Of a stretch of DNA of 64,000 bases, positions 1 to 64,000 are shown piece after piece (the first letter of the stretch is position 1; every line of letters starts with the position of its first letter). The translations under genes and the position numbers were made by a program. The notes below the pieces were generated by a model. That model was not told the DNA's origin. It did not search any database and worked only from the letters and a program-made list of their open reading frames with translations. The DNA comes from Eledone cirrhosa (Eukaryota), in contig OZ024748.1 in NCBI GenBank assembly GCA_964016885.1, forward strand, positions 33,790,001 through 33,854,000, written 5' to 3'.

Positions 1-17
1 CAAACATTGCTTGTCAT

Positions 18-290
18 CATCATGCATCCACTTTTCCCTGCTTGCAAGGGTGAGATGGGTCCTATTCAGCACAGCATCTCTCCACTTGTCACAGTCCTTC
101 GTCATCTATGTGAGCTTCAGTGATCTGAGGTCTGCTCTCACCACCTCCGCCCATGTTTTTCGTGGTCTTCCTCTACTACGTCTTCCTTCTACTGGGATTT
201 CTTAACACTTCTTTACCTAGCGGTCATACTCCATGTGCATCACATGTCCATACCATCGCAGTTTTCTCTCCCGCACACAACAACTTATCC
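18..290 (-). mobile_element. Short 3' fragment of an RTE-clade LINE with an 8-bp TSD
   Basis: (cat)n tail at the left end; the minus strand carries the RTE ORF end (WYGHVM..GRPRKTW). CTTGTCAT flanks it at 10-17 and 291-298. The empty site (ttgcttgtcatttt) is seen in paralogues near 7477 and 23216. Confidence 0.8.
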
Positions 291-742
291 CTTGTCATTT
301 TAAAATATATTTTTAGCTGGAATTAAATTCTTATTCATATCTATTCCTTGTCTTCTTGAAGTCATTTTTAATCTATGCAAACAATTTCATCAGTCTTTTG
401 CCAACACCAACTTCCCTGCTTTTGTTATCTGCGGGGTGCAACCTCAACATTGCCTTAAGTCCAGAGCCGTAGAGCCCATGCTTTTCCTTTCCTTTTCTGT
501 TTTTGAATACTTGTGTTTTTCTAATTATTATATAGCCATTCATAGAGTTACTCATTATTAAAATTGTGTATATTTCTTTAAAATTAAAACTGATATACTT
601 CCCTGGTGGAGTGTGTATCTCCTGATAATGCTGTGTTTTGTCTGTCAGAAATTTCAGATTATGCCATAGCTTGTATCAGAAATTTGTAGCAAGCAATGGC
701 ACTATTCCATAGCTGTGGAATAATTTGGCTATACTCTGTGTT

Positions 743-2780
743 AGTCGAAGGTAGTATAATAAGTAAGGCAATCAAAGATATGAAGGCGGCTGGGCCTTCG
801 GAAATAGTTGCTGAGATGCTGAAAGCCTCTGGAACGGTGGGACACACCATGGTCACCCGGATAGTAAACCAAGTTATACAGAATGGGGTTGTTTCGAAGG
901 ACTGGCATAGCAGCATCATCATTAACTGTTACAAGGGTAAAGGAGATGCCCTAGATAGGAGTAACTATAGAGGCATAAATTAATCGACCAGGTCATGAAG
1001 GTCACGGAAAAAGTAATAGCACAACTAATCAGAGAGAGAATTGATCTAGATGAAATACAGTTCGGGTTTGTGTCAGGCAAAAGTACCACAGACGCTCTTT
1101 TCATTGTACGACAACTACAGGAGAAGTACCTAGCTAAAAGTAAACCCCTATACTTAGCTTTTGTCGACTTGGAGAAAGCCTTCGACAGAGCCTCCCGTTC
1201 CATCATCTGGTGGGCTATTAGAAAACTAGGTGTTGATGAATGGCTTGTGAGAGCTATACAAGCCATGTATAAAGAAACAGTCAGCAAGGTTAGAATTAAC
1301 AACGAATATAGTGAAGAGTTTAGCGTAAAAGTTGGTGTTCATCAGGGCTCCGTTCTTAGCCCCCTACTATTTATTATTGCCCTTCAGGCTATAACAGTGG
1401 AGTTCAAGACCGGCTGCCCATGGGAACTGCTATACGCAGATGATCTAACGCTCATAACTGAATCAATGGCCGAGCTAGAGAAGAAATTCCAAACATGGAA
1501 GCACGGCCTAGAATCAAAAGGCCTTAAAATTAACCTGGCTAAGACTAAAGTTCTAGTTTGTAGGAAGGAAAATAGGGCGCCGGTCCCATCCGGGAAATGG
1601 CCATGCTCAGTGTGTAGGAAAGGCGTAGGTAGAAACTCCATTTTATGTCCCAAATACAAAGTATGGGTGCATAAAAGATGTAGTGGGATCACAGGTAAGC
1701 TAACTAAGAACATAGATTTTTTTCATGTGGCCGGAGCTCTGGTGCAATAAGTAGCAGCAAGTGCCCACAAAATACTAGCTCTTTCAATTGCACAGAGGGT
1801 TCTATAGAAATAGTGGAAAGCTTCCGTTACCCTGGGTGACAAAATCAGCAGTGGGGGAGGGTGCTCTGAAAGTACAGTAGCTAGAGTCAGAACTGGATGG
1901 AAAAAGTTCAGAGAGCTTATACCACTATTAGCCGCTAAAGGGTTCTCCCTAAAAATGAAAGGCAGGCTGTATGATGCCTGCATACGAACAGCAATGTTGC
2001 ATGGCAGTGAGACCTGGGCATTGTGTGCAGAGGATATACGCAGACTAAAGAGGAACGAAGCTTGCATGCTCCGCTGGATGTGTAATAGTAATATACGTGA
2101 ACGGCAAAGCATTAACGAACTAAGGGAAAAATTAGAAATAAGAGGGATCAGATGTTGTTTACTCAAGAGAAGGCTACGTTGGTATGGTCACGTGATGCGC
2201 ATGAAAGACGACAGCTGTATAAAAAAGTGCAGGGCAATAAAAATAGACAGTAGCCACGGAGTAGGCAGACCCAGAAAAACCTGTGACGACTTGATAAATT
2301 CCGACCTCACACACTTACACCTCTCCAAGACAATGTCACTGGACTGAGATCTTTGGCGGTACTCAGTAATAGAGAAGACCCGCCTGACCTAAATACAAAG
2401 TAAAACCTACTACAGTCAGTAGGCACCTCTAACAAAATACACCCCCGTCCCACTACCCCCACCCCATCCACACCGCCCCTTTCAATGTAAAGTTATGTTG
2501 GTACCACAACATCTAGGCCGAAACAAATGAGGTTGTGTAGGTGTCACGACAAAAAAACACACAGTCCACGCTGTAATGTGACCGTGTAGGTAATACGGTA
2601 AAAACCTCCCAGTTCCACACTGTAAATGTGGTTGGTGTTAGGAAGGGTATCCAGCCGTAGAAAACCCGCCAGACAGTCCTATGCGAGCAAGACAACCACT
2701 CTTGCCTCAAGTGGGAAAACTCCTGTCCAAACCCATGCAAGCATGGAATATGGACGTTAAACGATGATGATGATGATGAT
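743..2780 (+). mobile_element. 5'-truncated RTE LINE with a disrupted RT ORF
   Basis: ORFs 696-983, 995-1750 and 1955-2347 carry NYRGI, QFGF, FVDLEKAFD, GVHQGSVLSP, LLYADD and WYGHVMRM; 3' UTR ends in (gat)n at about 2763-2780; contains stops and frameshifts. Confidence 0.93.
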
Positions 2781-2781
2781 T

Positions 2782-3146
2782 TGTTAATCGCCAGTCCTTA
2801 GAATTGATGGTGTAGGAATACCAAAAGTTGACTTCTTCACAACAGTTCCTTCGCACCTCTTTTGACTTCTACCTATCAGTTGCAGAATTTCGTGGACACA
2901 AGAAGTCACTAATTACATTCCCGGTTGATACTAGCAAGATGTAGCTCTTAACAAGGAACTTTGCCCCTTGCCCTCTCGGCAAGGGGCCCAACAACAACAC
3001 GCTTTGTTTTTGTTCAATTTAATCATTCGGTATGCTAGCAGCTTTCCCATATTTTAGTGCTTGTATTATTGTATCGGAAGAAAATAAACCTTTGTTATTT
3101 CCTCACTGTGTTTTCTGATTTGATCCTTCCATGCGGACTAAAAACA
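2782..3146 (+). mobile_element. Possible solo LTR
   Basis: Begins TGTT and ends AACA, has an internal AATAAA (~3083), and is absent from the paralogous block near 23990. No clean TSD found. Confidence 0.3.
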
Positions 3147-3204
3147 TATATCTTCATTAAGGATACTTTCCACAACCAAGAACAAATACTTAAACCCTTT
3201 CTGC

Positions 3205-3470
3205 TAAAAATTCCCTGATGTAGTATGTTATTAGGGACCTATGACAAGAGGTAATGTTGTATCTTCTCTTCTCTCAGAAATTTTAGGGGGCAATTACCAG
3301 CTGTAGCATGTAATTGAGGGACCTCTCATTTGAGGTAATATCTTGTTTCCTCTTGTCTGAGAAATTAAAGGGTAACATCAACATTCTCTGATGTGGCGTG
3401 TAATTGAGGGTCCGCCTCTCACCTCAGGTAATACCATGTCCTCTCTGATCTCAGAAATTTCACTGGGAAA
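3205..3470 (+). repeat. Three diverged ~90-100-bp units downstream of a ZNF gene (paralogues at ~24045-24295 and ~32330-32600)
   Basis: Recurring caacattc-ctg..gtaattgaggg(a/t)cc..ctcacct(c/g)aggtaa..ctcagaaattt; the same motif as the 75-bp array unit. Confidence 0.7.
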
Positions 3471-4094
3471 CTGTCTTTTTATTGATTTGTTTGTTTTTTG
3501 TAAATTCTTTATTAGTTTTTCATTATTCATTATGTAAACTAGCAGAAAACCACCCTTGGGTGGCTTTCTGATAGTATGTGTAGTGTGCATATTGATATTA
3601 TACGCAATATAAACGTTATATAATGAAGCAAATATATGAATGTTTATATAAGTGATGTGATATTTCATCTGTTATATCATAACTGGAAGTATTGACATTT
3701 GACAATTTTAAAAGAAGAGAATCTTAAAATAAGCAATAATTATATATAAGAATATTTGTTTAATCAACAGCTACAAAATTTATTACATAAATTATGTAAT
3801 AATCATTCATTATTTATTCAAAGTAATCCAACTTATTTTACTTATGGGATAAAAATATATTCAGGACACAGTCCCGCACTCCTCCCTTTATTGTATTATG
3901 ATTGTATTTCTATCAGTGATGATACCCTAAAGTTCCTTCAGAGAAACCCTATTTCTACTTCTATTCTTTTGGTCATTACGCAAAATTCATGTCCATAGTT
4001 CAGGGTTGGCATGAATTCCAAATTTAAGATAGTGAGATTGACTTTTACACCTACTTCCCTTATTTTGATTAACAAATGCTGAATCTAGTGCATT

Positions 4095-4855
4095 ACTGCA
4101 CCAGCCCCTGCAATTCTTACACTTAATTCAGCCTCCTTCCTTCATCAACTTGTGAATACAGCCTCAAGACTCTTGAACTTCTCTGCCTGCTTCAGTAGAT
4201 CTCCACTCACATGTAGAGAGGTAAAATATTTCAGTCATCAATTGACTGATTTTCATTTCTGCCATGCAGTAGTTGGCAGCAAACCTATCAAGTGCATGTT
4301 GGAGATTACCTTCTCACTAGATAGCTACTAAAATGACATCCGGAAATTCTAAACAACTGATCCTACATCCACCAGTCTTGATACCAATTCCAGCCCAGTT
4401 GCACATGTCAATCCTGTCCATGAAGATTATGAACAGGGGAGGTGACAGCATACATCCTTGGCAGAGTCTGACACCCTCATTGAAAGTTTTCGACTTAGCA
4501 ATGTTTGGGGTAACATTACTTGATATAATTCATAGCTTGGAGATGAGAGACTCATTCCAAGGAGAGGTGCTAATACTCTGAAATGAGAGATCACAACTCT
4601 GATACTATGGTGATGTGTTCAGAATGTCTCAGGAAATAATCACTGGGCAGATTTTACAGGCAAAACCAACTGGCAGAAGCTCCAGGGGTAGACGCCGAGC
4701 AAGTTGGATGGATAATATTCATGAGCATGATTTGTTTTGCTTCGAGATCCAGCCAGATCAGATGAAGACAGTTGATTCTGACAGTACTTGCTGGAAGTCA
4801 TGCTTGAGGACTCTGTCACCATGACCATCCTTGGAATAAGTGGACAAAGGAGAAA
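4095..4855. mobile_element. Rex3/Expander-like RTE fragment with an inverted 5' half
   Basis: About 4095-4490 is the reverse complement of sequence like 10000-10320; about 4500-4855 is the sense 3' end (ERSQL..GQILQAKPTGRSSRGR). Duplicated at ~24490-25260. Confidence 0.7.
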
Positions 4856-4978
4856 TATTCATATCAGAATTGAAAATAGTTACATTTGAGGAATTTGTCA
4901 AGTCTGTGACTTCAACCTTACATTATTTTCCCATTTATTAAGAATAAAGAATAAAGAATAAAGAAATCATTATTTTCC

Positions 4979-5100
4979 CATCTAAATCTCTGTTATTAAC
5001 ACCATATGTAATGATATCATCTTGTAAGTAGTTTGAATACATCTAACACCCATCTAAATCTCTGTTATTAACACCATATATAATGATATCATCTTGATAT
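4979..5100 (+). repeat. 72-bp tandem repeat (~2 copies; ~3.5 copies at 25338-25585; 1 copy at ~18292)
   Basis: catctaaatctctgttattaacaccatatgtaatgatatcatcttg occurs at 4979 and 5051. Confidence 0.85.
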
Positions 5101-6119
5101 CATATTTTTTTTAAATGATTAAAATTCTATCACTCTTCGTATATTTTGCAACTGAAATTTAAAAATTTCACAATATCTTGGTTATAGGGCCGCTAACTTT
5201 GGTGGTATCATTGTTTCCCTAAAGTAACAAGAAAAATTAAAACTTAGTCACGAAAGATCATATAACAAAATACTAGTGTGTATGAATATATCAAAGACGA
5301 TTGGTTTGTGTGTATAATATTTAATTAACAATTTGTGGATATATAGAACAGTATAGTTGACATGTCAATGAATAGATGAAAGAATGAAGCAAAGTTATTA
5401 GTTACCGTTTGATTGCCAGGCAAACGTGGCTGGCAGAAGACGCCTGGCGACGGCCAGGTGCCGGAAGGGCAAATGAGAGAGAGAGAACTTAAAGTTGTTA
5501 GTTTTATAGGGTTCTGACCGGAAGTTACAGAAAGGGTTCTACTTCCTGTCTAGAGAGCGTTAATCTATTGGGGTTGTGAGTGTCACAACAAGGGAGGCAA
5601 CTCCTGCTACAATCACAAACTGTTGAAGTATTAGTTGTTTCTTGTTGAACTTGTAATAATGGAGATTTCTGGCATTCTTGGTCCCTATACCACCTCCCTA
5701 CTAACTGTTATCAGGGTGCAGTTAGCCACACACAGGAGTATCTTGTTAAACTATAGTGGTGGAGACAATTGTCAGACTTGGTCCCTACACCACCTCCCTA
5801 CTAACTGTTATCAGGATGGAGTTGGCCACACACAGGAGAGAACACAAGTTTTAAAAGCTATTTCAACACATCTCACTTGCTGTCCCCCAGGGTAACCCCC
5901 TTTCACCATTCTGTCCTCTCCTGGGACCACAAGGTAGCTGGTACCTAATGTTCTCCATGCCAGAAAGAATTCTCCCACATTGCCCAGGTTTGTATCATTG
6001 GGGGTACTGATGGTATAGTTTACTGATTGTTGTTAGACACAGTAAATTATAAGAAATGTTTCAAGAAATATGAAACAATAAATATTATTTGCTGAAACTA
6101 GTTAAATCTCTATTGATTT

Positions 6120-6325
6120 GTAAATTAGGCTCAAGAGCAGCAGATTTAGGAGAGGGGCAAAGTTGATTAAATCAACCCCAATACATGACTGGTAATATAT
6201 TTTATCAACTCTAGAATGTTGAAATAATTATTTGACCTTCGTAGGATTTGAACTGAGAATGTTAAGAACCAGAACAAATACTGCAGTGATATTTTATCTG
6301 ACACTCTACCAATTCTGCCATTTTA
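6120..6325 (-). mobile_element. Decayed tRNA-derived SINE (family also at ~29085-29235 + and ~40695-40900 -)
   Basis: Reverse B-box-like ggatttgaactgagaa; shares the actggta..tttatc..cc body with the other copies. Confidence 0.6.
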
Positions 6326-6519
6326 CCATCTTTGTTTAAATCTATATTAAAGTAAATGTAGAATATGTCCATCTACCATTTGAAATTCTACTGAGATAGG
6401 CCCAGAGCAACACAGTAGTGTTTCATTAGAACACATACACACAAACATTTTCTTAACCAAATTTCAGTCTTACACTGTAATATCAATTCTCAACTTTTAA
6501 ATATACTTCAAGTATTACT

Positions 6520-7178
6520 ATGGAGGACATTAAACAGTTGGACATTTCTAACGCCACTATTTCTACCAATATAGACACAGTTACACAGACATACAGTGGT
6601 GAAATATGTAGGAAATATTTTGCTTCTAACAGTAATTTAACTGTATACAAAAGAACACATACTCGTGAAAAACCTTTAAATGTGAAATATGTGGGAAATC
6701 TTTCAGTGAGAGAAGTAAGCTTGTTGGGCATATACGTAGTCACACCGGAGAAAAACCTTTACACTGCAAAATATGTGGGAAATCTTTTGACAATAACAGT
6801 AATATGATTAAACACAAAAGAAGACATACTGGAGAAAAACCCTATCATTGTGAAATATGTGGAAAATCTTTCTCTGAGAATGTTAGTCTTGTAGTTCACA
6901 AAATAACACACAGCAGAGAGAAACCTTTTAAATGTGAGAAATCTTTTGCCACTAGCAGTCATTTAACTCTCCACAAAAGAAAACATACTGGAGAGAAACC
7001 TTTCCATTATGAAATATGTGGAAAATATTTTGCCACTAACAATAATTTAACTGTACACAAAAGAATACACGCTGGAGAAAAAAACCCTTCAACTGTAAAA
7101 TATATGAGAAATCTTTTACAGAGAACACTGACCTGGTTGACCATGTATGCAGCCACACTGGTAAAAACCCTTTTGTAA
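6520..7178 (+). pseudogene. Frameshifted C2H2 zinc-finger gene (~7 fingers)
   Basis: N-terminus MEDIKQLDIS is paralogous to 31499; repeated [15 protein letters not shown] split over ORFs 6520-6807 and 6804-7178, with lost Cys/His residues. Confidence 0.85.
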
Positions 7179-7568
7179 CTGACACAAACAAATATTTATG
7201 CATGTAACAGAATGTGTGACTGTAAGACAGACCCCTCTCCCCAGCTTGTCTGGGAAGATGGAAGATCCACCTTAGTACTGACTTGGATTATGTAGACCTG
7301 TTCAACCCTTGTTACCAGGGAAAGTGGGCATTAAACAATAAAGATTATAATCACAAACACACACACTTGAGGGAAACCTTTTAAGTATAAAATGTGAAAC
7401 ATCCTTTTACAAATCTAAAGCTATTGTCCACCAACATTGTGAGGGAACCCTTAGCAGTTCTATAAAGTCCAAACATTGCTTGTCATTTTTGTAATGATAT
7501 TTTTAGTTGGAATTATATTTTTATTAATATCTGATTCTTGTCTTCTTGAATTCATTCTTAATCATAAT

Positions 7569-7950
7569 CATCATCATCATTTAACATCTATCTTCCACGC
7601 TAGCATGGGTTAGATGGGAATTGTCCCACTTGAGGCAAGATTGATTGGGTGACCGTGTCTTGCTCGTATAGGACTGTATCTGGCAGGGTTTCTACGGCTG
7701 GATGCCCTTCCTAACAGCAACCATATTTACAGTGTGGACTGGGAGCCTTTTTACTGCGTCTCCTACAGGACAACTTAACAGCATGGACTAGGTGCTTTTT
7801 TGTTGTGACACCTATGCAACCTCTTTAGTTTGGACTGGATGTTCTGTGGTAGCAACATAACTTTACAGAGAAAGGGTGGGGTTGGTGGGAGTGGGACGAT
7901 GGAGTTGGGTTGTATATTTGGTTAAGAGGTGCCTACTACTATGCTGCTGG
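7569..7950 (-). mobile_element. 3' UTR of the RTE family seen at 743-2780
   Basis: (cat)n tail, reverse of gttaggaagggcatccagccgtagaaa, and the reverse of the cccactacccc tract. Confidence 0.8.
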
Positions 7951-7967
7951 TTAAAATATTTGTTAAT

Positions 7968-8260
7968 CATGTAAGAGTGCATAGCTCGGAGATCAGATAG
8001 TCGCTCCAGGTAGAGCCGCTACTTCTCCAAATTGAGAGATCACAGCTCTGATACAATGGACATGTGGTTACAATATCTCTGGAAAGAATTGCTGGACAGA
8101 TTTTAAAGTCAAAACCAACTAGCAGGAGACCCAGAGGTAGACTCCGAGCAAGATGGTTGGATAACATCCATGAAATTGGCTGGTCTCGGTTAGAGATCCA
8201 GCTGGAAGGAGTGTTTGAGGAGTCTGCCCACAGGAATAAGTAGGCAAAGGAGAAGATACA
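7968..8260 (+). mobile_element. Rex3/Expander-like RTE 3' fragment
   Basis: Encodes VEPLLLQIERSQL..GHV..RRPRGRLRARWLD; similar to 10460-10790. Confidence 0.7.
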
Positions 8261-8261
8261 T

Positions 8262-9397
<1,136 letters not shown>

Positions 9398-9524
9398 GCA
9401 TTTAAACCGGCCAGAATTTAATCACCTTTTTCTATTCAAACCAGCCATAACTGGTCACTCACACTGATATTAAGGTATTGTTGTCAAAAAAATATCAAAA
9501 TATCAAGGATTTGATATATAAGAT

Positions 9525-9762
9525 AAAGCCTTTACTGTAAAAATACAATAGTAAATGTAGAGTAATGTAAATGTTATGTGAGGTAAAGCCTTTACTGTGA
9601 AAATACAATAGTATATATAGAGTAATGTAAATGTTATGTGAGGTATTATGTGAGGTAAAGCCTTTACTGTGAAAATACGATAGTGTATATAGAGTAATAT
9701 AAATATTATGTGAGGTAAAGCCTTTACTGTGAAAATACAATAGGATATATAGAGTAATGTAA
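9525..9762 (+). repeat. ~60-bp tandem repeat, 4 copies
   Basis: aaagcctttactgt occurs at 9525, 9585, 9657 and 9717. Confidence 0.9.
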
Positions 9763-9979
9763 ACAAAAAAGAACACACACTGGAGGGAAACGTTTTTTGT
9801 AGGAATTAAATTTTTGTTCATGTCTATTCCTTGTCTTCTTGAAGTCATTTTTAATCTATGTAGGAATTTTCAGCGTTCTTTTTCTTTTGCCAACACCAAC
9901 ATTCCCTGTTGTAGTGTTTAATCGAGGGACCCTCTCTCACCTCAGGAAATCCTGTGAGTGTCTAGTCTCAGAAATTTTA

Positions 9980-10790
9980 GCGGGTTGGAAGTGGTATGAT
10001 GACTGGTGGGTGTAAAAGTAGTTGGCTAGAATTTACAGATACCATGGTGTTATTTAACTCAACAGAAGATGATCCCAGATGTGAACTTGATAGGTTTGCT
10101 ACCAAGCCCTGCATGACAGGACTAAAAACTGGTGCTGTGAAGACTGAGATACTCCTCCTCTCAGGGAAGCCTGCACAGTGCACCCTACATGTGAGTGGAG
10201 TTCCACTGAAGCAGGGGGAGTAGTTCAAGTATCTAGGGTCTGTGTTCATGAGTTGATGAAGGCAAGAGGCAGAATTAAATCCAAAAATTACAGGAGCTAG
10301 TGCAGTAATGTGTCAGCTTCAACATTCAGTATCAGAAGAAGGGAGGTAGGTGTAAAAGTAAAACTTACTGTCTGCCATTTGGTATTTGTACCAACCCTTA
10401 CCCTTGGTAATGAATCTTGGGTAATGACCAAAGTATCTATGGTGTAATGTTACTTGACATAGTACGCAGCTCAGAGATCAGAGTTACACCAGGTAGAGCC
10501 ATGACTTATCTGAATTGAGATATCACAGGTCCACTGTTATGGACAAGTGGTTAGACTGTCTCAGGAAAGAATTAGTGGACAGATTTTAAGGGCAAAACCA
10601 GCCTGCAGGAAACCTAGATCTAGACTCCAAGCCAGATGGTTGGATAACATCCATGAGCTTGGCTGGTCTCATTTGGGGCTCCAGCCAGATCATTTGGAGA
10701 GGGTTCCTTCTAAGAGGACTTGCTGGAAAGTATGATTGAGGACTCTGCCTCTATAACCCTTCCAGGAATAAATACGTGAAGAAGATGAAT
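9980..10790 (+). mobile_element. Rex3/Expander-like RTE 3' fragment
   Basis: Remnants of FKYLG, VPTLTLGNESWVMT and IEISQV..QILRAKP..RWLD. Confidence 0.75.
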
Positions 10791-10904
10791 ATCACCAACA
10801 TTCTCTGCTGAAGAGTTTATGGAAAGCAAGATGGGAAAATTGCTTTGTCTCTTCTGCCATTAAATCGATATAAATTCTCCATTACATATATATGTATATG
10901 TGTA

Positions 10905-11722
10905 TCATCATCATCATCATCATCATCATTTTACCTGCTTTTCCCTGCTTGCAAAGATGGGACGAATCCTTTTCAGCACAGCAACTCTCCATTTGTCACA
11001 GTCCCTTGTCATCTCCTATGTGAGCTTCAGCAATCTGAGGTCAGCTCTCACCACCTCCACCCATAATTTTTATAGTGTTCCTCTACTGTGTCTTCCTTCC
11101 ACTGGGATATCTTGGCACTTCTTCACTCAGCTGTCATCCTCCATGCACATCACATGTCCATACCCATGTAGTCCTCTCTCATGCACACTACAGCTTATCC
11201 CTCTTATACAGTTTCTCTCTCAACTCATCTATGCTTGGTCGTTCACACACATTGACATTGCACATCCAACGGAGCATGCTTGCTTCATTTCTATCCAGCC
11301 ATCGCATATCCTCCACAGTTGCTGCCCATGTCTCACTACCATGAAGCATTGCGCATCTCACACAGGCATCATATAACCGGCCTTTCATTCGGAGAAACCC
11401 TTCTTTGTCAACAGAGGAAGCAGCTCCCTAAACTTCTTCCAATCCATCCTTATTCTAGATACTATGGCCTCGGAACACCCTCCTCCATTGCCAATCTGAT
11501 CACCTAGGTACTGGAAGCTATCAACCACCTCTATAGAATCTACCTGCACTTGAAAAATATGTCCATCACTGCGACTTCTACTGTCAAATTTCCCTGTACA
11601 TCTACTGCATATGTAGTTTTTCCTACCTGTTAGTTTGCCTGCTATCCCACTACATCTCTTGTGTACCCAAGATCTGCATTGTGTACCTTTTATAGAATTA
11701 TGCCAACTCCTTTTCTACATAT
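10905..11722 (-). mobile_element. RTE 3' fragment
   Basis: (cat)n tail at 10905-10928; ORF 11188-11388 GRLYDACVRCAMLHGSETWA. Confidence 0.88.
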
Positions 11723-11727
11723 CCAAC

Positions 11728-11964
11728 TGTTATGTATTCTTGTGGTTTGTGCTGGGATAATAAACAACTCACTGAAGGCGTTAGCATGATTCTACGTGTT
11801 TATTTGCTTGGCATGTTTTTAGCGGAGTGATACATACTGTGCGTATCCGTCTTAGACACAGTTCCTACTGTTTACTAGATGCGCTTTACAAAATAGTACT
11901 AATAGTGGGGATGTATTCATTGTTATGTATATCTACGCATACACATGGGTATGAATGTGTAACA
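11728..11964 (-). repeat. 3' LTR
   Basis: tgttatgtattc...gtgtaaca; 4 substitutions versus 16325-16561 counted by eye. Confidence 0.95.
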
Positions 11965-12159
11965 TCCCTTCTTGAAAAAAAAAAAAGGATCTTTTGGTAA
12001 TGAAAAAAAAAAGTAGAAGTAATCTCCCTTACACTAATGGATTGTCAGCGCAAGGGTGGCAATCCTGCAGCAGAAACCGTGAGATTATTCTGCCCACACA
12101 CGTGGTTTTCTGCTTCTTAATCTAGCAGAAATAGTTGTTTTTTTTTGGTTTTTTTTCTT

Positions 12160-15100
12160 TTAACGGTATCGAATCGGTGGTAAAATGTTCAGTCTCCATC
12201 TGGTGGATCTTGTGCTCTGCACTGGTGTCTGAGGTGTGTTGTTGGGCTGCTGATAGGTGGTTGGTGCCCGTTGGGGTGATGATTCTGTGGAAGCACGGAT
12301 TCTGTGTGTGTCGTCATCTGCTGTGGGTGTTGCGCATGTTATCCTCGATAGCTTTGGTGTTGGGCAGATGTGGGCCCTGTTACGTCTCAGCTGCCTACCA
12401 GATTCAGTTTCTATAATATATGATCTTGGAGTTTCGGCTCTACTGATAACTTGTGCTGGGATCCATGTTTTGGTTATAGGATCTTGAGTATGCACATGCT
12501 GTCCTCCAAGTATCTCAGGTAAGTATTGTGCATGTTTGTTGTAATATTTCTGTGCTTGTTATTGAGTGGCTGCTAGCTTTGCCTTTGTCTCTTCCTGGTC
12601 AATAGGAGGTTGGATCTTAGTTGGCAGGGTGGTTTTGTATTTCCTGCCATTCAGCATTTCTGCTGGGGATTTCATGTCAGTCCTCAGTGGTGTCGCTCGT
12701 AGGGACAGAAGTGCCAGGTGTGGGTCTTCCTTAGTTTCTCGGCATTTGACTAGTGTTCTCTTGACTGTCTGCACCTGTCTTTCTATGAATCCATGGCCTT
12801 TGGGGTAGTGTGGAGATGAGGTTATAATGTTGAACCTATACTCATCGGCTAGCTTTTTGAATTCCTGAGATGTGAACTGGGTTCCATTGTCACATATGAT
12901 CTGTTCTGGTATTCCTTGCTCTGCTAGGAGTCCTCGAGCCACTGTAGTTATTGTTTTGGCCCTCAGGTCTTTCACTTTCTCACAAATGGGAATTTGGAGT
13001 AGTAGCAGACCATAATCAAGTACCATTCTTGGTTCTCTGTGAACAGATCTACTCCAATAGTTTGCCATGGCCTTCTTGGAATGTCACTGGATATCATTTC
13101 CTTCTTTTGTTGAGAGTTTCTGTACTTTTGACAGATGTGGTATATAGAAACCATCTTTTCTATGTCTTTGTACATGCCTATCCAATATACAGCTGACTTG
13201 GCTCGGAGTTTGCATTTTTCCATTCCCAGATGTCCTTGGTTGATCTTGACAAGAATCTCTTTTTGCATTGATTTGGGCATAATTATTCGGGATCCAGTCA
13301 TCAGGATTCCATTCTCCACTGATATGTCATCATGGATGGCCCAATATTCACGAATGAGGGGCTGCACCTGATGTCTCTTCTCTGGCCACCCCTGAATCAC
13401 CATCTGAGTAAGGAGCTGGAGTTCTTCATCTTTGCTGGTCTCCTCTTTGATTTGTTCCAGCTTTGTGTTTGTCACATTTACAATGTGGTGGACCTTTACA
13501 CTTAGTCCTTCCATTTCCTGTTTATCATGTGAGGATAGTCTGGAAAGAGCATCCGCCAATATCAGGTCCTTTCCTGGCTTGTACCTGATATTGTAGTCAT
13601 ATTTTTGGAGCCTCAACAGTAACCTTTGCAGTCTGGCTGGTGCTTTTGTGAGTTTTTTTTTTTGTATATTTGTTCTAGCGGGCGATGGTCTGTCTCAATA
13701 TTGAAATATCTGCCATACAGGTATGTGTGAAACTTTTCACAGCCATATACTACTGCCAGGAGTTCCCTTTCAATGTTTGCATACCTTGTCTCTGTGGGTG
13801 AAAGAGCTTTCGAGGCATATGCAATAGGTTTACCTTCTTGTATCAATGCTGTGCCAACTCCTCTCATAGAAGCATCAACTTGGAGTGTTACTGGTTTGCA
13901 TCTATCATAGTACTGCAGAGTTGTCTCCTTACTGATGAGCTTTTTGATTGCATTGAAATCCTGTGCGAAGCACACCAATCAAACTCTATGTCATCTTTCA
14001 TTAACTCTCAGAGGTTTGCAGTGTGATCGGCCAGCTTAGGTATGAAGGCTCCCATATAGTGGATGAGTCCCAGGAAGCTTCCGAGTTCCTTCTTATCTTT
14101 GGGTTCTCTGATGTCACTGATGGCTTCCACTTTGGCGGGGTCTGGTTTCACTCCCTCTGCAGAGTATATCATTCCAAAAAATTTGCACTCTTTTGCTTTG
14201 ATCATACACTTGTCTACATTGAGTTTGATACCTGCTTGTCGGGTTTTCTCCATAGCTTCATGTAGATTGAAGTCATGTGTGATCTCATCCTTGCCATGCA
14301 CTTGGATATCGTCTGCTATCCCAATTGCTCCCTTGCAGCCTTGGTAGGCCTCATCTATTTGGCGCTGGAAAACATCTTGGCTCACCTTCAATCCAAATGG
14401 GAGTCGGTTGAATCGGTATCTGCCAAATGGTGTGTTGAAGGTAGTTAGCATCGATGATTCTTTGTCTATCTTTACATTCCAGTACCCATTACTGGCATCC
14501 AGTTTGCTGAATATCTTGGATCCAGCTAATGATGGTGTGATTTCTTCAAGGGTTGGAATTGGGTAGTAATCTCGTTTTAATGCCATGTTCAGATCTCTTG
14601 GGTCGAGGCATATTCGTAAGGTACCATTGGCTTTTTCTTTGATTATAATTGAATTCACCCAGTCAGTTGGTCGTGTCACTTTGGTGATTATTTCGTTTTT
14701 TTCCATTCTGTCTAACTCTGCCTTCAGCTTCTCTTTTAATTCCAGCGGAACGTGGCGAGGTGGGTGAACAATTGGTTTGGCATTGGGGTCGACTGTTATA
14801 TGGTATCGACAATTCTCAAAACACCCGACTGTATCGTCAAAGCATTCTGGGTACATGCTTATCAGTTCTTCTTTATTTGTGATTGGTGGTCGGTCTTCGA
14901 TAGGCATATCTCTGTCAATCCTGCTTGGAGCTGCCTTCACTTCCCCGTTGATTGACACAATATTAACCCTTTGACAGGTATTAAGTCCAAGAATTGCAGG
15001 TCCTTCTGTTCTTGTGTCATAAAAAGAACACTTGATTATTTTTCCTTTGTGTGTCCCTGTAATGGTTGTTTTGCCCAGATGTAGAATCCTGGTACCTCCG

Positions 15101-16177
15101 TATGCAGTGAGGATTACATCACTTGGTGTGAGGATTCCTTCCTTGACTTTATCCTCTTGTGTCATGTGTTCTGGGAACATCTTTTTGTAGAGGTTGACAG
15201 GCAAGATATCACTCTGGGCTCCAGTGTCAATCTTTAGCTTTAAGTCAATGTTTATTCGTTCCTTACCTGACGTCTTTTGGATTTGTATTGTTGTGTATGC
15301 TTCATTTTTTTTCTGGTTGTCATTTCCCATCTCATGTACATTTATTGTGCCGACTGCCAAGAATTCCTCCCCTGAGGTGTTTTCTTCCTGTTGTTGTGCA
15401 TGTATGTCTCTTTGTCTTCTCTTTCCGCTCCTCTTTGGAAACTGGGGCTTGTATTTGTGAGATTTTGTTAGTCTACACATTTTTCCCCAGTGGTTGGGCT
15501 TTCCACATGCTTTGCAGTGTGTACCAAATGCAGGACATTTCCTCCGGTCATTGAACTCATGCTCTGTACCGCAGTACTGGCATGTTCTCTGTTTGTGGGT
15601 ATGTTTCGTTCTATGTCTGGATACAATATCTACACTGCTGCCTATTGTGTTTGTTTGTAAGTGAGGCCATTTGTTTGGTAGTGGCTTTGAATGCTCTTGC
15701 AGTGTCTACTGCTTCCATCAACTGGAGAGTGTCCTTACCTATGAGGGATTTCTGGACTTCTTTGTGAGCACACCCCCATATGAGTTGATCAACAATCCTT
15801 TCGTCCTTGTCTTTGAATCTGCATTTCTCGGCAACATTCTTTAGTCTGGACAGGAAGTTGTCAATTGTTTCTTGTGGGTCTTGTGCTAGGCCCTGGAATT
15901 CGTACCTATGAATTCTATGGTTTGATCTGGGCTCTAGGTGCCTTTCAAATTTCTCTAACAGTGTGTCTGGATTATTGCAATCCGATTCTGACATGTCCCA
16001 ACTATTGAATAGGTCTAGGCCCTTCTCTCCTGTCCATAAAAGGATGTAGCTTACCCTTTCATCGGCAGTTGTACCTTTCAGGAAGCTTTTGAAAGCCAAT
16101 TGAGTTTTCTGTTTGAATTTCTTGAACACTTCCACGATATCATCGGCGTCCCAGTTCATGGTCGGATGTAGATTCAT
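12160..16177 (-). pseudogene. Gypsy gag-pol, frameshifted
   Basis: Gag 15611-16177 with a Cys/His knuckle region (~15480-15580); protease KIDTGAQ; RT KLDASNGYW..LPFGL..IADD; RNase H VDAS..ERELLA..TDHRPL; integrase GHLGMEKC, DNGTQF and ERQVQTVK; C-terminal W.PAQV..PRSY. Confidence 0.93.
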
Positions 16178-16324
16178 CTATACGGCGATGGGGGCCGCCA
16201 TTTTGGATTCACGTGTGTGTGTATGAAGACGAAGTGATATTCAGTTTGTTAAATTTCAGGTTTGTTGTGTTCCTGTTTTGTTGTAAAGGCACGGTTTTCG
16301 ATTAAGTATTTATCGCTGCCACCA

Positions 16325-16561
16325 TGTTATGTATTCTTGTGGTTCATGCTGGGATAATAAACAACTCACTGAAGGCGTTAGCATGATTCTACGTGTTTAT
16401 TTGCTTGGCATGTTTTTAGCGGAGTGATACATACTGTGCGTATCCGCCTTAGACACAGTTCCTACTGTTTACTAGATGCGCTTAACAAAATAGTACTAAT
16501 AGTGGGGATGTATTCATTGTTATGTATATCTACGCATACACATGGGTATGAATGTGTAACA
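16325..16561 (-). repeat. 5' LTR
   Basis: Direct repeat of 11728-11964, adjacent to the PBS at ~16314-16324. Confidence 0.95.
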
Positions 16562-16582
16562 CCAACATAAATATATATATAA

Positions 16583-17035
16583 GGTACATGGCTTACTGGT
16601 TAGAGTGTTGGGTTTACAATCATAAGGTTGTGAGTTCAATTCTCAAACTGGGATTTACATTGTGTCCTTGAGCAAGACACTTTATTTCACGTTGCTCCAA
16701 TTCACTCAGCTGTAGAAATGAGTTTCAATGTCACTAGTGCCAAGCTGTATCAGCCATTGCCTTTCCCTTGGACAACATCAAATATAGAGTATATATAGTA
16801 TGTATACAGTGTATATACAGAGTATATAGTGCATATATTGAGTATATAGTATGTATATAGAGAGTAAGCTGTATCAACCATTGCCTTTTCCTTGGGCATC
16901 ATCAGTGATGTAGAGGGGAGACTGGTATATATGGGGAACTGCAGGTCTTCCACAAACAACCTTACCCAGACTTGTGCCTCAGGGGGGAACTTTCTATGTT
17001 CAAATCCCATGGTCATTCGGGACCAAAAGGGGTGT
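16583..17035 (+). mobile_element. tRNA-derived CORE-type SINE with a non-RTE tail
   Basis: A-box tggcttactgg, B-box gagttcaattc, CORE-like ccttgagcaagacactt..cagctgtagaaatg; the tail differs from the 45664 and 50536 copies. Confidence 0.8.
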
Positions 17036-17357
17036 TTATATATATAATTGTTTAACAGAGAAAAGGTTTCTACTGGGTTAGAACTGTCTCATTCATATGT
17101 TTTCTGGTGATTGGGAAAGTTGGTGATTTTGAGGATGGAGGTCATTGGCCAAGGGATTTTAAAGAGCAGGGATACTTTGAAATAACTATTTTTAGATATA
17201 GACACACATGTCGATACCAACACAGTCTTCTCTCCTACACACCACCTCACATTCCTCTTAAACCCAACTTATCACTCACCTTGTCCAACATCTACCTTTC
17301 TGTTACACTTACATTCCACATCAAACAAAACATGGTTGCTTCATTTCTCTCTGGTCT

Positions 17358-18070
17358 ACATATGTCCCCTGCAGTCACATCCCATGGTTCACTGCCATGT
17401 AGCACCATATGTCCCCTGCAGTCACAGCCCATGTTTCACTACCATGTAGCCCCACATGTCCCCTGCAGTCACAGCTCATCTTTCACTACCATGTAGCACA
17501 CCATGCCCCCTGTAGTCACATCCCATGTTCCACTACCATGTAGCACCACATGTGACCTGCAGTCACAGTCCATGTTTCACTACCATGTAGCACCACATGT
17601 CCCCTGCAGTCACTTCCCATGTTTCACTACCATGTAGCACCACATGTGCTCTGCAGTCACAGACCATGTTTCACTACCATGTAGCACCACATGTCCCCTG
17701 CAATCACAGCCCATGGTTCACTACCATGTAGCACCACATGTCCCCTGCAGTCACATCCCATGGTTCACTGCCATGTAGCACCATATGTCCCCTGCAGTCA
17801 CAGCCTATGTTTCACTACCATGTAGCACCATGTGTGTCATGCAGTCACAGCCCATGTTTCACTACCATGTAGCACCACATGTCCCCTTCAGTCACATCCC
17901 ATGGTTCACTACCATGTAGCACCACATGTCCCCTGCAGTCACAGCCCATGTTTCACTACCATGTAGCACCACATGTCCCCTACAGTCACAGTCCATGTTT
18001 CACTACCATGTAGCACCACATGTCCCTGCAGTCACAGTCCATGTTTCACTACCATGTAGCACCACATGTC
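17358..18070. repeat. 47-bp minisatellite (~15 copies) derived from RTE coding sequence
   Basis: Unit ccatgtagcaccacatgtcccctgcagtcacagcccatgtttcacta is the reverse of the RTE LHGSETWAVTA-coding segment; preceded by an RTE fragment at ~17205-17357. Confidence 0.92.
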
Positions 18071-18340
18071 GGCTAACTTTACCTCTCTCTCACTTAACAA
18101 ATGTTACATTTCGTGCAATAAAAATTAGCAAAAGAACTCCGCGTCTACAATAACAAAATAAACAATTAACTTTTATTTTTTTCTTAATCATATTTCTACT
18201 TTTGGCACAAGGCCAGCACTTATCCCATTACTGGTATTTTATTTTATCGGCCCCCGTAAGCATGAAAGGTTTAATAATATTTTTCTGCTAAACATCTAAC
18301 ACCCATCTAAATCTCTGTTATTAACACCATATGTAATCAC

Positions 18341-21030
18341 ACTCTATCATCTGAGGTAAAGCTGTTTTGAGGGGTGAACACCAACATTCTCTGTTATAGT
18401 GTGTTATTGAGGGACCCTCTATCACCTGAGATAAAGCTGTTTGGTGGGGCCAACACCAACATTCTCTGTTATAGTGTGTTATTGAGGGACCCTCTATCAC
18501 CTGAGGTAAAGCAGTGTGGTGGGGTCAACACCAACATTCTCTTTTGTAGTGTGTTTTTGAGGGACCCTCTATCACCTGAGGTAAAGCTGTTTGGTGGGGT
18601 CAACACCAACAATCTCTGTTATAGTGTGTTATTGAGGGACCCTCTATCACCTGAGGTGAAGCTGTTTGGTGGGGTCAACACCAACATTCTCTGTTATAGT
18701 GTGTTATTGAGGGACCCTCTATCACCTGAGGTAAAGCAGTGTGGTGGGGTCAACACCAACATTCTCTGTTATAGTGTGTTATTGAGGGACCCTCTATCAC
18801 CTGAGGTAAAGCTGTTTGGTGGGGTCAACACCAACATTCTCTTTTGTAGTGTGTTTTTGAGGGACCCTCTATCACCTGAGGTAAAGCTGTTTGGTGGGGT
18901 CAACACCAACATTCTCTGTTATAGTGTGTTATTGAGGGACCCTCTATCACCTGAGGTGAAGCTGTTTGGTGGGGTCAACACCAACATTCTCTGTTATAGT
19001 GTGTTATTGAGGGACCCTCTATCACCTGAGGTGAAGCTGTTTCGTGGGGTCAACACCAACATTCTCTGTTATAGTGTGTTATTGAGGGACCCTCTATCAC
19101 CTGAGATAAAGCTGTTTGGTGGGGTCAACACCAACATTCTCTGTTATAGTGTGTTATGGAGGGACCCTCTATCACCTGAGGTAAAGCTGTTTGGTGGGGC
19201 CAACACCAACATTCTCTGTTATAGTGTGTTATTGAGGGACCCTCTATCACCTGAGGTAAAGCAGTGTGGTGGGGTCAACACCAACATTCTCTGTTATAGT
19301 GTGTTATGGAGGGACCCTCTATCACCTGAGATAAAGCTGTTTGGTGGGGTCAACACCAACATTCTCTGTTATAGTGTGTTATGGAGGGACCCTCTATCAC
19401 CTGAGGTAAAGCTGTTTGGTGGGGCCAACACCAACATTCTCTGTTATAGTGTGTTATTGAGGGACCCTCTATCACCTGAGGTAAAGCTGTTTTGTGGGGG
19501 TCAACACCAACATTCTCTGTTATAGTGTGTTATTGAGGGACCCTCTATCATCTGAGGTAAAGCTGTTTGGTGGGGGTCAACACCAACATTCTCTGTTATA
19601 GTGTGTTATTGAGGGACCCTCTATCACCTGAGGTAAAGCTGTTTGGTGGGGGTCAACACCAACATTCTCTGTTATAGTGTGTTATTGAGGGACCCTCTAT
19701 CACCTGAGGTAAAGCTGTTTGGTGGGGGTCAACACCAACATTCTCTGTTATAGTGTGTTATTGAGGGACCCTCTATCACTTGAGGTAAAGCTGTTTGGTG
19801 GAGTCAACACCAACATTCTCTTTTGTAGTGTGTTATTGAGGGACCCTCTATCACCTGAGGTAAAGCTGTTTGGTGGGGCCAACACCAACATTCTCTGTTG
19901 TAGTGTGTTATTGAGGGACCCTCTATCACCTGAGGTAAAGCTGTTTGGTGGGGCCAACACCAACATTCTCTGTTGTAGTGTGTTATTGAGGGACCCTCTA
20001 TCACCTAAGGTAAAGCTGTTTGGTGGGGTCAACACCAACATTCTCTGTTATAGTGTGTTATTGAGGGACCCTCTATCACCTGAGGTAAAGCTGTTTGGTG
20101 GGGTCAACACCAACATTCTCTGTTATAGTGTGTTATTGAGGGACCCTCTATCACCTGAGGTAAAGCTGTTTGGTGGGGTCAACACCAACATTCTCTTTTG
20201 TAGTGTGTTTTTGAGGGACCCTCTATCACCTGAGGTAAAGCTGTTTGGTGGGGTCAACACCAACATTCTCTGTTATAGTGTGTTATTGAGGGACCCTCTA
20301 TCACCTGAGGTGAAGCTGTTTGGTGGGGTCAACACCAACATTCTCTGTTATAGTGTGTTATTGAGGGACCCTCTATCACCTGAGGTGAAGCTGTTTCGTG
20401 GGGTCAACACCAACATTCTCTGTTATAGTGTGTTATTGAGGGACCCTCTATCACCTGAGGTAAAGCTGTTTGGTGGGGGTCAACACCAACATTCTCTGTT
20501 ATAGTGTGTTATTGAGGGACCCTCTATCACCTGAGGTAAAGCTGTTTGGTGGGGTCAACACCAACATTCTCTGTTATAGTGTGTTATGGAGGGACCCTCT
20601 ATCACCTGAGATAAAGCTGTTTGGTGGGGTCAACACCAACATTCTCTGTTATAGTGTGTTATTGAGGGACCCTCTATCACCTGAGGTAAAGCTGTTTGGT
20701 GGAGTCAACACCAACATTCTCTTTTGTAGTGTGTTATTGAGGGACCCTCTATAACCTGAGGTAAAGCTGTTTGGTGGGGCCAACACCAACATTCTCTGTT
20801 GTAGTGTGTTATTGAGGGACCCTCTATCACCTGAGGTAAAGCTGTTTGGTGGGGCCAACACCAACATTCTCTGTTGTAGTGTGTTATTGAGGGACCCTCT
20901 ATCACCTAAGGTAAAGCTGTTTGGTGGGGTCAACACCAACATTCTCTGTTATAGTGTGTTATTGAGGGACCCTCTATCACCTGAGGTGAAGCTGTTTGGT
21001 GGGGTCAACACCAACACACCCTGTTGTAGC
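18341..21030 (+). repeat. 75-bp tandem array, ~35 near-identical copies
   Basis: Unit ctatcacctgaggtaaagctgtttggtggggtcaacaccaacattctctgttatagtgtgttattgagggaccct; no unique spacers. Confidence 0.97.
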
Positions 21031-21249
21031 AATTGAAAGATTTTTTTTCCCTGTTCTTCTTCCTTACTCCCTTCTTTTATTGATTTCATTCTTTTGTAGA
21101 GAACACACTAACCTGCACCAATATTCTTTTCATCCCTCCCCATTCGTAATACCCTGCCCTCACCTGCTAAATATCCCACACACCTTGTTGATGTCAAACT
21201 TGCTTATTTATCCCCACCTTCCAAACCCTCACCCCTGATACACCTCATC

Positions 21250-21898
21250 TGCCCGACCCACACATACAAGCATGAAAGTTGGGCATGCTCTACATCTGAT
21301 ATCCCACAATGCCTACCTACGACAAAGAGTACAAAGTCGACATTGTAGGTTGTGCTGGCACCACCCCACCAATACTACCCAGTCCACCCTGTAAGGTGGT
21401 TGTGCTGGTGACATCAGAAATACCACCCAGACCATTCCTTAAGGTGGTTGTGATGGTTACATGAAAAATACCACCCAGTCTACCCTGTAAGGTGGTTGTG
21501 ATGGTTACATGAGAAATACCACACAGTTTACCCTGTAAGGGGGTCATGCTGGTGACATGCAAAAGCACCCAGTCCACCCTGTAAGATTGTTGTGCTGCTG
21601 ACATGACAAAATGAACCATTCTACCCTGTAAGGTGGTTGTGCTTGTGGCTTGAGAAATACCACCCAGTCTACCCTGTAAAGGGGTTATGATGGTTATACA
21701 AATAAAATCAGCTAGTCCACACTTGAATGTGGTTGGTGTTAAGAAGGGCATCCAGCCGTAGAAACCAAACCAAAATACACATCCATATGAGACCTGGTCT
21801 CCACACCTGACATGCCTCATAACGTGACAACCTGGTTAACCCATGCTGGTGTGATAAAAATGAACGTTAAATGATAATGCGGATGTTGATGATGATGG
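21250..21898 (+). mobile_element. RTE-type 3' end with an expanded ~50-bp UTR repeat
   Basis: About 7 copies of ccacccagtctaccctgtaaggtggttgtg, then gttggtgttaagaagggcatccagccgtag and a (gat)n-like tail. Confidence 0.75.
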
Positions 21899-22025
21899 TA
21901 TATACAAACAAACAATGTAGTAAACTACCAAGGGAGACAACTCCACCTTTGCTCAATTTAAATCAAATATTAGTATGATTGAGCAGACCTATATTAATTA
22001 AAGTTGTTCCAGCCGTGACTATCAT

Positions 22026-22098
<73 letters not shown>

Positions 22099-22154
22099 CA
22101 CATACACATACATGTGTGACTAAACTGCAGAATATGGTCTTTGTTGTTGTAAGA

Positions 22155-22515
22155 CAGTAGAGAGTGATATTTGGCTGCTATTTCTACCAGGTCAAGTAAC
22201 CAGGTAGGAGACTCCCTCGTTGATACGTAATAAATATTTCACTGAGTGATGCTGCTTGTTTTACCATGGGTTGGATACAATTGATGGAGTGAATTGATAT
22301 AACTGAAGGTCTTTCTGATGGTATTAAATTATGTCAGGGACTTTTAACGTATGACACCGGTTTTATTTAAGAGCTGGGAAATATTGTCACCGACACCACG
22401 TACCTGCTATCTTAATTATAACTTTAATTAATCTGATTATATCTTGTGTTGCAATTATCTCATGTTAAGGTGAAAGTTAATATTCTGTATATAACATAGA
22501 GTGAGCTACATGTTT
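22155..22515 (+). promoter_or_regulatory. Conserved non-coding block upstream of ZNF coding exons (copies at ~30770-31125 and ~43715-43975)
   Basis: Near-identical to 30770-31125; core tcagggacttttaacgtatgacaccgG(T); function inferred only. Confidence 0.45.
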
Positions 22516-23186
22516 CATCAGAAAATGAATTATCTACACGTAAAAGAACACACACTAAAGATAAACCCTATCACTGTCAAATATGTGAGAAATCTTTCCC
22601 TTCGAAATCCAATCTTGTTACTCTAACTGGAGAAAAACGTTTCCACTGCGAAATATGTGGGAAAGCTTTTGCTGAACATTTTAGTGTTGTACTTCATAAA
22701 AGAACACACTCTGGAGAGAAACCCTAACATTGTGAAATTTGTGGGAAATCTTTTGTGACAAGCATTTATTTAACTGTACATATAAGAACACACACTGGAG
22801 AGAAACCATTTCATTGTGAAATATGTGGGAAATCTTTCTTTCAGAATGCTAGTCTTATTAACCATAGATATAACCACACTGCAATAAAGCCCTTCCATTG
22901 TGAAATATGTGAGAAATCTTTTATCAGGGGCAATGACTTGATTAGACGTAAAAGAACTCACACTGGAGAGAAACCCTTTTACTGTGAAATATGTGGGAAG
23001 TATTTCGTACAAAGTGGTAATTTGATTGTACATAAAAGATCACATACTGGTGAAAGACACTGTGAAATATGTGGGAAATCTTTTATTAGGAATAGTAATT
23101 TAAATAAACACAAACAAACACACACAAGAGGGAAACATTTAACTAACTCTTCCTCTTACAAATCTAAACTGATTGTCATGAAGTAA
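22516..23186 (+). pseudogene. C2H2 zinc-finger pseudogene lacking its N-terminus
   Basis: About 7 fingers; in-frame TAA (ccctaa ~22723-22728); a deletion in finger 2; ORF 22755-23186. Confidence 0.85.
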
Positions 23187-23289
23187 TTCTTAGAAGTTCC
23201 ACAGACTCGAAAAGTTGCTTGTCATTTTTAAAATTATACACTTAGAAATAAATTCTTGTTCATATCCTAATCTTTTGCTACGAGTTGTG

Positions 23290-23600
23290 ACATGACTAAA
23301 CACAGAACACACACTGGAGAGAAACCCTATCACTGTAAAATATGTGGGAAATCTTTTGGCTGTAATGGTGAATCGACTAAACACAGAGGAACACACACTG
23401 GAGAGAAACCCTTCCACTGTGAAATATGTGGGAAATCTTTCTCTGAAAATTTTAGTGTTGTAGTTCACAAAAGAACACACATTGGAGAGAAACCTTTCAA
23501 AGGTGAAATATGTGGGAAACCTTTCGTCACTAAAAGTAACTTAAATAAAGACAAAACACTGGAGGGAAACGTTTTAACTGTGAAACACGAGACACCTTCC
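23290..23600 (+). pseudogene. Duplicated C-terminal zinc-finger block
   Basis: [33 protein letters not shown] closely matches fingers 6-8 of 31499-32302. Confidence 0.8.
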
Positions 23601-23665
23601 TCTTACAAATATAAACCTATTATCCACCAACATCTTGAGGGAAACCTTAGTAGTTTTACAGACTC

Positions 23666-25820
23666 CAAACATTGCTTGTCATCATCATACGTCTGCTTTT
23701 CCCTGCTTGCAAGGGTGAGATGGGTTCTATTCAGCATCTCTCTATTTGTCATGGTCCTTCGTCATGTCTTTCATTAGCTTCAGCGATCTGCGGTCTGCTC
23801 TCACCACCTCCGCACATGTTTTTCGTGGTCTTCCTCTACTATGTCTTCCTTCTACTGGGATTTCTTGGCACTTCTTTACCCAGCAGTCATACTCCATGCA
23901 CATCACATATCCATATCATCACAGTCTTCTCTCCCACACACAACAACTTATCCCTTGTCATTTTTAAATATATATTTAGCCTATAAATCTCTATATATAT
24001 CTTCATTAAGGATCCTTTCCGCAACCAAGAACAAATACTTAAATTCCCTGATGTAGTATGTTATTAGGGACCTTCTATGACATGAGGCAATGCTGTACCT
24101 CTCTTCTCTCAGTTAGGGGGCAACACCAACATTAACAGCTGTAGCATGTAATTGAGGGACCTCTCATTTGAGGTAATATCTTGTTTCCTCTTGTCTGATA
24201 CATTTGAAGGGGTAACATCAACATTCCCTGATGTGTGTAATTGAGGGCCTGTCTCTCACCTCAGGTAATACCATGTCCTCTCTTATCTCAGAAATACGCA
24301 ATATAAACGTTATATAACGATGCAAATATATGAATGTTTATGCAAGTGATGTGATATTTTGTCTGTTATATCATAACTGGAGGTATTGAGATTTGAAAAT
24401 TTTAAAAGAGGTGAATCTTAAAATAAGCAATTATTATATATAAGAATATTTATGTTTAAACAACAGCTACAAAATTTACAAATGCTGAATCTAGTGCATT
24501 ACTGTACCAGCCTCTGTAATTCTTACACTTAATTCAGCTTCCTCCCTTCATCAACTTGTGAATACAGCCTCAAGACTCTTGAACTTCTCTGCCTGCTTCA
24601 GTAGATCTCCACTCACATGTAGAGAGGTAAAATATTTCAGTCATCAATTGACTGATTTTCATTTCTGCCATGCAGTAGTTGGCAGCAAACCTATCAAGTA
24701 CATGTTGGAGATTACCTTCTCACAAGATAGCTACTAAAATGACATCCAGAAATTCTAAACAACTGATCCTACATCCACCAGTCTTGATACCAATTCCAGC
24801 CCAGTTGCACATGTCAATCCTGTTCATGAAGATTATGAACAGGGGAGGTGACAGCATACATCCTTGGCAGAGTCTGACACCCTCATTGAAAGTTTTCGAC
24901 TTAGCAATGTTTGGGGTAACATTACTTGATATAATTCATAGCTTGGAGATGAGAGACTCATTCCAAGGAGAGGTGCTAATACTCTGAAATGAGAGATCAC
25001 AACTCTGATACTATGGTGATGTGTTCAGAATGTCTCAGGAAATAATCACTGGGCAAATTTTACAGGCAAAACCAACTGGCAGAAGCTCCAGGGGTAGACG
25101 CCGAGCAAGTTGGATGGATAATATTCATGAGCATGATTTGTTTTGCTTCGAGATCCAGCCAGATCAGATGAAGACAATTGATTCTGACAGTACCTGCTGG
25201 AAGTCATGCTTGAGGACTCTGTCACCATGACCATCCTTGGAATAAGTGGACGAAGGAGAAATATTTATATCAGAATTGAAAATAGTTACATTTGAGGAAA
25301 TTGTCAAGTCTGTGACTTCAACCTTTCATTATTTTCCCATCTAAATCTCTGTTATTAACACCATATGTAATGATATCATCTTGTAAGTAGTTTTAATACA
25401 TCTAACACCCATCTAAATCTCTGTTATTAACACCATATGTAATGATATCACCTTGTAAGTAGTTTAATACATCTAACACCTATCTAAATATCTGTTATTA
25501 ACACCATATGTAATGATATCATCTTGTAAGTAGTTTTACTACATCTAACACCTATCTAAATCTCTGTTATTAACACCATATGTATTATTGTTTAAAATCA
25601 TTGAAATTCTATCACTCTTCGTATATTTCAAACCTGAAATTTAGAAATTTGACAGTATCCTGGTTATAGGGCCACTAACTTTGGTGGTATCATTGTTTCC
25701 CTAAAGTAACAAGAAAAATTAAAACTTAGTCACAAAAGATCACAAACTGTTGAAGTATTAGTTGTTTGTTGTTGAACTTGTAGTAATAGAAATTTCTGGC
25801 ATTCTTGGTCCCTCTACCAC
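23666..25820 (+). repeat. Segmental duplicate of ~1-300 + ~3150-5270 + ~5615-5690
   Basis: Colinear near-identical text, e.g. ORFs 24679-24987 and 25021-25230 versus 4333-4581 and 4615-4824. Confidence 0.92.
23683..23953 (-). mobile_element. The same RTE 3' fragment insertion as 18-290
   Basis: Same CTTGTCAT TSD (23675-23682 and 23954-23961) and same breakpoints. Confidence 0.85.
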
Positions 25821-25828
25821 CTTTGTAA

Positions 25829-26135
25829 GGCCAACTGGCCAGAACCTCATAAAGGTGTCACCCAGGGCTCTACTATGAACAAGGCTTGGCATGGCCAACT
25901 GGCCAGAACCTCCTCATAAAGGTATCACCCAGGGCTCTACTATGAACAAGACTTGGTGCTGCCAACTGACCAGGCCTACTTCATAATGGGTCTACCAAGA
26001 TCCCAAAACACAGCAACAGTCCCGATATTGTACAAGGTACACTGCAGCCATCTGGCCAGACTTTCCAGTAACAAGGCTCCACTATGTGTAAGACTTTGAG
26101 AGTCCAACTGGCTAGACCTCCCTCATAGTGGGACT
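25829..26135 (+). repeat. Diverged ~65-70-bp tandem repeat (~5 copies)
   Basis: Repeated gccaactggccaga..cataa..gggctctactatg..aag.ctt. Confidence 0.7.
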
Positions 26136-26289
26136 ACCTAGCTCTCAAACAATAGCTCCACTGTGAGCAGGTTACAGTGAAGCAACCTGGCCTGTCCCTC
26201 CTCATAACTGTGCCATCCAGTCCTACACTGTAAATGTGGTTGGTGTTAGGAAGAGCATCCAGCTGTAAAATAGAAAGTAAACATTTGGT

Positions 26290-28950
26290 TATATATATAT
26301 ATAACTTTGATAAATTTTGGCCAGTATTGGCCCAAGCCATGTCTAACTTAATAGCACCACCTGGCGAAGTCTTTCAAATCAGGATTTGGACACCATGGCC
26401 CACTCAGGTAGAGAGTTATTGTTTATGGAAACATATCCGGTTGCAGAAGGTTTATCCAGGATTTCTAAAAGGAATTTGTCCAAAGACCTTTTGAATTTTA
26501 TGGGGTCTGTTTCTGTCAATGTGTTTTGGTGTAATGTTAAAGAGAGCGGGGCCAACTGAGGTGAAATAATTGTGCTGTATTGTTGTTATGAGATGTGAGT
26601 GAGATTTTTGTTGTGAGCAGATAGCACGGGGCCCAAGCCTTGGTTGTACCTTAAAGATGACCCAACATCATTTGGGCAATGCTGATAGAATATCTTCCAC
26701 ATCATGCAGATAATGTAGCACTCATGGCGACGTTGGAGAGAATAAAGGTTGAGCTTTTCTAATCGACTCTAATAGTCAAGGCCTGTCATGCCATCTATCT
26801 TTTTTATATTTGACCTTTGGGGTGCTTCACTTTCATTTCACTTTCATTATACTTTGTTTCATGTGGGGAGACCACAGTGGATAACAGTATTCAAGTGGAT
26901 TTAACTCAAATTCATCTTTGTTCAGCAGCATATTGTTCTTTTCCGTCCATTGGATAACAGCCAGTAGGTCTGACTGAAGGTGTGTCTGGTCACCCACTCC
27001 ATTGATGACCTTTTGGAGCTTGGAATCATCTGCAAATATTCTCATGTTGCTGTGCTTGATGACATCAGTAACGTCGTTTATATAGATAATGAAAAGAAGT
27101 GGGCCCAACACAGTGCATTGTGGGACACCACTACTGACTTTGGCTGGGCTTGATTGTACTCCTTCGACTACAACATGTTGGGCTCTGTCTGTCAGGAAAC
27201 ACTTGATCCATTGTAGTAACTTTCCAGAGATACCAATGTTGGATAGTTTTTTTCCAGTAAAATGTTGTGATCAACCCTGCTGAAATCAAGATGACATCAA
27301 TGCTGGAGCCCTCCCCCAAAGCTCTTAAAATGTCATCAAAGTGATGCAGTAGCAGTGGTAGGCCGTCCCTTCCATTACTGAACCCATGTTGGTTGGAGTT
27401 CAGCAGATTGTTGCTTTCAAGAAATTGGGTTATTCGTGATCTCACCACCCTCTCAAATACCTTAATGATATGAGAGGTGAGTGAGATCGGACAGTAATTC
27501 ACTACAAGGGACTTGTTTCTATTTTTCAAAACTGGGACTACAGACTGGGATACTAAGTTTTCAGATATATAACCAGCATCCAGTGAGTTCCTCCACAGAT
27601 TAGTAAGTGGGGATGCAAGTTGGTGTTGACACACCTTCAGGACACAAGCAGGGAACCAATCGGGGCCTACTGCTGATGTTTAATTTTGTTTATTGCCGCT
27701 AAGACATCAGGGGTGCCAAACGATATGACTGACATAGTGTGATGGGGATTAACATCACTGATACAGCCAAGATCAGACATATCAAGATTGCTGAAAAGAG
27801 AGCAGTATTGTTTCTACAGTATCTCACCCATGGTTTTGGCATTATCTTGGAGAGTGCCATTTTAATCAATTAGAGGGCCAACAGTGGAAACAGTGACCTT
27901 GTGTTTTTTCACAAATGAAAAGAAAACTTTGGGATTCAGTTTGATTTTCTCAATGGCCCATTTCTCCTCAGCTGTTCTTTGTTTATTGATGGTGGTCTTC
28001 ATGCATTGCTGGAGATTATATTTTTCTTTATTCAAGCAGTGCGATAGCTGTCGAATGTGTGTGTTGTTGGCAGTATTTTGGTATGTTAATTTTTTGGTTT
28101 GTCCTTTTTATTTTTCTGATAATAGTTTTTCTGTTTTGGGGAATTCTACACTTCTTGGTGGGGTGTGTTTTGTACATATGTTTGTGACAGTGTCTACAAA
28201 AATCAGGCAAGATGTTTCGATGTTGGTGGAGATGTGTGCATGTGTGAAAGACCAGTCAACATGTTATAGCTCGTTTGAGATTGCATCCCAGTTGGCATTA
28301 TGGAGATCCATGTTATCAAATGGGTGGGCTGGAGAGAGGTCACTAGGATTAGCTTTTAACTGGTGGAATCTCAGGTTACAGAGAACCATGTCATGGTCTG
28401 AAAGAAGGGTTTTTCCCACTGTAATATTATGTTAGTGTGGTTACTAAACACTACGTCCACAATGTTTTCTGATATCTTGTTGGTGCAGTTTTTGACTGGA
28501 GGTGTGGTTGTACTGTTGGATAGGGTTGTAGTTACCACTTTTGGTCACACTTTTGATTTTTTTGTTGTTTTTGTACCTCTGTGAAAAGACTGGACCAGCA
28601 TTACTGCAACAGGTGGTATTTTTCTGTGGTTTAGGTATGGCTTGGAGCCCCATTTCTGTTAGTGTGTTGGGTCCCTGGAAGATGAATGAAGGGACAGTCA
28701 TACTGCAGACATAGTCTCTCATGTTGGGAATACCGGCATATCTTAGGATTGTGGGTTACACATGTTTTAGTGTTCAATATACTATTTGGTGGTGTTGATG
28801 TTGATGTGGGATGAGTACTTTGGCCTTGGCTGGTAGTGTTTGTATGGATTGTGTGTCTAGTGCCAGGTAGATGTGTGAAGATCAGTCACTACGTGTGCAG
28901 AGCCTCTGATGTAGTGAATAACGGCATATTTTGGTGTTTCTTGTTTGTGC
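26290..28950 (-). mobile_element. Decayed CR1/L2-group LINE
   Basis: Minus-strand NYCPISLTSHIIKVFERVV, QHGF, GPLLFIIYIND, IFADDSKL and LEYCYPLWSP. Confidence 0.85.
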
Positions 28951-29084
28951 CGGGGGGGGGGGGGAGCATTCTACAGTAGGATTGAGGTGGTGATGTGGGG
29001 GAAAAAAGCAGTGATTTATTATTGGTAGTTGAAGTTAAAGAAGGGCGGTGGATTGGAAGTATCAGTAGAGGGTCAGACGCCATT

Positions 29085-29235
29085 CTTTGCAGCATAGAGT
29101 TATGGCTCTTTATGATCTGAGTTCAAATCCCGCCGAGGTTAACTTTGCCTTTCATCCTTATGGGGTCGATAAAATAAAGTACCAGTAATACTCTGGATAA
29201 TTGCTGGCCTTGTGCCAAAAGTAGAAACAATTATT
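29085..29235 (+). mobile_element. Truncated tRNA-derived SINE
   Basis: B-box gagttcaaatcc followed by actttgcctttcatcc..ggggtcgataaaataaagtaccag. Confidence 0.7.
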
Positions 29236-29599
29236 AGTAGTTGAAGTGGTAGAAGACGATGGTGGTGATGATGATGATGATTGTGGTGGTTCCTGGGATG
29301 AAAGTGGTGATGAGGTACTGTCGTTAAGTAAATCTGCTATTGTGCTGAAATTTAGGAGTGGCTCTTCCTGTTATTGTTGATGTTGTTGTTGACACGCTTG
29401 ACTAATATTTGAGGAAAAATACAATACATACAAACACACATATATAACATAGAAGGCAATTAAAACAGCTAAATGTTGTCAAAGACAGGGATGACCAGAA
29501 ATGTCTCAGAGGACAGAGACCAGCAGTCAGTGGTCAACAGAGTCAATCCACAAGGTGTATGGTCCATATGACAGGTGCAATGTGTCCGAACATGGAAGA

Positions 29600-30505
29600 G
29601 CTGAACTCCCACTGTCATCACCTCCATTCTCTCTCCCTCCCCACTTCACATGTACACCAGGTCTGAACACAGAGGAACCAAACTCCCACTGTCATCCCCT
29701 CCATCTCTCTCACCCTCCCCATCTCACATGTACACCAGGTCTGAACACAGAGGAACCAAACTCCCACTGTCATCCCCTCCATCTCTCTCACCCTCCCCAT
29801 CTCACATGTACACCAGGTCTGAACACAGAGGAACCAAACTCCCACTGTCATCACCTGCATCTCTCTCACCCTCCCCATCTCACATGTACACCAGGTCTGA
29901 ACACAGAGGAACCAAACTCCCACTGTCATCCCCTCCATCTCTCTCACCCTCCCCATCTCACATGTACACCAGGTCTGAACACAGAGGAACCAAACTCCCA
30001 CTGTCATCACCTCCATCTCTCTCACCCTCCCCACCTCACATGTACACCAGGTCTGAACACAGAGAAACCAAACTCCCACTGTCATCACCTCCATCTCACT
30101 CAGCCTCCCCATCTCACATGTACACCAGGTCTGAACACAGAGGAACCAAACTCCCACTGTCATCACCTCCATCTCTCTCAGCCTCCCCATCTCACATGTA
30201 CACCAGGTCTGAACACAGAGGAACCAAACTCCCACTGTCATCACCTCCATCCCTCTCACCCTCCCCATCTCACATGTATACCAGGTCTGAACACAGAGGA
30301 ACCAAACTCCCACTGTCATCACCTCCATCTCTCTCACCCTCCCCATCTCACATGTACACCAGGTCCTGACACAGAGGAACCAAACTCCCACTGTCATCAC
30401 CTCCATCTCTCTCACCCTCCCCATCTCACATGTACACCAGGTCTGAACACAGAGGAACCAAACTCCCACTGTCATCATCTCCATCCCTCTCACTCTCCCC
30501 ATCTC
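29600..30505. repeat. 78-bp minisatellite, ~11.5 copies
   Basis: catgtacaccaggtctgaacacagaggaacc recurs every 78 bp from 29649 to 30429. Confidence 0.96.
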
Positions 30506-31498
30506 TCTGTATTATGAGAAAAAGGGGTCCCATGTGCTGGCCGCCTAACAGCCCCGGCAGACAGAATGGAGAAGGCTTTTCCCCGGAGGATGGTAAGGGA
30601 GATGCACTGGAAGAGCCATTCCATCTCGCGAGGCTCACAACTCTGTGGGTAGCCAACTCTGTGCCTATGGTGGTAAGTAGGGAGGTAGCCCTAGTGCCAA
30701 AAAGGCCAGAAGTCTCCACTGCAAACCTGTCGGAGAGCAAAATTTGTAATTCCTTTACTTTAAGACTGTAGAGTGTGTGTTGGCTGCTATTTCTACCATG
30801 TCAAGTAACCAGGTAGGAGACTCCCTCGTTGATACGTAATAAATATTTCACTGAGTGATGCTGCTTGTTTTACCATGGGATGGATACAATTGATGGAGTG
30901 AATTGATATAACTGAAGGTCTTTCTGAAGGTATTAAATTATGTCAGGGACTTTTAACGTATGACACCGGTTTTATTTCAGAGCTGGGAAACATTGTCAAC
31001 GACACCACGTACCTGCTATCTTAATCATAAATTTATTTAATCTAATTATATCTTGTGTAGCAATTATCTCATGTTAAGGTGAAAGTTAATATTTTGTATA
31101 TAACATAGAGTGAGCTACATGTTTCAGGGTAGGTGTTCCATCACCTACATGATTAAATATTTCATTTCGTGAGAAAGTAGCTTACATCGTGAATTGGTTG
31201 TTCCACACTTTACAGGACAGTGAGAAATAGGTTTAAATCACCTACATCTGAACAATTAGCTTTTATGGCCTTTCTTGACTTTACACTTGGACTTGAAATA
31301 TAAAGTACGTATTATTTGTATTGTTTAAACAGCAGATATTGTGTACTTTTCTATACTCCGTGGTGAACAATCCTCATTTATTAAGACACAAATATACACA
31401 CACACTCTCTCACTCTGTCTCTTACACTTTCTTATACCGACGTCTGTCTTACACAATCATATATCTTCAGAACTTCGAAGAATTCTTCAAGAATTATT

Positions 31499-32302
31499 AT
31501 GGAGGACGTTAAACACTTGGACATTTCTACCACACCTGTTTCTACCAATACAGATACACTTACAGAGATATACAGTGGTGAGAAACCTTTACCTAGTGAA
31601 ACATGTACTGAAAAAGGATCATTATACAGAAATATTCCTGAATATAGCTGTGAGATTTGTAGGAAAACTTTCTCATCAGAAGATAAATTATCTACACACA
31701 AACACATACATATTAAAGACAAACCCTATCATTGTGAAATATGTGGGAAATCTTTTGCTAAAACAACTCATCTTCATGAACACATAAAAAGTCACACAGG
31801 AGAGAAACCTTTTCATTGTGAAATATGTGGGAAATCTTTCAGCCAAAATGCCAATTTGATTAGGCATATACGTAGTCACAGTGGGGAAAAACCATTTCAC
31901 TGTGAAATCTGTGGGAAATCTCTCGCCGAGAAAGCTAAACTTGTTAGACATATACGTATTCACACCGGAGAGAAACCTTTTCACTGTGAAACATGTGGGA
32001 AATATTTTGCTGATAGTGCTGCACTTATAGTTCACAGAAGAACACACACTGGAGAGAAACCCTATCAATGTGAAATATGTGGGAAATATTTTGTAACAAG
32101 CAGTCATTTAACTAAACATAAAAGAACACACACTGGAGAGAAACCCTTCCACTGTGAAATATGTGGGAAATCTTTCTCTGAAAATTTTAGTGTTGTAGTT
32201 CACAAAAGAACACACACTGGAGAGAAACCTTTCAAATGTGAAATATGTGGGAAATCTTTTGTCACTAAAAGTAAGTTAAATAAACACAAAAGAACACACT
32301 AA
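31499..32302 (+). CDS. Tandem C2H2 zinc-finger protein, 267 aa, 8 fingers
   Basis: Uninterrupted ORF with eight CxxC-x12-HxxxH fingers and TGEKP-type linkers; Kozak-like attATGG; candidate acceptor tatcttcAG at ~31470. Confidence 0.88.
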   Translation: MEDVKHLDISTTPVSTNTDTLTEIYSGEKPLPSETCTEKGSLYRNIPEYSCEICRKTFSSEDKLSTHKHIHIKDKPYHCEICGKSFAKTTHLHEHIKSHTGEKPFHCEICGKSFSQNANLIRHIRSHSGEKPFHCEICGKSLAEKAKLVRHIRIHTGEKPFHCETCGKYFADSAALIVHRRTHTGEKPYQCEICGKYFVTSSHLTKHKRTHTGEKPFHCEICGKSFSENFSVVVHKRTHTGEKPFKCEICGKSFVTKSKLNKHKRTH

Positions 32303-33407
32303 GAACAAATACTTAAACCCTTTCTGCTAAACATTCTCTGATGTAGTATGTTATTAGAGACCTTCTATGACATGAGGTAATGCTGTATCTTCTCTTCTCT
32401 CAGAAATTTTAGTGGGCAACACCAACATTAACATCTGTAGCATGTAATTGAGGGACCTCTCATTTGAGGTAATATCTTGTTTCCTCTTGTCTGAGAAATT
32501 AAGGGGTAACATCAACATTCCCTGATGTGGTGTGTAATTGAGGGCCTGTCTCTCACCTCAGGTAATACCATGTCCTCTCTTATCTCAGAAATTTCACTGG
32601 GAAACTGTCTTTATTGATTTGTTTATTATTTGTAAATTCTTTATTAGTTTTTCTTTATTCATTATGTAAACTAGCAGAAAACGACCCTTTGGGTGGCTTT
32701 CTGCTAGCATATGTAGGGGCGCTGGAAGCCCATTTAGTTTGGTAAGTTTTATAAGTCATATTTGTACGTCTCTTAGAACAGCCAGTGTGAATGCATTTGA
32801 AGGAAGAAAAGGAAGAAAATAAAAGAAGCTTGTCAACGAATTCCCTAGGGAGATAAAAGAAAAACAAAAGAAATCAAAGAAAATGAAAATAAGGACGTCA
32901 ACTTTTACAACAGTTACAAGAACAACTTCAACAGAAATGACAACAAAAAGAAGCAATGGTGGTGAAAGGTGTGGGTGTATACATATACATACATACGGAC
33001 ATACACACATGCATACGTACATACATACACATACATTCCCCAATTGTAAATGTTCTGCTCACAATTATTGCCGTATTTATCACTTCGCTAGCTTCCACAA
33101 CACATTTATTTTGTTACGCTCATTTTCTCTACCATGCTGCCTCTCTATCTGTCTATTTTGCCATCAAAGGCTACAGGCCATGACTTGGCTACCTGCCTCA
33201 CAATTTCCCAACCACCCACCCCCTCACACCACCATAGCCTATTCGACCAATCAAACCTCAGCATGCCCCCCCCCCACTACCAACCCCAACAAACCCTGCC
33301 ATTTCTACTACTACCTAACTCTCTCCTCCCCCGTCCCAGCCCAACACACCCTGCCATTATTACCACCACCACTGTTCTTCTAGCCCTGAATTTTCCTACC
33401 GTTATGT

Positions 33408-36400
33408 ATGGATGAGCTGAGAATAAATTGGAGCAACTCTGAATTAATAGATGAAATGAATATGAATCCGCGAGGTACCAAGCACCCATGTGAAGCCCCA
33501 ATCCAGAGACAGGAACCACACACACACCCCTGCAAAAATCGACCCTTCCCTACGAATGTCGACAAATGCCCAAAACTCCGAGTTGGCACCATCAATGTAA
33601 GCACAATGAAAGGAAGAGCAGGAGAAATCGTAGAAATGCTAGAGCGAAAGGAAATTGATGTATGCTGTGTGCAAGAAATTAGATGGAGAGGAGAGTCTGC
33701 TAGAGTCCTTGTAGGAAAAAGTCAGTGCTACAAATTTTTCTGGGTGGGAAATGACGATGGGATGGGTGGTGTAGGTATACTACTAGCTGACAAATGGGTA
33801 GATAAAGTAATCTCAGTGTACAGGGTAAATGCAAGAATCATTAAACTCAGACTAGTCCTGAATAAAACAATTACCACAATAATATCAGCTTACGCACCCC
33901 AATCGGGGTTGCCAGACGAACTTAAGGATAGGTTTTACGAGTCCCTAATGCACACTACTGCTCTAACAAACGACAATGACTTCTTAATCATCGCAGGAGA
34001 TTTTAACGGACACGTAGGTAAACACTTTGACGGCTTCAATAGAGTCCATGGAGGCCATTGGGTTGGCACAAGAAATGAAGAAGGATTCCGATTTCTAGAA
34101 TTCTGCGACGCCAATGACATGTCGATATGTAACAAACTTCAAAAAACCCGACAACCACCTGATCACCTATAGATCAGGGGAGCATTCTAGTCAGATAGAT
34201 TTTATCCTCATCAGAGGACGTGACAGATGGACGGTCGTAAACACAAAAGCCTACCCTAGTGAGGAATGTACCTCCCAACATAGCTTAGTTGTCAGCGACC
34301 TCACGGTCAGAACTAGACGAACCTGGAAACAGAGGCCAACCTGGAGGAGAAAGATCTGGAAGCTGAAAAACCCCTCAGCCAGTAACAGATTTAAAGATAT
34401 TTTACTCAACGCCTATGACAGTAAAGAAGAACAGGAAAAGACATTCAATGTAGAAGAGCACTGGGAGTTCCTAAAAAATAACTTACTAGAGGCGACGGAC
34501 GAGGTCTGTGGCTGGAGTAAGACCTCAAGCAGGAGGAGAGTGACTTGGTGGTGGAACAATAAGGTAGATGAAGCAGTCAAGGCCAAGAGACAAGCATGGA
34601 AAGAGTGGAAGAACGGGGAGAGCAGGATACATTACATAGAGACCAAGAGGGAAGCTAGGCGACAAGTATACTTAGCTAGGAGGGAAGCAGAGGATAGAAA
34701 ATTCAAGCATGTTTTGCAACGTGAGGACCAGAAACAGGAGGTGTTCAAGATTGTGAGGCAGTGTGTCAGAGAGAATTGTGATGTCATTGGAGAGAAGTGT
34801 ATCTGGAATGATAAAGGTGAGCTTGCCCTCACAAGTACTGAGAAGAAAGATGCATGGAAGAGCCATTATGATAGATTACTAAATGAGGAGAATGCATGGG
34901 AAGAAGAGACCCTACCCCAAGTAGACCCTATAGAGGGGCCAGCAGTACAATTAAGCAGCAGTGTAGTAAGTAAGGCAATCAAAGATATGAAGATGGGGAA
35001 GGCAACCGGGCCATCGGGTATAGCTGCTGAGATGCTGAAGGCATCTAGGTCTGTAGGTCACACTATAACCACACGTATTGTTAACCAGGTAATACTAGAA
35101 GGTGTCATACCAAAAGATTGGTGCAGTAGCATCATTATCAACTGCTACAAAGGTAGAAGTGATGCACTAGATAGAGGAAACTATAGAGGTATAAAGCTGA
35201 TGGACCAGGTCATGAAAGTAACAGAAAGAGTTATAGCACAGTTGATTAAGGACCGGCTGAAACTAGATGAAATGCAATTTGGGTTTGTACCAGGAAGAGG
35301 TACCACTGATGCCCTCTTCCTTGTGAGGCAGTTACAGGAAAAGTACCTAGCTAAAAGTAAGCCACTCTACTTGGCATTCGTCGATCTCGAGAAAGCCTTT
35401 GACAGAGTTCCACGTGTTATAATCTGGTGGGCTCTTAGAAAACAAGGAGTAGATGAATGGCTTGTGAAAGCTGTACAAGCCATGTATAGGGGAGCAGTCA
35501 GCAAAGTTAGGATTAGCAATGAATATAGCGAGGAATTTAGCGTACAGGTTGGTGTCCACCAGGGCTTTGTTCTTAGCCCTCTCCAGTTCATCATAGTCCT
35601 GCAGGCAATAACGGAGGAGTTTAAGACCGGATGCCCATGGGAACTCCTGTATGCTGATGACCTCGCACTTATAGCTGAATCTATGGTAGAACTAGAGAAG
35701 AAATTCCAAACTTGGAAGCAGGGACTAGAAAGAAAGGGTCTCAAAGTCAACATGACAAAGACTAAGGTCCTTGTAACTAGACGAGAAAACAGAACCCAGA
35801 TCCCCTCAGGGAAATGGCCTTGCTCAGTATGTAGGAAAGGTGTAGGTAGGAACTCCATTCTCTGCCCCAAATGCAAACAATGGGTACACAAGAGATGTAG
35901 CGGGATCTCAGGAAGCTTAATTAAGAATGTAGGCTTCACATGCAGCAGCTGTGCTGGGACAGCAAGCAGCAAACAGCCACAGGAAACAAGTACCACCAAT
36001 CTCTGGGAGGGCTCTGTAGAAACAGTAGACAGCTTCTGCTACCTAGGTGACCGAATTAGCAACGGAGGTAGGTGTTCAGAAAGTACAATAACTAGGGTAA
36101 GAACGGGATGGAAGAAGTTCACGGAACTACTGCCACTGCTAGCTGCAAAAGGCTTCTCCCTCAAAATGAAAGGCAGACTGTATGATGCATGTATCCGAAC
36201 AGCAATGTTACATGGTAGTGAGACCTGGGCGCTGAAGGTGGAAGACTTACGTAGATTAGAAAGAAACGAAGCCTGCATGCTCCGATGGATGTGTAATAGT
36301 AATATACGCGAACAACAAAGCATAAATGAATTGAGAGAGAGACTGAGCATAAGAGGAATCAAATGCTGGTATGGACATGTGATGCGTATGAAGGATGACA

Positions 36401-36854
36401 GCTGCATAAAAAGGTGCAGAGCACTAGCAGTCGATGGAAACCGCAGAGTGGGGAGACCCAAGAAGACCTGGGATGAGGTGATAAAAGCCGATCTTACCAA
36501 ATTACACCTCTCAAACACGACCGTGACCTCTGGCGTCACGCAGTAATACAGAGTACTCGACCTCCCATGGGTACAAGCTGAAGCATATAGACAATATGCC
36601 CCCACACCCTTCCGCTGCAAGGTGGTTGTGGAGGTGCCACGGCAAAAAAGCACCCAGCCCACACTGTAAAGTGGATGTGTAGGCGCCACGGAAAAAAGCA
36701 CCCAGCACTCACTGTAAATGAGGTTGGTGTTAGGAAGGGCATCCAGCTGTAGAAATCAAGCCAAAATCAGTTCCTGTATGAGCAAGGCATGTCTAACCCG
36801 TCTAACCCATGCTAGCATGGAAGAACGGATGTAAAACGGTGATGATGATGATGA
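33408..36854 (+). mobile_element. Near-complete RTE LINE (APE endonuclease + RT); one frameshift at ~34130
   Basis: APE motifs VGTINV, CVQEIRW, SAYAPQ, AGDFNGHVG and SQIDFIL; RT motifs FVDLEKAFD and LLYADD; 3' UTR and (gat)n tail. 5' end not defined (may extend upstream to ~32715). Confidence 0.95.
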
Positions 36855-36859
36855 TATAT

Positions 36860-37630
36860 GAACAGCAATGTTACATGGCAGTGAGACATGGGCATTGTAT
36901 GCAGAGGATCTGCACAGACTGGAGAGGAACGAAGCTTGCATGCTCCATTGGATGTGTAATAGTAATATATGTGAACGGCAAAGCATAAATGAACTAAGTG
37001 AGAAATTATGAATAAGAGGGATCAGATGCTGTTTAGTCGAGAGAAGACAACGTTGGTATGGTCACTTGATGTGCATGAAAGACGACAGCTGTATAAAGTG
37101 CAGGGCGATCAAAATTGATGGCAGCTACGGAGTAGGCAAACCCAGAAAAACCTGGGACGATTTGATAAAATCCGACCTTACACACTTACACCTCTCCAAG
37201 ACAATGTCACTGGACCGAGATCTTTGGCGCTACGCAGTAATACAGAAGACCCGCTTTGCCTAAGTACAAAGCAAAACCTACAGTCAGAAGGCATCTCTTA
37301 ACCAAAAATACTACCCCATCCCACTACCCCTACCCCCACCCCATCTACACCACCCCTTTCTCTGTAACATCCAGTCCTAAATAAATGAGGTTGTTTAGGT
37401 GTCACGACAAAAAAACACACAGTCCACGCTGTAATGTGGTCATGTAGGTAACACGTTAAAAACCTCCCAGTCCACAGTGTAAACGTGGTTGGTGTTAGGA
37501 AGGGCATCCAGCCGTAGGAAACCTGCCAGACAGTCCTATACGAGCAAGACAACCAATCTTGCCTCAATGGGACAATTCCCGTCTAAACCCATGCTAGCAT
37601 GGAAGATAGATGTTAAACGATGATGATGAT
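36860..37630 (+). mobile_element. RTE 3' fragment (same subfamily as 743-2780)
   Basis: AMLHGSETWA..GKPRKTWDDL..QKTRFA, 3' UTR and (gat)n tail. Confidence 0.9.
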
Positions 37631-37701
37631 ATAAATCTACATACATACATTTACGTATGTATATAGCTATGCATTTATATTTAAGTGTGTAAGGATATAT
37701 A

Positions 37702-40222
37702 TCATCATCATCATCGTCTAACGTCCAGTGGGAAAATTCCTGTCCAAACCCATGCTAGCATGGGTTTGGACAGGAATTTTCCCACTTGAGGCAAGATTGG
37801 TTGTCTTGCTCGTATAGAACTGTCTGGCGAGTTTTCTACGGTTGGATGCCCTTCCTAACACCAACCACGTTTAGTGTGGGACTGGGAGGTTTTTACCGTG
37901 TTACCTACACGGCCACATTACAGCGTGGACTGTGTGTTTTTTTGTCGTGACACCTACACGACCTCATTTATTTAGGACTGGATGTTGTGGTACCAACATA
38001 ACTTTACATCGAGAGGGGTGGTGTGGATGGGGTGGGGGTAGTGGGTGGGGGTGTATTTTAGTAAGAGGTGCCTACTGACTGTAGGTTTCGCTTTGCACTT
38101 AGGCAAGGCGGGTCTTCTGTATTACTGCGTAGCGCCAAAGATCTCGGTCCAGTGACATTGTCTTGGAGAGGTGTAAGTGTGTGAGGTCGGAATTTATCAA
38201 GTCGTCCCAGGTTTTTCTGGGTCTACCTACTCCGTGGTTACCGTCTATTTTGATCGCCCTGCACTTTTTTATACAGCTGTCGTCTTTCATGCGCATCACG
38301 TGACCATACCAACGTAGTCTTCTCTTGAGTAAACAGCATCTGATCCCTCTTATTCCTAATTTCTCACTTAGTTCATTTATGCTTTGCCATTCATGTATAT
38401 TACTATTACAACGGAGCATGCAAGCTTCATTCCTCTCCAGCCTGCGTAGATCCTCTGCACACAATGCCCAAGTCTCACTGCCATGTAACATTGCTGTTCG
38501 TATGCAGGCATCATACAGCCTACCTTTCATTTTTTGAGAGAAACCTTTAGCGGCCAATAGTGGTATAAGCTCTCTGAACTTTTTCCAACCCGTTCTGACT
38601 CTAGCTAGTTTACTTTCAGAGCACCCTCCACCACTGCTGATATTGTCACCCAGGTAACGGAAGGTGTCCACTATTTCTATAGAACCATCTGTGCAATGGA
38701 ATGAGCTAGTATTATCTGGGCACTTGCTGCTACTTATTGCACCTGAGCACCGGCCACACATAAAATCTATATTCTTAGTTAGCTTACCTGTGATCCCACT
38801 ACAACTTTTATGACCCCATACTTTGCATTTGGGACGTAAAATGGAGTTTCTGCCTACTCCTTTCCTACACACTGAGCATGGCCATTTCCCAGATGAGACC
38901 AGTGCCCTATTTTCCTTCCTACATACTAGAACTTTAGTCTTAGGCAGGTTAATTTTAAGGCCTATTGATTCTAGGCCATGCTTCCATGTTTGGAATTTCT
39001 TCTCTAGTTCAGCCATTGATTCGGCTATAAGCGTTAGATCATCAGCGTATAGGAGTTCCCATGGGCAGCCGGTCTTGAACTCCTCTGTTATAGCCTGAAG
39101 GGCAATAATAAATAGGAAGGGGCTAAGGACGGGGCCCTGATGAACACCAACTTTTACGTTAAACTCTTCACTATATTCGTTGTTAATTCTAACTTTGCTG
39201 ACTGTTTCTTTATACATGGCTTGTATAGCTCTCACAAGCCATTCATCAACACCTAGTTTTCTGAGAGCCCACCAGATAATGGGGCGTGGGACTCTGTCAA
39301 AGGCTTTCTCCAAATCAACAAAAGCTAAGTATAGGGGTTTACTTTTAGCTAGGTACTTCTGTAGTTGTTGTACAAGGAAAAGAGCGCCTGTGGTACTTTT
39401 GCCTGAAACAAACCCAAACTGCATTTCATCCAGATAAATTCGCTCTCTGATTAGTTGCACTATTACTTTTTCTGTGACCTTCATTACCTGGTCAATTAAT
39501 TTAATGCCTCTATAGTTTCCCCTATCTAAGGCATCTCCTTTACCCTTGTAGCAGTTAATGATGATGCTGCTACGCCAGTCCTTCGGTACAACCCCATTCT
39601 GTATGACTTGGTTTACTATCCGGGTGACCATAGTGTGTCCCACCGTTCCAGATACTTTCAGCATTTCAGCAACTATTTCCGAAGGCCCAGGCGCCTTGCC
39701 CGTCTTCATATCTTTGATTGCCTTACTTATTATACTACCTTCAACTTGCACTGCTTGTCTCTCTATTGGATTGATGTGGGAGAGACTGTCTTTCTCCCAT
39801 TTATTCTCCTCATTTAGTAGCCTTTCGTAGTGACACTTTCCAGCTACCTTCTTATCAGCATCAGTGATGGCCAGTACACCATCATCATTATGGACACATT
39901 TCTCCCCGACAATATCACGGTTTTCCTTGACACATTGCCTAACAATCCTGAACACCCCACATTTTTGGTCCTCGCATTGTAGAACATGCTTGAACTTTCT
40001 TTCCTCTGCTTCCCTTCTTGTGAAGTACATTTGTCTCCTAGCTTCCCTCCTGGCCACTTGATAGTCTTCTATACTTCCCCCATCCCGCCATACTTTCCAA
40101 GCCTGCTTTTTGGCCTTAATTGACTCCTCCACCTTACTGTTCCACCACCATGTTACTCTCCTCCTACCTTTAGGTCTGCTCCAGCCACAGATTTCATCTG
40201 TCACCTTCAGCAGGTTAGCTTT
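37702..40222 (-). mobile_element. 5'-truncated RTE LINE with an open RT ORF
   Basis: ORF 38099-40351 (its first ~42 aa are microsatellite/SINE read-through) carries all RT motifs; (cat)n tail at ~37702; flanked by (TA)n. Confidence 0.95.
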
Positions 40223-40223
40223 C

Positions 40224-40257
<34 letters not shown>

Positions 40258-40296
40258 ATAATATATATATTACACACACACACACACATATATATG

Positions 40297-40555
40297 CGCA
40301 GTGTGACAAGAAGCTTGCTTCCCGACCACATATTTCCGGGTTCAGTCCCACTGCCCGGGCCGACCAAATCCTTGTGAGTGGATTTGATAGACCGAAACTA
40401 AAAGAAGCCCATCTTACATATGTATATATGCCTGTGTGTGTGTCTTTGCGTTTGTGTTTACCCTCCTACCAATGCTTGTTGGTTTGTTGACATCCCCATA
40501 ACTTACCAAGGTGATGCTCCAGCATGGGCGTAGTCCAGAGACAGAAAAAAAGTAA
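40297..40555 (+). mobile_element. Internally deleted tRNA-derived SINE (third family)
   Basis: gcgcagtg..agaagcttgcttccc..gggttcagtcccactg head. Confidence 0.55.
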
Positions 40556-40584
40556 AGTATATATGTGTGTGTGTGTGTGTGTAG

Positions 40585-40989
40585 TAGAGGGGCCTCAAAC
40601 TCGAGGACACAAAAGGGCCATTACGTCCTGGAGGAGTCACAGTGGGCCAAACGTGCTGGTGGGTGAAGATTTTCACCACTTATAATCATTTCTACTATAG
40701 GAACAAGGCATGAAATTTGGGGTTTAGGGTTCAGTCGATTACATTGATCCTAGTATACAACTGGTACTTAATTCATTGACCCCAAAAGATTGAAAGGCAA
40801 AGTTGAGATCGGCGGAATTTGAACTCAGAACGTAAATACGGAAGAAGTACTGTTAAACATTTCGCCAGATGTGCTAACGATTCCACCAGCTCACCGCCTT
40901 ATTTTCACCAGTTGTAATGCAATATGAAATATTGGTTCTACCACAGGCCACAGAAAAGTAGTTCACGGGCCGCATGTTTGAGCCCTCTG
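40585..40989. mobile_element. hAT-like MITE remnant with a nested SINE (~40695-40900, minus strand)
   Basis: Imperfect TIRs tagaggggcctcaaac / gtttgagccctctg with GGGCC subterminal motifs; TSD not recognisable. Confidence 0.55.
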
Positions 40990-42084
40990 TTGGAGATAGA
41001 TAGATAGACGTGTACCAAACACACACACACACATTTCTTACTCTCTCTGTCCCTCCCTCTTTCTCTCTTCATTTATATATATATATATATGGCATTGTTG
41101 AAAAGAGCAGTGGCCTTTGACCTGGCAATAAAAACTGGAGACAAAATTCTTTCTGTACCAAAACCAAGGCACACACACAGAAGTTTGTGTATGTGTATGT
41201 ATATGTGTGTGTGTGTATATATATGTGTGTGTGTGTATCTATGTATATTTATATAAGGAATACAGATATTGCTTTCTCACTGTCACCAAGCTTCTCAATT
41301 CATTCGTTGCTACAAAGTATTTTATTTTGCAAGGTACTATTTTCCCCCTGAGTTTGTGATTTCAGAGAAAGCTAAGAAATTCTTCATATTTTGCATCTTT
41401 TGTATTTGACTTTACAGTTTGAATTATAGAATTGTCTATCCACTCAAAATATTACAACAGCTAACAGTGAAATATAGAATTTAAAAAAAAGCTTTTTCAA
41501 CTGAGATCAAATCTTTGAGAACATTCACGTCTATTTTTTCAAAAATATATAATTTGAAATAGCTTGTTTTGGACTGAAACTTTTTTGTATTTAATTTGTA
41601 CGAGTATTTTTTAAAGATTCTAACATAACTTGATTTGGCCCAGTAATATCAAAATCAGTAGTATATTGAAAAATGGAAAAATAGGGTACGGGGGCGTTTC
41701 GTGATTTCGATGGGCAAAAGGGAGCGTTTGGCCGAAATGGGTTGAGAACCTTTGGTGTAGACTATGGGCTGGGGTGGGGGAGATGCATGGGATTGATCTA
41801 ATGTGGGGTACAAATGTGGTGAAGGGTGGAGTGTTAGGACATGGGTAGAGGGAGGTGTGTTAGGCCGTGGGAATTGGGTGAAAGGGGGAGGGTATGGTAG
41901 GGTGTGCATACTAGATGTATAATTTAACCATGCACATTGGAGGGCAAGTCCTCAGTATAACTACATAATGCCAGATATCTCAATCCTGTGTTATCACTTT
42001 TGAGATGTGTAATTGTGCAAAGTCAGCTTTTATCACCTCATCCCAAGTCTACTCCATAGCTTCGATCAACTTTGAGTAACCTGC

Positions 42085-43380
42085 ACCTGTGTATACGGCT
42101 GTCATCCTTTATACACATCACTTGTCCATATCAATGTAATCTCCTCTCCTGCACACAGCATCATATATATCATCACCATCATTATCATTTTTACAAGTTT
42201 TCCAATGCGTGCATGGGTTGGATGGTTCCATTTCAGCACAACATCTCTCCACTTTCCCCATTCCTTTGTCATCTCCTCTGTGAATCTCAGTAATTTGAGA
42301 TCAGCTTTCATCAACTCTGTCGAGGTCTTTCTTGGTCTACCTCTACTGTAGCTTTGTTCCACTGGGATTCCCTGGCACTTCTTCACCCAATGATCATCAT
42401 CTATGCACATCAAATCTCCGTACCAACACAGTCTTCTCTCTTGCACACCACTTCGGATTCCTCTTAAACCCAGTTTCTCCCTCAGTTCATCCAAGCTGTG
42501 TCTTTCTTGCACATTTGGATTGCACATCCAATGAAGCATGGCTGCTTCATTTCTTTCAAGCCAATGCATATCCTCTGCAGTCACTGCCCATGTTTCACTA
42601 CCATGTAGCACCACATATTCTCTGCACTCACAGCCCATATTTCACTTCCATGTAGCACCACATATCCTCTGCAGTCACTGCCCATGTTTCACTACCATGT
42701 AGCACCACATATTCTCTGCACTCACAGCCCATATTTCACTTCCATGTAGCACCACATATCCTCTGCAGTCGCAGCCCATGTTTCACTACCATGTAGCACC
42801 ACATATCCTCTGCACTCACAGCCCATATTTCACTTCCATCTAGCACCACATATCCTCTGCAGTCACAGCCCATGATTCACTACCATGCAGCATCACAATT
42901 CACACACAGACATCATACAGTCATCCTTTTGTACATAGGGAGAAAAATGTTATCAACAGTGGGAGTAGCTTTCTAAACTTCCCCCATCCTCTCCTTATTC
43001 TAGCTATTATGTTCTCAGGGTACCCTCCTCTGCTACTAATTAAGTCACCTAGATAACATAAGCTATCAACCACTTCTATGGATACTTTCTGTGATTGGAA
43101 TAGGCTTATATCATTGACGCTCTTCTCCTCAATTACTGCTATAAATCTTTTACATATAAAATCTTCCCTTCCTGTTAGCCAACCCGATATCCCACTACAT
43201 CACTTGTGTATCCAAGATTTACATTGTGTACATTGTATAGAGTTTATGCCTACTTCTTTTCTAAATATTGAACAGGGCCACTTCCCCGTGGGAATCAAGG
43301 TCCTGTTTTCTTTCCTATTTACTAATATATTAGTTTTGGCTAAGTTTTCTCTTAAACCTTTTGATTCTAACTTCTGTTTC
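42085..43380 (-). mobile_element. Decayed RTE fragments containing a second 47-bp minisatellite (42568-42895, ~7 copies)
   Basis: ORF 42102-42638 LHGSETWAVTAEDM; ORF 43200-43394 KWPCSIFRKEVGINSIQCTQC. Confidence 0.85.
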
Positions 43381-43399
43381 TGTAGAAAAGCCATACCTC

Positions 43400-43668
43400 A
43401 CTGCGCTTTGTGTGGATTAATGTGGGACACATTCAGGCCTTAATTAGAGGGGCCTGTTCGAAAAATATATTTCAGTCTCTATTTCATGCTGCAGAAACTA
43501 GTGATGGGCCTGCATCCTGTTCTGGGAGGGATGGGATGGACGCTCAAAGGTTGCCTATCCTGGGACCCCAAAGAGGGTCTGGAAGAGAGCAAACCTTAAT
43601 AGTTGGAACCTGGAACATCACAACCCTTACATGTAAGGAGCAGGAACTAGTGGTGGAGGCTAGATGTT
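43400..43668 (+). mobile_element. 5' fragment of a Rex3/Expander-like RTE (APE start)
   Basis: LIVGTWNITTLTCKEQELVVEA. Confidence 0.65.
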
Positions 43669-44454
43669 AAGCCTCCCCAGTAAAGTTTATGCTAAGTGCC
43701 TGGTAAATAGATGATAATTTCACTGCTATTTCTAGCAGGATGAGTGGCCATGTAGAAGTTTTCTTATAGATATATAATTAATATTTTACTGAGTGATACT
43801 TTGATTTACCATCGATTAGGTACGATTGGGACTGTGTCTGAATGTATTAAATTATATCAGGGACTTTTAACGTATGACACCGGTAAGAGAGTTGAAATAT
43901 TGTCAACGACACCGAGTACCTGCTGTCTTCATTATAACTTTAATTAATCTAATTATATCTCTTGTGTAACAATTATATATATATATACACACAATTTTAA
44001 TTCCCCGACATCAGTCTTACACTGTCATATCTATTCTTACTTTACAATTGTGTCTACTAAGATTTCCATTACAATCTGAGTAGTAAAACTACTATTTCAC
44101 CAGAACATCTGCTAGCAGTCATTTATGGACAATATATATATATATATTAGACCACATATCAACCTAATATATACATATTTCCTATCAAATCTGTGGCTAA
44201 AGCCATAAGTCAGCCTCACTACTTCATTCTGACAAGATATAAATTTATGACTAAAGATGAAGAAGATACACCAATGTTAATGTCGTGAAATAAAGCTGAT
44301 AACATCTTTGAAACTTCTAATTTCATAACAAAGAGATTATTTCTTTGGTTGTTTAGTAAAACCTAACAACACAACACATTGATTGTATCTGAAAGAGGTA
44401 AGTTGACAAAGATTTACTTGAAGTCTATAATAGTGATAGCCACAAATACTAAAC

Positions 44455-44610
44455 TATATTGCACATTAGATAATGTAGTCCTAGGTACACTATGTCTGAT
44501 AGCCACTGTACTGTACATTAGATAATGTGGTCCTAGGTACACTATGTCTGATAGCCACTATACTGTACATTAGATAATGTAGTCCTAGATACACTATGTC
44601 TGATAGTCAC
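44455..44610. repeat. 52-bp tandem repeat, 3 copies
   Basis: acattagataatg occurs at 44463, 44515 and 44567. Confidence 0.9.
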
Positions 44611-44619
44611 TAGTATATA

Positions 44620-44950
44620 CGTAGTTCTCAGGGAGATTCAGCAAGACAAAACGTGTGACATGGCTTCCCTTTGAAATACATGTAGAACCCATCTTATATT
44701 ATAATGTGTCTGAGTATTTCATTGACATGTGTACTGTTGACATTGTTCTCAGGGAGATTCAGTGTGACAATTCTATGTAACAACATTTCCACTATAATTA
44801 CTCGTACAACTTATTATTTTTGCCAGCTGGGTGAAATGAAACAATGAGAAATAAAGTGTCTTGTTCAAGGCCCCAACGTTCAGACCACCCGGTCTGGGAT
44901 TCGAACCCACTAACCATACGTTTATGTACTGTGCACTATCACCGCCTAAG
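44620..44950 (-). mobile_element. tRNA/CORE SINE
   Basis: Reverse B-box gggattcgaacc and reverse CORE-like aataaagtgtcttgttcaagg. Confidence 0.7.
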
Positions 44951-45663
44951 CCCGGTTTTCTCCACACAAAATACACCGGAATGACTTAATCCGGATTAAT
45001 TCACGAACAAGAATTACAATAAGTCGCTGAGAGTGATCTCCCTTGGCTAACTTTCAAATCTTTTCTTCCATTAGAAATTATTTTTTTCATGTCCGACTGA
45101 AAGACTCTGGAGTTTTTACCTGCCTTGGATTTAATTAATGAGGAATTTTGAGATATTTATAACAATTATTAATTATTTCATTACTGAGATATCATTGGAA
45201 GGATTTACTAAAGTTTTTAATTATTAATTATTTTATTAGTAACTTAACATGTGGTTCTTGTATAAAATTATGTTGGAAGATTTTAATATAAATATGAACT
45301 CTGTATTTCAATTAATTATGAAGAATTTTGAGCGATTTATCATAATTGTTAGTTAATTACTAACATAATAACTTAACGTGTGGTTGTTATATAGAATTTC
45401 ATTGGAAGACTTTAATTTTTAATTGAACCGTTTCCACAGAAGGAGAAACAATTTTGGTTGGGTTTTTACCAAAAGGGTTAATGAAGAATTATGAACAATT
45501 TACTAATATTATTAATTATTTCATTAATTAGATAGTAACTTAACATTTGGTTCTAATATAAAATTATGTTGGAAGATTTTAACTGAAATAGGAACCTTTT
45601 TAAATGGGTGGATTTGGTACAGAAAGTGTTATACAACAAATAATAGAACAATATATATATATT

Positions 45664-46005
45664 GGAGGCACATGGCTTAGTGGTTAGAGCATTGGCCTTG
45701 CAATCGAAAGGTTGTGAGTTCAATTCTCAGACCGGGTGATGTGTTGTTTCCTTGAGCAAGACACTTTATTTCACATTGCTCCAGTTTACTCAGCTGTAGA
45801 AATGAGATGATAGGGACTGGGGTCCATATCATTCCACTGCAAAGTAGTCGTGGAGGTGCCACGGCAAAAAAGCATCCAGCACTCACTGTAAATGAGGTTG
45901 GTGTTAGGAAGGGCATCCAGCTGTAGAAATCAAGCCAGAATCAGTTCCCGTCCCACCCTTGCAAGCAGGGAAAAGCGGACGTAAAAATGAAATGAAATGA
46001 AATGA
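45664..46005 (+). mobile_element. tRNA/CORE SINE with an RTE-derived 3' tail
   Basis: A-box tggcttagtgg, B-box gagttcaattc and CORE-like segment; 45838-45947 matches the RTE 3' UTR at ~36615-36773. Confidence 0.88.
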
Positions 46006-46077
46006 TATATGTAATAAAATAAAATAAGTAAGTCAAATATGTAAAATTTGGCTTCGTTTATTATAAATTATAAATTT

Positions 46078-46132
46078 ACTGTTATATATATTTCGGTGAC
46101 AGCCATTATTGGTTGTGACCTCTTCAGGCAGT
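46078..46132 (-). ncRNA. Minimal type I hammerhead ribozyme motif
   Basis: Minus strand: actgc CTGAAGA ggtcacaacca-ataa-tggctgtcacc GAAA tatata TA acagt; core intact, one mismatch at the base of stem I. Confidence 0.75.
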
Positions 46133-46387
46133 TCGAATTGGTGTAGAAAGGACAGGTACACATGTTGTTGAAGTGTGTTTTACTGCATCAATACATCGAT
46201 ATGTCCAGCTCCTAGCTGTTTTGTTAGTCCTCCGAGGAACATATATGATTTAATCGATTTCCCCTCCCTCAAAACTGCTGGCCTTGTGTCTATATAAGAA
46301 TCCATTATTATAATATTATTGTTTTTCACTCACGAATACACACACACACAGACCACACCACACCACACACACACACACACACATATA

Positions 46388-46930
46388 TCATCATCATCAT
46401 CCGGCGACCTCAACCGAAATGGACTCAATTGATCTCCACGTGGGTCGTTCATTGCCGTTGCCAAGTCCTGGATTTCAAAACCAGAATCTTGGGGTAGGAG
46501 AGCTTGTGCCCTCTTGTTATTAGTGACTGCTTGTGGTTTCCAAAGCACTAATTGGGACACAGCGTTATAGGTGGCACGATGGCAGTGGCCAGCAAATCTT
46601 ACTCTCCTCTTATGTACAACAGATATGTGTGGGAGGCCGGCATATATCTCTCTCAAAGACAGATGTCGCCAGCTTAAGTTCTGAATGCGTTGAAGCAGAC
46701 GAGTGTAGGTGATATCAAGGTAGTAGTAGTAGTAGTAGTAGTAGTAGTACTAATTGCCATCAAGATACTTTTGTTGTTTGGATGAAAGCGTATATGTTTC
46801 ACTTCCGTAGAACAAGATTGGTTGAATTGTTACTTGGAAGAGTTTGATCTTGGTGTGGTTGGAAAGATTTCAGTGCCAACTCGATCCATCTTGTTGCAAG
46901 CTGACCACGCTTGGGCCTTTTTGGTGGTGA
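46388..46930 (-). mobile_element. 3' fragment of a distinct RTE-like LINE
   Basis: RRVRFAGHCHRA..SQLVLWKP, a LFYGSET remnant and a (cat)n tail. Confidence 0.7.
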
Positions 46931-47128
46931 AATATATATAAGGGAAAGAAATCGGAAATGCAACTGGAGTCTTTTTAAGAATATTTATCTGTTTCCTTTA
47001 CCGATTTCACAGTTCTTATGCTTTTCAAAAGTAGAATTGTCAACATGAATGAACCTGTTATTTTTATCTCAATATTTTTTCCAATTCCAACCCGCCCGTC
47101 CCTTCAATCTATCTTATTCCTCATTCTT

Positions 47129-47164
47129 TCTTCTGATGAAGGACGAGCGGCCAAAACGTTAAGA
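47129..47164 (+). ncRNA. Minimal type I hammerhead motif with a mutated core (GAAA to AAAA)
   Basis: tctt CTGATGA a gg-acgagcgg-cc AAAA cg TT aaga; palindromic AACGTT stem III; lies in a ~300-bp insert between (TA)n and (CA)n tracts. Confidence 0.6.
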
Positions 47165-47334
47165 CCCTCTCTATCAAGCGTTAACCTAATATATTCCTTC
47201 CATATACTGTACCGATTGTGTTGTTATTTCTGTTTACGTTTTACACACACACACACATATATATATATATTTGTGTGTGTGTGTGTGTATTTGTGCAAAT
47301 ATACATCTCTTAATATATAGACAAATAGAGAGAA

Positions 47335-48062
47335 CTAGCAGAATGGCCCGGCGTTGCTCGGGATTTGTTCTAGGTTTCTTATATATTTGATATATATTTA
47401 TCCTTATCGAGCCTCGTGAAATAAATATGTTTGTTTATATTTTGTTATTGTCTATGCAAAAATATCTGTACATGAATATATAATTATATATATATATATA
47501 TATATGAACGAGTAGGACCCCGACGGCTGAGCTCAAGCCGTTTCTACCCTAAGTATTGATTACTTTGGTGCGTTATGGTCCATCTGGTTCCTTACCACAT
47601 TTCCTTTGTTATATATATATATATATTTTAAAATAACAGATTAAAGTTTAAGCAAAGAATTGCTGCTTTCACCCTTAACGGGATCTTCTGAAACTAAAAA
47701 AATTAACCTTTGAACGCAGAAGTAAATATTTCGAAAAACGTTACACACTATATATATATATATATATACACACATATAGCGTCATAATGTTGTAATGCAG
47801 ACAGCCAGACATACAGACATATATTATAAGGGCGCGACGTTATATCTATGTATCTGTCTAAAAAGAAAGACTAAGAATTAGAAAGAGAGATTGCTAAATC
47901 GCCTACTGCGGTCCCTAGGGCATTGAAAATTTGAATTTTTTTGCTCAAAACACTCACAGGACCATATGTATGACATGTGTAAAGTTTGAAAACAATCGGT
48001 TGGGTGGTTCTCGAGTTTTAGGGAGTCAGACAGACAGACATTCTCTGTTTTCGATATATAGA
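47335..48062 (-). mobile_element. Non-autonomous Helitron
   Basis: Minus strand starts A|TCTATATATCG..tgtctgtctg (like the 59971 terminus) and ends with the hairpin cccgagcaacgccggg then CTAG|T. Confidence 0.85.
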
Positions 48063-48528
48063 TATCACATAAGTACAAACCCAAAGAGGTTTGTTTCGCT
48101 AAAAGATTAGTCGATGGAATGAAAACACTCAGGTCCATCAACGTGTGTTAAGTGAATACATTCCAGACAACTCTAAGAGAAACTTAAGATAACTGCCTTG
48201 CAACACGTGGTAGAGAGAAGTGATTGTGTGCGAGAGACAGTAAACTAGTGGCCTGTGTGGAATGACTGGCTAGAAATGGCAGCCCAAAACCACTCAAGGA
48301 AGAGTGCTCTACCAAAGAGAGAGAAGACTGTTATAAGGAGCAATATATCAAAATAAATTAACTCAAAGGAAAAGGAATCCTGGGCTTTTCTACATATTAT
48401 ATTTGAAGAGCCCAGGATTCCTTTTCCTTTGAGCACATAATTTACAGGGACTAACGCGAGTCTATGACTCCATTAATTTATTTTGATATATATATGTGTA
48501 TATATATATATATATATATGTTTATATA

Positions 48529-48565
<37 letters not shown>

Positions 48566-48653
48566 CCAAAATTAAAATTAAGGGTTGCCATGTCTGAGAG
48601 ACATGCGCCATATCCACCGTAGAATAAGCTCAAAGATTAGATCCAAGCATTAC

Positions 48654-49060
48654 ATATCAACTAGAAATAGATTGACATATATATATATATATAAAATAAA
48701 TACATGAAACAATCACAGGGAATAATATGTAAAGAATGTAGGGACACATAGCTAGGTAGGTAACTAATTAAAGTTTAACTAGAACTTCAAATATAGATAC
48801 CTTTTAAAATGATTGTATATATTTTGATTGTATATAAAATCCTTTGTATATATTTCACCTATTAATCCGTAAATCACAGCAGTTAAATTCTTGGATGTTC
48901 ACCAAATCATTTTAAAAGGTATCTATATTTGAAGTTCTAGTCAAACTTTAATTAGTTACCTACCTAGCTATGTGTGCCTACATTCTTTACAAATTATTCC
49001 CTGTGATTGTTTCATGTATTTATTTTATATATAAATATGTCAATCTATTTCTAGTTGATA
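48654..49060. repeat. Long inverted repeat (~160-bp arms, ~90-bp spacer)
   Basis: atatcaactagaaatagattgac...ttttaaaatgatt versus aatcattttaaaa...gtcaatctatttctagttgatat. Confidence 0.9.
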
Positions 49061-49100
49061 TATATATATATATATGTATGTATATATATATATATATGTG

Positions 49101-49140
<40 letters not shown>

Positions 49141-49516
49141 AAATATATATATATATATATTTATTAAAATAACAGATTAAAGTTTAAGCAAAGAATCGCT
49201 GCTTTCACCCTTAACGGGATTTTCTGAAACTAAAAAAGTCAATCTTTATCCTTATCAAGCCAGAATCAGTTCCCGTCCCACCCGTGCAAGCAGGGAAAAG
49301 TGGACGTAAAATGAAATGATGATGATGATGATGATAGAATTTAGTATATCTACTAACATATGCGTACAGATGTACGCTAATGCTAGCAAATACATAAGTT
49401 ATGTCATAGTACCTAGGTGGTTCAATGCAGGAGGATGCAGAACAATAATATGAAAGACGTAAAATAAGAAAATTTTAAAAAGAATTTAAAAAATTAACTT
49501 ACTTACTAAAATTTTC

Positions 49517-49598
49517 ACTCCAACTAATTAGTTTCTGCAATGGGATAAAGACAGATACGTAATATAACCATCGAGAATTCATTGCGTCATCAGGGAGT
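49517..49598 (-). ncRNA. Minimal type I hammerhead ribozyme motif
   Basis: Minus strand: actcc CTGATGA cgcaatg..cattgca GAAA ctaattag TT ggagt; 5-bp stem I and palindromic stem III. Confidence 0.8.
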
Positions 49599-49837
49599 CT
49601 ATTCTCAGCTAAGTCTCCAGGCAATGCGCGGACACTGGGGACTCATATAAAAATAATAATAATTCAGTAGATGGAACAGCTAGCGGGGACTGGATTCCAT
49701 GCACTGAAAAGCTCGCTGTCTCTGGTCAAATGGCAGATTCTAAAGAATCAATCACGTGACACTTATTTTACGTCTTTCATATATATATATATACACAATA
49801 TATTAACAAATGGTAACTATATTTATAAAACCATATT

Positions 49838-49902
49838 TATTTCATTATACATATTTCAAGGACACCAAAGCAAATTATGGTGCGCTTTCATCAGATAAAA
49901 TA
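49838..49902 (-). ncRNA. Minimal type I hammerhead ribozyme motif, intact core
   Basis: Minus strand: tattttat CTGATGA aagcgcacca-taatttgctt-tggtgtcctt GAAA tatgta TA atgaaata. Confidence 0.8.
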
Positions 49903-50535
49903 TAATATAGATCAGTTTTATAAACATATATTGACATACCCTTAAAGAATGCGACCATGTCGGTTGTAAGCGCCCGGATAGTATATACCTCTTCTCCTCT
50001 CATTGGTCAGTTGTTAGAACATTCCTCAGTCAAAAGACTGAGGAATGTTCTAACAACTGACCAATGAGACGAGAAGAGGCCCTTTGACGTTGAAATTCGT
50101 TTGTTTAAATTCATATGATTCCAGTTCCTCAGTGAAATAACAACCCAACCAGGAACTGGGCATATCAAAGTACTGATATTGATTTGATTATCAATATTAG
50201 TGTTATTGGGCACCCACTGAAGAATTATAAGAGCCCACTTGAATAAGCATCTGTTGATCTTATACAAGCTTCTGCATAAATTGGTATAATTTCTCCCAAA
50301 TTTGTAAGAATCTTATAATGAAGCGAGACGTCTGGGAAGAGATATATTTGATATATCTCATATGAAATAATACAGCCAATTTTCCACACAATACAATTAG
50401 TTAGCACCCCGAACGTTTAATTAGGAATATACTCACTTATTTCCTAATGTTTGTTGAGTGAGTTGGGATTTGGCCGGAGTATCGCTAAAAGCTTCCTCCG
50501 ATAATGTATTTATTTATATATATATATTTGTAGAT

Positions 50536-50878
50536 GGAGGCACATGGCTTAGTGGTTAGAACATTGGCCTTGCAATCGAAAGGTTGTGAGTTCAATTCTC
50601 AGACCCGGTGATGTGTTGTTTACTTGAGAAAGACACTTTATTTCACATTGTTCCAGTTTACTCAGCTGTAGAAATGAGATGCTAGGGACTGGTGACTCTA
50701 TCATTCCACTGCAAAGTGGTCGTGGAGGTGCCATGGCAAAAAAGCACCCAGCACTCACTGAAATGAGGTTGGTGTTAGGAAGGGCAACCAGCTGTAGAAA
50801 TCAAGCCAGAATCAATCTCGTCCTACCCTTGCAAGCAGGTAAAAGCGGATGTAAAAAATGATGATGATGATGATGATG
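50536..50878 (+). mobile_element. tRNA/CORE SINE with RTE tail (sister of 45664-46005)
   Basis: Colinear with the 45664 copy and ends in (gat)n; tail-only copies at ~49256-49335 and ~54133-54295. Confidence 0.88.
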
Positions 50879-50896
50879 TATATGTATATATATATA

Positions 50897-51648
50897 TATA
50901 TGAGTATGTACACGTACATACATATATGTATACAGACGTACAGTAGTATGTTTATATATATATATACATACAAACACACATATATATATGTACGTATGGA
51001 TTCACCGAACATTTATACAGGATGTTTGTTTACAAACACACCGAGCATTATCATAAATGTTCGGTGAATCCATACGTACATATATATAAGTGTGTATGTA
51101 TGTATATATATATACATACTACTGTACGTCTGTATACATATATGTATGTACGTGTACATACTTATATTTAAGTAACAGCTGTACTAAGAGTGGGAAATGA
51201 AATTTCGTTTCATTTTTTCCGTTTATCGTTTTCGGTGCACCCGGCCGATTAACCCACTCAATATGCAAATTGGGCTACTCAGCCGTTAATATGCATAAGG
51301 TAAGTACATACGTTCAACAATCTGGCAGGAAGGTATACGTTGCTGACGATAGCTAATAAGCTTGAAACTAGTACAGCGTTCCTTTGTCAGTGTTGAACAA
51401 ACGAGCAACGATGGTTGCTATACACTACGGCTTAATACGGGATGTTTGTTTACAAACACACCGAGCATTATCATAAATGTTCGGAGAATCCATACGTACA
51501 TATATATATGTGTGTATGTATGTATATATATATATACATACTACTTTACATATGTATACATATATGTATGTACGTATACATACTTATATTTAAGTAACAG
51601 CTGTACTAAGAGTGGGAAATGAAATTTCGTTTCATTTTTTCCGTTTAT
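50897..51648 (+). mobile_element. Non-coding retrozyme/Penelope-like element: inverted partial copy + 1.5 tandem 420-bp units
   Basis: ggatgtttgtttacaaacacacc at 51020 and 51440; ~50897-51016 is the reverse complement of ~51053-51166; hammerhead inside; flanked by (TA)n. Confidence 0.8.
51337..51379 (+). ncRNA. Minimal type I hammerhead ribozyme, intact core
   Basis: acgttg CTGACGA t agct-aata-agct t GAAA ctag TA cagcgt; ACTAGT palindrome in stem III; predicted cleavage after GUA (51373). Confidence 0.85.
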
Positions 51649-51740
51649 ATATATATATATATATATAAATATGTATATGTATATATATATACATATATAT
51701 ATATATGTATATATATGTATATATGTATATATATGTATAT

Positions 51741-51796
<56 letters not shown>

Positions 51797-51859
51797 GTAT
51801 ATATATATACGTATATATATGTATGTATATGTATGTATATATACGTATGTATATATATG

Positions 51860-51890
<31 letters not shown>

Positions 51891-51937
51891 GTATATATAT
51901 ATGTATATATATGTATATATATATATGTATATATATG

Positions 51938-51970
<33 letters not shown>

Positions 51971-52039
51971 GTATATATATATATATGTATATATATATGT
52001 ATATATATGTATATATATATATATATATGTATATATATG

Positions 52040-52072
<33 letters not shown>

Positions 52073-52170
52073 GTATATATATATATATGTACATATGTAT
52101 ATATATATATATGTATATATATATGTTTATATATATGTATATATAAATATATATGTATATGTATATATAT
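51646..52170. repeat. (TA)n/(TATG) microsatellite
   Basis: Directly visible. Confidence 0.97.
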
Positions 52171-52308
52171 TGCAGAACTTATGTGTAAAATAAACACACC
52201 CGTACTGTGTATTCCTTGTGACAGTATCTTGTTAGCTCAATGTATGAAAACAGAGCCGTTATAGTAAGAGAAAACAAAGAGCGCTTATATCATCAATCAA
52301 TTTTTCTT

Positions 52309-52355
52309 CGCTGACAGTGTTTCATCCATACCATGGGGCAGGACTCATAAGAGCG
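52309..52355 (-). ncRNA. Hammerhead motif with one core substitution (CUUAUGA)
   Basis: Minus strand: cgct CTTATGA gtcc-tgccccatggtat-ggat GAAA cactg TC agcg; stem I extends via ttttca/aagaaaa. Confidence 0.65.
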
Positions 52356-53390
52356 TGAAAACAAAAATACAATAATGAAGATAAGCTCTACCGACCTACA
52401 TCATAAGAACAATAGATATATGGTACAGGATCATAGGATAATAGTGAGAATGGAGATGATACATAAGGTTGTCAGTCAGAGTAAGGAAAAATAAGTAATC
52501 ACACAAGAGATAGATGCATGTTAAGGAATCAGTCAAGGCAATAAAGAAAAAAGAAAGAATACTAAAAAATATATAAAAAAATAAAAAATAAAAAATAATA
52601 ATAATAATTAATTAAACAATAGTTAAAAAAATAGTTTTAAAAAAAAATAATTTAAAAATAATAAAAAATTTAAAAAGATACTAAAAAATATATATATTAA
52701 AAAAAATATATATATTAAAAATATATAGAAAAAAATTATATTAAAAACATATTAAAAAGATAATAATTAAAAATAATAAAAAAAAATAAAAAAAATATAA
52801 ATAAATAAAAAAATAAAAAAATGGAAATTAAAAACTAATTAAAAAATATATATTAAAAAATAATTAACAAGAGACAAGGGAAGGTATAGATGCATATGAG
52901 GTCACACAAGCGCAAGGAGAGGAAGCTTGCATTGGTCACAGTCAAATAGATATAGGCAAGATGATTTCCTATGACAAAAAGTCTTGTGTCCTATAGTTTC
53001 ACAGGGTGAGCCACAGTGCACTCGAATGTTACAGTTGTCGAAGTAGGGATATCGAGCAGATAAATTTACGATATGACTAGGCATCCATCGGGGTGTCATA
53101 TAGAGAAGTGCCATTTAGCTCTTAAAGGTTCAGAGGGGATTTAGTATTCTCCAAATTCAGCATGGTTAGGGTAACCATAAGATATTGTAGTTGTGCGGAT
53201 AAGAGATCTTGCATAAGGATGGGTACAGCACAGGCAGAAGCAGGAACACAAGCAAAGCAGGGTAAGTGTATAGAAGAAGCTGAAGCAGTCAATTCACAAC
53301 GAGAAATTCATAACAGACAGTTCATACATGGTTTAAACAATGTTTGAGGCATATCTGGCAAGGGGAACAAAAAACATATATCGTTTTTTG

Positions 53391-53423
<33 letters not shown>

Positions 53424-53439
53424 GTGTGTATATATATAT

Positions 53440-53632
53440 ATAGGAACGAGTAGGACCCCGACGGCTGAGCTCAAGCCGTTTCGACAGTTAATTCTGGACA
53501 GAATTAGCCGTCGAAACGGCTTGAGCTCAGCCGTCGGGGTCCTACTCGTTCCTATTACCCACTCTACTACCCTAAGTATTGAGTACTTTGGTGCATTATG
53601 GTCCACCTGGTTCCTTACCACATTTCCTTCGT
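53440..53632. mobile_element. Fold-back element (57-bp arms) containing the 3' half of a hammerhead; deleted sister copy at 47506-47610
   Basis: Palindrome 53440-53555; right arm reads gtc GAAA cggct-tgagctc-agccg TC ggggtcc; (TA)n on both sides. Confidence 0.7.
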
Positions 53633-53644
53633 TATATATATATA

Positions 53645-53685
<41 letters not shown>

Positions 53686-54329
53686 CTCCGGGAGAGATGA
53701 CCCCTTAGCCTTTGTCAAGGCAGAATTCTAGGAGAAGTAAAACTCTGATATAACACCTGCAACCCTGATGGTATCCAATGATGTTGACTTGTTCTTTTTT
53801 TTGGTAAATATCATCTTGGTTAAGAGAGTGGGACTGGTTTTGTGCAGTGCCTTTGCTCACTATAAAAGCTTCATGGCACAGGCATTGCTTTATATCTGGA
53901 GATCTCTCTGCACTTGTCGTCACATGGTACCATGGACCCACCACTATATGACAATAATTGTCACAAGTGTAGTGTTTGTACCAGAGTTTTCAAGTCGCTG
54001 GCTGGACTAAAAAGTCACACTCGTTCAGCGCATCGGTAGGAGTTCTCCTACATGGATATAAAGTAGTGGCCGTCCTCGAAAACGAGTTGGCAGCCACCAT
54101 ATATATATATGTATATATACATATATATATATTCCACTGCAAAGTGAACGTGTAGGCGCCATGGAAAAAAAGCACACAGCAGTCACTGTAAATGAGGTTG
54201 GTGTTAGGAAGGGCATCGAGCTGTAGAAATTAAGCCAGAATCAGTTCCCGTCCCACCCTTGCAAGCAGGGAAAAGCAGACGTAAAAATGATGATATATAT
54301 ATATGTATGTATAAATATATATGTATATA

Positions 54330-54363
<34 letters not shown>

Positions 54364-55481
54364 CAGAGATATCCACGGTAAGTTGTGGGGTCTGTTCTGC
54401 ATGAAGAACTCAATGTAATCCATTTGTTGAAAATGTTGTAGGTTAAGATAAATCCCGGAAAACAATAAAACATTAAAAGGAAAACAGAGTCATGATATAA
54501 GTTAAAACAATGAAATAAAAAATCAAGTCATTAGCGATATACTTCACTGCTTTACGATCGTTTCTAGGTGATGATAATACATTGTAGCTATACTTCGTTA
54601 TTGATCTATGTAAGGTTAGTTACAAAATATCAGATAAAGAGAATATTTACTTACATGTTGTTTTCAAAAGCAATAATAATTTTATTCAGAATTAGTAGTA
54701 CGTTAGTATCTTGTCTTTATTTGCAGATAGTTGAAGAACTAACCAATCAAATTGTTTTTTCATATGATGTTAAGATGAAAAGTAATTCACTTTAGTTGAG
54801 GTCATGACCCTTTGAAAGGAATGGTTGAATGGCGTTAATAATAGAATTGCCATTAAAAATCTATTAGGAGGAAAGGGATTGTCAAATTGATAGTTGAATG
54901 TATCTGGTATAGTGAAGTTTAAAAGGAATGTAAAAATAAAATGATGATTAGTGTTGTATGGAGTTTTTAGGTGAATATAAATTAAGGTCATGGCTAGGAA
55001 AGATGGTATATTAAAAGATGAAAATTATAAGATAATGAAATACAGTAATGCAATAATATAATATAACTAACACAATATAGTACGGTGTGGTAAATTGCAC
55101 TTAGTATAATACAGCGTATGATACGCTCTAAAATACTATGAAGTATGTTTATGTATAAATAATCAAACTCAGATAAATACATGTTGATATAGTCAAAACG
55201 CATAAATTTCATAAATCACAAAGTGCATATATCGACACTATATATAGAGAGGTATAGTTACATTGATACCCAACTAAAAATATACTTACGCATAAATACA
55301 CATTTACACATGTGCACATAATCATATACACATATATTTATACATATCTATATTTACACATACACACCTATACCCACATATATATATATGTGTATGCACA
55401 CACTCATACATGTACACACACTCATATATAAACACTCATACACATACTCACATATACACACATACAAACTCATGTATATAT

Positions 55482-55536
<55 letters not shown>

Positions 55537-55845
55537 CATAAATATATTCCCATATCATACATACATAGATATATATTTACTCATGCAATTACGGGTGGTT
55601 GTGTACCTTGCCTTTAGTCATTAACGCATAAACCTAAGGAAGCTAAAACATTAAAAGGTAAAAGATAAGCATGAATGCATATAATAGGGGAAGGGGTACT
55701 AACAAATGTTACTCTATATAGAATTATAGTGAGTTGCTATTTAGAATATTTAATTAGGTTTATAGTATTTAAATGTTCTTCGTATACGGTGATTACAAAC
55801 TATAATCAGTTCCTGTCTTTTATTTAATTTTAAATAACTATTTAA

Positions 55846-59970
<4,125 letters not shown>

Positions 59971-60164
59971 TCTATATATATAAAATGGTAGATGTCTGTC
60001 TGTGTGTGTGTATGATTTTTATGCATTTCCACATTTCTCTACCGATTTTGATGATTGTTTTTCCAATGTGCTCCAAATTTACCAGGGCAGGTCAACGCGT
60101 AATTACTTTTGCCAAATATTTCCTGCTTCTATGAAAAATAATTGATAAAACTAAATACATGCTG

Positions 60165-60578
60165 TAACCCTCTCTCTTACACGTTTCATTCCTCTCACTA
60201 CTCTCAATCTCCTCTGCAACTCTCTTTAAAAGGTTACTGCCTCCGTCTCTGAAGGAACGCGACACAAACTTTGATAACCCTCTCTCTTACACGCTTCATT
60301 CCTCTCACTACCCTCAGTCTCCTCCGCAACTCTCTTTAAAAGGTTAATGCCTCTGTCTCTGAAGGAACGTGACACAAACTTTGATAACCCTCTCTCTTAC
60401 ACGCTTCATTCCTCTCACTACCCTCAATCTCCTCCGCAACTCTCTTTAAAGGGTTACTGCCTCCGTCTCTGAAAGAACTCGACACAAACTTTGATAACCC
60501 TCTCTCTTACACGCTTCATTCCTCTCACTACCCTCAATCTCCTCTGCAACTCTGTTTAAAAGGTTACTGCCTCCGTCT
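60165..60578 (+). repeat. 110-bp tandem repeat (~3.8 copies) in the Helitron 5' region
   Basis: taaccctctctcttacacg occurs at 60165, 60275, 60385 and 60495. Confidence 0.92.
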
Positions 60579-61165
60579 CCATTACAGTTTAGAACAACGA
60601 CAAATCTTCTCTCTCTATAATAGATCATTCACCCTCTTCGTTCGTCATACATCAAATATTAAAATTTAAAAAGCCGATAACACTAAATACATACTGCTCT
60701 CTCAACGTTACATTTTACATCAAATAACAAATATTCAAAAGCAACAGATGAATTTATAAAACAACAAACGTAACAATAACGACGCTTAAGCATTCATTTA
60801 CTTGAATCTCAACAAAGACATTATATTTTATTGTTGTTCTTTTTGTAATTTTTCTTTCTTTGTTTTTCTCAATATGAGACAAAAAATTAATGAGAAAACT
60901 TTTTTTAACGAACGTCCGATTTCGATGATTTATTTTCCAGTGTGCTCCAAAATAACTCCCCTGTTTACGCTCTTTTGTGCTATAACTCAGACAGGCTTCG
61001 CTTACAGGTTTGACCTATTATTTGACGTGCATTCTTCATAGATCTTACTTAGTAGTCACTTTCCACTTACTCACCTTTCAATTGAAAGTTTTGGCTACTC
61101 CCCCTTTCATGCTCCATTACCTGCATAAATATTTACGTGTTCGGTCCTGCTACAACATAGCAGTC

Positions 61166-64000
61166 ATGCCACCCCCAAAAAGACCACGACTTAGTTGCCA
61201 AACTAAAGCTGCTTCTGCTGCCAAACGAAGAAGAGCTACAGAGTTGTCCGTAGAAAAATTGACTCGGTTGTCACAAAATGCAACTCGAAATGCAATTACC
61301 CGGGCAACCGAGACAGAAAAAAAGAGGAGCATCCGCCTTTCCGGAAATGCATTTGTAACTGCAGTTGCACGTGCAGCGCAAACTGATGAACAACATTCTC
61401 GACGACGAAGCAAAAATGCGGCCTCCACCGCTGCGGCACGTGACGGTGAGGACGAAGAACACCGTTACAGTCGACGACGAAGTGATGCCGCCTCAACTGC
61501 TGCGTCACGTGCTGCCGAGAACGAAGGTCAGCGTTCCAGACGTCAACGTACGGACGCCGCTTCAACAGATTCCGTTCGCGCATCAGAGACTGCGCAAATT
61601 CAATTACAAAGGCTAAACGCCAACGCACTCTGCAGGAGTGCTAAACGAGGTACACAGAGGATCAGTTGCACTCAGTGGCCTCATAAGGCTTTCCACTATG
61701 ACCCAACAGTAAACTATGCACTGATGCCAGAAGTTCAGATTGGATCCATGTCTGTCATTTGCCAATATTGTCGGGCAAAAAAATACCTGGGGAGACTTCA
61801 GGGGTGTGTAGCTCTGACGGCAAAGTGAAACTGCCTCCTCTACAGGAACCACCACAAACTTTGAAGTCTCTACTGACCGGTGCCACAGCGGAGTCGGAAT
61901 ACTTCCTTCGATGTTCCAGGAGATCCAACGCTGCCTGCCAAATGACCTCTTTTGGAGCTAACATCATACGCGAGGGCGGCTTCATGCTTACCTTTAAAGT
62001 TCAAGGACAAATTTACCACAGAATCGGTTCGGTACTGCTCACGACAGACGGACAGCCCCAGTTCCTACAACTATACTTTGTCACTGACTATTTGAACCAA
62101 GCGGAACGACGCGCTTCAATTTTGCCTGGCAGAGATATGAACATTCTGTTGCAACTCCAGAGAATGCTGCACAAAAACAACAACTACATTCGCAGTTTTA
62201 AATGCGCATTGGAGGCTGCTCCATTGCCAAATTTTGCTGTTATAATCGACGCTGACAGGAAACCACCAAGCACCCACGCCAGACGTTTTAACACTCCCAC
62301 GTGCAATGAAATAGCTGTGCTTCTTCATGGAGAACAGTACAACAAGCGGGATATCATACTTCAGTGTAGGGACAATAGTCTGCAACGGATCAGCGAGACG
62401 CATAGGTCCTACGACGCATTCCAATATCCCCTACTTTTCCCAGTCGGTGATGACGGATACCACTTTGGAATTCCTTTGTGCAACAGCAAAAAAGTGTTTC
62501 CTCTATGCAATTTTACACCTACCGATTCATGGTCCGCGAATGCTGCTTTAACCAACTCCATCGTGCAAGAGTGCTCTTCAACCAGCTTGCTGTAGACGCG
62601 TGCGCAAAGATGGAATCTGAAAGGCTGTGCTTCGTAAGGAACAATCAAGCACGCCTTCGTTCGGACAGCTACATTCACTTACAGGATGGAGTAAGGAATG
62701 ACGTCAATCCCGAGAACCTAGGAAAACATTGTATCCTTCCATCGACCTTCATTGGGAGTCCCCGATACATGAGTGAATGCACACAGGATGCTATGACGTA
62801 CGTGCGTCTCTACGGCAGACCGGATCTCTTCATCACTTCAACATGCAACCCTAAGTGGAATGAAATTACCGCGGAATTATTCCCCGGACAAAGGGCGTCA
62901 GACAGACACGATCTTACGGCACGAGTATTTCACTTGAAGTTGACAAAACTTATTGAACTCCTAAAATCAGGTAAGGCCTTTGGACCTGTTAGGTGCTACG
63001 TATACACCGTTGAGTGGCAAAAGAAAGGCCTGCCACACGCCCACCTACTCATTTGGCTGATAACGAAAATCAACGCAAGCAGCATTGACAGCATCATTTC
63101 AGCAGAAATGCCAGACCTAAAATTGAACAGAAAACTCCACAACATCGTCACTGCTCACATGGTTCATGGGCCATGCGGAAACGGTTATAACATGAATTCT
63201 CCATGCATTAAAGAAAGAAGGTGCACCAAGAGGTATCCTAGGCCATTCCTCCGAGAAACTCGGACAGGTGGCGACGGTTATCCATTATACCGCCAAAGGG
63301 AGCCAGCGGACGGAGGAATTGTTGCGAAAACACCACATCACAACGTCGACAACCGGTGGATTGTACCCTACTGCCCACTTCTGCTTAAATTGTTTAACGC
63401 CCACATTAACATTGAATACTGCCACTCCATCAAATCGATAAAGTACGTCTGCAAGTATATCAATAAGGGGTCCGATGCTGCGTCCTTTGGTCTTACAATG
63501 GAGAACAACCGAGACGAAGTAACTCGATACCAGGTCGGCCGATACATCAGCAGCAATGAAGCAGTTGACGGTGCACCTTGAAAACGGTCAAAGAGTCTAC
63601 TTCACCGCCTCCATCGCTGCTGAGATAGCAGAGGAACCCAAGGACATCACACTTACGGCATTTTTTAAGTTATGCCGAAACGATCCCTTCACCAAGACCA
63701 TCTTCTACTCTCAGGTGTCATCACACTACACATGGAACAGAATTTGGTTAAGAAGGGTGAAAGGACAACCCATCGAGGGCCATCCAGACATTAAAATGTC
63801 CCCTACCCTTGGGAGAGTGTACACCATTCATCCTAACCAACAGGAATGCTTTTATCTCCGCCTTCTACTGCATGACGTGGTAGGACCGACATCTTTCGAC
63901 TATCTGAAAACAATCAACGGAGAGCTTTGTACTTCATTCTGCGCAGTCTGCCTTAGACGGGGTCTACTGGAAGATGGCGCTCAGTGGGATGCGACATTGG
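61166..64000 (+). pseudogene. Helitron RepHel transposase, Rep part, frameshifted
   Basis: MPPPKRPR start; Cys cluster CQYC..CSSDGKV; Rep motifs GRPDLFIT.TCNPKW, VEWQKKGLPHAH (HUH) and KYVCKYINKG; frameshifts near 61780, 62490 and 63570. Confidence 0.92.

What the first reader, a model, noticed from the sequence alone, without database searches (positions are those of the whole stretch)
50897..51648. 420-bp retrozyme-like unit: inverted head, 1.5 tandem copies and an intact hammerhead
Seen: a direct repeat with period ~420 bp (51020 vs 51440, second copy ending ~51648). A ~120-bp inverted copy of the unit's start precedes it, an intact HHR lies at 51337-51379, there is no ORF, and (TA)n flanks both sides. 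The unit starts and stops away from the cleavage site, i.e. it is circularly permuted. Established: metazoan non-LTR retrozymes are tandem units of a few hundred bases that produce circular RNAs, and inverted 5' partial repeats typify Penelope insertions. Inference: an insertion copied from a ~420-nt circular RNA template by a Penelope RT.
Basis: partly seen in the sequence, partly recalled or inferred. Interest (0 to 1): 0.8.

Follow-up and report, generated by a model that had tools for sequence, protein, structure and literature searches.

The report
Hammerhead retrozyme with paired unequal ends
This is one of thousands of copies of a 420-base non-coding mobile element carrying a hammerhead ribozyme motif, likely spread by a Penelope-type reverse transcriptase, and its two-armed insertions nearly always pair one long with one short end, which suggests both DNA strands likely prime copying at two different fixed sites on the same RNA.

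Summary
The stretch is one copy of a high-copy (5,424 exact ribozyme cores), non-coding 420-bp tandem element with a type I hammerhead whose helices covary across three sister families: a new non-LTR retrozyme family, likely moved in trans by Penelope-like (PLE) RT/endonuclease into (TA)n. Its ends are not random permutation points: 3' ends fall at two fixed sites 59 nt apart (the PLE 'tail'); 5' ends are scattered. In head-to-head insertions such as this one, 58 of 61 classifiable cases pair one long with one short end; a sister family (5 of 5) and coding PLEs (4 of 4) do likewise. In 22 of 48 pairs the short arm cannot be read from the long one, against fold-back copying, yet the arms share source variants. 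Best model: both target strands prime reverse transcription at two fixed sites of one RNA source. A circular template is about even odds: 40 of 65 arms read through the cut site and neighbouring monomers are mostly alike, but some arrays are mixed. No RNA data; no parent PLE found. The window copy has one ribozyme only and is probably a dead end.

The parts
50879..50897 (.). left (TA)-rich flank, following a (GAT)n run; likely the target microsatellite
   Evidence: sequence
50898..51016 (-). inverted arm, unit u34-u148; outer end at the fixed short (S) 3' site, no tail
51015..51016 (.). head-to-head junction; 2-nt overlap (AT) if 51019 is a CpG decay of the unit's u420
   Evidence: sequence; inference
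51015..51648 (+). main arm: u416-420, one full monomer and u1-207; ends at the fixed long (L) 3' site
51020..51439 (+). full 420-bp monomer (37% G+C, non-coding)
51168..51226 (+). internal copy of the 59-nt tail between S and L sites, with a predicted 12-bp hairpin at about 51192-51218
51263..51270 (+). octamer motif shared with sister family 2; possible promoter element (untested lead)
51312..51398 (+). predicted long stem enclosing the ribozyme
   Evidence: fold
51337..51379 (+). type I hammerhead motif; helix I 51337-42/51374-79, core 51343-49, helix II 51351-62, palindromic helix III 51367-72; predicted cut 51373/51374
51440..51648 (+). second, partial monomer (u1-207)
51590..51648 (+). 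terminal tail (59 bp), present at this end only
51649..52170 (.). right (TA)n flank, about 520 bp

Best explanation
This is a two-armed insertion of a high-copy, non-coding, hammerhead-bearing 420-bp tandem element (a non-LTR retrozyme), likely made when a Penelope-like RT/endonuclease cut both strands of a (TA)n run and likely primed reverse transcription from each strand at a different fixed site of the same RNA source. Shown: family size, tandem structure, two fixed 3' ends 59 nt apart, TA targets, scattered 5' ends, long/short pairing, shared variants between arms, ribozyme covariation. Inferred steps: (1) tandem copies are transcribed; two neighbouring ribozymes pair through their palindromic helix III and cut out monomers, which host ligase would close to circles; (2) a PLE protein, probably a dimer, binds the tail region in trans; (3) one DNA strand starts at the L site (u207), the other at the S site (u148), each with 3-5 nt of TAT/TATAT match to the target; (4) each cDNA stops at a random point, here after 634 and 119 nt, running through the cut site on a circle (about even odds) or an uncleaved multimer; (5) the two cDNA ends are joined head to head through microhomology and filled in. 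The window copy, with one ribozyme, would not release a monomer by itself.
For: 5,424 exact ribozyme cores, control 0; top 40 of 1,408 candidates 97-100% identical. Of 209 arms, 88 end exactly at u207 and 66 at u148; the same two ends with TA appear as loose ends in public contigs and 2,433 and 3,476 times genome-wide. TA of 6+ nt follows 84 of 97 L ends and 67 of 81 S ends. Pairing: 17 of 17 by position lists (P 3.5e-6); 48 of 49 classifiable of 67 junctions; 10 of 12 in a set picked without regard to ends; 58 of 61 pooled, p 1.6e-14 against 0.5. Sister family 5 of 5, coding PLE family A 3 of 3, PLE L113 1 of 1 by eye. Short arm not contained in the long arm in 22 of 48. Arms of one insertion differ at 51 of 366 polymorphic sites against 37% for arms of different insertions; shared rare variants 48 vs 4.7 expected. 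24 of 67 junctions overlap by 1-5 nt. Ribozyme: 96.9% of cells paired, 11 of 16 pairs change on both sides. PLE ORFs with RT and GIY-YIG abundant. PMC11167929: a PLE protein, predicted dimer, cuts and extends both strands and starts at two internal sites that define the tail.
Against: No RNA evidence could be obtained. No PLE whose pLTR is homologous to the unit was found in 40 GIY-YIG loci (one had a neighbouring diverged retrozyme copy), so the partner is unidentified. Exceptions: 1 L/L and 2 S/S; 18 of 67 junctions and 7 could not be classed; 40 of the 121 loci were picked on a long end, so S/S was impossible there; one pair is a local duplicate and one L arm is 25 bp inside a self-complementary hairpin. 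Mixed neighbouring monomers (L048 11 of 26, L156 11 of 24 polymorphic sites; L010), ABAB arrays (L046, L082) and a heterogeneous 55.8-kb array do not fit a monomer circle. The test of which monomer each arm copied was uninformative (9 vs 7). In PMC11167929 initiation was not homologous to the cut DNA, start sites did not differ between strands, and ribozyme cutting was dispensable in vitro. The covariation set is 8 hand-picked sequences from 3 families, so few independent events; Rfam finds no hammerhead.
Confidence: 0.7

Rival explanations
1. Same family and same PLE machinery, but the template is always a linear, uncleaved multimer transcribed from existing arrays; no circle is used and long arrays grow at the DNA level.
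For: Mixed neighbours and ABAB or 4-mer higher-order repeats; 55.8-kb array with monomers 5-10% apart; uncleaved RNA was the dominant substrate for PAc (PMC11167929); 8 of 9 Xenopus dimers did not cleave in vitro (bioRxiv 10.64898/2026.07.22.740005).
Against: Neighbouring monomers differ at only 71 of 552 polymorphic sites vs 37% at random; L023 has four identical monomers and an identical opposite arm; the two window copies share a variant seen in 3 of 270 sequences; the ribozyme fold is kept across families. None of this excludes homogeneous linear sources.
Confidence: 0.4
2. The inverted head is made by fold-back (self-priming) of the first cDNA, and the long/short difference comes from later endonuclease resolution or TA-microhomology trimming rather than from two priming events.
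For: In the window copy the short arm is contained in the long arm and the junction lies beside a native hairpin; 26 of 48 pairs are contained; self-priming and EN resolution are the published guesses (PMC3846280, PMC8557442).
Against: 22 of 48 short arms cannot be read from the long arm; the long-ended arm is the longer one in only 21 of 48; passive trimming would leave many L/L pairs (1 of 61 seen).
Confidence: 0.12
3. The unit is merely the pLTR stump of a 5'-truncated coding PLE.
For: The architecture (inverted 5' part, partial tandem, one-sided tail, ribozyme) is that of coding PLEs in this genome.
Against: In the 121 + 39 family loci mapped, monomers join monomer to monomer in arrays of up to about 130, 1,850 tails read on into the unit itself, and no similarity to the PLE family A pLTR (score 32 vs shuffled 29). 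One chimeric junction to a PLE ORF end (L214) is in the wrong order for a pLTR.
Confidence: 0.07
4. A DNA-level repeat (satellite, MITE or Helitron-like) whose ribozyme-like motif is chance.
For: Large satellite-like arrays exist; no Rfam hit.
Against: Fixed 3' ends with scattered 5' truncation, TA targeting, the same architecture in RT-coding PLEs, and compensatory changes in all ribozyme helices.
Confidence: 0.02

Closest known systems
Metazoan non-LTR retrozymes (Cervera and de la Pena 2020, PMC7229834; Li et al. 2026, bioRxiv 10.64898/2026.07.22.740005)
   Same: Non-coding tandem units of a few hundred bp, low G+C, type I hammerhead with weak palindromic helix III, thousands of copies, PLEs in the same genome; U.U at the base of helix II as described for axolotl HHR_Amex2.
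   Different: A new family; circles and cleavage not shown here; pLTR parent not found. Those papers (parts read) do not describe inverted arms or fixed paired ends.
PLE insertions with inverted pLTR and one-sided tail (Arkhipova et al. 2013, PMC3846280; Craig et al. 2021, PMC8557442)
   Same: [quoted passage not shown]
   Different: No ORF; tail is 59 nt rather than 30-40; the one-end rule is counted here (58 of 61) and the arms are shown to be independent copies from a shared source.
PAc Poseidon PLE in vitro (Frangieh et al. 2024, PMC11167929)
   Same: Two internal RT start sites bounding the tail; both target strands cut and extended; AT-rich target; predicted dimer.
   Different: PAc showed no strand difference in start site and no homology to the cut DNA; here genomic pairs are anti-correlated and both sites end in TAT.

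Membership tests
non-LTR retrozyme | short tandem unit of about 150-450 bp, dispersed and in arrays | tested here: met
   420-430-bp monomers, dimers to about 130-mers
non-LTR retrozyme | type I hammerhead in each unit | tested here: met
   motif and fold, covariation, 5,424 exact cores; no Rfam hit
non-LTR retrozyme | non-coding, G+C under 50% | tested here: met
   (37%)
non-LTR retrozyme | at least two consecutive ribozyme-bearing units ('active' copy of Li et al.) | tested here: met
   met for the family (L021, L023, L046, L082); not met by the window copy, which has one ribozyme
non-LTR retrozyme | target-site duplication longer than 4 bp when present | tested here: inconclusive
   both ends lie in (TA)n; no empty site found
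non-LTR retrozyme | self-cleavage and circular RNA in vivo | not testable with these tools
   no RNA run was listed
non-LTR retrozyme | co-occurring PLEs; homology to a PLE pLTR | tested here: inconclusive
   PLEs present; no homologous pLTR among 40 loci sampled from 10,596 candidates
autonomous Penelope-like element | ORF with RT and GIY-YIG between pLTRs | tested here: not met
   no ORF in the unit; monomers join monomers
PLE-type insertion | 5' truncation, inverted 5' arm, one-sided tail, microsatellite target | tested here: met

The most novel reading that the evidence does not exclude
A Penelope RT dimer loads on one small ribozyme-made RNA circle and starts the two target strands at two obligatorily different sites, then rolls round the circle from both; this 'partitioned twin priming' would be the general origin of the PLE inverted arm and one-sided tail, and thousands of retrozyme copies record it.
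Probability: 0.35. Interest if true: 0.75.

Novelty: new member of a known kind. Interest (0 to 1): 0.52.

Why it matters
The element class is known, so the copy itself is not surprising. Its value is as a natural experiment: how PLEs make inverted arms and a one-sided tail is named as an open question (PMC8557442), and who mobilises animal retrozymes and whether circles are the template is unproven. A short, young, high-copy family gives countable predictions: long/short pairing near 95%, independent arms, one RNA source. These can be tested directly in the published PAc assay and with a 420-nt RNA.

Tried and rejected
Rfam: no hammerhead. RNA: no RNA holder listed; four contig runs of unknown kind were laid, one may be the assembly's own sample. 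An apparent pile-up of 5' ends at u318-328 vanished in loci not picked on the ribozyme (1 arm in u316-330): selection artefact; the pile at u1-15 follows my query boundary. No pile-up at the cut site. Parent search: GIY-YIG scan and 40 loci, a second Pfam family not in the library, 36 tail read-through loci: no parent. Empty-site search failed because the right flank is itself a repeat. Phase test of arms uninformative. Octamer as promoter: shared by two families but not more conserved within the family than background; the newt satellite-2 promoter precedent is recalled and was not found in the library. One fetched region (L089) was the wrong contig and held no copy. Earlier scan notes had nothing for this genome or sequence.

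Full report
Observation. Self-comparison gives a 217-nt direct repeat at 95.4% (51012-51226 vs 51432-51648) and an inverted copy at 50898-51016. With u1 = 51020, the main arm is u416-420 + u1-420 + u1-207 and the inverted arm is u34-u148. The hammerhead at 51337-51379 folds with helices I and II, has a palindromic helix III, a U.U pair at the base of helix II and a predicted cut at 51373/51374. Rfam does not detect it (0 hits at gathering score; no hammerhead among 123 weak hits). There is no ORF. The monomer folded as a circle is 71% paired, z -7.7 against 40 shuffles, much of it from TA-rich self-complementarity.

Family. The genome is 3.0 Gb; the window lies at G000:C8. A 271-bp probe gave 1,408 candidates, the 40 scored being 97-100% identical. 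The 35-nt ribozyme core occurs 5,424 times, reversed control 0. I mapped 121 loci (128 held; 7 left out as duplicates, satellite or tangled) and 40 more stretches. Copies run from stubs of 40 bp to a 55.8-kb array. Two sister families turned up: a 465-nt unit homologous over its length (score 179 vs 28 shuffled) and a 310-nt unit alike only around the ribozyme. On 8 hand-picked ribozymes from the three families, 96.9% of cells pair and 11 of 16 pairs change on both sides, above all shuffles but one and all slid controls; the independent events are few. Two cores co-fold through helix III, the dimer form described in PMC4209133.

Ends. Of 209 arms, 88 end exactly at u207 (long, L) and 66 at u148 (short, S); with TA following, these ends occur 2,433 and 3,476 times, and both appear as loose ends in public contigs (possibly the same sample). 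TA runs follow 84 of 97 L and 67 of 81 S ends. 5' ends are scattered with no pile-up at the cut site; 40 of 65 arms picked on the long end read through it.

Pairing rule. From position lists on the first 87.9 Mb of C1 (65 L and 100 S ends), 17 of 17 head-to-head neighbours within 6 kb were L with S. From sequence, 67 junctions gave 48 L/S, 1 L/L, 0 S/S and 18 unclassifiable (these overlap the 17; 40 loci were picked on an L end). A set picked on tail read-through gave, read by eye from the BLAST map, 10 L/S, 2 S/S, 1 ambiguous and 6 unclassifiable. Pooled 58 of 61, p 1.6e-14. The window copy follows the rule. So do the 465-nt family (5 of 5), coding PLE family A (3 of 3), PLE L113 (by eye) and even the 55.8-kb array. 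In 22 of 48 pairs the shorter arm cannot be read from the longer, against fold-back copying as the general cause, though the window copy alone is compatible with it. The two arms nevertheless share a source: 51 of 366 differences at polymorphic columns against 6,670 of 18,157 between insertions; 48 shared rare variants against 4.7 expected. Junctions: 24 of 67 overlap by 1-5 nt, 8 by 8-27, 7 blunt, 28 with 1-36 extra bases.

Circle or multimer. For a circle: neighbouring monomers differ at 71 of 552 polymorphic sites, share 28 rare variants against 2.2 expected; L023 has four identical monomers and an identical opposite arm; the two window copies share a variant found in 3 of 270 sequences. 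Against a monomer circle as the only template: L010, L048, L066 and L156 have mixed neighbours, L046 and L082 alternate A and B, L084 has period four, and monomers of the 55.8-kb array are 5-10% apart, which points to multimeric templates and DNA-level growth. Homogeneous linear sources would mimic a circle. I put the circle at about even odds for this copy. With one ribozyme, the window copy could neither dimerise in cis nor release a monomer.

Partner. The genome has 10,596 GIY-YIG candidates; fetched loci hold several PLE families, some with long ORFs carrying RT and GIY-YIG matches, pLTR ribozymes with palindromic helix III (a U3-A8 variant in family A) and TA-ended two-arm insertions. Clade names for them (Neptune-, Poseidon-, Hydra-like) are my recall, not tested. 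None of 40 loci has a pLTR homologous to the unit. L214 joins the end of a family B endonuclease ORF directly to a retrozyme arm with a few bases of match, the other arm being family B: a template switch or an insertion with deletion; one case, a lead only.

Literature seen. bioRxiv 10.64898/2026.07.22.740005: parts 1-3 of 5. PMC11167929: parts 1-2 of 4; three supplement files searched without hits, its figure S2 on genomic ends could not be seen and may bear on the pairing rule. PMC4209133: parts 1-2 of 4. PMC7229834: passages and parts 3-4 of 6. PMC3846280 and PMC8557442: passages. The one-sided tail is stated qualitatively in the last two. Searches listed no paper that counts the pairing or proposes two-site twin priming, but older subscription papers on Penelope are not in the library.

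Verdict. A real, well-formed member of a new non-LTR retrozyme family with PLE-type integration: known kind. The added value is the counted long/short pairing with independent arms from one source, which turns an open mechanistic question into a direct test. Interest 0.52.

Noticed in passing
G000:C1:96983278-97039030 (L216, L217): A 55.8-kb array of about 130 monomers that still has a short-ended inverted arm on the left and a long end on the right; monomers 5-10% apart. A retrozyme insertion grown into a satellite, and a possible source locus.
   Followed up: partly
L172-L185 (e.g. L173:735-1210): Sister retrozyme family, 465-nt unit, canonical G-C at helix II, GUC cut, homologous tail hairpin and octamer, same long/short rule; 442 candidates.
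   Followed up: partly
L049:1-1500, L062:1000-1650: Third retrozyme family, 310-nt unit, similar ribozyme, two ends about 30 nt apart, head-to-head arrays.
   Followed up: partly
L214:471-1940: Chimeric two-arm insertion: family B PLE arm, family B endonuclease end, then 1.5 retrozyme units; possible template switch naming the partner.
   Followed up: partly
L111:455-6300: Near full-length young PLE (family A, copies 97% identical) with pLTR-ORF-pLTR, U3-A8 hammerhead variant and a tail of about 65 nt.
   Followed up: partly
window 52171-53370 (minus strand): Another repeat (1,933 candidates) ending in the same (TA)n, with two alignment start points about 90 nt apart and a hammerhead motif, decayed here and intact in other copies: likely another PLE-type end.
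   Followed up: partly
window 53440-53630; L060:2960-3140; L031, L135, L173 flanks: TA-flanked element with a long near-perfect hairpin, found next to or fused with retrozyme arms several times; class unknown.
   Followed up: no
window 50535-50878: SINE-like element with tRNA-like head and (GAT)n tail just upstream (recalled resemblance; ARAGORN finds no tRNA).
   Followed up: no
window 55842-57522: Fragments of a PLE ORF similar to those in L031, L090 and L115.
   Followed up: no
window 6599-7117, 22695-23556, 31717-32299: 84-bp period arrays that read as C2H2 zinc-finger exons; host gene cluster.
   Followed up: no
L132:712-830: A long-ended retrozyme arm joined head to head, without TA, to the end piece of a different PLE-type family: possible mixed-template insertion.
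   Followed up: no
L036, L206, L220 5' junctions: Apparently single-armed copies carry tiny inverted long-end arms of 12-35 nt, in L036 repeated, suggesting abortive starts on the second strand.
   Followed up: partly
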